Shown in pieces: positions 1 to 36,787 of a stretch of DNA of 36,787 nt (the first letter of the stretch is position 1; every line of letters starts with the position of its first letter). The notes beneath the pieces are model-generated. The model saw only the letters and a list, made by a program, of their open reading frames with translations, was not told the origin of the DNA and searched no databases. This stretch comes from a virus (Duplodnaviria > Caudoviricetes). Position numbers and translations under genes: made by a program. The stretch is from positions 1 through 36,787 of the IMG/VR virus record IMGVR_UViG_3300010366_000008, one strand, 5' to 3'.

Positions 1-123
1 ATCCAGTAATCCTTACCTTCCGGCGACGTGACCATAATCTTGCCGGTAGGAGCGAGTTTGAACGGGCCGGTCACGCGCGGCCCGGCGGTGCCGGTTTTTT
101 CGATGGTCTGGACTGGCGGTTTC
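1..123. repeat. Terminal direct repeat, copy 1 (circular assembly overlap)
   Basis: Bases 1-123 (atccagtaat...ggcggtttc) are identical to 36665-36787. Confidence 0.97.
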
Positions 124-1862
124 GGCACGGGAGCTGCACCGCCGCCGACTGGTGGTGTGGCCGGGGGAGTGTCTCCGGGCAGGAAGCGGCTCTGCGCGTG
201 GAGATTGTCTTTGTATCGCGCCAGGTCGCCGGTAAGTTTCGTTTCCAGATTCCCGAGTTTCTCCCGGACCGTCCAGGGATCGTCGGTCATCTTCGGGAAC
301 ATCCTTTCGTAGGCAGCCTGATCGGAGGACCGCAGCACTCCTCCCTTGATCAGATCGCCTACGGTGGCCTGGATCATCGACATTTTTCCCTGCAGGCCTT
401 CCCACTTGGCACCGAGCACCGGAATCTCTCGAAGCGTATCGCTCCAGGGACCGGTCATGAACCTCTTGGGGCCAGTCAATTCCTTTCTCATGTCCTGGAC
501 CGCAGTGAGGCCGTCCTCGAGAGTCACTAATTTATTCGATTCGGTGTCGGTCAGTTTGGTGGTGTAACCCTGCGTATATCCGCGCGAGGCGAGAATCCGG
601 CCGACGTGCTCCTGTTCCTGGGGCGGCAACTGATCCCACCGCACCTTACCGCTTTGCACATCATTCGCCCGATTCACGTACGGCGCGTCTTCCGCAGCAA
701 TCCGCGCGGTGGCTTCTCCGCCGGCCTTGGCGACCGCTATCCCGGTCTCTTGTTGCACTACTGATCCCGGTTTAGGCACGGTCTCGCCGGGCTTGCCGGC
801 GCCGGTCCAGAGTTTGATCTCGTCGAGGTTCCTGCCCACGAGGTTGCCATATAAGCCCTTGAGATAGGGCGAGGAGGCGATCGCATCCGCAAACTGGGAC
901 GGATCATTCATCGCCTTCACTTTCTCCTGAAGGTCCTTGATCTCCTGCAGGTGCTGTTTATCCGTGAACTCGACCCACTTGCGAGTCTCCTCGCTCTGGT
1001 CGCGCAGTTCTTTGTTTCGTTTGATTCCCAGATCGACCGACTGATCATACGTAAGCGCCTGCTGCCCCCAACTCTCTTTGCGGGCCTGAAAGCGCGGATC
1101 GTTGACGTCCATGTCGGTGAACTGGCGCGCCTCAGGCCAGGTGATATAGCCTTTACGCGCTGCTTCCGGCAAGAGGCGGTTCTTCGACTCGTTATCGATC
1201 ATGCCGTTCGAGATCCGCACCATGTCTTTGCTCTCTCCCTGGGCATTTTCGAGTTGTTTCGCTTCGATCTCAAGCTGCGACTTATGGGCTTCGTTGATGT
1301 TTTTAATCCACGGGAAGGCGCTCGCCCCGCCGACCTCGAGCATCCGCTGCCAGCTCGGCAGCCCGGGAATGCCGCCGCTCGGAAATGCGGGCACAGCCGT
1401 CGGAGCCGCTGCCGGCGTCACTGGCGTCGTCGCCGGAGAGGGCGGGGCTGCGGCAGGAGCCGTCGGCGGCGTGACATCCGGCAGCAGCGGTTGCAGGGTT
1501 GCCCCCGGTAAGCCGAGCCCTCCGGTCAGCGGATATCCGGTCACCGTTCCCGGCTGCTGCGGTGGCGCGATCGGCGCGAACAGCGTTCCCAGGTTAGCCG
1601 GAGAAACGCCCGGCGCTGCCGGAACCTGCGTGGTATCCGCTCCGGGTTTAAACAGATTCGCCAGACCGAGCGCCTGCTGGTATGCCAGCCGCTGCTGTTC
1701 GAGCCCGAGCTGCCGGGTCTGTAATTCGAGCGGGAAGAGCTGGCTCTGCTGCATCAGATTCTGAAGATTCAGAAGCTGCCCGTATTGCTGGAGCGGCGAC
1801 ACCGGCTGGGCGGTAATGTCGACGGGCCGTACGGCGAGAGAGATTTGAGGATCGAGAGCCAT
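1..1862 (-). CDS. Putative internal virion/DNA ejection protein (P22 gp20-like position); 5' part of a ~637-aa gene that wraps the origin
   Basis: Hand translation from ATG at 1862 (MALDPQISLAVRPVDITAQP...) stays open to base 1 and continues through the repeat to TAA at 36613-36615. It lies between the gp7-like and SLT ejection genes. Not in the ORF track. Confidence 0.8.
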   Translation of the reverse strand, partial: MALDPQISLAVRPVDITAQPVSPLQQYGQLLNLQNLMQQSQLFPLELQTRQLGLEQQRLAYQQALGLANLFKPGADTTQVPAAPGVSPANLGTLFAPIAPPQQPGTVTGYPLTGGLGLPGATLQPLLPDVTPPTAPAAAPPSPATTPVTPAAAPTAVPAFPSGGIPGLPSWQRMLEVGGASAFPWIKNINEAHKSQLEIEAKQLENAQGESKDMVRISNGMIDNESKNRLLPEAARKGYITWPEARQFTDMDVNDPRFQARKESWGQQALTYDQSVDLGIKRNKELRDQSEETRKWVEFTDKQHLQEIKDLQEKVKAMNDPSQFADAIASSPYLKGLYGNLVGRNLDEIKLWTGAGKPGETVPKPGSVVQQETGIAVAKAGGEATARIAAEDAPYVNRANDVQSGKVRWDQLPPQEQEHVGRILASRGYTQGYTTKLTDTESNKLVTLEDGLTAVQDMRKELTGPKRFMTGPWSDTLREIPVLGAKWEGLQGKMSMIQATVGDLIKGGVLRSSDQAAYERMFPKMTDDPWTVREKLGNLETKLTGDLARYKDNLHAQSRFLPGDTPPATPPVGGGAAPVPKPPVQTIEKTGTAGPRVTGPFKLAPTGKIMVTSPEGKDYW

Positions 1863-1875
1863 AGAGTTACGCCAT

Positions 1876-2832
1876 CTACTTCTTTCCGAACATCCGCATC
1901 AGGTTCTGCAGGTTGTAATACCCGCCGATCGCATTGCCCGCGCCGATGGCCGCATTGCCGAATCCGCTGAGCGCCTGATTGAAAGCATTGGCGCCGCCCA
2001 CCACGCCGCCGGCCTGCGCCGCCGCGCCTCCGGTGAGCAGGTCGGCGATGTTTTTCTGGGTCGCCAGCACGTTGGACGCGACCGTGTTCGCGGCATTCAT
2101 CCCGGCCGTCCCGCCGTACTGCGTGCCCTGCGTCAGCCAGCCGCCCGCCTGCTGCGCGGCACCGGTTCCCCACTGACCGGCGAGCTGCGCGGCGTTCATC
2201 AGGTTGGTGCCGGCCTGGCCGCCGGCTTGCAATCCCTGTCCGGCGACCGACTCCAGTTGCTGCTGCTGGGTAATCCAGCGGTTGAAGGCGTTCTGCATCT
2301 CGGCGCTGGCCAGGTTCTGCGACTGCGACTGAAGCGCTGATGCGGTCCCCCCGCCGAGCGCTCCCCCGCGGGCCGCGGCCGATGCCTGGAGCGCCTTGTT
2401 GGCCATGTCGATGCGGAACTGATAGCCGGGATCCAGGTTCTGCATCTGCTGCATCCCGAACCCCTGGCCCATCAGATTCGCGAGCTGGCTGGTCGCCTGC
2501 TGGCCGGTCTGCATGTACGGCTGCAGAAACGCATTCGCGCCCTGCGCGGCGGTGGTGACTCCCTGCCCGGCTTGCTGCGCCGCGGTGGTCAGGTTGCCGC
2601 CGGCGGTATTGGCGGCGGCAATCGCGTCCTGCGCGGCTTTCAGGGCCGCGGCGGTGATCTGGGGGTTTACCTGACCTAGCTGATCCTGGAATCCGGCGAT
2701 CGCCTTCTGCGCGGCCTGATACTGCAGGTTGGCGGCATTGTTGGCGGCGCCGGCTCCCTTGACGCCGCCCAGAATCGACCCGACTCCGCTGATTCCCGCG
2801 CCTATGAGCGGTGCAGCGACTGCGGCTGGCAT
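1876..2832 (-). CDS. DNA ejection/pilot protein (P22 gp7-like)
   Basis: Ala/Gly/Gln-rich 318 aa, hydrophobic Gly-rich N-terminus, DPGYQFR...SAAARGG motif typical of podovirus DNA transfer proteins; synteny. Confidence 0.75.
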   Translation of the reverse strand: MPAAVAAPLIGAGISGVGSILGGVKGAGAANNAANLQYQAAQKAIAGFQDQLGQVNPQITAAALKAAQDAIAAANTAGGNLTTAAQQAGQGVTTAAQGANAFLQPYMQTGQQATSQLANLMGQGFGMQQMQNLDPGYQFRIDMANKALQASAAARGGALGGGTASALQSQSQNLASAEMQNAFNRWITQQQQLESVAGQGLQAGGQAGTNLMNAAQLAGQWGTGAAQQAGGWLTQGTQYGGTAGMNAANTVASNVLATQKNIADLLTGGAAAQAGGVVGGANAFNQALSGFGNAAIGAGNAIGGYYNLQNLMRMFGKK

Positions 2833-3365
2833 ACTTCCTCCTCCCTCTCTTCCGTGCGCTCCTGGGCCTCGCCTGCTTCAATGGGCGGCAATTGATCGGG
2901 CCGCGAGATCCCGAGCATCACCTGATCGAGCAGCACGCCGTTTTTCAGGTACGACGCTTCGTTGACTCCGAAGACTTTCATGCCGGCCCGGTAGGCGAAA
3001 TGCAGCGCCAGCCGGTTCGACGCCGGCACGTTGGTCACGATTCGCCGGCAGTGCGAGGCGTACCACATCCACATCGGCAGCAATCGCGCCGCGAGCTGCC
3101 CGCGCTCGCCCCAGGCGCACGGCAACAGCGCCGTATGCACTTCCCAGCAGACGCCGTTCTGCGGGACGAACATCCACAAACCCAATAAATCCGCGCCTTT
3201 CTCGTGGACGTCGCGCACGATCACGTACCAGATCGAGGGATGTTCCTGCGGGTAAAAGTCGCCGGGCGCCGGCGAGTAGTCGTCGGAGAGATATTTCCAG
3301 AGCCGGGGATGCGTAAGGATGCTGCGGATCAGCTCGTAATCGAAGGAACGCTCGAAAGCGATCAC
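2802..3365 (-). CDS. GNAT-fold protein (DUF2824 / P22 gp14-like)
   Basis: Probable GTG start at 3365 overlapping the upstream stop (GTGA); WEVHTALLPCAWG, IVTNVPASNRLA and GMKVFG segments; position before the ejection genes. Confidence 0.7.
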   Translation of the reverse strand: MIAFERSFDYELIRSILTHPRLWKYLSDDYSPAPGDFYPQEHPSIWYVIVRDVHEKGADLLGLWMFVPQNGVCWEVHTALLPCAWGERGQLAARLLPMWMWYASHCRRIVTNVPASNRLALHFAYRAGMKVFGVNEASYLKNGVLLDQVMLGISRPDQLPPIEAGEAQERTEEREEEVCQPQSLHRS

Positions 3366-4696
3366 GGGGAAATCCAGGTTGCGGAGATCGAGGTGCCGGA
3401 AGCATAGATAACGCTGGCGCCGGTTCCGCCCGTTTTCCACGCCTGTAGTTGCACGGTGTTCCCTACGGCTGCGGTGAACAGCCATTGCTGCGTGACGGTT
3501 CCGCCGGCCCCGGGCGCCCCGGTAAGAATCGCCTGCCGGGTGCCCCCGGCGCCGTTCTGTAGCAGGTTCCCGCTCAGGTACGCTCCCGAGTCCCCGGTCC
3601 CGCTCAAATAGAAATAGAACACGCCGCGGATCAGCCACTGGCCCGCGCGGGAAAGGGTGAGCAGTGTGCCGGAAACCGGTTGCCCGGATGTCGTCAAGGT
3701 GATGTCGGCGGAAGCGGAGCCCAAAAGCACGATGCCCGTCTGTGAGGGCGTGGTTTCGATCCATGCGGAACCGCTCCAGACAAAAGAACGCGCCGGCGAG
3801 TCGGTGGTGCGGAAAGTGAACCCGGCGTCGTTGGCCCCCAGATCCGTAGGTCTCTGGTCCGGCGTGAGCGTTCCCCACATGCTGCCCGCGAGAAAATGCC
3901 ACGCGTTCGCCTGCTGCTGGTAGATCACGCCGCTGCGATCAGTCTCCACGTAGATCGTCCGCGGAGGGGTCTGCGCGTTGGCCGCGGGACGGTTGGCGTG
4001 CAGACCGTACTCCACCAGAGTGGTCTCGATCCAGACGGTTCCGCTCCAGATGAATGTTCGCGGCGCATAGGTGTCGCTCGCGTCGGTGGACCGGTACTCA
4101 AACCCGGCATCGTTCGCGCCCAGATCCGTGGGCCGCTGGTCCGGCGTGAGTGTTCCCCACATGCTGCCCGCGAGAAAATGCCAGGCATTCGCCTGCTGCT
4201 GATAGATCACTTCGGTGCGGTCGGTTTCGACGTACAGCGTGCGCGGCGGGGTCAGGGCATCCGCCGGCGGGCGGTTGGCGTGAGTCCCGTACAGAACGAG
4301 AGTCGTTTCGACCCAGACCGAACCGCTCCAGACGAAGGTACGCGGCGCATAGGTATCGCTTGAATCAATCGAGCGGTACTCAAACCCGGCATCGTTCGCG
4401 CCCAAGTCGGTGGGCCTCTGATCGGGTGACAAAGGGCCCCACATGGTGCCGGCGAGATAATGCCAGGCGCCGCCCTCGTTGACGTAGATCACGCTCTGAT
4501 CGCTGTCCACGTAGATCGCGCCATCCGGCATGTCGCCGGCGTTGGGGCGATTTGCGCTCGTCCCCTCGGTCACCAGCGCATTGAGCTTGTCGCCGGTCTG
4601 GCCCCAGTAGTAATACCACTCCTTCGCCGTCGTATTGCCCCCCGAAGGATCGAGCAGGGTGGTGCGGATGGGCGGAATCTGCGGCAGATCGTTCAT
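3362..4696 (-). CDS. Tail fibre / receptor-binding protein with three 94-aa repeats and a C-terminal beta-sandwich
   Basis: ATG at 4696 overlaps the upstream stop (ATGA); repeats GxxANRP...WHxLAGxMWGxLxPDQRPTDLGANDAGF...FVWSGxxWxETT; C-terminus resembles a C1q/BclA-C jelly roll. Confidence 0.75.
   Translation of the reverse strand: MNDLPQIPPIRTTLLDPSGGNTTAKEWYYYWGQTGDKLNALVTEGTSANRPNAGDMPDGAIYVDSDQSVIYVNEGGAWHYLAGTMWGPLSPDQRPTDLGANDAGFEYRSIDSSDTYAPRTFVWSGSVWVETTLVLYGTHANRPPADALTPPRTLYVETDRTEVIYQQQANAWHFLAGSMWGTLTPDQRPTDLGANDAGFEYRSTDASDTYAPRTFIWSGTVWIETTLVEYGLHANRPAANAQTPPRTIYVETDRSGVIYQQQANAWHFLAGSMWGTLTPDQRPTDLGANDAGFTFRTTDSPARSFVWSGSAWIETTPSQTGIVLLGSASADITLTTSGQPVSGTLLTLSRAGQWLIRGVFYFYLSGTGDSGAYLSGNLLQNGAGGTRQAILTGAPGAGGTVTQQWLFTAAVGNTVQLQAWKTGGTGASVIYASGTSISATWISP
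3750..4570. repeat. Three tandem ~282-bp coding repeats
   Basis: The equivalent ccca anchor occurs at 3837, 4119 and 4401, a period of exactly 282 bp; boundaries approximate. Confidence 0.9.
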
Positions 4697-6375
4697 GCGA
4701 ATCCCGGCGTGCTCTCGAGGTAGGTGTCGATCAGGGCGACTTTGCTTTTGGCGGTGATGCCCACCCGGTAGACGCGATCGCGCGATTTGCCCAGCCGGCG
4801 GAAGACCGCCCGCTGCGTATAGTTTCCGCTGGGCGCGGCGTTGGTGAAGCGTCCGATGCTGTCGTTGAACGTATGCCCGTGATCGTCGCTCCAGTCGAGC
4901 CCGATCGCGGGCGCTGTCGTGCTCGAGCTTTGCGCGCCCTGCTCCAAAAGAACCTCGAGCCGGTGATCGTAGTGCCACTGGTTCTCGTTGATCAGATGCG
5001 GAAAAGCCCGCGTGTACTGGATCAGAGCGCCGTTGTCGTCGTAATAGTTCAGGCTCTGCTGATAGAGCGTCCCGCTCACCGGGTCGCCCACGATATGGGT
5101 TCCGTTGGCGCCCCATTCGGGAATGAACGTCCCATACCACGGCAGGTATTTGGTATACGCGCTGGTCGAAGCGTTCCAGCCGGCGCGCTCGTGCCAGAGC
5201 CCCTCGGTCAGGTCATAGACCCAGGTGCGGCCGTTGTTCCAGAAGTTCACCACCCAGAAAATATGCCCGTTCTCGGCGTATCCGTAGCTCACCGCGTCCC
5301 ACACCCGGTATCCGGCCTGGTTCCACTCCTGCTCCTGCGCATGAGTCGAGATGCGCTGCGGCTGCAGGCCCTGCACCCGGTAGGCGATGGTCTGGCCGGA
5401 GTTGCCGCCGCCCAGATAGCAGACGCTCAGCCCGACCGAGCAGGGCGCCCAGCGGGCCACGCTGCCGTCGTGGATCATGGCGCCGGCGACCCGTTGAAAC
5501 GGAAACGGCGAAGCCCCGACGTCGCTCCAGACCTCGATCGAGTCGGTGCCGAACAGCCAGAGTTCCTCGTGGTCAGTGAGAATCGAGTTGATGTTATCGG
5601 GAGCGCCTTCTTTGATGCCGTAATCGAGCGGGTTCCAGCGGGTGCCGTCCATCAGCGCGGAGATGTTGAACTGCCGTCCGGAAATGCCGGTTCCGCTATT
5701 GGCCACCCGGTTCACGATGAAGTACCCGTCCAGCACGGCGCCGGTAATGCCGTCCACCTGCGCCCCCTGCGCCGCCTCCCAGACCACGTTGGTCTGCGCG
5801 GGCAGGTTGCGGTCGAGGATGATGGTGTGGTCGTTAGGGACGCCGGTCATCACGTAACTGACGTCGTCGATGAGAATGTTGCTCCCCTGCCAGGCCGGCA
5901 GGAACGGTCCCGGCGTGACTGAATTGACCAGCGTTCCTCCGGGGCTGCCCGAGAACGTGTTGCCGGTCCCGGTGATCGCAAAATTCGCCGGGACGGGTCC
6001 CGAGCCGTTGTCGCAATAGACCAGGCCGCCGGACACGATCATGAGCTGGTTGCCGTTAGAAAAGATCTGCGCCGGATCGGGATCGGAGGTGCCCTGCGCA
6101 ACCGTCTTAGCCGAAAGCGTGGTGGTGCCGTCGGAATGTACTTCGGTGTAATTCGGCCCGTGGATCACGAAGCAGCGCCCGCCGCCCGACCAGATGCAGC
6201 GGATCTTGAACGGGGTCAGCGCCGCGAAGTACTGCAGGCCCGGCCGGCCATAGAGCACCAGGCGCGCCGGCTCGTTGGGCACTTCGACGGCTTCAGGGAT
6301 CAGGTTCATGGTCTGCTGCGCCGCGGCGACCACCGACAGCGAGGTGTAGGAAGGACCGGCCAGAGAGATTTTCAC
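4693..6375 (-). CDS. Tail hub/nozzle, packaged-DNA stabilisation protein (P22 gp10-like)
   Basis: Probable GTG start at 6375; LDGYFI, EGAPDNI, LWLFGTDSIEVW, TWVYD...LWHER, WSDDHGHTF and FRRLG motifs. Confidence 0.85.
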   Translation of the reverse strand: MKISLAGPSYTSLSVVAAAQQTMNLIPEAVEVPNEPARLVLYGRPGLQYFAALTPFKIRCIWSGGGRCFVIHGPNYTEVHSDGTTTLSAKTVAQGTSDPDPAQIFSNGNQLMIVSGGLVYCDNGSGPVPANFAITGTGNTFSGSPGGTLVNSVTPGPFLPAWQGSNILIDDVSYVMTGVPNDHTIILDRNLPAQTNVVWEAAQGAQVDGITGAVLDGYFIVNRVANSGTGISGRQFNISALMDGTRWNPLDYGIKEGAPDNINSILTDHEELWLFGTDSIEVWSDVGASPFPFQRVAGAMIHDGSVARWAPCSVGLSVCYLGGGNSGQTIAYRVQGLQPQRISTHAQEQEWNQAGYRVWDAVSYGYAENGHIFWVVNFWNNGRTWVYDLTEGLWHERAGWNASTSAYTKYLPWYGTFIPEWGANGTHIVGDPVSGTLYQQSLNYYDDNGALIQYTRAFPHLINENQWHYDHRLEVLLEQGAQSSSTTAPAIGLDWSDDHGHTFNDSIGRFTNAAPSGNYTQRAVFRRLGKSRDRVYRVGITAKSKVALIDTYLESTPGFA

Positions 6376-6398
6376 GTTATATGATGTAAGCCTTCCCC

Positions 6399-7292
6399 AT
6401 GAGCCTAGAAACCGTACCCACCCTGGCCGGCGTCGAGGCCCTGATTCTCCAAACCAATGCAATGGACAACGAAGAGGACCGCATCCGGGTTCTCTGCGAC
6501 CACGTTTATTCGGCGGAAGATCTCACCATTCCGCCGGCCGATCCCTTTTCCGCCGAATACCGCTCCTTCGTGCTGGGCGTCTGGCGCACGCTTACCGGAC
6601 GTGCCGAATACTGCGCTGGAGAATGCGAGCTGTCGCCGTTTCTGACTGATTTCGACAACGTCTTCCGGCTGCCGCCTTACAGCTACGGTTCCACCGACAT
6701 GCTGGGCGAGTTTCTGATCACCTACGGCTTCATCATCAAGACGATGGGATTGAAAAGCGGTGCGCGAGTGCTCGAGTACGGCGCCGGCAATGCCCAGATC
6801 CTGCTGCACCTGGCGCGCATCGGCTGCGACGTGACCGCCATAGATCTCGAGCCGCGCTACATTGCCCAGATCCGCGAACAGGCCCGTCGCATGGGCGTCG
6901 GGGCGACCGGGATTGTCGGCACTTTCGACCAGGATCCCGAGGGTGGTCCTTACGATGCGGTGTTGTTTTTCGAATCCTTCCACCATGCGCTCGATCATGC
7001 GGCTTTGATTGAGCGGCTTTCCCGCCATCTGAAAGATTCCGGCATCCTGGTCTTCGCCGGCGAGCCGATCATTCCGGCCGGCGGTTACTGGCGCCCCACC
7101 ATCCCTTATCCATGGGGACCGCGCTTCGATCTGCTCTCGCTGCGCTCGAGCAAAGCCTACGGATGGCTCGAACTGGGGTTTCAGGAGGAATATTTCACGG
7201 GGATGCTGGAGCGCTACGGATGGACGGTTACCAAATATCCCTGCCCGCTGACCTCGCGAGCCGATACTTGGATTGCGCGGCGTCATCCTTGA
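6399..7292 (+). CDS. Class I SAM-dependent methyltransferase (moron, opposite strand)
   Basis: VLEYGAGNA motif I, VTAIDLE motif II, YDAVLFFESFHH, LKDSGILVF. Confidence 0.9.
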   Translation: MSLETVPTLAGVEALILQTNAMDNEEDRIRVLCDHVYSAEDLTIPPADPFSAEYRSFVLGVWRTLTGRAEYCAGECELSPFLTDFDNVFRLPPYSYGSTDMLGEFLITYGFIIKTMGLKSGARVLEYGAGNAQILLHLARIGCDVTAIDLEPRYIAQIREQARRMGVGATGIVGTFDQDPEGGPYDAVLFFESFHHALDHAALIERLSRHLKDSGILVFAGEPIIPAGGYWRPTIPYPWGPRFDLLSLRSSKAYGWLELGFQEEYFTGMLERYGWTVTKYPCPLTSRADTWIARRHP

Positions 7293-8113
7293 GGTCCCCA
7301 GGTCGTGGTAAACCACGGATCGTTGCTGCCGGTCGGACCGCCGCGGCCGATGCACGGCACATCCAGGACCGGCTTGGGCGCATTGATCGATTCGATGCGC
7401 AGGAGCGCTTTCTGCGCGTCGTTGCGCACGTCGGCGTCTACCTGACGCTGGAAGTGCGGACCCAGGCGCACGGCGAGATTCAGCACCAGAGCGTCTTCGT
7501 AGCCGGGCGGCACGAGCACCACGTCATCGGACGTCAGGAAGGTTGAGACCACCTGCCAGATGTACAACTCGAGGATGTAGCCGGGAACCGGCTGCGGGTA
7601 AATGTAGAGCGTCGAGAGCGGGTAGTCATAATCGTCGTACAGCGCGTAAGGAATGGTGTTGGCGATGTCCTGCACCACGATGCGCGACCACTGGAGGTCG
7701 GTCAGGAGCGCCAGCGGCCGCCGGATCTGGGGCATCGAGTAGATGATGTTGGCCCGGTCGATCTGGACCGGCCGCGGACCGTTCAGGTCGGCGACCGTCT
7801 GCCCCGTGGGATCGATGCCGATGGTAAAGATTTTGGCGCCGGTCAAAGCATATTCGTAGCGCGCCATCGAAAAGATGAACAGCCGGTCGCAGGTCAACGA
7901 GCCGATCAGGCGGTTGAGTTCCTCGAGCCCGTCCTGATACTGGGCGGGCGAAGGCGTGCGCTGCGGGCCGAGCGTTACCCCGGCTTTGCGCAGAGCCGGA
8001 TAGATCAGGCCCTTGCCGGCGGCTACCGGGACCGTGCCGGCGCCGATGCCGCCGAAGACGTTCTGATTAAAAAGAATCTGGTCCCAGAGTGGATTCGATG
8101 CAGTCGCGCCCAT
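7283..8113 (-). CDS. Head-tail adaptor paralog 2 (P22 gp4-like)
   Basis: ALRKAGV...DGLEELNRLI N-terminus and PPGYEDALVLNLAVRL C-terminal motif. Confidence 0.7.
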   Translation of the reverse strand: MGATASNPLWDQILFNQNVFGGIGAGTVPVAAGKGLIYPALRKAGVTLGPQRTPSPAQYQDGLEELNRLIGSLTCDRLFIFSMARYEYALTGAKIFTIGIDPTGQTVADLNGPRPVQIDRANIIYSMPQIRRPLALLTDLQWSRIVVQDIANTIPYALYDDYDYPLSTLYIYPQPVPGYILELYIWQVVSTFLTSDDVVLVPPGYEDALVLNLAVRLGPHFQRQVDADVRNDAQKALLRIESINAPKPVLDVPCIGRGGPTGSNDPWFTTTWGPQG

Positions 8114-8117
8114 AAGC

Positions 8118-10100
8118 TCAATTCCAGGCCGAACCGTCCCAACGGAACAGATAGCTGCCGTTCTGCGCGATCGTGCGTCCCAGAACCGTCACCGATCCCG
8201 CATCGGTTTTGTAGATGCGCAGGGTTCTTCCCGGCCAGGTGGCAGCCGTAATCGCAGTAACCGCAGTGCTTCCGGTGAGGTTCACATTGGGCACAAACGA
8301 CGGCGATACCGAGAGGGTGGCCGCGGAAGCGATGGTCACGAACTGATCGTCGTATCCCACGCCAGAGATCCAGCTAGCGGGATAGTTGCCGGTCGGTAAA
8401 AACAGATCCGCGACCGTGTGCCCCTTGTTGATATTGTCGATGCGGGATCCGGAGCCCAGGCCAGCCCCGGCATAGATGCCGTACTGCTGGGTGCCGGTCC
8501 CCGGACCGTCGATGTTGTTGCCGAGAATGTTGCCGGTGATGATCACTTGCGGGATCGCCACGCCCAGCATGACGCCGGTACCTCCGTTGTTGTTGGCGAT
8601 CCGGCATCCCTGGATCAGAAACGAGCTGCCGGCGTTGAGCACGATCCCGTTGCCCGCCCCATCGATGAATTGGGAATCAATCAGCGAAACTCCGGTGGTG
8701 GTGCCCGGCCCGTCGACATGGAACCCGTCGCCCGAAGAGGAGCCCCAATGCTGGTTGAACCGGGACTTGATCACTGATCCCCCCGTAGCCGGATGGATAT
8801 AGGTTCCGTAGCTCGAATTGTGGTCGCAGAAGCAGCCGCTGGCGGTGACCGAGGCTACGGTCTGACCGTTGGCCGGCGCGATTTCGAGGCCGTAGGTTCC
8901 ATTCACCAGTTCGCAGTTATGCAGTCTGGCGTCTCCGCACTCGGTGATGCGGATGCCGGCATTGAAACTGGTGGAAGACGTGATCACCAGCCGTTCGACG
9001 ATGCCGGTATTGTTGCCTCCCGGCCCGATCAGGACTCCATTGCCGCCGTTTAATTCGGCCATCGACACGTAGCGGATGGTGTACCAGACGCTCGCAGAGA
9101 TCGTGATCCCGGTGGATACGTGATAGAGCAGCAGATCGGAAATGGTGGTGTAGCTCTGGTTGTTGAGCTTGATGGCGGCGCCTGAAGTGGAAGATGCCTG
9201 TCCCACGATCTGCATGTCTTTGAGCGTGTTTCCTCCCTGCGTGCTGGTGGAGTCGAACTCGAAAATATCGATGTTCGGGGTATCCATGATCACGGTGGTT
9301 GCGGTCGCTCCACCGCCTGCGATGGTCACCGACTGGGTGGCGATCTTGATGGTGGCCTGAAGGTGAACCGTACCGAACGGAAAGCGGATGTCAACCGGCG
9401 CACCGGCTCCCACCGAGTAAAGCGCTTCCATGCATCCGGCGGAAGAACTGCGGATCGTCCAGGCTCCCGTATGGGCATTGGCGCAGGTCACGATCACGGT
9501 TCCGCTGGCGGCGCCCGAAACCGCCGTCCCTCCGGTGATGGGCACCGCTTCCGCAGTGCCGGTGCCTCCGGAAATGTAGAGGTAGTGGTTGCCGTCGGTG
9601 CCGTTCACTCCGATCGGGACCGGGCTCAAGGTGATGGAGTTCGATCCCACCACCAGCGATCCGCCGGGAGTCTGGGGTGCAAAGTTGTACTGGGAGGTGA
9701 GCAGTTCGGGAGATTGGCCGACTTTCGAAAGATTCGGCCCCAGAGCCGCTTCGATGGCTTTGACTTCGGCGGCCAGCACGTTGTGGTGCCAGGCGTCGAT
9801 GTACATCGAGATCTTGGCTCCGGCCGAATGCACCGCTGCCACAGTTCCGTCGAAACCGCGTCCGCTCGCATTCACGATCAGTTGCGGATTCGGCCCGGAA
9901 ACGATGCTGTCGATGGCCAGAATTTCCTTGTCGATCGAGACCAGGCAGTTGGCGGTAAAGCCGGCCGTCGAATTGACGAACAGGATCGTGTCGGCGGTTC
10001 CGACGCCCACCTTGAGCGTGGTCTGGATCAGGTTGTTGGCGACCTTGAGCTGCGAATCGGTCGCCACGGCGGCGGGAAATACGGCAGTCGGTGTGCTCAT
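8118..10100 (-). CDS. Tailspike with right-handed parallel beta-helix (pectate-lyase-like depolymerase)
   Basis: N-terminal attachment domain (RGFDGTVAAVHSAGAKI), then FPFGTVHL...IAGGG and repeated G-I-x-I/Asn-ladder beta-helix turns. Confidence 0.8.
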   Translation of the reverse strand: MSTPTAVFPAAVATDSQLKVANNLIQTTLKVGVGTADTILFVNSTAGFTANCLVSIDKEILAIDSIVSGPNPQLIVNASGRGFDGTVAAVHSAGAKISMYIDAWHHNVLAAEVKAIEAALGPNLSKVGQSPELLTSQYNFAPQTPGGSLVVGSNSITLSPVPIGVNGTDGNHYLYISGGTGTAEAVPITGGTAVSGAASGTVIVTCANAHTGAWTIRSSSAGCMEALYSVGAGAPVDIRFPFGTVHLQATIKIATQSVTIAGGGATATTVIMDTPNIDIFEFDSTSTQGGNTLKDMQIVGQASSTSGAAIKLNNQSYTTISDLLLYHVSTGITISASVWYTIRYVSMAELNGGNGVLIGPGGNNTGIVERLVITSSTSFNAGIRITECGDARLHNCELVNGTYGLEIAPANGQTVASVTASGCFCDHNSSYGTYIHPATGGSVIKSRFNQHWGSSSGDGFHVDGPGTTTGVSLIDSQFIDGAGNGIVLNAGSSFLIQGCRIANNNGGTGVMLGVAIPQVIITGNILGNNIDGPGTGTQQYGIYAGAGLGSGSRIDNINKGHTVADLFLPTGNYPASWISGVGYDDQFVTIASAATLSVSPSFVPNVNLTGSTAVTAITAATWPGRTLRIYKTDAGSVTVLGRTIAQNGSYLFRWDGSAWN

Positions 10101-10103
10101 GGT

Positions 10104-10784
10104 TTATCCTGGAGCGGCGTTCGACGCCTGATCGACCATAGCCTGCGCCGGAGACTGCGACTGCGAGCGCATCTGGTTGCCGGCGTTGTTCTGGACGATG
10201 GAAGCTTTATACATCTGCGCCTGCGCCGGCAGCGACGGGTCGGCCTGGGAGCGCGGATATTCCGGCAGGAGCGCCACCGCGAAGTTGTAGCGCAGCGCCT
10301 GCTCATATCCGGGGGGCATGTTGATCGTGTCGCTTACGGTATTGAACTGAGCGAGCAGGGCGTACATCCAGATCTCGAGGGTTCCGCTCAGGCGCGGCTG
10401 CGGCGCGATGTAGACCGTCGAATTGGGAAACTGATAATCGCAGTAGAGCTTTTTCACGTACACACTGGTGGCCTGCTTTTCCGGAACTGATTCCCAGCCG
10501 GCGGCGTCCACGATCTCGAGCGGCGAGTCGATGCCGCCGCAATTCACGCTGGCGGCCACGATGCGCACCGGCTGCATGTTGAGCGGATAGGAATTGCCCG
10601 CATAGACGCTGATCAACTGACGCTGGCGTCCGACCAGCGAGGCGCCTTCGGTGTTCCAGCTCGCGACCATCTGGTTGAGCGAAATGAAAGCGTCGTTCAG
10701 TTCGTTGGTCTCGAGGGTCTCGCCGGCGGCGATGGCCCCGATCAGACGAAACGAGGAATGAATCAGATCACTGACTGACGACAT
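10104..10784 (-). CDS. Head-tail adaptor paralog 1 (P22 gp4-like)
   Basis: LIHSSFRLIGA...DAFISLNQMVASW and PPGYEQALRYNFAVALLPEY motifs. Confidence 0.75.
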   Translation of the reverse strand: MSSVSDLIHSSFRLIGAIAAGETLETNELNDAFISLNQMVASWNTEGASLVGRQRQLISVYAGNSYPLNMQPVRIVAASVNCGGIDSPLEIVDAAGWESVPEKQATSVYVKKLYCDYQFPNSTVYIAPQPRLSGTLEIWMYALLAQFNTVSDTINMPPGYEQALRYNFAVALLPEYPRSQADPSLPAQAQMYKASIVQNNAGNQMRSQSQSPAQAMVDQASNAAPG

Positions 10785-10965
10785 CGGCGGACTCCTTGGG
10801 CGGCCGGCTGCGCCGTTTCGGCGGCTCTTCGGGCGGCGCCGGGGGCTGGATGATGCGCGACCATTCCGGCCCGAGCGCCGCTTCTTCGTCTTCCGAGTAG
10901 ACGGTCACCGGCTCCAGCGTCCGGTGAAACATCATGCGCGGATAATCAGGGTTGAGCGTGATCAT
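10768..10965 (-). CDS. Small virion-associated protein
   Basis: 65 aa with YPRMMFH...VYSEDEEAALGPEW motif and basic tail; coupled by ATGA overlap. Confidence 0.65.
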   Translation of the reverse strand: MITLNPDYPRMMFHRTLEPVTVYSEDEEAALGPEWSRIIQPPAPPEEPPKRRSRPPKESADVVSQ

Positions 10966-11477
10966 GACTGCTGCGGATAGCCGTACTGCGGGTATTGCGG
11001 CTGTCCACCGCCGGCCTGCGCTTTGGCGGCGTCTTTGGCGGCCTGCGCGGCCTGTTTGGCTTGCAGATTGGCCCAGGCCGATTTGATCAGGGCTTCACTC
11101 AGCGAAAACTCCTGCCAGTCGGTCGAGAGCGATGCTTCCTCTCTGGCGTCGTTGATCACGCTCGGGCTCACATTCACGTTGAAGAACAGCTTCGGGTACT
11201 GGGGCTTCGGTGCTGCTGTCGAACCGGGAATCGCCGGAGCGTTCGCGGGATCGAGCGTCCACTCGTTGGCGTCGAGCGCGTCTTTCTCCTCCTGGGTGGT
11301 GACCACGAGCGGAGCCACCCGCCATTTGAGGTTGTAGTAGATCTCCGGCTTGTCGAGCGGAGTTGATTCTTTCGGTTGCGGCCCGGTAACCGGCGGCGGC
11401 GTCGTGGGCGGCTGCTGTCCGGAAGGCGGCGGGAAGCCGCCGATCTGTTGATTCATTCCTGTCCATTGATCGGCCAT
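10962..11477 (-). CDS. Virion-associated protein with two copies of the motif seen in 10768-10965
   Basis: ATG at 11477 follows a GGGAGG RBS; directly downstream of the coat gene. Confidence 0.7.
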   Translation of the reverse strand: MADQWTGMNQQIGGFPPPSGQQPPTTPPPVTGPQPKESTPLDKPEIYYNLKWRVAPLVVTTQEEKDALDANEWTLDPANAPAIPGSTAAPKPQYPKLFFNVNVSPSVINDAREEASLSTDWQEFSLSEALIKSAWANLQAKQAAQAAKDAAKAQAGGGQPQYPQYGYPQQS

Positions 11478-11491
11478 ATGTTGTTTCCTCC

Positions 11492-12709
11492 TTATTGAAC
11501 GACCTTGCAGGCCCATTCGGGACGGGTCGCGGCCCAGCCGAACAGCACGTCGCAGCGGGTCACGAACAGGTCGTTGATGATGTCGTACATCGAAACCATT
11601 CTTATGGCGCAGCCGGTGTCGGGATCCTGCTGGTTGGCGCCGAACTGAATGTTTTTCGGAACCTCGAGCGGCGCCATGCCGAGCGTGAAGGCGTCCTTGT
11701 GGAACGCGATTCCCTGGATGGAGAGCTGCCCGGTAGTTCCAGTGACGATGGTCAGCGGAGCGCCCGCAGCCGGCGAAGCGCTCACCGTCTGCCCCGGCAT
11801 GGTGGTGACGATCGGCGGATAGATCGACAGCGTGGCGGCGCCGGTGGCATCGCTCGAGGCGTTGGCGAGGACGGTGAACTGCTGCAGGTCGGTCTTGACG
11901 GCGCCCGACACGCGGTTCACGCGAAACACGCTGGGCAGCGTGAAGACGTCACCGGCGTTGAGGCGCACCGCGGCGGCGGCGGTCCAGCCGGTAGTCGCGA
12001 GCGTGGATCCGGTCTGGTTGGCGGCGCCTACCTGCGGAGCCCCTCCGAGCGGTCCGTTGGTGTGAGTGACACAGTTTTGATCCATCACCCACTCGAAACC
12101 GCCCATAATCCCCATGCGGCCGCGTTCGTACTGCTGCTTGACCTGGCTCGAGGACTGGAACAGTCCCTGAAACGTGGTCAGCGCGGCAGTCTGGATCTTG
12201 GGAGGAATCACCATACTCCGGGTTCCGTCCATCGGCGCCGAGCTGGTGTCGAGCATTTCGCCGGCGGTCCAGAAGGGAACGGCCGTCGTGATCGGCGTGC
12301 CGACCGTGCCGACCAGGTTAGGCACGTTGGCGTCGGCCATCGTCAGGCCAGCGATATCGACGGCATTGGCCAGCGCGACCGCAGCACTATCGAGATAGCG
12401 CGCGGCGAAGTTGTCGATCGACAGCGTCAGGTCTTTCGAAGTGAACGCAAAGCCGACCACCTGCTGGTTCGAGAGCTGGAGGGTTTTCTGGTTTTCGACG
12501 ACGTTCTGCGGGCTCATGACCGGGCCGGCCGATGCGACAAACATCACCGGGTCGCGGAGTCTGAGAGTATCGCCGATTTTGGCGCCTTCCACGGCGAATT
12601 TGTCGTCCCAAGTGTGGGCGACGGCGCCGGAGAAGCCGAGATTATTTTTGAAGCGCCGCAGGAGTTCGTTGGTGATGACCTGCGACGTTAACAGAGTGTT
12701 GACTGCCAA
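11492..12709 (-). CDS. Major capsid protein (P22 coat/gp5 family)
   Basis: NTLLTSQVITNELLR, KIGDTLRLRDP, TSKDLTLSIDNF, LAFHKDAF-like motif and RCDVLFGW...RPEWA. Confidence 0.93.
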   Translation of the reverse strand: MAVNTLLTSQVITNELLRRFKNNLGFSGAVAHTWDDKFAVEGAKIGDTLRLRDPVMFVASAGPVMSPQNVVENQKTLQLSNQQVVGFAFTSKDLTLSIDNFAARYLDSAAVALANAVDIAGLTMADANVPNLVGTVGTPITTAVPFWTAGEMLDTSSAPMDGTRSMVIPPKIQTAALTTFQGLFQSSSQVKQQYERGRMGIMGGFEWVMDQNCVTHTNGPLGGAPQVGAANQTGSTLATTGWTAAAAVRLNAGDVFTLPSVFRVNRVSGAVKTDLQQFTVLANASSDATGAATLSIYPPIVTTMPGQTVSASPAAGAPLTIVTGTTGQLSIQGIAFHKDAFTLGMAPLEVPKNIQFGANQQDPDTGCAIRMVSMYDIINDLFVTRCDVLFGWAATRPEWACKVVQ

Positions 12710-12713
12710 CTTT

Positions 12714-13652
12714 TTATCCCTTCAGTTGGCGCACCCGTTCCTTTTCCCAGCCACTGAAATCGGTCCTGGCAAAGTGCTCGTCGTGGATGTCGCGTTTGGT
12801 CGAGCCCGCACTGGGACGCGATAACGGCGGCGGCGGTTTGGGTGCGCCCGATACTTTGGGTTTCGGGTTTCCAGCCGTAGAGGTCTGCGCGAACATCGCC
12901 GAGAGTTTGCCGATCTCGCGGATGGCGGAGACCGGCTGCATCTGGGCGATGCGCTGCAACTCGTCAGGATGCGTCGCCAGGTGATAGAGAATCTCCGCGC
13001 CGGCCTCGTCCTCGAGCAGGGCCTGCCGCGCCGGCATCACGCCGGGTCCGACTGGGTAGGGCGTAGCCTGCACCACCTCGTCGTAGTCCGGATGATTGCC
13101 GCGGGCGGCCTCGGTTTTCGAGGACCACTCGGTTTGCAGTTTCTCTTCCGCAGTGCGGGCTTCAGCCTGGATGGCTTCGGCTTTCTTCTGCGCTTCGCGC
13201 TGATCGAGTTTCCAGTCGGTCAGCGCTTCCTGGTACGCCTCGAGAGTCGGGAAGTCGTGGAGCTTGGGTTTGCCAGGCGGTTCCGCGGGCTTGGGCGGCT
13301 CCGCTTCGGGCGGCGCATGGGTCAGCTTCGCCTGGTTGACGGCCGCGAGTTGGGCTTTGAGCCACTCGTTGTCACGCGTCAGCCGGTCGATTTTGCGTTG
13401 CCTGGATCCGCCGCGACCCGGTTTGCCTGGCTCCGGTTCTTCCTCTTCCTCTGCGGGCTGGGTTTCTTCCGCTCCTGACTGCGGTACGCTTTTGGCCGGC
13501 GGAGTTTCCTCCGCGGCCGCAGGTGGGGCCTGGTCTTCCTTCTTCGGTAGCTCACCCGTGCGGCGCCAGTGATCATACTCCCGGTAATCGGCCGGGGCCT
13601 CGATCTCGGCTGGCGTGGTTTCGGGCGCGCCTTCCTTTATTTCATCAGACAT
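12714..13652 (-). CDS. Scaffolding protein
   Basis: Acidic/Pro-rich; QRKIDRLT, YQEALTDWK, HPDYDEVV, GAEILYHLATHP; lies between portal and coat. Confidence 0.8.
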   Translation of the reverse strand: MSDEIKEGAPETTPAEIEAPADYREYDHWRRTGELPKKEDQAPPAAAEETPPAKSVPQSGAEETQPAEEEEEPEPGKPGRGGSRQRKIDRLTRDNEWLKAQLAAVNQAKLTHAPPEAEPPKPAEPPGKPKLHDFPTLEAYQEALTDWKLDQREAQKKAEAIQAEARTAEEKLQTEWSSKTEAARGNHPDYDEVVQATPYPVGPGVMPARQALLEDEAGAEILYHLATHPDELQRIAQMQPVSAIREIGKLSAMFAQTSTAGNPKPKVSGAPKPPPPLSRPSAGSTKRDIHDEHFARTDFSGWEKERVRQLKG

Positions 13653-13656
13653 AAAC

Positions 13657-15768
13657 TCACTGCATCATTCCGGGCGGCGCCGGCGGCGCCATGCCAGGGG
13701 AGGAAGGCGCCGCCGGCGTTCCCGCTGGCGAAGCACCCGTACCACCAGCGGAACCGGTGAACATGCGGCCGATCATGGCTTCGGCGAGCGCCACCTGCTG
13801 GGTCAGTACGCCCAGTGATTCAGGCGCGCCGCCCTTGGCGATCCCGGTGATCAGGTCGACCTGTGCTTTTAAAGCCGCTTCGCGCTCGTCGCTCTTGGTC
13901 TCGATCTCCTTGGTGTCGATCTTTTGCTGCGCGCTCTGGAGAGCCTGCGTCAACTGCTGGATCATGGCCTGCGACTGCTGATATTGGGCGGCCAGCATCT
14001 GCATCTGCTGCTGCGCGTTGCCCGGCTGATCCTGCAATCCCGGCGGCAGCGTTTTCCGCAAGCGGTCGGCGAGCTTGTCGGCGCCCGGAAAGTCGGCGTT
14101 GTCGAACAGGATGTCGCCGGCGATCTGCAAGAGCTGCGGATACGCCTGCGCGAGCTGCGTGAGCGTCTCCCAGGTCTCCTGCCGCTGCGTGATCGAAGTG
14201 GGGCCGGCACTGGCCACCACGTCGTACTGGCCGCTCGCGAGGTCGTAGCATTTGATCTGGCCGTTCCACTCCTGGAACTGCTGGTTGACCTTGACGATCT
14301 GCTGCGCGCGGTCCTCGCCGAGAATACGGACCTCGCGCGGCATGTCGTAGATCTTGGGGATCAGGTCGGTGAGGATCACCCCGCACTGGCGGATGGCGCG
14401 GTTCAGGTTGTCGATGAAGTGCGCGTTGGCTAGACCCGCCTGCGACTGCCGCTGGCGGATGGCGATTCCGCTGGTCTCGTTCGACTGCGCGCCTAAGCTC
14501 GCGTCGAAGATGCCGGTGGTGGCTTTGATGTCGTCGGAGGCCTGCGCGGCGCCGAGCGAGAGCGCTTGGATGGGCGGCTCGAATACGTTGCGCTGCGGCG
14601 GCGGCGCCGGATTGCCGGCGATGTCGACCGGCTCGTACTCGAGGTAGGCGTAGTTGGTGGTGTTCGCGCTGGCCCAGCGGTTGTCGCGGAACGCGCCTTT
14701 CACGCCGATCCACGGCGCTTTGGTGCCGAGCAGAACGGTTTCGGCTTCGCTCGAGCGATAGAAGTTGTAGAGACGCTGCGGGTCTTTGGCGAAGCGGATC
14801 AGCGAGAACAGTTTGCGGACGCCGTCGACCCACATCTCTTTGCCCAGCACCGGCAGAATCGGGATCCACTGCCCCGGCCATTCGCCCTCGTCGAGGATCT
14901 CGATTCCGTTGATCTTCCTCCAGCGGACGACCCGCTGTTCGGTCTCGCGCTCGAGCGGCTTACCGTCGGGACCGGTGGCGATTTTCAGGCCCTGCGGCAT
15001 CGCGTCGGGAATCTCGTCTTTGTACTGGGAAGTTCTAGTTCCGTCCGGCCATTCCACGCTGGTGAGCGTGCGTTTCTTCGTCTCCACCGTCCAGTAGCGG
15101 GCGATGCGCACGCCGGATTTGGTGATCCAGTCGGGCACCGGGTTGCTCAAGCCTTCGTAGAAATTCAGACTCGTGATCTGGCTGTCACCGTAATCGGCTT
15201 CGTACTCGTCGCGCGGGATGACCTCGACTTCGAAGGCGTAGGCCATGTCGGCTTTGTCAGCTTCGCGCGCGTAAGGGTCGATGTACACGCTGAACTGGTC
15301 GGGGATGCGTTCGATGCGCAGCTCCTGGTCGAAGGATTTGGGGCCGCAGTAGCGTGTCGTGACCTTGAAGAAGCCGAAGCCGCAGGCGGTCGACTGCTCG
15401 AGTGCGCTTTCGTAGACTTCGTCGGCTTTACAGACGTCCTCGATATGGCGGATCATGCCCTCGATGACCTTCGCCGTATCGGGGTCGGAAGTCGAATCGA
15501 CCGGATAGACTTTGATGCCGGCCTGGTTCATACGGGCTTCGTTGGCCGCCATGTTCAAAGGTCCGATCAGCTTATTGAAACTGAGGCAGGGCCGGCTGCT
15601 GAGACCGGTGGTACGGCTCCTGCGGTCGGCGTCGTCCCACTGCACGCCCGAGACGAAGCGCAGATCGTCGAGCGCTTCCTTGCGCAGGTCCCGCTCGGCG
15701 TCCTCGCAGAGCTTGAAGCGTTTGCGGGCTTCGGACAGGATGCCTTCGTCAGATTGCCGGCGTGCCAT
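13657..15768 (-). CDS. Portal protein (P22 gp1-like)
   Basis: DDLRFVSGVQW, RPCLSFNK, KDPQRLYN, SNETSGIAI, IPKIYD.REVRILGED, C-terminal coiled coil; 703 aa. Confidence 0.95.
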   Translation of the reverse strand: MARRQSDEGILSEARKRFKLCEDAERDLRKEALDDLRFVSGVQWDDADRRSRTTGLSSRPCLSFNKLIGPLNMAANEARMNQAGIKVYPVDSTSDPDTAKVIEGMIRHIEDVCKADEVYESALEQSTACGFGFFKVTTRYCGPKSFDQELRIERIPDQFSVYIDPYAREADKADMAYAFEVEVIPRDEYEADYGDSQITSLNFYEGLSNPVPDWITKSGVRIARYWTVETKKRTLTSVEWPDGTRTSQYKDEIPDAMPQGLKIATGPDGKPLERETEQRVVRWRKINGIEILDEGEWPGQWIPILPVLGKEMWVDGVRKLFSLIRFAKDPQRLYNFYRSSEAETVLLGTKAPWIGVKGAFRDNRWASANTTNYAYLEYEPVDIAGNPAPPPQRNVFEPPIQALSLGAAQASDDIKATTGIFDASLGAQSNETSGIAIRQRQSQAGLANAHFIDNLNRAIRQCGVILTDLIPKIYDMPREVRILGEDRAQQIVKVNQQFQEWNGQIKCYDLASGQYDVVASAGPTSITQRQETWETLTQLAQAYPQLLQIAGDILFDNADFPGADKLADRLRKTLPPGLQDQPGNAQQQMQMLAAQYQQSQAMIQQLTQALQSAQQKIDTKEIETKSDEREAALKAQVDLITGIAKGGAPESLGVLTQQVALAEAMIGRMFTGSAGGTGASPAGTPAAPSSPGMAPPAPPGMMQ

Positions 15769-16173
15769 TTATCCGAACGCGATGTCCTGCTTACAGTAAG
15801 AGAGCGCGATCGGTCCGCCCTGCGGGCCGTTGTTGCCGCGAAAGTAATAAGCCAGCGTGCCCATGTTGCGCTGCGCCTGGTTGTAGAACGAGCCCCACGG
15901 CACGTTCTCGGTGTAGTAGAAGGGTGATCCATAGGAGAACGGAGTCGGTTGTCCGAGATAGAGCGTCGGCTGCTGGTCGAGCAGCAGGTAAGCGAGTTCC
16001 AATGCACTCGGAATCGAGAGGCAGTACATCTCGCTGACGGGTTGAAACGTGCCGTCCGGCGAGATGACTTTCACGCGATCGAGAAAGACGGGCGTGTAGG
16101 TTGCGACATCCGGGGTCTTGCCGAGCTTGGTGAAAATCTCCTGGATCTGAGAAGGCCCTACGTAAGTGCTCAT
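15769..16173 (-). CDS. Hypothetical protein
   Basis: 134 aa; abuts the portal start; GAAGGA RBS. Confidence 0.7.
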   Translation of the reverse strand: MSTYVGPSQIQEIFTKLGKTPDVATYTPVFLDRVKVISPDGTFQPVSEMYCLSIPSALELAYLLLDQQPTLYLGQPTPFSYGSPFYYTENVPWGSFYNQAQRNMGTLAYYFRGNNGPQGGPIALSYCKQDIAFG

Positions 16174-16238
16174 CGTGTTTCGTTCCTTCCCGATGGTCCG
16201 GAGTCATTGGTTGACCCCGGACCCATCGTGTGCGAAGA

Positions 16239-17120
16239 CTATTTCGGTGTGGGGGTCGGGGCGATCGGAGGCGCCGGAATGGCCGGCGGCGTTGCTGGTC
16301 CGCCGCCGATGGTAGGCGGCTGTCCGGGCGGAACGCCCACCGGAGGCGGCTGCGATGGTCCGCCTCCTACTGTTGGAGGAAGACCGCCGATGCCTTGCGG
16401 AGGCGGGCACACCACCCAACCATGACCGGGCCACCATCCGACTGTCCAGGTGCCCCAGATCGGATGGGTGACCACGCCGGGAGGATGCGACGAGCCCGGA
16501 GGAAGAACGATCGGATTTTCCGGATGGCTTCCGGGGGCTCCTGGAGGAGGACCGCCGATCGGGTTAGTGACGTGAACCGGGGGCTGTGCGGGGCCACCGC
16601 CTACTGTCGGAGGACCACCCGGTGCGGGAGGCTGCGGCCACATTCCCGGAGGACCTCCGGAAGGAGGCTGTCCGGGCCACATCACCGGTGGCTGGATCGG
16701 TCCGCCGCCCGGATGCAATCCGGGAGGCTGTGCGGGTCCGCCACCGGGAAACGTTGGCGGTCCGGGCGGAACGCCTACGGGCGGCGCAAAGCCGGGATGA
16801 ATCGGTCCGCCGCCTACGTGCGGTGGCAGCGGCTGTCCAGGCCAGGTGCCGGGAGGCATCGGAACTCCTCCGGTCCATCCGGGAGGGCCACTCGGCGGCA
16901 GGGGCTGCGTGCTCGCCCAACCGGGAGGCACCGGGCCGGGAGTGGGGTGCGTCGGGGGTCCCGGCGCTACTCCTACCGGCGGCGGTCCCCACATTCCCGG
17001 AGGGGGAGCGGGTATGCCCCAGCCGGGATCGACATCACCCGGAGGACGGCCCCCCGGAATTGGGCCACCGCCAACATGGCCGGCGAGTGGCATGATCCAT
17101 GCAAGAAATGGAGTACTCAT
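16239..17120 (-). CDS. Pro/Gly-rich low-complexity repeat protein
   Basis: 293 aa with recurring PPx(V/I/P)GGGPxxPP and (M/T)WP units; GAGG RBS; co-oriented with the operon. Confidence 0.7.
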   Translation of the reverse strand: MSTPFLAWIMPLAGHVGGGPIPGGRPPGDVDPGWGIPAPPPGMWGPPPVGVAPGPPTHPTPGPVPPGWASTQPLPPSGPPGWTGGVPMPPGTWPGQPLPPHVGGGPIHPGFAPPVGVPPGPPTFPGGGPAQPPGLHPGGGPIQPPVMWPGQPPSGGPPGMWPQPPAPGGPPTVGGGPAQPPVHVTNPIGGPPPGAPGSHPENPIVLPPGSSHPPGVVTHPIWGTWTVGWWPGHGWVVCPPPQGIGGLPPTVGGGPSQPPPVGVPPGQPPTIGGGPATPPAIPAPPIAPTPTPK

Positions 17121-17150
17121 TGTTTAACCTCTGACGACCAATTTGTGCAG

Positions 17151-17855
17151 TTACGGCCCGTATCGCTTAGGCCGGCGTTTGAAGACTCGGATGGCGATTC
17201 CCGCCAATCCGCAAAGAATCAACAAGCGTGGTTTCGGCTCCGGCGTGTCGCCGCCAGGAGCGCCGAATGGCGTAATCGCCACGGTCTCGTTGTCGAATAA
17301 CGAGAGGCTGGCGGATCCGCCTCCGCCCGTGATAGCGATGTCTTTCAGGATGCCGAGCGTGCTCGGCTGCGTCAGGAAGCTGACGCTGTCGCTGGCCTGC
17401 ATGCCGCCGGAGTTATCGAACACGTTCAGCGAACGGACGAAGGTCGGGCAGTTCGCTCCGGCGAAGGCGGCGCCCACGCACAGCGTCTCCGCGATATCGA
17501 CCGATCCGCCTCCGCTCACCCCGAATCCCGCCATGCTGAGAGATTCGAGAGTGATCTGGTCTACGGTGGTGATGGTGTAGCCGATCAGAACGTCCAGGCT
17601 GGTTCCCGCGGCCGCGGTAAACGGAGCCTGGAAGTCGAAGCCGTCCGCGAGCGGATCCACCGAAACGCTGCCGTCGGCTAATGCCGGGGCGTTGCCGGAT
17701 TCCGAGAAGCGGAAGTTATTGAAGACCAGGTCGCCTTCCGAGCAGGAGAAGCCGCTGGCGTTGTAGCTGTGCAGGCTGGCGACCACGCAGGGCAATACAC
17801 TGGCGTTGGCCGCTGCACTGAAGAGCAACGCCAGGAACAAACGATGATGTCGCAT
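17151..17855 (-). CDS. Secreted PEP-CTERM-like surface protein
   Basis: Signal peptide (LFLALLFSAAANA), beta-rich body, C-terminal TPEP + hydrophobic stretch + KRRPKR. Confidence 0.8.
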   Translation of the reverse strand: MRHHRLFLALLFSAAANASVLPCVVASLHSYNASGFSCSEGDLVFNNFRFSESGNAPALADGSVSVDPLADGFDFQAPFTAAAGTSLDVLIGYTITTVDQITLESLSMAGFGVSGGGSVDIAETLCVGAAFAGANCPTFVRSLNVFDNSGGMQASDSVSFLTQPSTLGILKDIAITGGGGSASLSLFDNETVAITPFGAPGGDTPEPKPRLLILCGLAGIAIRVFKRRPKRYGP

Positions 17856-17858
17856 GGG

Positions 17859-18065
17859 TCAGCTTCCGTTGCCCTGCATCAGGTTGCCGAGATTGTTCGC
17901 CACCGGCCGACGTTTGGATTTGGCCGGCGGCGGAATCTTCGCGCCGGCCTTGCGTGCGGTATTGAGCGCGATCGCCACGGCCTGCTTAGGTTTGGTGCCG
18001 CTTTTGATTTCGCGACGTATGTTCTCGCTAATGCTGGCTTTCGATTTACCCTTAATCAGCGGCAT
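17859..18065 (-). CDS. Small basic phage protein
   Basis: MPLIKGKSKASISENI...KQAVAIAL motif common between terminase and portal genes. Confidence 0.75.
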   Translation of the reverse strand: MPLIKGKSKASISENIRREIKSGTKPKQAVAIALNTARKAGAKIPPPAKSKRRPVANNLGNLMQGNGS

Positions 18066-18066
18066 A

Positions 18067-18489
18067 TCATTTCCTGTCGCGCGTCACGCGCACGTTGGTA
18101 AAGCCTTCGCCCTGTAGTCCCGGTATCTGGCGGCGCACGTCGGCGTGGATGCGCGAAACCTCCGTGGCGCTGACCGGGCGGGAGCGCCCCTGCTGCGCCT
18201 TCAGGCACGTATCCAGCGGGGTATCCATGACGATCACGGCGGTCTGCGCTCCGTGCCTGCGGGCGATCGAGAGCGCCGCCTTGCGGACCGCGGGGTTCGC
18301 TCCGGTGGTGTCGAACACCACGTCGCGGCCGGCGGCCAAGTGCTGGTTGAGCTGCCGGTACGAATCGTGGAGTATGTCTCCCGGCGCCTGTTTGGTTCTG
18401 CGGTCATTGGTGACGACCGTGCCGAGACGCGCAGCGTAGGTGCTTTTGCCCGATCCGGGCGCACCGATCAGAACCGTCAGCCGCGGCAT
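18067..18489 (-). CDS. P-loop kinase (AAA_33 / polynucleotide-kinase-like)
   Basis: Walker A GAPGSGKST, VVFDTTG, lid motif TPLDTC...R. Confidence 0.85.
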   Translation of the reverse strand: MPRLTVLIGAPGSGKSTYAARLGTVVTNDRRTKQAPGDILHDSYRQLNQHLAAGRDVVFDTTGANPAVRKAALSIARRHGAQTAVIVMDTPLDTCLKAQQGRSRPVSATEVSRIHADVRRQIPGLQGEGFTNVRVTRDRK

Positions 18490-18491
18490 GA

Positions 18492-18650
18492 TCAGTCCTT
18501 CTCGCCGGGCTCTGCGCTCTCACTGATGTAGGGCGGCAGCTCGCTCTGCCGGGTCGGCGTGCCGTGGGCCTGTTTAAGCGCGTGCATCTGCGGGTCTTTG
18601 CACGGCTTGCCGGTTTTCATGTCCTTATCGCCTTCGTTGTTCTGTGCCAT
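18492..18650 (-). CDS. Hypothetical 52-aa protein
   Basis: MAQNNEGDKDMK...EPGEKD fills the gap between neighbours; below ORF-track cutoff. Confidence 0.5.
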   Translation of the reverse strand: MAQNNEGDKDMKTGKPCKDPQMHALKQAHGTPTRQSELPPYISESAEPGEKD

Positions 18651-18869
18651 TTACTTCTGCTCCATCGTTCCCTGGCCCTTGAGGCTGGCGGTTGCGCTGC
18701 CGGCGGCGCCGCCGCTGCCGGGCCCGTTGAGGGTTTTGCTGCCGGCGTTCTTCGGGCTTCGCGTGCCCTGTCCGGCCTGCGGATCAGCGGTGCCGTGATG
18801 CGTTCGCACCTTGTCCATCTGCGGGCCGCCGCTCGATTTGCGGCTGGCGAAATACGGTCCGTTTCCCAT
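18651..18869 (-). CDS. Hypothetical 72-aa Gly-rich protein
   Basis: AGGAGG RBS upstream; abuts next ORF. Confidence 0.65.
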   Translation of the reverse strand: MGNGPYFASRKSSGGPQMDKVRTHHGTADPQAGQGTRSPKNAGSKTLNGPGSGGAAGSATASLKGQGTMEQK

Positions 18870-18896
18870 TCGTTGCCTCCTATCCCATCCAGGATT

Positions 18897-19166
18897 TCAA
18901 TGTTCCTCACGGATAATCTTCAATTGCCGGTATTCGAAATTACCTTCGCGCCCGGTATCGAACTTGACCCGAGCTATACCTAGACCGGCGCGGACGACGG
19001 TTCCGTAGTCTCCCTCTGAAAATTGCTCACGATCGGATCCACGCAAGCGCACACGCACTCCCCGCTCAAAATTAGAAACGTGATTAGGTAAACAACCGCC
19101 GGTAAGGTTGCCGATCTTGCACCGCCCTGGAACAGGCCTACGGCGATGAGGGGAATATTTACTCAT
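18897..19166 (-). CDS. Hypothetical protein, possible SH3/KOW-like fold
   Basis: FERGVRVRL...GTVV...RVKFD...LKII pattern; lower GC by eye; start uncertain. Confidence 0.45.
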   Translation of the reverse strand: MSKYSPHRRRPVPGRCKIGNLTGGCLPNHVSNFERGVRVRLRGSDREQFSEGDYGTVVRAGLGIARVKFDTGREGNFEYRQLKIIREEH

Positions 19167-19167
19167 T

Positions 19168-20667
19168 TCATCCCATCCATGAACCGGGCATCTCTCCTAC
19201 GAAGCGCCACTCCGGCTGTTGCTTCGGCGCCACCGGCGGCACCTGCGCCGCAAACGTGAGCGCGAGCGCGTCGCCGCGGTCCGGGCTGGCCACGCCGCGC
19301 TTCTGCATGGCGTCTTTGCTCTCGAGCACGAGCTGGTCGCTGCGGTTCAGGTGCGATCCGGGCGCCGCCAGATCGGTTTCGAGCACGATGTCGTCCGCGG
19401 GTATGGCTCCCCGGGTGAGCCACTCCTTCATGCGGTTCCACATGAAGGCGCGCATATTGGCCTGGTGTCGATCGGGAGACGGGCCGCCAAAGTTGACCTC
19501 CACCACGTTGTCGAAACCCATCCCCTTGAGGCGCTCGACATACGGCGCGCCGAAAGCACTGTCGACGAACAGCATCGAAACCTGCCGGCCAGGCCGGCGG
19601 TCGTTGAGGACTTCCGCGAGGCGCGCGAGTACGCCCGAGCGTTCCTGCGAGTGCTCGCCCGGAATCGCGATCGGCGGGATCGAACGGGCGTCGCTGCCGC
19701 GGCGGAACCAGACGACGTTCCACGCTTGCCCACCTCCGGAAACGTCCATTCCCGCGACTAACGCATCATCAGCGAAAGTTGCCACAGTGCGCTTTTTCGC
19801 GGCGTCGATACGGTCCTGGTCGATGAACTGGAGATCGCCGGCCCGCGGGGCAATGCCCCGGACGCGGACGCGGACGTAATCGCTGTCCTCACCGTAGTCA
19901 GCGATCCACTCGGCGATCAGATCCTTGTTGGTGAAGCGCGATTCGCGCGAATCGATGCAGCGCACGTTCCAGCGGTCGCGCAGCTTGCCGAAGCAGATCT
20001 CGTAAAAGCGCCCGCTCTTGCGCGCCGGCTGCCCCCAGGCGAAGAACATGGGCTCGCCGTCAGTGAGACCGCCCTGGGCCACGTCCCAGATCTCGTCGGG
20101 GATATGGCTGGCTTCGTCGAACATGTACCACGAGGTCGACGTGCGCGCGTGCTGGCCGGCGAACGACTGCGCGTTTTCGGCCTTGCAGGTCTGGGCGACA
20201 ATCTTCCAACCCGCGGGATCCTGTTTCGAGTAGATGCCGTTGCTGCGGATGTGGAACCAGTGGCCGGTGACGCACAGGCGTGTCCAGCGCTGGATCGCGG
20301 CCCACGTGCGGCTTTCGAGCTGCGGGTACGTGTTGGCGGTGACGGTGCCGATCGAGTACGGCCTGGTCGAGAGAATCCAGTCAGCGATCCAGGCGCCGAG
20401 CGTCGATTTGCCGGTGCCGTGACCGCTCGAAGCCGCCATCAGCACCGGCATCACGGGATCCGTGCCGTTGAAGCGCCGCTGGCGGACTTCGTTGCCGAGA
20501 TCGATTAGGAAGCGCTCCTGATTGGCGTCGGGGCCGTCCTCGTTCTCGAGTTCGGTTCCTTTCTTCCGCCAGGGATAGGCGAAATGAACGAAGCGGAGCG
20601 GGTCGTCGATGAAGCCGACCATTTCGTCAGCGAGCAGGAAATCAGGAGCCGGTGCGGGCGAGATCAT
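19168..20667 (-). CDS. terL: Terminase large subunit
   Basis: Walker A SGHGTGKST, Walker B YMFDEA, nuclease AGMDVSGGG and SPDRGDALALTFA. Confidence 0.95.
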   Translation of the reverse strand: MISPAPAPDFLLADEMVGFIDDPLRFVHFAYPWRKKGTELENEDGPDANQERFLIDLGNEVRQRRFNGTDPVMPVLMAASSGHGTGKSTLGAWIADWILSTRPYSIGTVTANTYPQLESRTWAAIQRWTRLCVTGHWFHIRSNGIYSKQDPAGWKIVAQTCKAENAQSFAGQHARTSTSWYMFDEASHIPDEIWDVAQGGLTDGEPMFFAWGQPARKSGRFYEICFGKLRDRWNVRCIDSRESRFTNKDLIAEWIADYGEDSDYVRVRVRGIAPRAGDLQFIDQDRIDAAKKRTVATFADDALVAGMDVSGGGQAWNVVWFRRGSDARSIPPIAIPGEHSQERSGVLARLAEVLNDRRPGRQVSMLFVDSAFGAPYVERLKGMGFDNVVEVNFGGPSPDRHQANMRAFMWNRMKEWLTRGAIPADDIVLETDLAAPGSHLNRSDQLVLESKDAMQKRGVASPDRGDALALTFAAQVPPVAPKQQPEWRFVGEMPGSWMG

Positions 20668-21079
20668 CGCGTTTCATTTCGAGCAGACGTTGCCGGCCTT
20701 CCTGTAGCCGGCCGGCGATGTCGATCGAGCCGGAGAGTTCCACAGAAGTGCGATCGCGGTATTTGTTGGGCATGGCGCCACGGGCGAGGAACAACAGGAC
20801 GGTGTCGGACTCGCAATCGATGGCGCGGCGCACGACTTCGGCTTCGATCACGTCAGCGAATCTGGTTTCTGCCTCAGCGAAAGCCGCGCGGTAGACCGCA
20901 TCGGTTTTGAGTTTCTGGTAATGCGTATCGCGGGAGTAGCCTGCGATCTCACAGGCCAGGTTCACGCGACCGGTGTCGGCGAAAGCTGCCAGGAATTTCC
21001 TCGCCTTTCTGGCAAAGCTATAGCCCGGCTGGCTGGATACGGGCGTTATGTCGGATTTGTCAGTCGTTTGAAAGTCCAT
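20642..21079 (-). CDS. terS: Terminase small subunit
   Basis: HTH (FLAAFADTGRVNLACEIAGYSRDTHY), SDTVLLFL...KYRD; overlaps terL start. Confidence 0.8.
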   Translation of the reverse strand: MDFQTTDKSDITPVSSQPGYSFARKARKFLAAFADTGRVNLACEIAGYSRDTHYQKLKTDAVYRAAFAEAETRFADVIEAEVVRRAIDCESDTVLLFLARGAMPNKYRDRTSVELSGSIDIAGRLQEGRQRLLEMKRDDLARTGS

Positions 21080-21318
21080 ACGCCAGGTGGGTTGTCGGCA
21101 GTTTCGCGGCAGTGCGAGTATTTTTGATTCGTAGGCGGGCGTCCCGCGGGCAGCAGGTCGAGGTTGTCGTGGACGGCGATCAGTGCGCGAATGCGCTGGC
21201 GGGTGCCGCGTCCGATGGCGTGCCCGTTCGCCAACATGCGTTGAGCCGTCGGCACGGAGACATAGCCGAGCAGGTCGTCACCGGAGCCGTAAACAGGCAA
21301 CAGGGCAGGGGAGGGCAT
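21046..21318 (-). CDS. Hypothetical protein, first gene of late operon
   Basis: ORF from ATG at 21318 (MPSPALLPVY...); start uncertain. Confidence 0.55.
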   Translation of the reverse strand: MPSPALLPVYGSGDDLLGYVSVPTAQRMLANGHAIGRGTRQRIRALIAVHDNLDLLPAGRPPTNQKYSHCRETADNPPGVWTFKRLTNPT

Positions 21319-21410
21319 AGGAGAGTTGGGAGTTCCAGGATTAACGTGGCGGTCCGAGGGCCCACGGTAGAAGCGCGATCCCATGTGAACGCGCGCGTGA
21401 TTTTTCCCGT

Positions 21411-21439
21411 AGCGTACTATTGATTCCAATGTAAGTCAA
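21411..21439 (-). promoter_or_regulatory. Sigma70-like promoter for the packaging/virion operon
   Basis: TTGACT-N17-TACGCT on the - strand. Confidence 0.6.
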
Positions 21440-21738
21440 ACAAATCAGGAGCTTGCACAGGAAACAGTTCACGTTCGCTGTCTTGCACGCAGCCTGACAC
21501 TTTCATCAAATTTTCAGAATGAAAAAAGTACTGTTTTATTTGCAAATCAATTGCATAAACATAGTACTTTCTCGGAATTCTCTGCAACCAGGAAGGATTC
21601 TGCTGAAGCGCGATATCCAGTTGATTTCCAAACTATTTCGACAGCGTTACAAGCACGCCGTGAGCCTACTTTCGCAGTTTGCAATATAAGCTAACAATTC
21701 TTGTTAGTTCTTTGCCCGTCATGAGGTTAAAAATGGGA

Positions 21739-21767
21739 TTGACAGGGATTCCTATGAAGAATAGGAT
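21739..21767 (+). promoter_or_regulatory. Sigma70-like early promoter with overlapping inverted repeat
   Basis: TTGACA-N17-TAGGAT; TCCTAT-gaaga-ATAGGA dyad over the spacer and -10. Confidence 0.65.
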
Positions 21768-21899
21768 TTTCCGACAGAGCCTTCTGAGGGCAGATGCAGA
21801 CTGGAAAGCCTGCAAGAACACGGTGATCCGTCGAGCGGGGCGGCATCCCGGCGAAAGCATCGAATAGCTGTACAAAATTCCGCAGCAGGAGTGTGTCGA

Positions 21900-22103
21900 T
21901 TGACGAAAACACCTCGCGTAAATGTGGAAGTGAGCCAAGCCGCTCACTTGCGGCTGATGGCGGAAGTATACCGCCGCCAGCTCAAAGAGGGCCGCGGAAA
22001 GACGTATCCCGTATGGCGGGTCATCGACGATTTATTGATGAGCCTTCCGGAACCGGATGAGGAGCCGAATCCTGCGTACTTTGAGGATGCCTCATGGCGA
22101 TGA
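21900..22103 (+). CDS. Ribbon-helix-helix-like DNA-binding protein
   Basis: AGGAG RBS then TTG; RVNVEVS strand followed by two helices (AAHLRL, VIDDLL). Confidence 0.6.
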   Translation: MTKTPRVNVEVSQAAHLRLMAEVYRRQLKEGRGKTYPVWRVIDDLLMSLPEPDEEPNPAYFEDASWR

Positions 22104-22191
22104 GCATTCAAAGTACATATGCAGTGAGCCTATTTAATGGGTGTCTATATACAGTCGCGGCATATACACCCGGTTTGTATTCTGGTAGTAT

Positions 22192-22449
22192 ATGCGCCCT
22201 TCCGTTACCCGGAGCCAGTTGCGGCGTGCCTTTGCCGACACGGTGCGGATTCTGCGGGCACGGACGGGGATTTCGCAGGAAAGACTGGCGCAGGAATCGG
22301 GCATGGACCGGGTATACCTGGGCTCGCTTGAGCGCGAGAAGCACACCCCCACGCTCGAAAGCATCTACCGGCTGCTGCCCATCCTGGACGTCACGTTTAC
22401 CCAGTTCGCCGCCGAATTCGAGCGCGTACTCTACAGCCGCAAACCCTGA
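22192..22449 (+). CDS. XRE-family HTH transcriptional regulator
   Basis: LRARTGISQERLAQESGMDRVYLGSLEREKHTPTLESIYRL. Confidence 0.92.
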   Translation: MRPSVTRSQLRRAFADTVRILRARTGISQERLAQESGMDRVYLGSLEREKHTPTLESIYRLLPILDVTFTQFAAEFERVLYSRKP

Positions 22450-22466
22450 CTCCGCAGGAGGCTGCC

Positions 22467-23420
22467 ATGCCGGCTAGCGACACCGGTGTCTCTGTACTGG
22501 TGCCGGCGAACCAGCCCGCACCGCTCACCCGCGAGCAGATCACGCTGATCAAAGACACCATGTTCAAGGGCGCGACCGACGACGAGTTGAAACTCTTCGT
22601 GCAGGTCTGCAACCGCAAGAACCTCGATCCGTTCTCGCGGCAGATCTACGCGCTCAAGCGCTGGGACGGAAACCTCAAGCGCGAAGTGACCACCTTCCAG
22701 ACCGGGATCGACGGATTCCGACTGATTGCCGAGCGCACCGGCCGCTACGAAGGCCAGGACGGCCCGTACTGGTGCGGAGTCGATGGCGTGTGGCGCGACG
22801 TCTGGCTGGACAAGAGCCCGCCGCTGGCCGCCAAGGTAGGCATCTACCGCACGGGATTCGTCAAGCCGCTCTATGCAGTGGCACTGTACACCGAATACGT
22901 GCAGTTGAACCGGGAGAGCCGGCCGAACTCCATGTGGACGAAGATGCCCGCCAACCAGCTCGCCAAATGCAGCGAGAGTCTGGCGCTGAGAAAAGCCTTT
23001 CCGGAAGAGCTGAGCGGTCTGTACACGTCCGACGAAATGGGCCAGACTGACAACCCGACGGCGCCGGCGGACGCGAAACCGGATGCTCCACCGCCCGTGG
23101 CGCTCGCGCCCGAGGACTCGTTGCACGTCTTGGAGATGTGGAAGCAGATCAAGGGGTCGGAACTGGAGCGGCCGAACGGGTCGATCAAAGATGTCTGTGA
23201 GATCTTCGCCAAGCTCAAGGCGCGGCTGATCGAACTGGAGGGGGAGGCGGGCCAGGCGGAATACTACCGGGTTTTGAAGGAGTACGGCAAAGTGGAGCAC
23301 GCCAACCAGTTGCGGCAGCGGGCCGCGCAGACCGCCAGCCTGCACCTGTTTCACGCTATCCGGCAGGCGGAAAGCCGGATCGATCCGGAGCCGGCGGCAG
23401 AAGGCGAGGCGGAGCCATGA
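22467..23420 (+). CDS. bet: Single-strand annealing recombinase (Red-beta/RecT family)
   Basis: ATDDELKLF...LDPFSRQIY, GIDGFRLIAERTG, WTKMPANQLAKCSESLALRKAFPEELSGLYTSDEM. Confidence 0.93.
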   Translation: MPASDTGVSVLVPANQPAPLTREQITLIKDTMFKGATDDELKLFVQVCNRKNLDPFSRQIYALKRWDGNLKREVTTFQTGIDGFRLIAERTGRYEGQDGPYWCGVDGVWRDVWLDKSPPLAAKVGIYRTGFVKPLYAVALYTEYVQLNRESRPNSMWTKMPANQLAKCSESLALRKAFPEELSGLYTSDEMGQTDNPTAPADAKPDAPPPVALAPEDSLHVLEMWKQIKGSELERPNGSIKDVCEIFAKLKARLIELEGEAGQAEYYRVLKEYGKVEHANQLRQRAAQTASLHLFHAIRQAESRIDPEPAAEGEAEP

Positions 23421-23917
23421 AAGACCTGGCGCCGTTGTGGAAGATCAGTGAAGATCTGGATGCGCTGGTGAACAGCGCCGAGACCTGTCCGCCCGAACTC
23501 GAGGCGGAGCTCGAGGCGCGCATCGCCAGTTACCTGAAGGATGAGGTGGCGAAAGTCGACCGGGTCGGCGAAGTGTTCGCGTCGCTCGACGACATGGCGG
23601 AGAATGCCCGCCGCGAGATCGGCCGGCTGCGCGCCCGCGAACAGTCGGCCGAGCGGACGAAGGAGCAGTTAGCCAAGTATGTGTTGAGCGTACTGCGCGA
23701 ACGGGACGGCCGGCCGCTCAAGGGCCACAACGTGACCTTCAGCGTGCGCCACTCGGAGGCGCTGATCGTGGACGATCCCGAGCGCGTGCCCTTCGAGTGG
23801 AAGCGGCAGACGGTCTCGGTCGACATTCCGAAAGATCCGTTGAAACGGGCGTTGAAGGCCGGCAGTAATATTCCGGGCGTGCATCTCGAGCAGCGCGAGA
23901 ATTTACAGAGGAAGTAA
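23417..23917 (+). CDS. Siphovirus Gp157-family protein
   Basis: Coiled coil (EIGRLRARE), IPKDPLKRALKAGSNIPGVHLE C-terminus; adjacent to bet. Confidence 0.85.
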   Translation: MKDLAPLWKISEDLDALVNSAETCPPELEAELEARIASYLKDEVAKVDRVGEVFASLDDMAENARREIGRLRAREQSAERTKEQLAKYVLSVLRERDGRPLKGHNVTFSVRHSEALIVDDPERVPFEWKRQTVSVDIPKDPLKRALKAGSNIPGVHLEQRENLQRK

Positions 23918-24087
23918 TGAGCGAGGATCCCGACCGGGCCGAGTGCCCGTCGTGCGGCTCACGGAATACCGACCCGATCCAGTGGTTTGGGCCAACTGGT
24001 GTGACCAGTCCGGACGGTGTCGAGGAGTGGCGGACGCAATACGGGATCGGGTGTCACGACTGCGGCCGCATCGAGGAAATCTCATGA
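23917..24087 (+). CDS. 56-aa zinc-ribbon protein
   Basis: MSEDPDRAECPSCGS...GCHDCGRIEEIS; TAATG and ATGA overlaps with both neighbours; not in ORF track. Confidence 0.65.
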   Translation: MSEDPDRAECPSCGSRNTDPIQWFGPTGVTSPDGVEEWRTQYGIGCHDCGRIEEIS

Positions 24088-24749
24088 GAAACGTTCGAGT
24101 GGAACTAATCGGCAAAATGCCGTTACTGATGCACGCAGACAATATCGAGTGGGCAGATCAAATGGAAGAGTGGAAAAATAATCCAGCCAATAAAGCTAAA
24201 TCGAAAGCCGGCGATGATCGCACGCCGCCCTGGCGATGGATTGGATGCTTGAACTTCGACGAACCGAACACCGGAGTCGTTACGATTCCCTCCGAATACA
24301 TCATGAGTTGCATCCGGCGGGCTGCTGCTGAGGTTCCCACTGGACAAGGAAAGAAGACATTCAAAGAGCGGAGCCAGAGCGGGATTATCGCTCCTGACTT
24401 TCACTGGTGCTTCCAGAATGACGCCAAGCCCATTCCCATGAGGGAGATTCAAAAAATGCGCGCTCTTACCACGTTTAAGGAACACGCGGAAGCCGCTGAA
24501 GACCTCGGCTTCACATTGTTCGTGAAGCGGGCGAAGATCGGAACCTCGAAACATATTCGAGTGCGTCCCCGCTTCGATCAGTGGAGTGCATCGGGCGAGC
24601 TGATCATTATTGATGACGGAATCAACAACCGGGTACTGGGCGATATCTTCAAGATCGCCGGCAGTTTGAAGGGCCTGGGTGATTGGCGTCCCAGCGCTCC
24701 TCAGAGTCCCGGACCGTTCGGGACGTTCGAGGCCAAGATTTTTTCGTAG
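24084..24749 (+). CDS. Stand-alone RAMP/Cas7-like RNA-binding protein (221 aa)
   Basis: GAGG RBS and ATG at 24084; VRVELIGKMPLLMH first strand, VTIPSEYIMSCIRRAA (like RAMP IPxSxxKGxxR), RVRPRFDQW, C-terminal Gly-rich loop AGSLKGLGDWRP...GPFGTF. Confidence 0.75.
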   Translation: MRNVRVELIGKMPLLMHADNIEWADQMEEWKNNPANKAKSKAGDDRTPPWRWIGCLNFDEPNTGVVTIPSEYIMSCIRRAAAEVPTGQGKKTFKERSQSGIIAPDFHWCFQNDAKPIPMREIQKMRALTTFKEHAEAAEDLGFTLFVKRAKIGTSKHIRVRPRFDQWSASGELIIIDDGINNRVLGDIFKIAGSLKGLGDWRPSAPQSPGPFGTFEAKIFS

Positions 24750-24755
24750 ATTTCC

Positions 24756-24843
24756 GGCCTGGCACGCCTCGGCAAGGCCCGGCGCGGTACGGCATGGCGT
24801 GGCCGGGCGCGGCCCGGCAAGGCGAGGGCGCCAATGGCGCAGG
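24756..24843 (+). ncRNA. Putative guide RNA 1: 14 GGY-NN pentamers plus conserved hairpin tail
   Basis: Perfect 5-nt phase over 24756-24825 (12 GGC, 1 GGT, 1 GCC); NN = CT AC TC AA CC GC AC AT GT CG GC CC AA GA; followed by GGGCGCCAATGGCGCAGG. The repeat is seen directly; RNA status is inferred. Confidence 0.75.
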
Positions 24844-24855
24844 AGGTTCCATCCA

Positions 24856-25350
24856 ATGGGTAAGACATTTCGTGGTGGCGTCCCTTATGCCGTGGACGTA
24901 AGGCGTCTCACGGAAGCATTTCCGGGTCCTTCATTGACCGAGGGGCGCACGATTACGCATGCGCAACTGGAAGAGATCGTGAGCGCAAGCAGGGCTAGTC
25001 AGCGATATTACGGCGTGATCCATTCCTGGATGGCGCGCATGAAAAACGCCAATGGGATTTTCATCATCTGGCAACGATCCGTGGGCCTGAAAGTTTTGTC
25101 TCCGGCTGAGATTTTAGGTTTTGCCGGCACGAAAACCCGACAGAAAATCGGCCAGTTGGGCAAGGCAGTGAGGATTTATGGGCACGTTGACCGCAAGAGA
25201 TTAGACACGACAGGGCAGCAGCGTTTTGATCACGAAACACACGTACTATCGGTTTTAGAGGACGCCGCGAGGGCAGCCAAAAAGGAGATGCCGATCAATC
25301 TCGCCCCGATTCGCTCCTTGCCGAAACCCGCGATCATGCGCGAGGCATAG
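24856..25350 (+). CDS. Unknown 164-aa accessory protein between the two arrays
   Basis: AGGAGG RBS at 24841-24846 and ATG at 24856; basic protein, possible winged-helix N-half and helical C-half. Confidence 0.75.
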   Translation: MGKTFRGGVPYAVDVRRLTEAFPGPSLTEGRTITHAQLEEIVSASRASQRYYGVIHSWMARMKNANGIFIIWQRSVGLKVLSPAEILGFAGTKTRQKIGQLGKAVRIYGHVDRKRLDTTGQQRFDHETHVLSVLEDAARAAKKEMPINLAPIRSLPKPAIMREA

Positions 25351-25366
25351 TATGAGCAAAAGATTA

Positions 25367-25439
25367 GGCGCGGCAAGGCACGGCTGGGCCGGGCTCGGCC
25401 AGGCAGGGCCTGGCGAGGCGAGGGCGCCAATGGCGCAGG
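25367..25439 (+). ncRNA. Putative guide RNA 2: 11 GGC-NN pentamers plus the same hairpin tail
   Basis: Perfect 5-nt phase over 25367-25421; NN = GC AA AC TG CG TC CA AG CT GA GA; 25416-25439 is identical to 24820-24843. Confidence 0.75.
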
Positions 25440-25440
25440 T

Positions 25441-25596
25441 ATGAGGCTCTTTATGCTCGGCTGGGCGATTCTCCTGACCTTGGCGGCGCTGGCGGGCATC
25501 GGGATTTGTTCCGTCCGCCGGCAGATACGCTTACGCAGGGAACGGCGGGCGCTCCTGCATATCACCGGAGTGACTCCGTGGTGGGGGCAACGATGA
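25441..25596 (+). CDS. 51-aa single-pass membrane peptide
   Basis: MRLFMLGWAILLTLAALAGIGICSVRRQIRLRRERR...; ATGA overlap with the next gene; not in ORF track. Confidence 0.55.
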   Translation: MRLFMLGWAILLTLAALAGIGICSVRRQIRLRRERRALLHITGVTPWWGQR

Positions 25597-25775
25597 CACA
25601 AACGAAACCTTGGCTGGATGCGATCGACGATACCACCAAGTGGCTGTCGCTGGCAGTCGCGAGCCCGAAACCCGCGACCTCGCTGGACTGTCTGTACAAG
25701 GCGATGGTCGCCATTACGCGCGCAGTCCGTGACCTGGAAGAGGAAAGAGAAGCCCATGAGCGACAACGCCTTTGA
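25593..25775 (+). CDS. Hypothetical 60-aa protein
   Basis: ATG at 25593 (MTQTKPWLDAI...), coupled to the upstream stop. Confidence 0.55.
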   Translation: MTQTKPWLDAIDDTTKWLSLAVASPKPATSLDCLYKAMVAITRAVRDLEEEREAHERQRL

Positions 25776-25986
25776 GAAACATTACCTGATCAGCGAGCTG
25801 GCCAAGCTCTGGAACATCTCGGTCGAAACCGTGCGGCGGGCCGTACTGGCGGAACCGGACGTGATGAAGTTGACCGGCCCGAGCGGCAAGACCAGCTATC
25901 GCATTCCGGAATCGGTGGCGCGCCGCATCCATACCAAGCTGGTCGCACCGCGCCAGAGGCACCCGGAGCTGCTCCGGAAATCATGA
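25756..25986 (+). CDS. xis: Excisionase-like HTH protein
   Basis: HYLISELAKLWNISVETVRR...YRIPESV; convergent with the integrase. Confidence 0.7.
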   Translation: MSDNAFEKHYLISELAKLWNISVETVRRAVLAEPDVMKLTGPSGKTSYRIPESVARRIHTKLVAPRQRHPELLRKS

Positions 25987-25988
25987 AT

Positions 25989-27215
25989 TCACTTCACCTG
26001 AATCAGCGGGGTTTTGATACGCGCGAAGGCGGCGCGCAACACGTTCGTCAGCCGCTCCTGGCGCTCCGGAACCCATTTCGAGTACGACTGCCGCACGACT
26101 TCCTCGGTGTCGCCCAGCAGGGCGGCAATGTCCGCCACAGAAGTCCCATTCTGGAGCAAAATTCGGACCAACGTATGCCGAAAACGATGATGGCTCGGCT
26201 TTTCCTCGAATGGTGGACACAGGTCCCACAGTTTATCGAGGCGTTTGCGCCAGGTATTACCAAGTACGCAGGGATCTTCAGTAGACCGCGCGCCGAAGAT
26301 GTATGGCCCCCACTTTTTTTCGCGCCGGCGGATGATGTCCTCGAGCCATTCGGGCACCCAAGTATCGACCCATTTGCCGTTTTTGATGGCGCGGAAATGG
26401 ACCTTTCCTTCCCCGGTCATGCGCGAAATGTGGAAGGTCGCCATGTCGGAGATGCGCAATCCCGTGTAAGCGGAGATCAGGATAAAATCCGCAATATCTT
26501 CACCAAAAAATTTCTGCGGCGTGTTCGGCGTGTGGGGATAGCGGGCGCAGGCGGTCACCATACGGGTCAGTTCGTCATCGGTGTACGGAGATTTCGGTTT
26601 GGGCTGTGCAGCTTCGAGCTGTTTGCGATTGCGGGCGCGCTTGGTTTTCTCTACCGGATTGCCAGCGATGAAGTTTTTGTGTTCCTCAAAGAAGTTGCGC
26701 ACAATGCCGAAATTCTTCGCGTGGTAGCGCAGCGAGCCTTCCCACAACAAGCGGAATTCCTTGATGTCGTCGGCGGTCCACTCATCCACGTAGAGGTAGC
26801 CTTTGCGATCCGTAGAAAACGTCTGGAGTTTCTTAAGCACGCAGCGGTAGCGGCGAATCGTGGCCACCGAGGATTCGTTGGCCTGAGTTTCGGCAAGAGT
26901 CCGATCCACTGCCTCGGCGATCGTCCGGCGCGGTTTCCCCGTGGGCGAAAGTGGGGACACAGGCGGCGGCTCCGGCGGCGCATCGACTCCGTAGCGTTCC
27001 CAGTTCTCAGCGACCGATCGGGCTTCCGCCCAGTGGACGCGCTTCGTGTTGCGGCGGAATTTGGGGTTATCGCCCAGCTTGCCGGAGGCATAGATGGGGC
27101 AACCGCATTTTTTCGATTTGGGGCGCAGCTCGTCGCCCTCGTAGGTTTGGGAATCGCGCTTGTGCCCGGCGGGGCAGCGCGGGGGGCCGAAATGGCGGCG
27201 GTACAGATTCAGCAT
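25989..27215 (-). CDS. int: Tyrosine recombinase / phage integrase
   Basis: YTGLRISD, KNG, HHRFRHT, LLGD and SYSKW catalytic motifs; Cys/His-containing N-terminal arm domain. Confidence 0.93.
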   Translation of the reverse strand: MLNLYRRHFGPPRCPAGHKRDSQTYEGDELRPKSKKCGCPIYASGKLGDNPKFRRNTKRVHWAEARSVAENWERYGVDAPPEPPPVSPLSPTGKPRRTIAEAVDRTLAETQANESSVATIRRYRCVLKKLQTFSTDRKGYLYVDEWTADDIKEFRLLWEGSLRYHAKNFGIVRNFFEEHKNFIAGNPVEKTKRARNRKQLEAAQPKPKSPYTDDELTRMVTACARYPHTPNTPQKFFGEDIADFILISAYTGLRISDMATFHISRMTGEGKVHFRAIKNGKWVDTWVPEWLEDIIRRREKKWGPYIFGARSTEDPCVLGNTWRKRLDKLWDLCPPFEEKPSHHRFRHTLVRILLQNGTSVADIAALLGDTEEVVRQSYSKWVPERQERLTNVLRAAFARIKTPLIQVK

Positions 27216-27424
27216 GCCAGCAGTATATCAGAATATTCCACCATTCCCCACAAATCAGGCGAAATTTCCAGTAACACCCTTATTTTTCAATGTACAGATT
27301 TGGTTCGTAAGGAAAAATGTATAAGTCAATCACTAAGCAACTTAGCGGTATTCTGTTGCTACCGTTGCTCTGGTTCCACATGGTTCCTACGTAGTATTCC
27401 CCCCGATTCCCCACGGAGGCGCGG
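27216..27424. other. Candidate attP region
   Basis: AT-rich non-coding gap upstream of int; ATTCCCCAC at 27243 and 27406; GTACAGATT at 27201 and 27292. Confidence 0.4.
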
Positions 27425-27823
27425 ATGAGCCGCTTCCGCCTGACAGCGCCGAAAGCCGTTCCGAAAGAGAGCGAAGTCGCGAAAGCCTGCGTGAACTGGC
27501 TCGCGTACCACGGCTACAAATCGGAGCGGCTGAACGTAGGCTTGTTCTTCACCCAGGACGGCCGGCGGCATCCGGAGGGGCGGGCGGGGCGGCCGGATTA
27601 CGTGGTGGTGCACGCGAAGTATCCGGGGTTTTATCTGGAGACCAAAGCGCCGGGCGGGAAACTTTCGCCGGAGCAAAAACTGGAGCACATCAATCTGGAG
27701 CGAGGCTGGGGGATTGAAGTGGCGGTCGTGGATAGTGTGACCGCGCTGATCGCCTGGCTTGAGGAACGGGAAAAAAGAATCAGCGCGCCGGTGAGAAGCG
27801 AGCGCGCTGAAAGTGGAAGTTAG
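27425..27823 (+). CDS. VRR-NUC domain nuclease (PD-(D/E)xK, resolvase-like)
   Basis: ESEVAKAC...WL, GRPDY, YLETKAPGGKLSPEQ, VAVVDSV. Confidence 0.88.
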   Translation: MSRFRLTAPKAVPKESEVAKACVNWLAYHGYKSERLNVGLFFTQDGRRHPEGRAGRPDYVVVHAKYPGFYLETKAPGGKLSPEQKLEHINLERGWGIEVAVVDSVTALIAWLEEREKRISAPVRSERAESGS

Positions 27824-27944
27824 TCGTCTACCGAAAAACTGATCAACGATTTCGCATTGCGCGACCGACTCGCAGATGGAGTCTTGAGATGATTTCAGCT
27901 TACACGAAAAACATTACAGAACGGAAACGTTCGGGAGCCGGGCG

Positions 27945-29591
27945 GTGATGGCGGGCAAAGCGCGCGAGCATGACCCGCTGCCGGCCAACCAGGAAGCTGA
28001 GCGCGTGCTGCTCGGATATCTCCTGCAAGGCGGGACCTGGCCGGAAGAAATCACGGTGCGCGACTTTGTGCCGGAAATCCATCAAATCTTGTGGCGGGCG
28101 ATGAGCGCCATCCATGCGGCGGGAGAACCGATCGAACGCACGCGGGTGGCGGTCCAGTTAAGCGAGCGCGAGGTGAATCACATCGGCCGCGGGTATCTGG
28201 CGGATCTGGGCGAGGGCTGTTATCCAGAGATGCGGATTGCGCCTTACGTGGCCAAGCTCAAGGACGCGACCTGCAAGCGGGACCTGCTCCATCACGCGCA
28301 CATTCTGACGGCGCATATTCATTCCAACGACCGCACCGCGGCGGAGCTGGTCGCGATGGGCGCGGAAGCCTTCGCGGGTCTGGGCCGGGAGCAGAGTCCC
28401 AATGGGGAACCACCCTTGACCGTGGCGAGCTGGCCGGAGCGGATTGCTCCCGCTGCGCTTTATGGCCTGGCCGGCGAAGTGGTGCGCGCGATCGAACCGC
28501 ACACCGAAGCCGACACGGCGGCGTTACTGCTGCAGTTTCTGGTCGGATGGGGTTCGCTGGCCGGCCGCGGACCCTACTACATGGCCGAAGCGGATTTTCA
28601 CCACACCAACGAATATGTTTGTATCGTCGGCGCGACCAGTAAAGCGCGCAAGGGTACGAGCTGGGGACGGATCCTGGTGCCGCTCGCTCAGACCGACGAA
28701 GCCTGGGCGGAGAACTGCCAGATTTTCGGTTTAGGCAGCGGGGAGGCGCTGATCGACGCAGTGCGGGAGGACAAGCGGGCGCTGGTGCATGAAAGCGAAT
28801 TCGCGCGCTTGCTCGCGGTCATTGCGCGCGAGGGTTCCACCATGTCCTCGACCCTGCGCACGGGCTGGGAAAGGGGCATCGTCGCCTGCCGCACCCGGGG
28901 AAAGAAGAAAGAGCAGGAAACGGGGGCGCACATCAGCCTGATCGGGCACATTACGCGTGACGAGCTGTTGCGCCGGCTGAGCGATACCGAAGTGGCGAAC
29001 GGGTTCGGCAACCGCATTCTGTGGGTCTGTGCGCGGCGCAGCAAGAGACTGTCGCGCGGCGGGGGCAGCGTGGGGTTCGGCGACCTGCTGGAGAGATTGC
29101 GCGAGACCACGCTTTGGGTACGGCGGCAAGGCAACACGCAAATGAATTTTGATGAGGCGGCGGGGAAACTCTGGGACCGGGAATATAACGAACTGAGCGA
29201 AGGCAGAAGCGGGATGCTGGGCGAGATGACCAGCCGGGCGGAGGCGCACGTGGTGCGCTTGAGTCTGATCTACGCGCTATTGGACTGTTCCGAGGTGATC
29301 CAGGAAAAGCATCTGCGGGCGGCGCTGGCGGTGTGGGACTACTGTTACCGCTCGGCCCGGTTTATCTGGGGTGACGCTTTAGGCAATCCGGTAGCGGATG
29401 AAATTCTGCGGGCGCTGAAGGCCGCGGCCGAAGCCGGGATGACGCGCTGGGACATCATGAATCACTTTTCGCGGCATAAGAAGGCCGGGGAACTGGATCA
29501 AGCCTTGGGGATGCTGGCCGAACGCGGACTGATCCGTTTCGCGTCCCAGGATACAGCCGGAAGGTCGGTGACACGGTACTGGTGTTTATGA
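27945..29591 (+). CDS. Replication protein: DnaB N-terminal-like domain fused to DUF3987/YfjI-type helicase with C-terminal wHTH
   Basis: PANQEAERVLLG...HQILWRAM (DnaB-N); VGATSKARKGTS, GSGEAL, ESEF, HISLIGHIT, NGFGNR. Confidence 0.8.
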   Translation: MMAGKAREHDPLPANQEAERVLLGYLLQGGTWPEEITVRDFVPEIHQILWRAMSAIHAAGEPIERTRVAVQLSEREVNHIGRGYLADLGEGCYPEMRIAPYVAKLKDATCKRDLLHHAHILTAHIHSNDRTAAELVAMGAEAFAGLGREQSPNGEPPLTVASWPERIAPAALYGLAGEVVRAIEPHTEADTAALLLQFLVGWGSLAGRGPYYMAEADFHHTNEYVCIVGATSKARKGTSWGRILVPLAQTDEAWAENCQIFGLGSGEALIDAVREDKRALVHESEFARLLAVIAREGSTMSSTLRTGWERGIVACRTRGKKKEQETGAHISLIGHITRDELLRRLSDTEVANGFGNRILWVCARRSKRLSRGGGSVGFGDLLERLRETTLWVRRQGNTQMNFDEAAGKLWDREYNELSEGRSGMLGEMTSRAEAHVVRLSLIYALLDCSEVIQEKHLRAALAVWDYCYRSARFIWGDALGNPVADEILRALKAAAEAGMTRWDIMNHFSRHKKAGELDQALGMLAERGLIRFASQDTAGRSVTRYWCL

Positions 29592-29602
29592 GGACAGCGG
29601 GG

Positions 29603-29793
29603 GTATGCGAAGAAAGCGATATAAGCGAAGAAAGCAGAAATAAAGGAGTTAACCCTTTCTGCGCTTTCTGCGCTTTCTTCGCATACACCCCTAGAGACCG
29701 TCCCAGATATCCCTCAACTAATAGAAAATAAACAGGGATGCAAAACCGGTAAAATGATCACCCGTGGGATTGCGAAGAAAGCCTTTCTTCGCA
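29603..29793. repeat. Origin-like inverted GCGAAGAAAG repeats
   Basis: GTATGCGAAGAAAGCG (29603-29618) is inverted at 29671-29686; extra copy at 29625; TGCGAAGAAAG-C-CTTTCTTCGCA palindrome at 29771-29793. Confidence 0.8.
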
Positions 29794-29814
29794 TTTCCCC
29801 AAGGAGACGCAAAA

Positions 29815-29985
29815 ATGAATACAGCCGACGCGATTCAACGCACCCTGGAATCTGTGAATGAATATGACCGCAACATGGAACCGGCGAACGTCGTCGACGG
29901 ATTGTTTGCCGTGGCTCGCGGCCTTCAGGCCATAGCCAAGGCTCTTCGGGAATTGGGCAGCACCAATGTTCACCCGGAAGAATAA
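29815..29985 (+). CDS. Hypothetical 56-aa protein
   Basis: AAGGAG RBS, ATG at 29815. Confidence 0.65.
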   Translation: MNTADAIQRTLESVNEYDRNMEPANVVDGLFAVARGLQAIAKALRELGSTNVHPEE

Positions 29986-29999
29986 AAAAGGGTGAGGCC

Positions 30000-30185
30000 A
30001 TGACCGGCCTCGAGTACGTCCTCTACCGAACCGCCCGCCAGCTCCTGACGCCGGCGGAACTGGCGAAGGCCCGCGACCTGGCCGCGAAAGCGGAGCGCGG
30101 CGTACCGTGGTCGCGGAAGAAATTGCGGCGCCTGTTGGTAGCGGCGGTATTCCGGGAACGGCGCGAGAAGAAGAAGGCAGCATGA
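30000..30185 (+). CDS. Hypothetical basic protein
   Basis: 61-aa ORF in a tightly packed operon. Confidence 0.55.
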   Translation: MTGLEYVLYRTARQLLTPAELAKARDLAAKAERGVPWSRKKLRRLLVAAVFRERREKKKAA

Positions 30186-30445
30186 TGGAGCCTCAAGAGA
30201 TCAAGCAACGGGTGGAACACTTAAGCCGCGAGATGATAAAGCTGGGGGCCGGGGAGCCGCTCGACGTTTGCTTCCTCTCGAGCCTGGTCCAACTCGCGGC
30301 CATCCTGCACATGATCCCGGTGGATCCGGAGAAGGAAAGCGTCTCCTTCCATGCGCTCCGGCTGGTCGTGGCTGAGCAGCTCGATATCGCCTCTCAGATC
30401 CTGGAGCCTGAGGAAGAGCCGTTGCCGCAGGTTCCCCTGAACTGA
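30182..30445 (+). CDS. Hypothetical protein
   Basis: ATGA overlap; ends just before a terminator. Confidence 0.6.
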   Translation: MMEPQEIKQRVEHLSREMIKLGAGEPLDVCFLSSLVQLAAILHMIPVDPEKESVSFHALRLVVAEQLDIASQILEPEEEPLPQVPLN

Positions 30446-30480
30446 AAAAGCCCGCCGAGGGCCGGCGGGCAGGGTTTTTC
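30445..30480. terminator. Intrinsic terminator, possibly bidirectional
   Basis: A5-GCCCGCCG-agggc-CGGCGGGC followed by T-tract, between convergent operons. Confidence 0.7.
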
Positions 30481-30505
30481 AGTAATCTCTTTTTTCGGAT
30501 CGCCG

Positions 30506-30631
30506 CTATTTTATCGCAAGCAGCAGGACGAGCAGGATCAGGTTCAGCACAGCGGAGATCCAGAAGCGGAGTTTCCAGCGGGTGACCTCGCGGCAGGGCG
30601 TGAAGCCTTCGGCGTAATCGGTAGTAGGCAT
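30506..30631 (-). CDS. 41-aa membrane peptide
   Basis: MPTTDYAEG...RFWISAVLNLILLVLLLAIK; not in ORF track. Confidence 0.5.
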   Translation of the reverse strand: MPTTDYAEGFTPCREVTRWKLRFWISAVLNLILLVLLLAIK

Positions 30632-30640
30632 AGAATCTCG

Positions 30641-31018
30641 TTAATAGGTGGTCTGCCGCGGAAAGAGTGTGTCGAAGAGTCCCTCGCTGAGCGATTCAGG
30701 GATGACATCTATCCACGGTAGAGGTGTGCTGCTCCCATCGATCAGCTCACCGTTGGCGGCGTAATGGTACCAACTGAGTACTCTGTCTTGCTTAGTCGGT
30801 CGATAAAATTGCTCATGCTCTATCCAATAGTCACCGGCAGATTTATCGTATTTGGTCCAGACCATGACGCCATCTCGCGTCTCTCGCCGGATGGTCTGAT
30901 AGTCCAGGTAAAGTTTAGTTCCCCTAACCCCTTCAGAAAACAATGTCCAGTGGGTTTCGGCCCATGCGGCAGCCATGAACAGGGCTGCGAAGATTATTAA
31001 AGTAAAAAATCGTTTCAT
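30641..31018 (-). CDS. Secreted protein, surface-adhesin-E-like fold
   Basis: Signal peptide (MKRFFTLIIFAALFMAAAWA); W...YLDYQTIRR...VWTK...WIDVIPES pattern; lower GC by eye. Confidence 0.65.
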   Translation of the reverse strand: MKRFFTLIIFAALFMAAAWAETHWTLFSEGVRGTKLYLDYQTIRRETRDGVMVWTKYDKSAGDYWIEHEQFYRPTKQDRVLSWYHYAANGELIDGSSTPLPWIDVIPESLSEGLFDTLFPRQTTY

Positions 31019-31067
31019 ATTCTAATATCCTTTATTTGCATATATATACGCGCGCGCGCGCGTTTTA

Positions 31068-31361
31068 TTACCGCATCGGCAGATATTCCTGCACCGGCCG
31101 CGAAGTGTGCGGATTCGGCAATTTGATGCGCGTGATGACGATCGCTTCGCCGGGCTGGACGCCCATCGAGCGCAGGCGGGCATTTAACAGCCCGCCCGCG
31201 GTATCGCTGAGGTAGAAAACGCCTTCCTCGGCGGAGAAGACGTACTGCGTCGTGTCGCCCGGCCAGCGCTCGTAGTATTTGCTGGCGACCTCGAGCCCCT
31301 GCGCGTAACGCAGGTGCAGGGTTACCGGGACTTCGTACTCGAACTCGATCTTAGGCTGCAC
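31068..31361 (-). CDS. Putative OB-fold/ssDNA-binding-like protein, paralog B
   Basis: GTG at 31361; QYVFSAEEGVFYLSDTAGG...GVQPGEA shared with the upstream gene. Confidence 0.6.
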   Translation of the reverse strand: MQPKIEFEYEVPVTLHLRYAQGLEVASKYYERWPGDTTQYVFSAEEGVFYLSDTAGGLLNARLRSMGVQPGEAIVITRIKLPNPHTSRPVQEYLPMR

Positions 31362-31923
31362 GGTTTTGCCCCTTGGTGACGTTGATAAAGGCCGACAGAA
31401 ACAGCGAGCGCACGTCGTCGCCTTTGACCAGACCTTCATGTTTCGCGGAGTGCTTGAGCACCGCGGCGTACGCGTCGATCAGGGCGTTGGACTGCTCGAC
31501 CAGGAACGCTGCCCACGCCGGCGCCGCGGCCGGCGCGGACTGCGCCTGCTTGCGCTGCTCGACCAGGCGGATGGAAGCGGCGAGCTGCTGCTCCAGCTCC
31601 GTAGGCGGCGCGGCGGGAACTGCCAGCGTCCCGTCGACCTGTTCGCCGACCGTCACGCTCTTCGCCACGATCCACTGGGTGCGGCGTTCCGGGCCGCGGC
31701 CGGCTTCGGTTTTGGTGATGTCGACGGCTTCGCCGGGCTGGACGCCGAGCGTGCGGAACTGCTGCATCAGGATGCCGCCGACTTTGTCGGAGACGTAAAA
31801 CGTGCCCTCTTCGGCGGAGAACATGTACTGCATGCCGCCGTAGTTCGACTCGACGGGCTTGCCGTCGATGGAGCGGAGATGGAAGGTCTCCGCGATGTTG
31901 GTCTGAAAACGAATGATCGCCAT
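31351..31923 (-). CDS. Putative OB-fold/ssDNA-binding-like protein with helical C-domain, paralog A
   Basis: GGAGG RBS, ATG at 31923; QYMFSAEEGTFYVSDKVGG...GVQPGEA. Confidence 0.65.
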   Translation of the reverse strand: MAIIRFQTNIAETFHLRSIDGKPVESNYGGMQYMFSAEEGTFYVSDKVGGILMQQFRTLGVQPGEAVDITKTEAGRGPERRTQWIVAKSVTVGEQVDGTLAVPAAPPTELEQQLAASIRLVEQRKQAQSAPAAAPAWAAFLVEQSNALIDAYAAVLKHSAKHEGLVKGDDVRSLFLSAFINVTKGQNRAA

Positions 31924-31924
31924 G

Positions 31925-32215
31925 TTATGCGACCTCCGGAAAGTAGAGGAAAGCGCTCTTGCAGCGGTCGGAGCAGTAAAGCGAATCCCAACGGGAGAGG
32001 CGCGTCTTGCAGTTGACGCAGGGTTTCTGGCGTTCGGCCGCCTCGCGAGCGTCTTCGCGGGCAGCTTCCTCGGCGCAGGTATCGCACGCGTTGTAATTCC
32101 AGCCCTCGAGCCAGACGAGCGTCTCGCACGCTTTGCCGCAGTTCTGGCACTCGTTGACGGCAACCGTTGCGGTGACGTCGTCAGTCTTGGGAAGGGGATC
32201 GTAGTAGTGAAACAT
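31925..32215 (-). CDS. Cys-rich double zinc-finger protein
   Basis: CQNC..CDTC and CVNC..YCSDRC; AAAGG RBS. Confidence 0.7.
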   Translation of the reverse strand: MFHYYDPLPKTDDVTATVAVNECQNCGKACETLVWLEGWNYNACDTCAEEAAREDAREAAERQKPCVNCKTRLSRWDSLYCSDRCKSAFLYFPEVA

Positions 32216-32262
32216 ATTTGCCTTTCGCGCTTTTAAGCCTCGCGGCTGCTTGCTACAAGATC

Positions 32263-32349
32263 ATTATGCCGTAAGCGGTTCTGGCATGTCAAGACATAAG
32301 CGCTTGTGGTATGGGTGAAATTGCTAGAAATAACCGGTTATGGTAATCT
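32263..32349. promoter_or_regulatory. Divergent promoters with three 16-bp operator-like palindromes
   Basis: Leftward TTGACA-N18-CATAAT (32292-32263); rightward TTGCTA-N17-TAATCT (32321-32349); sites at 32269, 32294 and 32328 fit CCATAASCGSTTATGG. Confidence 0.7.
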
Positions 32350-32353
32350 GCGG

Positions 32354-32560
32354 ATGATGGCACTGAACGATGAAGACAAAGCATGGCTTGACGGCCGGTT
32401 GGAATCTCTCGAAACCAAGCTATTGACCGCTTTCCATCAGTGGGCTTCGCCGGCAGAGAGCAGACTACGGCGTCACCGGGACAGCATTCACGATCTGGAG
32501 GTGGACCTGGACGCGCTCACCGCTCGCGTGAAGGCTCTGGAGGAAAAGCCGAATGGCTAA
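32354..32560 (+). CDS. Small coiled-coil protein, probably leaderless
   Basis: ATGATG at 32354/32357 lies 4-7 nt after the -10 box; LETKLLTAFHQWA. Confidence 0.65.
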   Translation: MMALNDEDKAWLDGRLESLETKLLTAFHQWASPAESRLRRHRDSIHDLEVDLDALTARVKALEEKPNG

Positions 32561-32705
32561 GCGTAAGAACGCTGCGGCCGTTGCGCTTGGCCGGCGCGGC
32601 GGGAAGAAAAAAGTGCCGAAAGGCTTTTCGTCACTCAGCCCGGAGCAACGCCGGAAGATGGGACAAGCCGCCGCCGCGGCCAGGTGGGGGAAGAAGGGGA
32701 AATGA
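32553..32705 (+). CDS. 50-aa basic nucleic-acid-binding peptide (AVALGRRGG...ARW family)
   Basis: MAKRKNAAAVALGRRGGKKKVPKGFSSLSPEQRRKMGQAAAAARWGKKGK; GGAGG RBS; not in ORF track. Confidence 0.75.
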   Translation: MAKRKNAAAVALGRRGGKKKVPKGFSSLSPEQRRKMGQAAAAARWGKKGK

Positions 32706-33139
32706 AGACGTTATACGACACCGACTTCCACGCCTGGGCGCTCGACCAGGCGCAGCGGCTGAGGGCCGGCGAGAAGATCGACGCGGAGAATGTAGCGGAG
32801 GAACTAGAGACTTTGGGGAAAAGCCAGCAACGGGAACTGGAAAGCCGTATCGCGCAAATCATCGAGCATCTGCTGAAACTGCACTTCCTGCCGGATTACT
32901 TGCGGGAACCCAATGAACGGGGCTGGAAGGTTTCCGTCATCAAACAGCGGGCCGCGATCCAGCAATTACTGGAACAAAGCCCCAGTCTCCAGCGGATGCT
33001 CACTGAGGAAGTTTTAGCCGAGTCCTACCAAGACGGCCTGGAGTCGTTCCGCATCACTGATTACGAAATGCTGGGGAGTGCTCCTGCGCAATGCCCGTTT
33101 ACGTGGGAGGAAATCTTGGAAGGAAAAAAGGGGAAATGA
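32702..33139 (+). CDS. DUF29 family protein
   Basis: LYDTDFHAWA..QA..LR, EELETLGKSQ, IIEHLLKL, SPSL, CPFTWEEIL. Confidence 0.9.
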   Translation: MKTLYDTDFHAWALDQAQRLRAGEKIDAENVAEELETLGKSQQRELESRIAQIIEHLLKLHFLPDYLREPNERGWKVSVIKQRAAIQQLLEQSPSLQRMLTEEVLAESYQDGLESFRITDYEMLGSAPAQCPFTWEEILEGKKGK

Positions 33140-33339
33140 CAGACGAGGAACTGAGGCTACATCTCGAATCTCTGCACGCCAATATCGCGGAGCTGACCGA
33201 GACGACGCAGAAATGGGTAGAGCAGACGATACGCCTGGACCGGCGCGAGCGCAAAGGCCGGGAAGCTCTGCTCTCCGGGATTGCCGCCTATCTCCGGGCT
33301 CTGGGGAACGGCGAGGACGAACCGGAAACCAACGGCTGA
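33136..33339 (+). CDS. Hypothetical 67-aa coiled-coil protein
   Basis: ATGA overlap with the DUF29 stop. Confidence 0.65.
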   Translation: MTDEELRLHLESLHANIAELTETTQKWVEQTIRLDRRERKGREALLSGIAAYLRALGNGEDEPETNG

Positions 33340-33340
33340 A

Positions 33341-33367
33341 AGGCCCATACTGGTGATGGCTACATGA
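33341..33367 (+). repeat. 27-bp intergenic direct repeat, copy 1
   Basis: AGGCCCATACTGGTGATGGCTaCATGA. Confidence 0.9.
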
Positions 33368-33630
33368 CTTTTCGCGATCAATGGCTGAAGGCGGCAGAAC
33401 AGTACCGGCGCGGTTTTTCGTCCGTCGCTATTGGAGAAATTTCCCCTCTAACTCTGGAAGAAGTGGAGAAGTGGTTTTATTGTGGCGCCGCTTCGATGGC
33501 AAACCTCTTGACGCAAATGATCATGAATAATCCGGCGGAAAGTGGCGAAAAGACACTGGAGCTATTCGACGAAGTGACGAACCGCGTACGCCAATGGGCC
33601 GATCGCGCCAAGAAGCCGCCGATTCAATGA
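33364..33630 (+). CDS. Hypothetical 88-aa protein
   Basis: ORF bounded by the two 27-bp repeats. Confidence 0.7.
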   Translation: MTFRDQWLKAAEQYRRGFSSVAIGEISPLTLEEVEKWFYCGAASMANLLTQMIMNNPAESGEKTLELFDEVTNRVRQWADRAKKPPIQ

Positions 33631-33656
33631 GGCCCATACTGGTGATGGCTGCATGA
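33630..33656 (+). repeat. 27-bp intergenic direct repeat, copy 2
   Basis: AGGCCCATACTGGTGATGGCTgCATGA, 26/27 identical to copy 1. Confidence 0.9.
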
Positions 33657-33657
33657 T

Positions 33658-34098
33658 ATGGCGGAACCCCGATATAGTCAGGCACTTCAGCAATTCATCC
33701 ACGATTGGCGCCCCAACGATCCGGAGTTGGATAAGCGGTTTCTGGCGGATATCAAGGAACTGCTAGCGGCCATCCTGAAACCGCCGGCCAGTGTTTTCGA
33801 GGTGAACACGATCCTTTCGTCGGTCGGAGGAGGAAAAGTCGTCTTGAGGCTGGGAGAGTATGAGGCGCAGATGGATCCTTTGGACGCGCAACACCTCGCG
33901 CTATCGCTCATGGAAGGCGCCTCCGCCGCACGTCTCGAATCGATGCTCTCGCAATTTTTCATGGAAAAGCTGGGCGCGTCCCAAGAACATCTAGGGCTCG
34001 TCCTCGCCCACTTCCGCCACTATCGGATCGAAGAGATGCAGAAGGAACTGGATGGGGAGTTTGCCAAAAGAGGTGTGATTCCTCCGGAGATGCCATGA
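33658..34098 (+). CDS. Hypothetical 146-aa protein
   Basis: ORF follows repeat copy 2 and ends before the terminator. Confidence 0.7.
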   Translation: MAEPRYSQALQQFIHDWRPNDPELDKRFLADIKELLAAILKPPASVFEVNTILSSVGGGKVVLRLGEYEAQMDPLDAQHLALSLMEGASAARLESMLSQFFMEKLGASQEHLGLVLAHFRHYRIEEMQKELDGEFAKRGVIPPEMP

Positions 34099-34107
34099 AA
34101 CCTTAAT

Positions 34108-34149
34108 AGAAAAGGCCGGTCGCACCTCCCCGGTGGCCGGCCCTTTTCT
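34108..34149. terminator. Bidirectional intrinsic terminator
   Basis: AGAAAAGGCCGG...CCGGCCCTTTTCT hairpin between convergent genes. Confidence 0.75.
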
Positions 34150-34200
34150 GAGTCCTTTAGGTCGGATCTTATCTGCAGTGATTCTACCAGCGTCGGGGGA

Positions 34201-36609
34201 TTACTCGCTTCCGGTCTTGGGGCGGCGCCGGGCGCGGGGTTTGGCTTCCTCGGCCGGCGTGCCTTTCGCCCGCTGCTTAAGTTCCTCGAACGCCTGCTCC
34301 GCAGCCGCCTTGGTCATTTCGCCTTTGACCGCGATCGCTTCCGGACTGCCTTCGGACTGACGCATCAGTTCGAGGATCCGCGGCAGCGAGGATTGCGGTG
34401 GATTGCGTTCTTTGGTCTGGAGGAGCCCGTCCGCGATCAGGTCGTGCATCACGTTCGCCCAGCCCGGCTTTTCGCCCGATGCGATCGCCTCGTTGGAAAC
34501 CCATCCCGGCTCGAGCCCGGCGACGGTCTCCGCGTTCAGTCCATACTTGCTCAACGCCGCGGCGTAGCGCTGCGCTTTCATCTCGACATTCTGGGCCTTG
34601 ATGACGGCGCCGGGAGTTTTCCCGGGCACGGGCTCCGGGGTCCACTTGGGCGACATCAGCTCGCCGAGCGTCTGGGGCGGCGCCGGCGCTTCGGGCAGCG
34701 TGCCGGACCGGCGCATCTCGTCGGCCAGCGCTTCGGCGACGGTCTGGCCTTCGGGGATCTCGACCGTACGGGCCGCTCGGGCCGGGGCAACGGCCGCCTC
34801 GGCCTGCGCGGGCGGCAGTTGGCTCACTTCCGGCGGGATGGGAGCGGCCGCACTGGCGACGTTGGAACGGACCTGAGCGATCTCCTGGGGTGTCGGCGAT
34901 TCGACGCCGGCGGCTTCGCCGACCATGCCCCACTCATGGGGGTTGAAATCCGCCAGATGCCGCGGCGGAATGTTCTGCCTGACGAAATCGGTTAACGCGC
35001 TGACGCGCGCTGCGTTGACAGGTGGCGCTTCCGGGGCGACAGGTGCCGGGGCCGGCGGCGCCTGGCTCAGCACGGCCTGGGCTTCGGCCTTCTCGGTTTC
35101 GCTCAGCTTCGACGGCGGCCGCCCGCCGCTCAGATCCTGCGCCAGCTCGGTCGTCGTCATGGGCGGCGCCGGCGGCTGTTGCAGGTTGCGCAGGTCCTCA
35201 AGCGTCATCGGCGGCGTGCCTGCGGCCGGCGGCGTGTACGTCACCTGCGCGGGCTGCTGCGCGACGTTCTCGTGCGCCTGAGCGAGGTGTTCGTACATCG
35301 TCTGGTCCTGCGGGCGCAGAGAAGACCAATCGACGCCTTGCGACTCCGCGTAGACCTGACCCGGAGTACGCGCTACGGATGGTGCCGCTGGTGGTGGGGA
35401 TGTCCCAGGAGCTGTAGCACCCGCCGCCGCAGCCTCCCCCGCAGGCGCATCATACGCTGCCGTCCCTGCCTGCCATCCCTCCTTGAGAATCTCACCGGCT
35501 TTTTTAGCAGCCCCGTATTTGGCGGTGGAAAGCATGCCGTGCGGACCGCCCAGCACGCCCGAAGGCGCTTTCTCGATGCCGGCCTGAACAACTTCGCGGT
35601 AGCGCCGGCCGAGTGCCTCGACCGCTCCCCGGACACCCGCCTGCATGCGTGTTCCGGCGGCGCCTGCTTCCGCTTCCGGCAGGATATCGGCAATGGCAGC
35701 CGCGTGTTGGGTGATCCCACTGGCCTCGAGGAAATCCTGCGCGGCTTTCGCCCCCAGACCGGCACCGGAGAAGACCATCGCCACGTCGCCGGCCATGCCG
35801 ACGGGATCGTCGTACCAGGCGTTTTTAAACCCTTCGAGCGAACCGTAGCGCTGTTTGTATAGATTGACGATGCCATCGACTACCTGCTGATGTGACTGCC
35901 CCATAACCGGCGCGAAGCCGCTTTTTTCGCTCATTCCCTGTAGCAGGTTGGTCACGTTTTCGAGCGTCCCGGCAGGATCCGTCAAGGGCTCGAGGATGCG
36001 ACCCAGACCTGTAGTCGCATTGTCCAGAAAGCCCTTGAAGGTCTTCTCCGGCGCCGGCGGTTTCGCGGACGGCGGTTCCGAGAGCGGCGGCAGGATCTCG
36101 ACAGAAGCTTGCGGCCCCGCCTGGGGCGCTGTCTGATCCACGGGAATCAGCCCGAGATCGGCGTATGGTTGTGTTGCCGGCGCTTCCCGGTTCGCTGAAC
36201 CCAGTTTTTTCGTGCCTAGCGCGACGTAGTTCTGCGTCTCCTGATACGGAGGTACGCCACCATAACGATCGACCGCGCCCGGGCCGGCATTATAGGCGGC
36301 GAGCACCAGGCGGGGATCGCCGTTATAGCGATCGCTCAGTTGGGCCAGATACTTGACACCGCCATCGATATTCTGCGCCGCATCGAGAGAATCGGTAACC
36401 CCCAGGCCGCGGGCGGTCGCCGGCATCAACTGCATCACCCCTTGCGCACCGGCGCCGGATACGGCGCGCGGGTTGTAGTTGGATTCCATCTGAGCGACGA
36501 CGTGCGCCAGGTTGCGGTCTACGCCGTAGCGCTCGGCGGCAGCGTCGATCATTCCCGGAATCGGGTTATCCGCCGGGATCAACCCGAGACCGGCATACGG
36601 ATTCGGCAT
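34201..36609 (-). CDS. Internal virion/ejection protein with N-terminal lytic transglycosylase (SLT) domain
   Basis: QMESNYNPRAVS.AGAQGVMQLMPATA, NIDGGVKYL, LAAYNAGPG, PPYQETQNYV; long Ala/Pro-rich remainder. Confidence 0.88.
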   Translation of the reverse strand: MPNPYAGLGLIPADNPIPGMIDAAAERYGVDRNLAHVVAQMESNYNPRAVSGAGAQGVMQLMPATARGLGVTDSLDAAQNIDGGVKYLAQLSDRYNGDPRLVLAAYNAGPGAVDRYGGVPPYQETQNYVALGTKKLGSANREAPATQPYADLGLIPVDQTAPQAGPQASVEILPPLSEPPSAKPPAPEKTFKGFLDNATTGLGRILEPLTDPAGTLENVTNLLQGMSEKSGFAPVMGQSHQQVVDGIVNLYKQRYGSLEGFKNAWYDDPVGMAGDVAMVFSGAGLGAKAAQDFLEASGITQHAAAIADILPEAEAGAAGTRMQAGVRGAVEALGRRYREVVQAGIEKAPSGVLGGPHGMLSTAKYGAAKKAGEILKEGWQAGTAAYDAPAGEAAAAGATAPGTSPPPAAPSVARTPGQVYAESQGVDWSSLRPQDQTMYEHLAQAHENVAQQPAQVTYTPPAAGTPPMTLEDLRNLQQPPAPPMTTTELAQDLSGGRPPSKLSETEKAEAQAVLSQAPPAPAPVAPEAPPVNAARVSALTDFVRQNIPPRHLADFNPHEWGMVGEAAGVESPTPQEIAQVRSNVASAAAPIPPEVSQLPPAQAEAAVAPARAARTVEIPEGQTVAEALADEMRRSGTLPEAPAPPQTLGELMSPKWTPEPVPGKTPGAVIKAQNVEMKAQRYAAALSKYGLNAETVAGLEPGWVSNEAIASGEKPGWANVMHDLIADGLLQTKERNPPQSSLPRILELMRQSEGSPEAIAVKGEMTKAAAEQAFEELKQRAKGTPAEEAKPRARRRPKTGSE

Positions 36610-36612
36610 CTC

Positions 36613-36787
36613 TTACTTTCTGGTGAATCCCTGTGTCTGGGCTTGCGGCCATTTATCGGCATCCATCCAGTAATCCTTACCTTCCGGCGACGTGACCATA
36701 ATCTTGCCGGTAGGAGCGAGTTTGAACGGGCCGGTCACGCGCGGCCCGGCGGTGCCGGTTTTTTCGATGGTCTGGACTGGCGGTTTC
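36613..36787 (-). CDS. 3' end of the origin-spanning ejection gene that starts at 1862
   Basis: ...GKDYWMDADKWPQAQTQGFTRK* with TAA at 36613-36615, 3 nt before the next ATG. Confidence 0.8.
   Translation of the reverse strand, partial: KPPVQTIEKTGTAGPRVTGPFKLAPTGKIMVTSPEGKDYWMDADKWPQAQTQGFTRK
36665..36787. repeat. Terminal direct repeat, copy 2
   Basis: Identical to 1-123. Confidence 0.97.

Follow-up and report, generated by a model that had tools for sequence, protein, structure and literature searches.

A GGY-NN repeat tract beside a vipr gene in a P22-like phage contig: a probable guide RNA of a divergent VIPR locus

VIPR Systems and the Locus in the Window

VIPR, a small CRISPR-related programmable DNA silencer, was described in 2026 in a study that also established its code, in which a GGY scaffold alternates with NN words that pair with the target and one target base is skipped (bioRxiv 10.64898/2026.04.26.720920). 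Most VIPRs are found in phages and proviruses, and their targets are other mobile elements; an NN match of 80% was the bar set for natural targets (bioRxiv 10.64898/2026.04.26.720920). Type II VIPR is known from a Pseudomonas fulva prophage and from Escherichia phage SUSP1 (bioRxiv 10.64898/2026.04.26.720920; 10.64898/2026.04.26.720927; PDB 36pp). In SUSP1, assembly of the filament begins at the tail side, and the K82 clamp is essential (10.64898/2026.04.26.720927).

The window, that is, the whole stretch of 36,787 nucleotides analyzed here, contains a cassette with the following features:

24079..25453, plus strand: whole VIPR cassette, missing from the closest relative found
24084..24749, plus strand: vipr, 221 amino acids, a stand-alone RAMP, overlapping at its start with the stop of the zinc-ribbon gene upstream
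24756..24825, plus strand: Array 1, the repeat tract of vrRNA 1, with 14 GGY-NN units, of which unit 3 is GCC
24826..24841, plus strand: vrRNA 1 3' tail, GG followed by a 5-bp hairpin (stem 24828-24832 with 24836-24840, 3-nt loop; predicted fold)
24856..25350, plus strand: vap, 164 amino acids, a distant vap1 relative with an N-terminal half predicted to be winged-helix-like
25367..25421, plus strand: Array 2, the repeat tract of vrRNA 2, with 11 GGC-NN units
25422..25437, plus strand: vrRNA 2 3' tail hairpin, identical to the vrRNA 1 tail

Array 1 is proposed to be the repeat tract of a VIPR guide RNA (vrRNA) situated between vipr and a vap1-like gene, the NN words of which likely guide Vipr in silencing a gene carried by a competitor, be it a phage or a mobile element; the probability of this reading is put at about 0.92. 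The locus resembles the type II VIPR of SUSP1 in being a two-gene phage locus of vipr and vap, in vrRNAs that comprise 9-16 GGY-NN units and end in a structured 3' tail that does not vary, in the retention of the GGY-contact residues, in the assignment of vap to the vap1 PHROG, and in the absence of a self-target. Unlike SUSP1, it has one guide between vipr and vap and one after vap, a tail that is a single 5-bp hairpin rather than a pseudoknot, clamp positions at which K82 and K88 are not kept, and a phage host that is probably a member of the Acidobacteriota. The class 1 CRISPR backbone (Csm3/Cas7) shares with it the RAMP fold, the thumb, the G-rich loop, and a predicted filament on the guide RNA. 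In contrast to class 1 CRISPR, the guide would be read in two-base words instead of contiguously, and no cas operon, CRISPR array, or nuclease accompanies it: neither Cas families nor nucleases were detected among the 39 ORFs scanned, and a tandem-repeat scan revealed no repeat-spacer array. No Rfam match was obtained at 23900-26000, and a single sigma-70-like site, at 21739, is no better than chance.

The vipr Gene Product

In PDB searches, SUSP1 Vipr (36pp) was the best match of the vipr product, with an E value of 4.5e-8 for the single sequence and 5.1e-15 for the profile, and the only significant one, the next best having an E value of 0.12; no Pfam match was found. Both proteins belong to PHROG 4652, and their hhalign alignment has a probability of 99.1, although the window protein differs from SUSP1 Vipr in extra segments and in an identity of only 28% over the 187 aligned columns. 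The predicted AlphaFold structure (pLDDT 90) has Csm RAMP subunits as its top Foldseek matches, with E values of about 2e-5. The gene product is thus Vipr, a RAMP with a thumb and a G-loop outside a CRISPR context, and 1611 homologs were found for its clade.

Residues H17, E71, G87, R138, D177, W178, and R179 of SUSP1 Vipr align with H17, E71, G87, R161, D200, W201, and R202 of the window protein. All are identical, including the full set of six GGY-recognition residues (H17, E71, R138, D177, W178, and R179 in SUSP1), and each is kept in 114-117 of the 117 aligned sequences, a set made up of the query plus 116 of the 120 listed homologs. The clamp residues K82 and K88 of SUSP1 align with A82 and Q88, a lysine being present at position 88 in 104 of the 117 sequences, while K33 and R39 align with N32 and A38 in a bundle region that is poorly aligned. 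The protein also deviates at three of 59 near-invariant family columns (positions 78, 80, and 114). The departures from the family at M78, G80, K88, and G114 (window 24315-24425) are located near the helix-1 tip, which clamps the non-target strand in SUSP1.

Judged from sequence, the lost clamp lysines and the column departures may be features of the clade or signs of early decay. A real VIPR locus in decay, in which the guide has drifted or the protein no longer binds DNA, would be consistent with Q88 and the three departures near the helix-1 clamp, with the GCC unit in the scaffold, and with the search results described below, in which no good target was found and a half match to a terminase gene fits a drifted guide. 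However, both reading frames are intact, all GGY contacts are kept, and neither tail has a defect. Related arrays often contain degenerate units, which also figure in the published methods, and targets were found for just 20 of 41 SUSP1-clade guides (bioRxiv 10.64898/2026.04.26.720920). Decay is therefore considered unlikely.

Repeat Tracts and Hairpin Tails

The initial annotation described Array 1 as 14 in-phase pentamers with a near-constant trinucleotide and 10 NN values, and re-reading of 24756-24825 matches this exactly. Positions 1-3 are GGC in 12 pentamers, GGT in one, and GCC in one, giving GGY in 13 of 14, whereas positions 4-5 take 10 distinct dinucleotides over the 14 units. The run score is 11 (units 4-14), whereas 200 third-order Markov simulations of the entire window, both strands included, reached no more than 5; the only further GGY-NN run in the whole window is Array 2. 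With 14 and 11 units, both arrays fall inside the published vrRNA range of 9-16 and adjoin vipr. The last unit and the hairpin tail form a 23-nt string that is identical in both arrays (24821-24843 and 25417-25439). The suggestion that the NN positions hold selected information is supported by the published VIPR code, which consists of the same NN words read with a fixed gap, and by the neighboring gene, which encodes Vipr.

Tandem Repeats Finder calls the Array 1 tract at periods 10 and 25, and an open frame crosses it, as could be expected of an ordinary slippage microsatellite or of a coding-frame by-product, such as the 223-aa frame that runs from GTG 24679 into vap. Yet the GGY is fixed while the NN takes 10 values, 40 of the 44 loci fetched (some of them duplicated) have arrays tied to vipr, the tail covaries, most aligned vap homologs start at about ATG 24856, and a period of 5 is out of frame. 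The vipr association and the agreement with the published architecture already refute this explanation, the likelihood of which is negligible.

Covariation of the tail hairpin was observed in 10 cells changed on both sides, a value reached in 0 of 500 shuffles, for a set of 22 hand-picked tails in an ungapped alignment that mixes loop lengths and in which 72% of the cells are paired. Of 59 distinct tails at related loci that begin with GGG, 54 form such a hairpin, compared with a null mean of 6. The unit next to the tail is also constrained: in 69 of 98 arrays it reads AA, GA, or AT. Across the arrays, the last and penultimate NN are skewed to purine-first words (AA, GA, AT, and AG), which suggests a partly structural role of the units close to the tail in this Vipr clade. 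Because the last one or two units are biased and thus less informative, 24-26 nt is a better figure than the earlier estimate of up to 28 nt of information. Similarly, the remark that a period of 5 does not fit codons is correct for the RNA and does not extend to the decoded target, which has a period of 3 and is codon-compatible.

The GGAGG ribosome-binding site of vap (24842-24846) lies directly 3' of the vrRNA 1 hairpin, and Array 2 ends 4 nt upstream of the next start codon. This arrangement would suit a tract that acts mainly in cis, as an mRNA leader bound by Vipr to control vap translation, with DNA targeting being secondary. Such a leader would have no need for hypervariable NN words, many related arrays are clustered without a gene behind each, and the SUSP1 RNAs are discrete guides (bioRxiv 10.64898/2026.04.26.720920), so that a leader function as the main role is highly improbable and the guide RNA reading is retained.

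The vap Gene and Related Loci

The vap product matches PHROG 5926, the family of SUSP1 vap1, with an E value of 5e-4, and all four vap homologs tested match the same family (E 1e-4 to 0.04). The hhalign comparison with SUSP1 vap1 is weak (probability 10), and BLAST against SUSP1 vap1 gave no match. A homology search returned 25 matches, including vap itself. The predicted structure is helical, and its Foldseek matches, all sub-threshold, are to winged-helix regulators. The vap homology points to a putative type II-like VIPR.

GGY-NN arrays are present beside vipr and on its strand in all 15 viral loci and at 25 of 29 metagenome loci when the window's own record is left out; several of the latter are duplicates, and the four without arrays are the most distant. 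The comparison of NN strings among relatives proposed in the initial annotation showed them to be hypervariable, the longest NN run common to Array 1 and any of 120 distinct related arrays being three consecutive units.

The loci of the closest Vipr relatives fetched (70-72% identical; L161:898-1559 and L180:372-1033) carry five arrays of 19-29 units with the same tail as the window, lengths that exceed the published 9-16 units, and arrays of up to 29-35 units occur in relatives L181 and L183. A phage with a related terminase (record G729; L310:7654-8620) encodes a distant Vipr (PHROG 4652, E 4e-14), followed by a small ORF with an HNH-like motif, recognized by eye, and a single GGY-NN array with a hairpin tail. 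This VIPR locus differs from that of the window and resembles nuclease-bearing types; no target of its guide was found in the window. A profile search for Vipr in 26 kin records or genomes was negative, a weak result given that the same search missed the distant Vipr of G729.

Phage, Host, and Mobility of the Cassette

The window encodes an integrase, a P22-like portal, coat and scaffold proteins, RecT, gp157, and terminase subunits. Because its ends form a 123-nt terminal direct repeat (1-123 and 36665-36787), the contig is probably the complete circular genome of a P22-like temperate phage. Accessory genes include a DUF29 gene (32684-33139, plus strand) and a small AAA_33-type P-loop gene (18067-18489, minus strand). 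A 282-nt tandem repeat (2.3 copies, 81% match) is located at 3819-4468 in the structural/tail region, and an ORF at 3362-5140 (minus strand), in another frame over the head-closure gene, has a 28-residue Pfam Ntox46 match that is probably spurious.

The host is probably a member of the Acidobacteriota. One Vipr homolog is labeled Acidobacteriota, the integrase has a 43% match in one of 401 Acidobacteriota genomes, and terminase homologs of at most 72% identity occur in 10 of 301 genomes of the family to which the integrase-matching genome belongs. This assignment is not certain because one terminase homolog is labeled Chloroflexota. The term "Acidobacteri" is absent from the main text of the four VIPR papers (10.64898/2026.04.26.720920, 10.64898/2026.04.26.720927, 10.64898/2026.10.15.759431, and 10.64898/2026.10.21.760802), the supplementary tables of which may well include such loci.

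In the closest relative found (L306, record G700), the terminase is 93% identical and the nucleotide identity over the two longest blocks is 96-98%, and the blastn homology ends at 24078 and restarts at 25454. A contig from another soil run (X3) joins 24078 to 25579 via 132 other letters. GC3 is 0.62 in vipr and vap, compared with 0.83-0.84 in the flanking and structural genes recT, gp157, terL, and portal and 0.72 in the integrase gene. Since the closest relative lacks the cassette and the codon usage of the cassette is foreign, its recent gain by the window phage is the simplest inference, with loss in the relative as the alternative.

Proposed Action of the Guide RNAs

By analogy with SUSP1, transcription of the early operon would extend over the tract, which would then be freed as an RNA of about 90 nt. 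Each GGY-NN unit may be bound by a single Vipr, giving a coat or filament on the guide RNA. In the SUSP1 scheme, each NN could pair with two target bases while every third base, usually the codon wobble position, is skipped, so that about 40 bp of double-stranded DNA would be covered. Such binding may block transcription without cutting, and Vap could strengthen the block. The one-base-skip rule in this clade is assumed on the same analogy.

Target Searches

The initial annotation found no convincing self-target by eye, and none is present: with skips of 0-3 on both strands, the best site outside the array scores 19/28, which was equaled by 63 of 300 shuffles at a skip of 1. A 19/28 site inside vipr was rejected as chance, given the shuffles. 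The gapped NN search of phage, prophage, and host DNA against shuffles, which had been proposed at the same time, gave nothing above background in the searches made. Only this outcome combined with NN words that are invariant among diverged relatives had been taken to speak against selected information; as the NN words of relatives vary, that claim stands.

The scans of sequence collections were exact one-skip matches, with held-out units and local skip controls. In viral contigs, neither guide had a match over 18 bases, and 14 bases of guide 1 gave about 260 loci, the best of the 120 listed reaching 23/28. Scans of the same contigs with 16 guide bases yielded 6, 14, and 26 loci, in which the held-out units failed (best 20 and 23/28, and 18/22). 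In most of 26 loci, what guide 2 matches is a conserved phage motif of an unrelated kind, and the flanks fail. In GTDB genomes, 18 bases gave 22 matches, two of them at 24/28; these two, in a transporter gene and in an accD start/intergenic region, were rejected as ordinary cellular DNA matched at chance rate. A third Acidobacteriota match is in a sugar kinase gene. Sites of 23-24/28 exceed the 80% bar yet occur at chance rate in unrelated DNA. No match to 22 bases was found in metagenomes.

Among 301 genomes of a likely host family, guide 1 had 18 matches with up to three mismatches versus 10 for a reversed control (best 23/28), and guide 2 had one match with up to two mismatches versus one for the control. 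Guide 2 had no match in 45 kin records, and when 83 guides were tested for cross-targeting on vipr-bearing loci totaling 485 kb, skip-1 matches were not in excess. The partial peptide likeness of guide 2 to ORF 6405-7355, which has no homolog in the 45 kin records, was not significant (15 of 40 shuffles).

The favored view is that the target is an element missing from the sampled collections. A host gene is a rather improbable target, and anything other than an unsampled element, a kin terminase gene, or a host gene is very unlikely.

A Candidate Target in the Terminase Gene of Kin Phages

One candidate site merits separate treatment:

19738..19779, plus strand: the candidate target site as it occurs in the window's own terminase large subunit gene (19168-20667, minus strand), matching 18/28 guide bases

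A less likely possibility is that guide 1 targets the codons for the nuclease motif in the large terminase subunit of kin phages and that the window's own copy escapes by a change of serine codon family and an F-to-M change. Among the 120 listed viral matches to units 1-7, 17 are homologs of the window terminase, all at one site and with the skip on the wobble base. In L255, which was chosen by protein similarity, the site matches 21/28 with 15 bases in a row. Runs of 15 were obtained in 1 of 150 shuffles over 325 kb of terminase loci and in 3 of 300 over 619 kb of kin DNA, and a run of 14 was reached by 0 of 73 other guides. Units 13-14 fit the F/L and S residues of the family. At the own site, the serine codon is of the TCN family, and a methionine occupies the position that is phenylalanine in 35 of 49 motif-bearing homologs.

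Against this reading, units 8-11 misfit the conserved D-D-P-L codons; they belong to the tail-side half, from which assembly of the filament starts in SUSP1. The maximum obtainable from any of 214 terminase proteins is 22/28, below the 80% bar, and the total score of 21 is marginal, as 5 of 150 and 20 of 300 shuffles reach it; the shuffle p of the half-match is about 0.01-0.07. Moreover, the terminase was picked after the match had been seen, and the kin set includes records selected by match. In an independent set of 12 prophage terminase loci of likely hosts, the best site is 17/28, no better than shuffles, and the site in the closest relative (G700) is 18/28 only. The match of guide 2 to an unrelated phage motif indicates that such matches arise easily, and base composition is biased in the last two units. 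If one bulge is allowed, guide 1 fits the L255 site with a score of 23 (reached by 1 of 60 shuffles); this fit changes the codon register and is post hoc, and it was not relied on.

A scenario in which the freshly acquired cassette arms the phage against VIPR-less kin by clamping their terminase nuclease codons via the 5' half of the guide, with the own copy escaping, is regarded as doubtful.

Implications

The locus is a well-supported further example of VIPR, and, the system itself being known, its added value is modest unless the terminase lead holds. If that lead is true, about seven tail-distal units would suffice for VIPR recognition, or guides would drift from the tail end, and the case would offer a first handle on VIPR mismatch tolerance and guide origin. 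The pair of phages with and without the cassette indicates that the entire system moves as a 1.4-kb module. The window adds a compact two-guide locus with a simple hairpin tail, drawn from a large uncharacterized Vipr clade, and each such divergent member widens the toolkit of programmable silencers.
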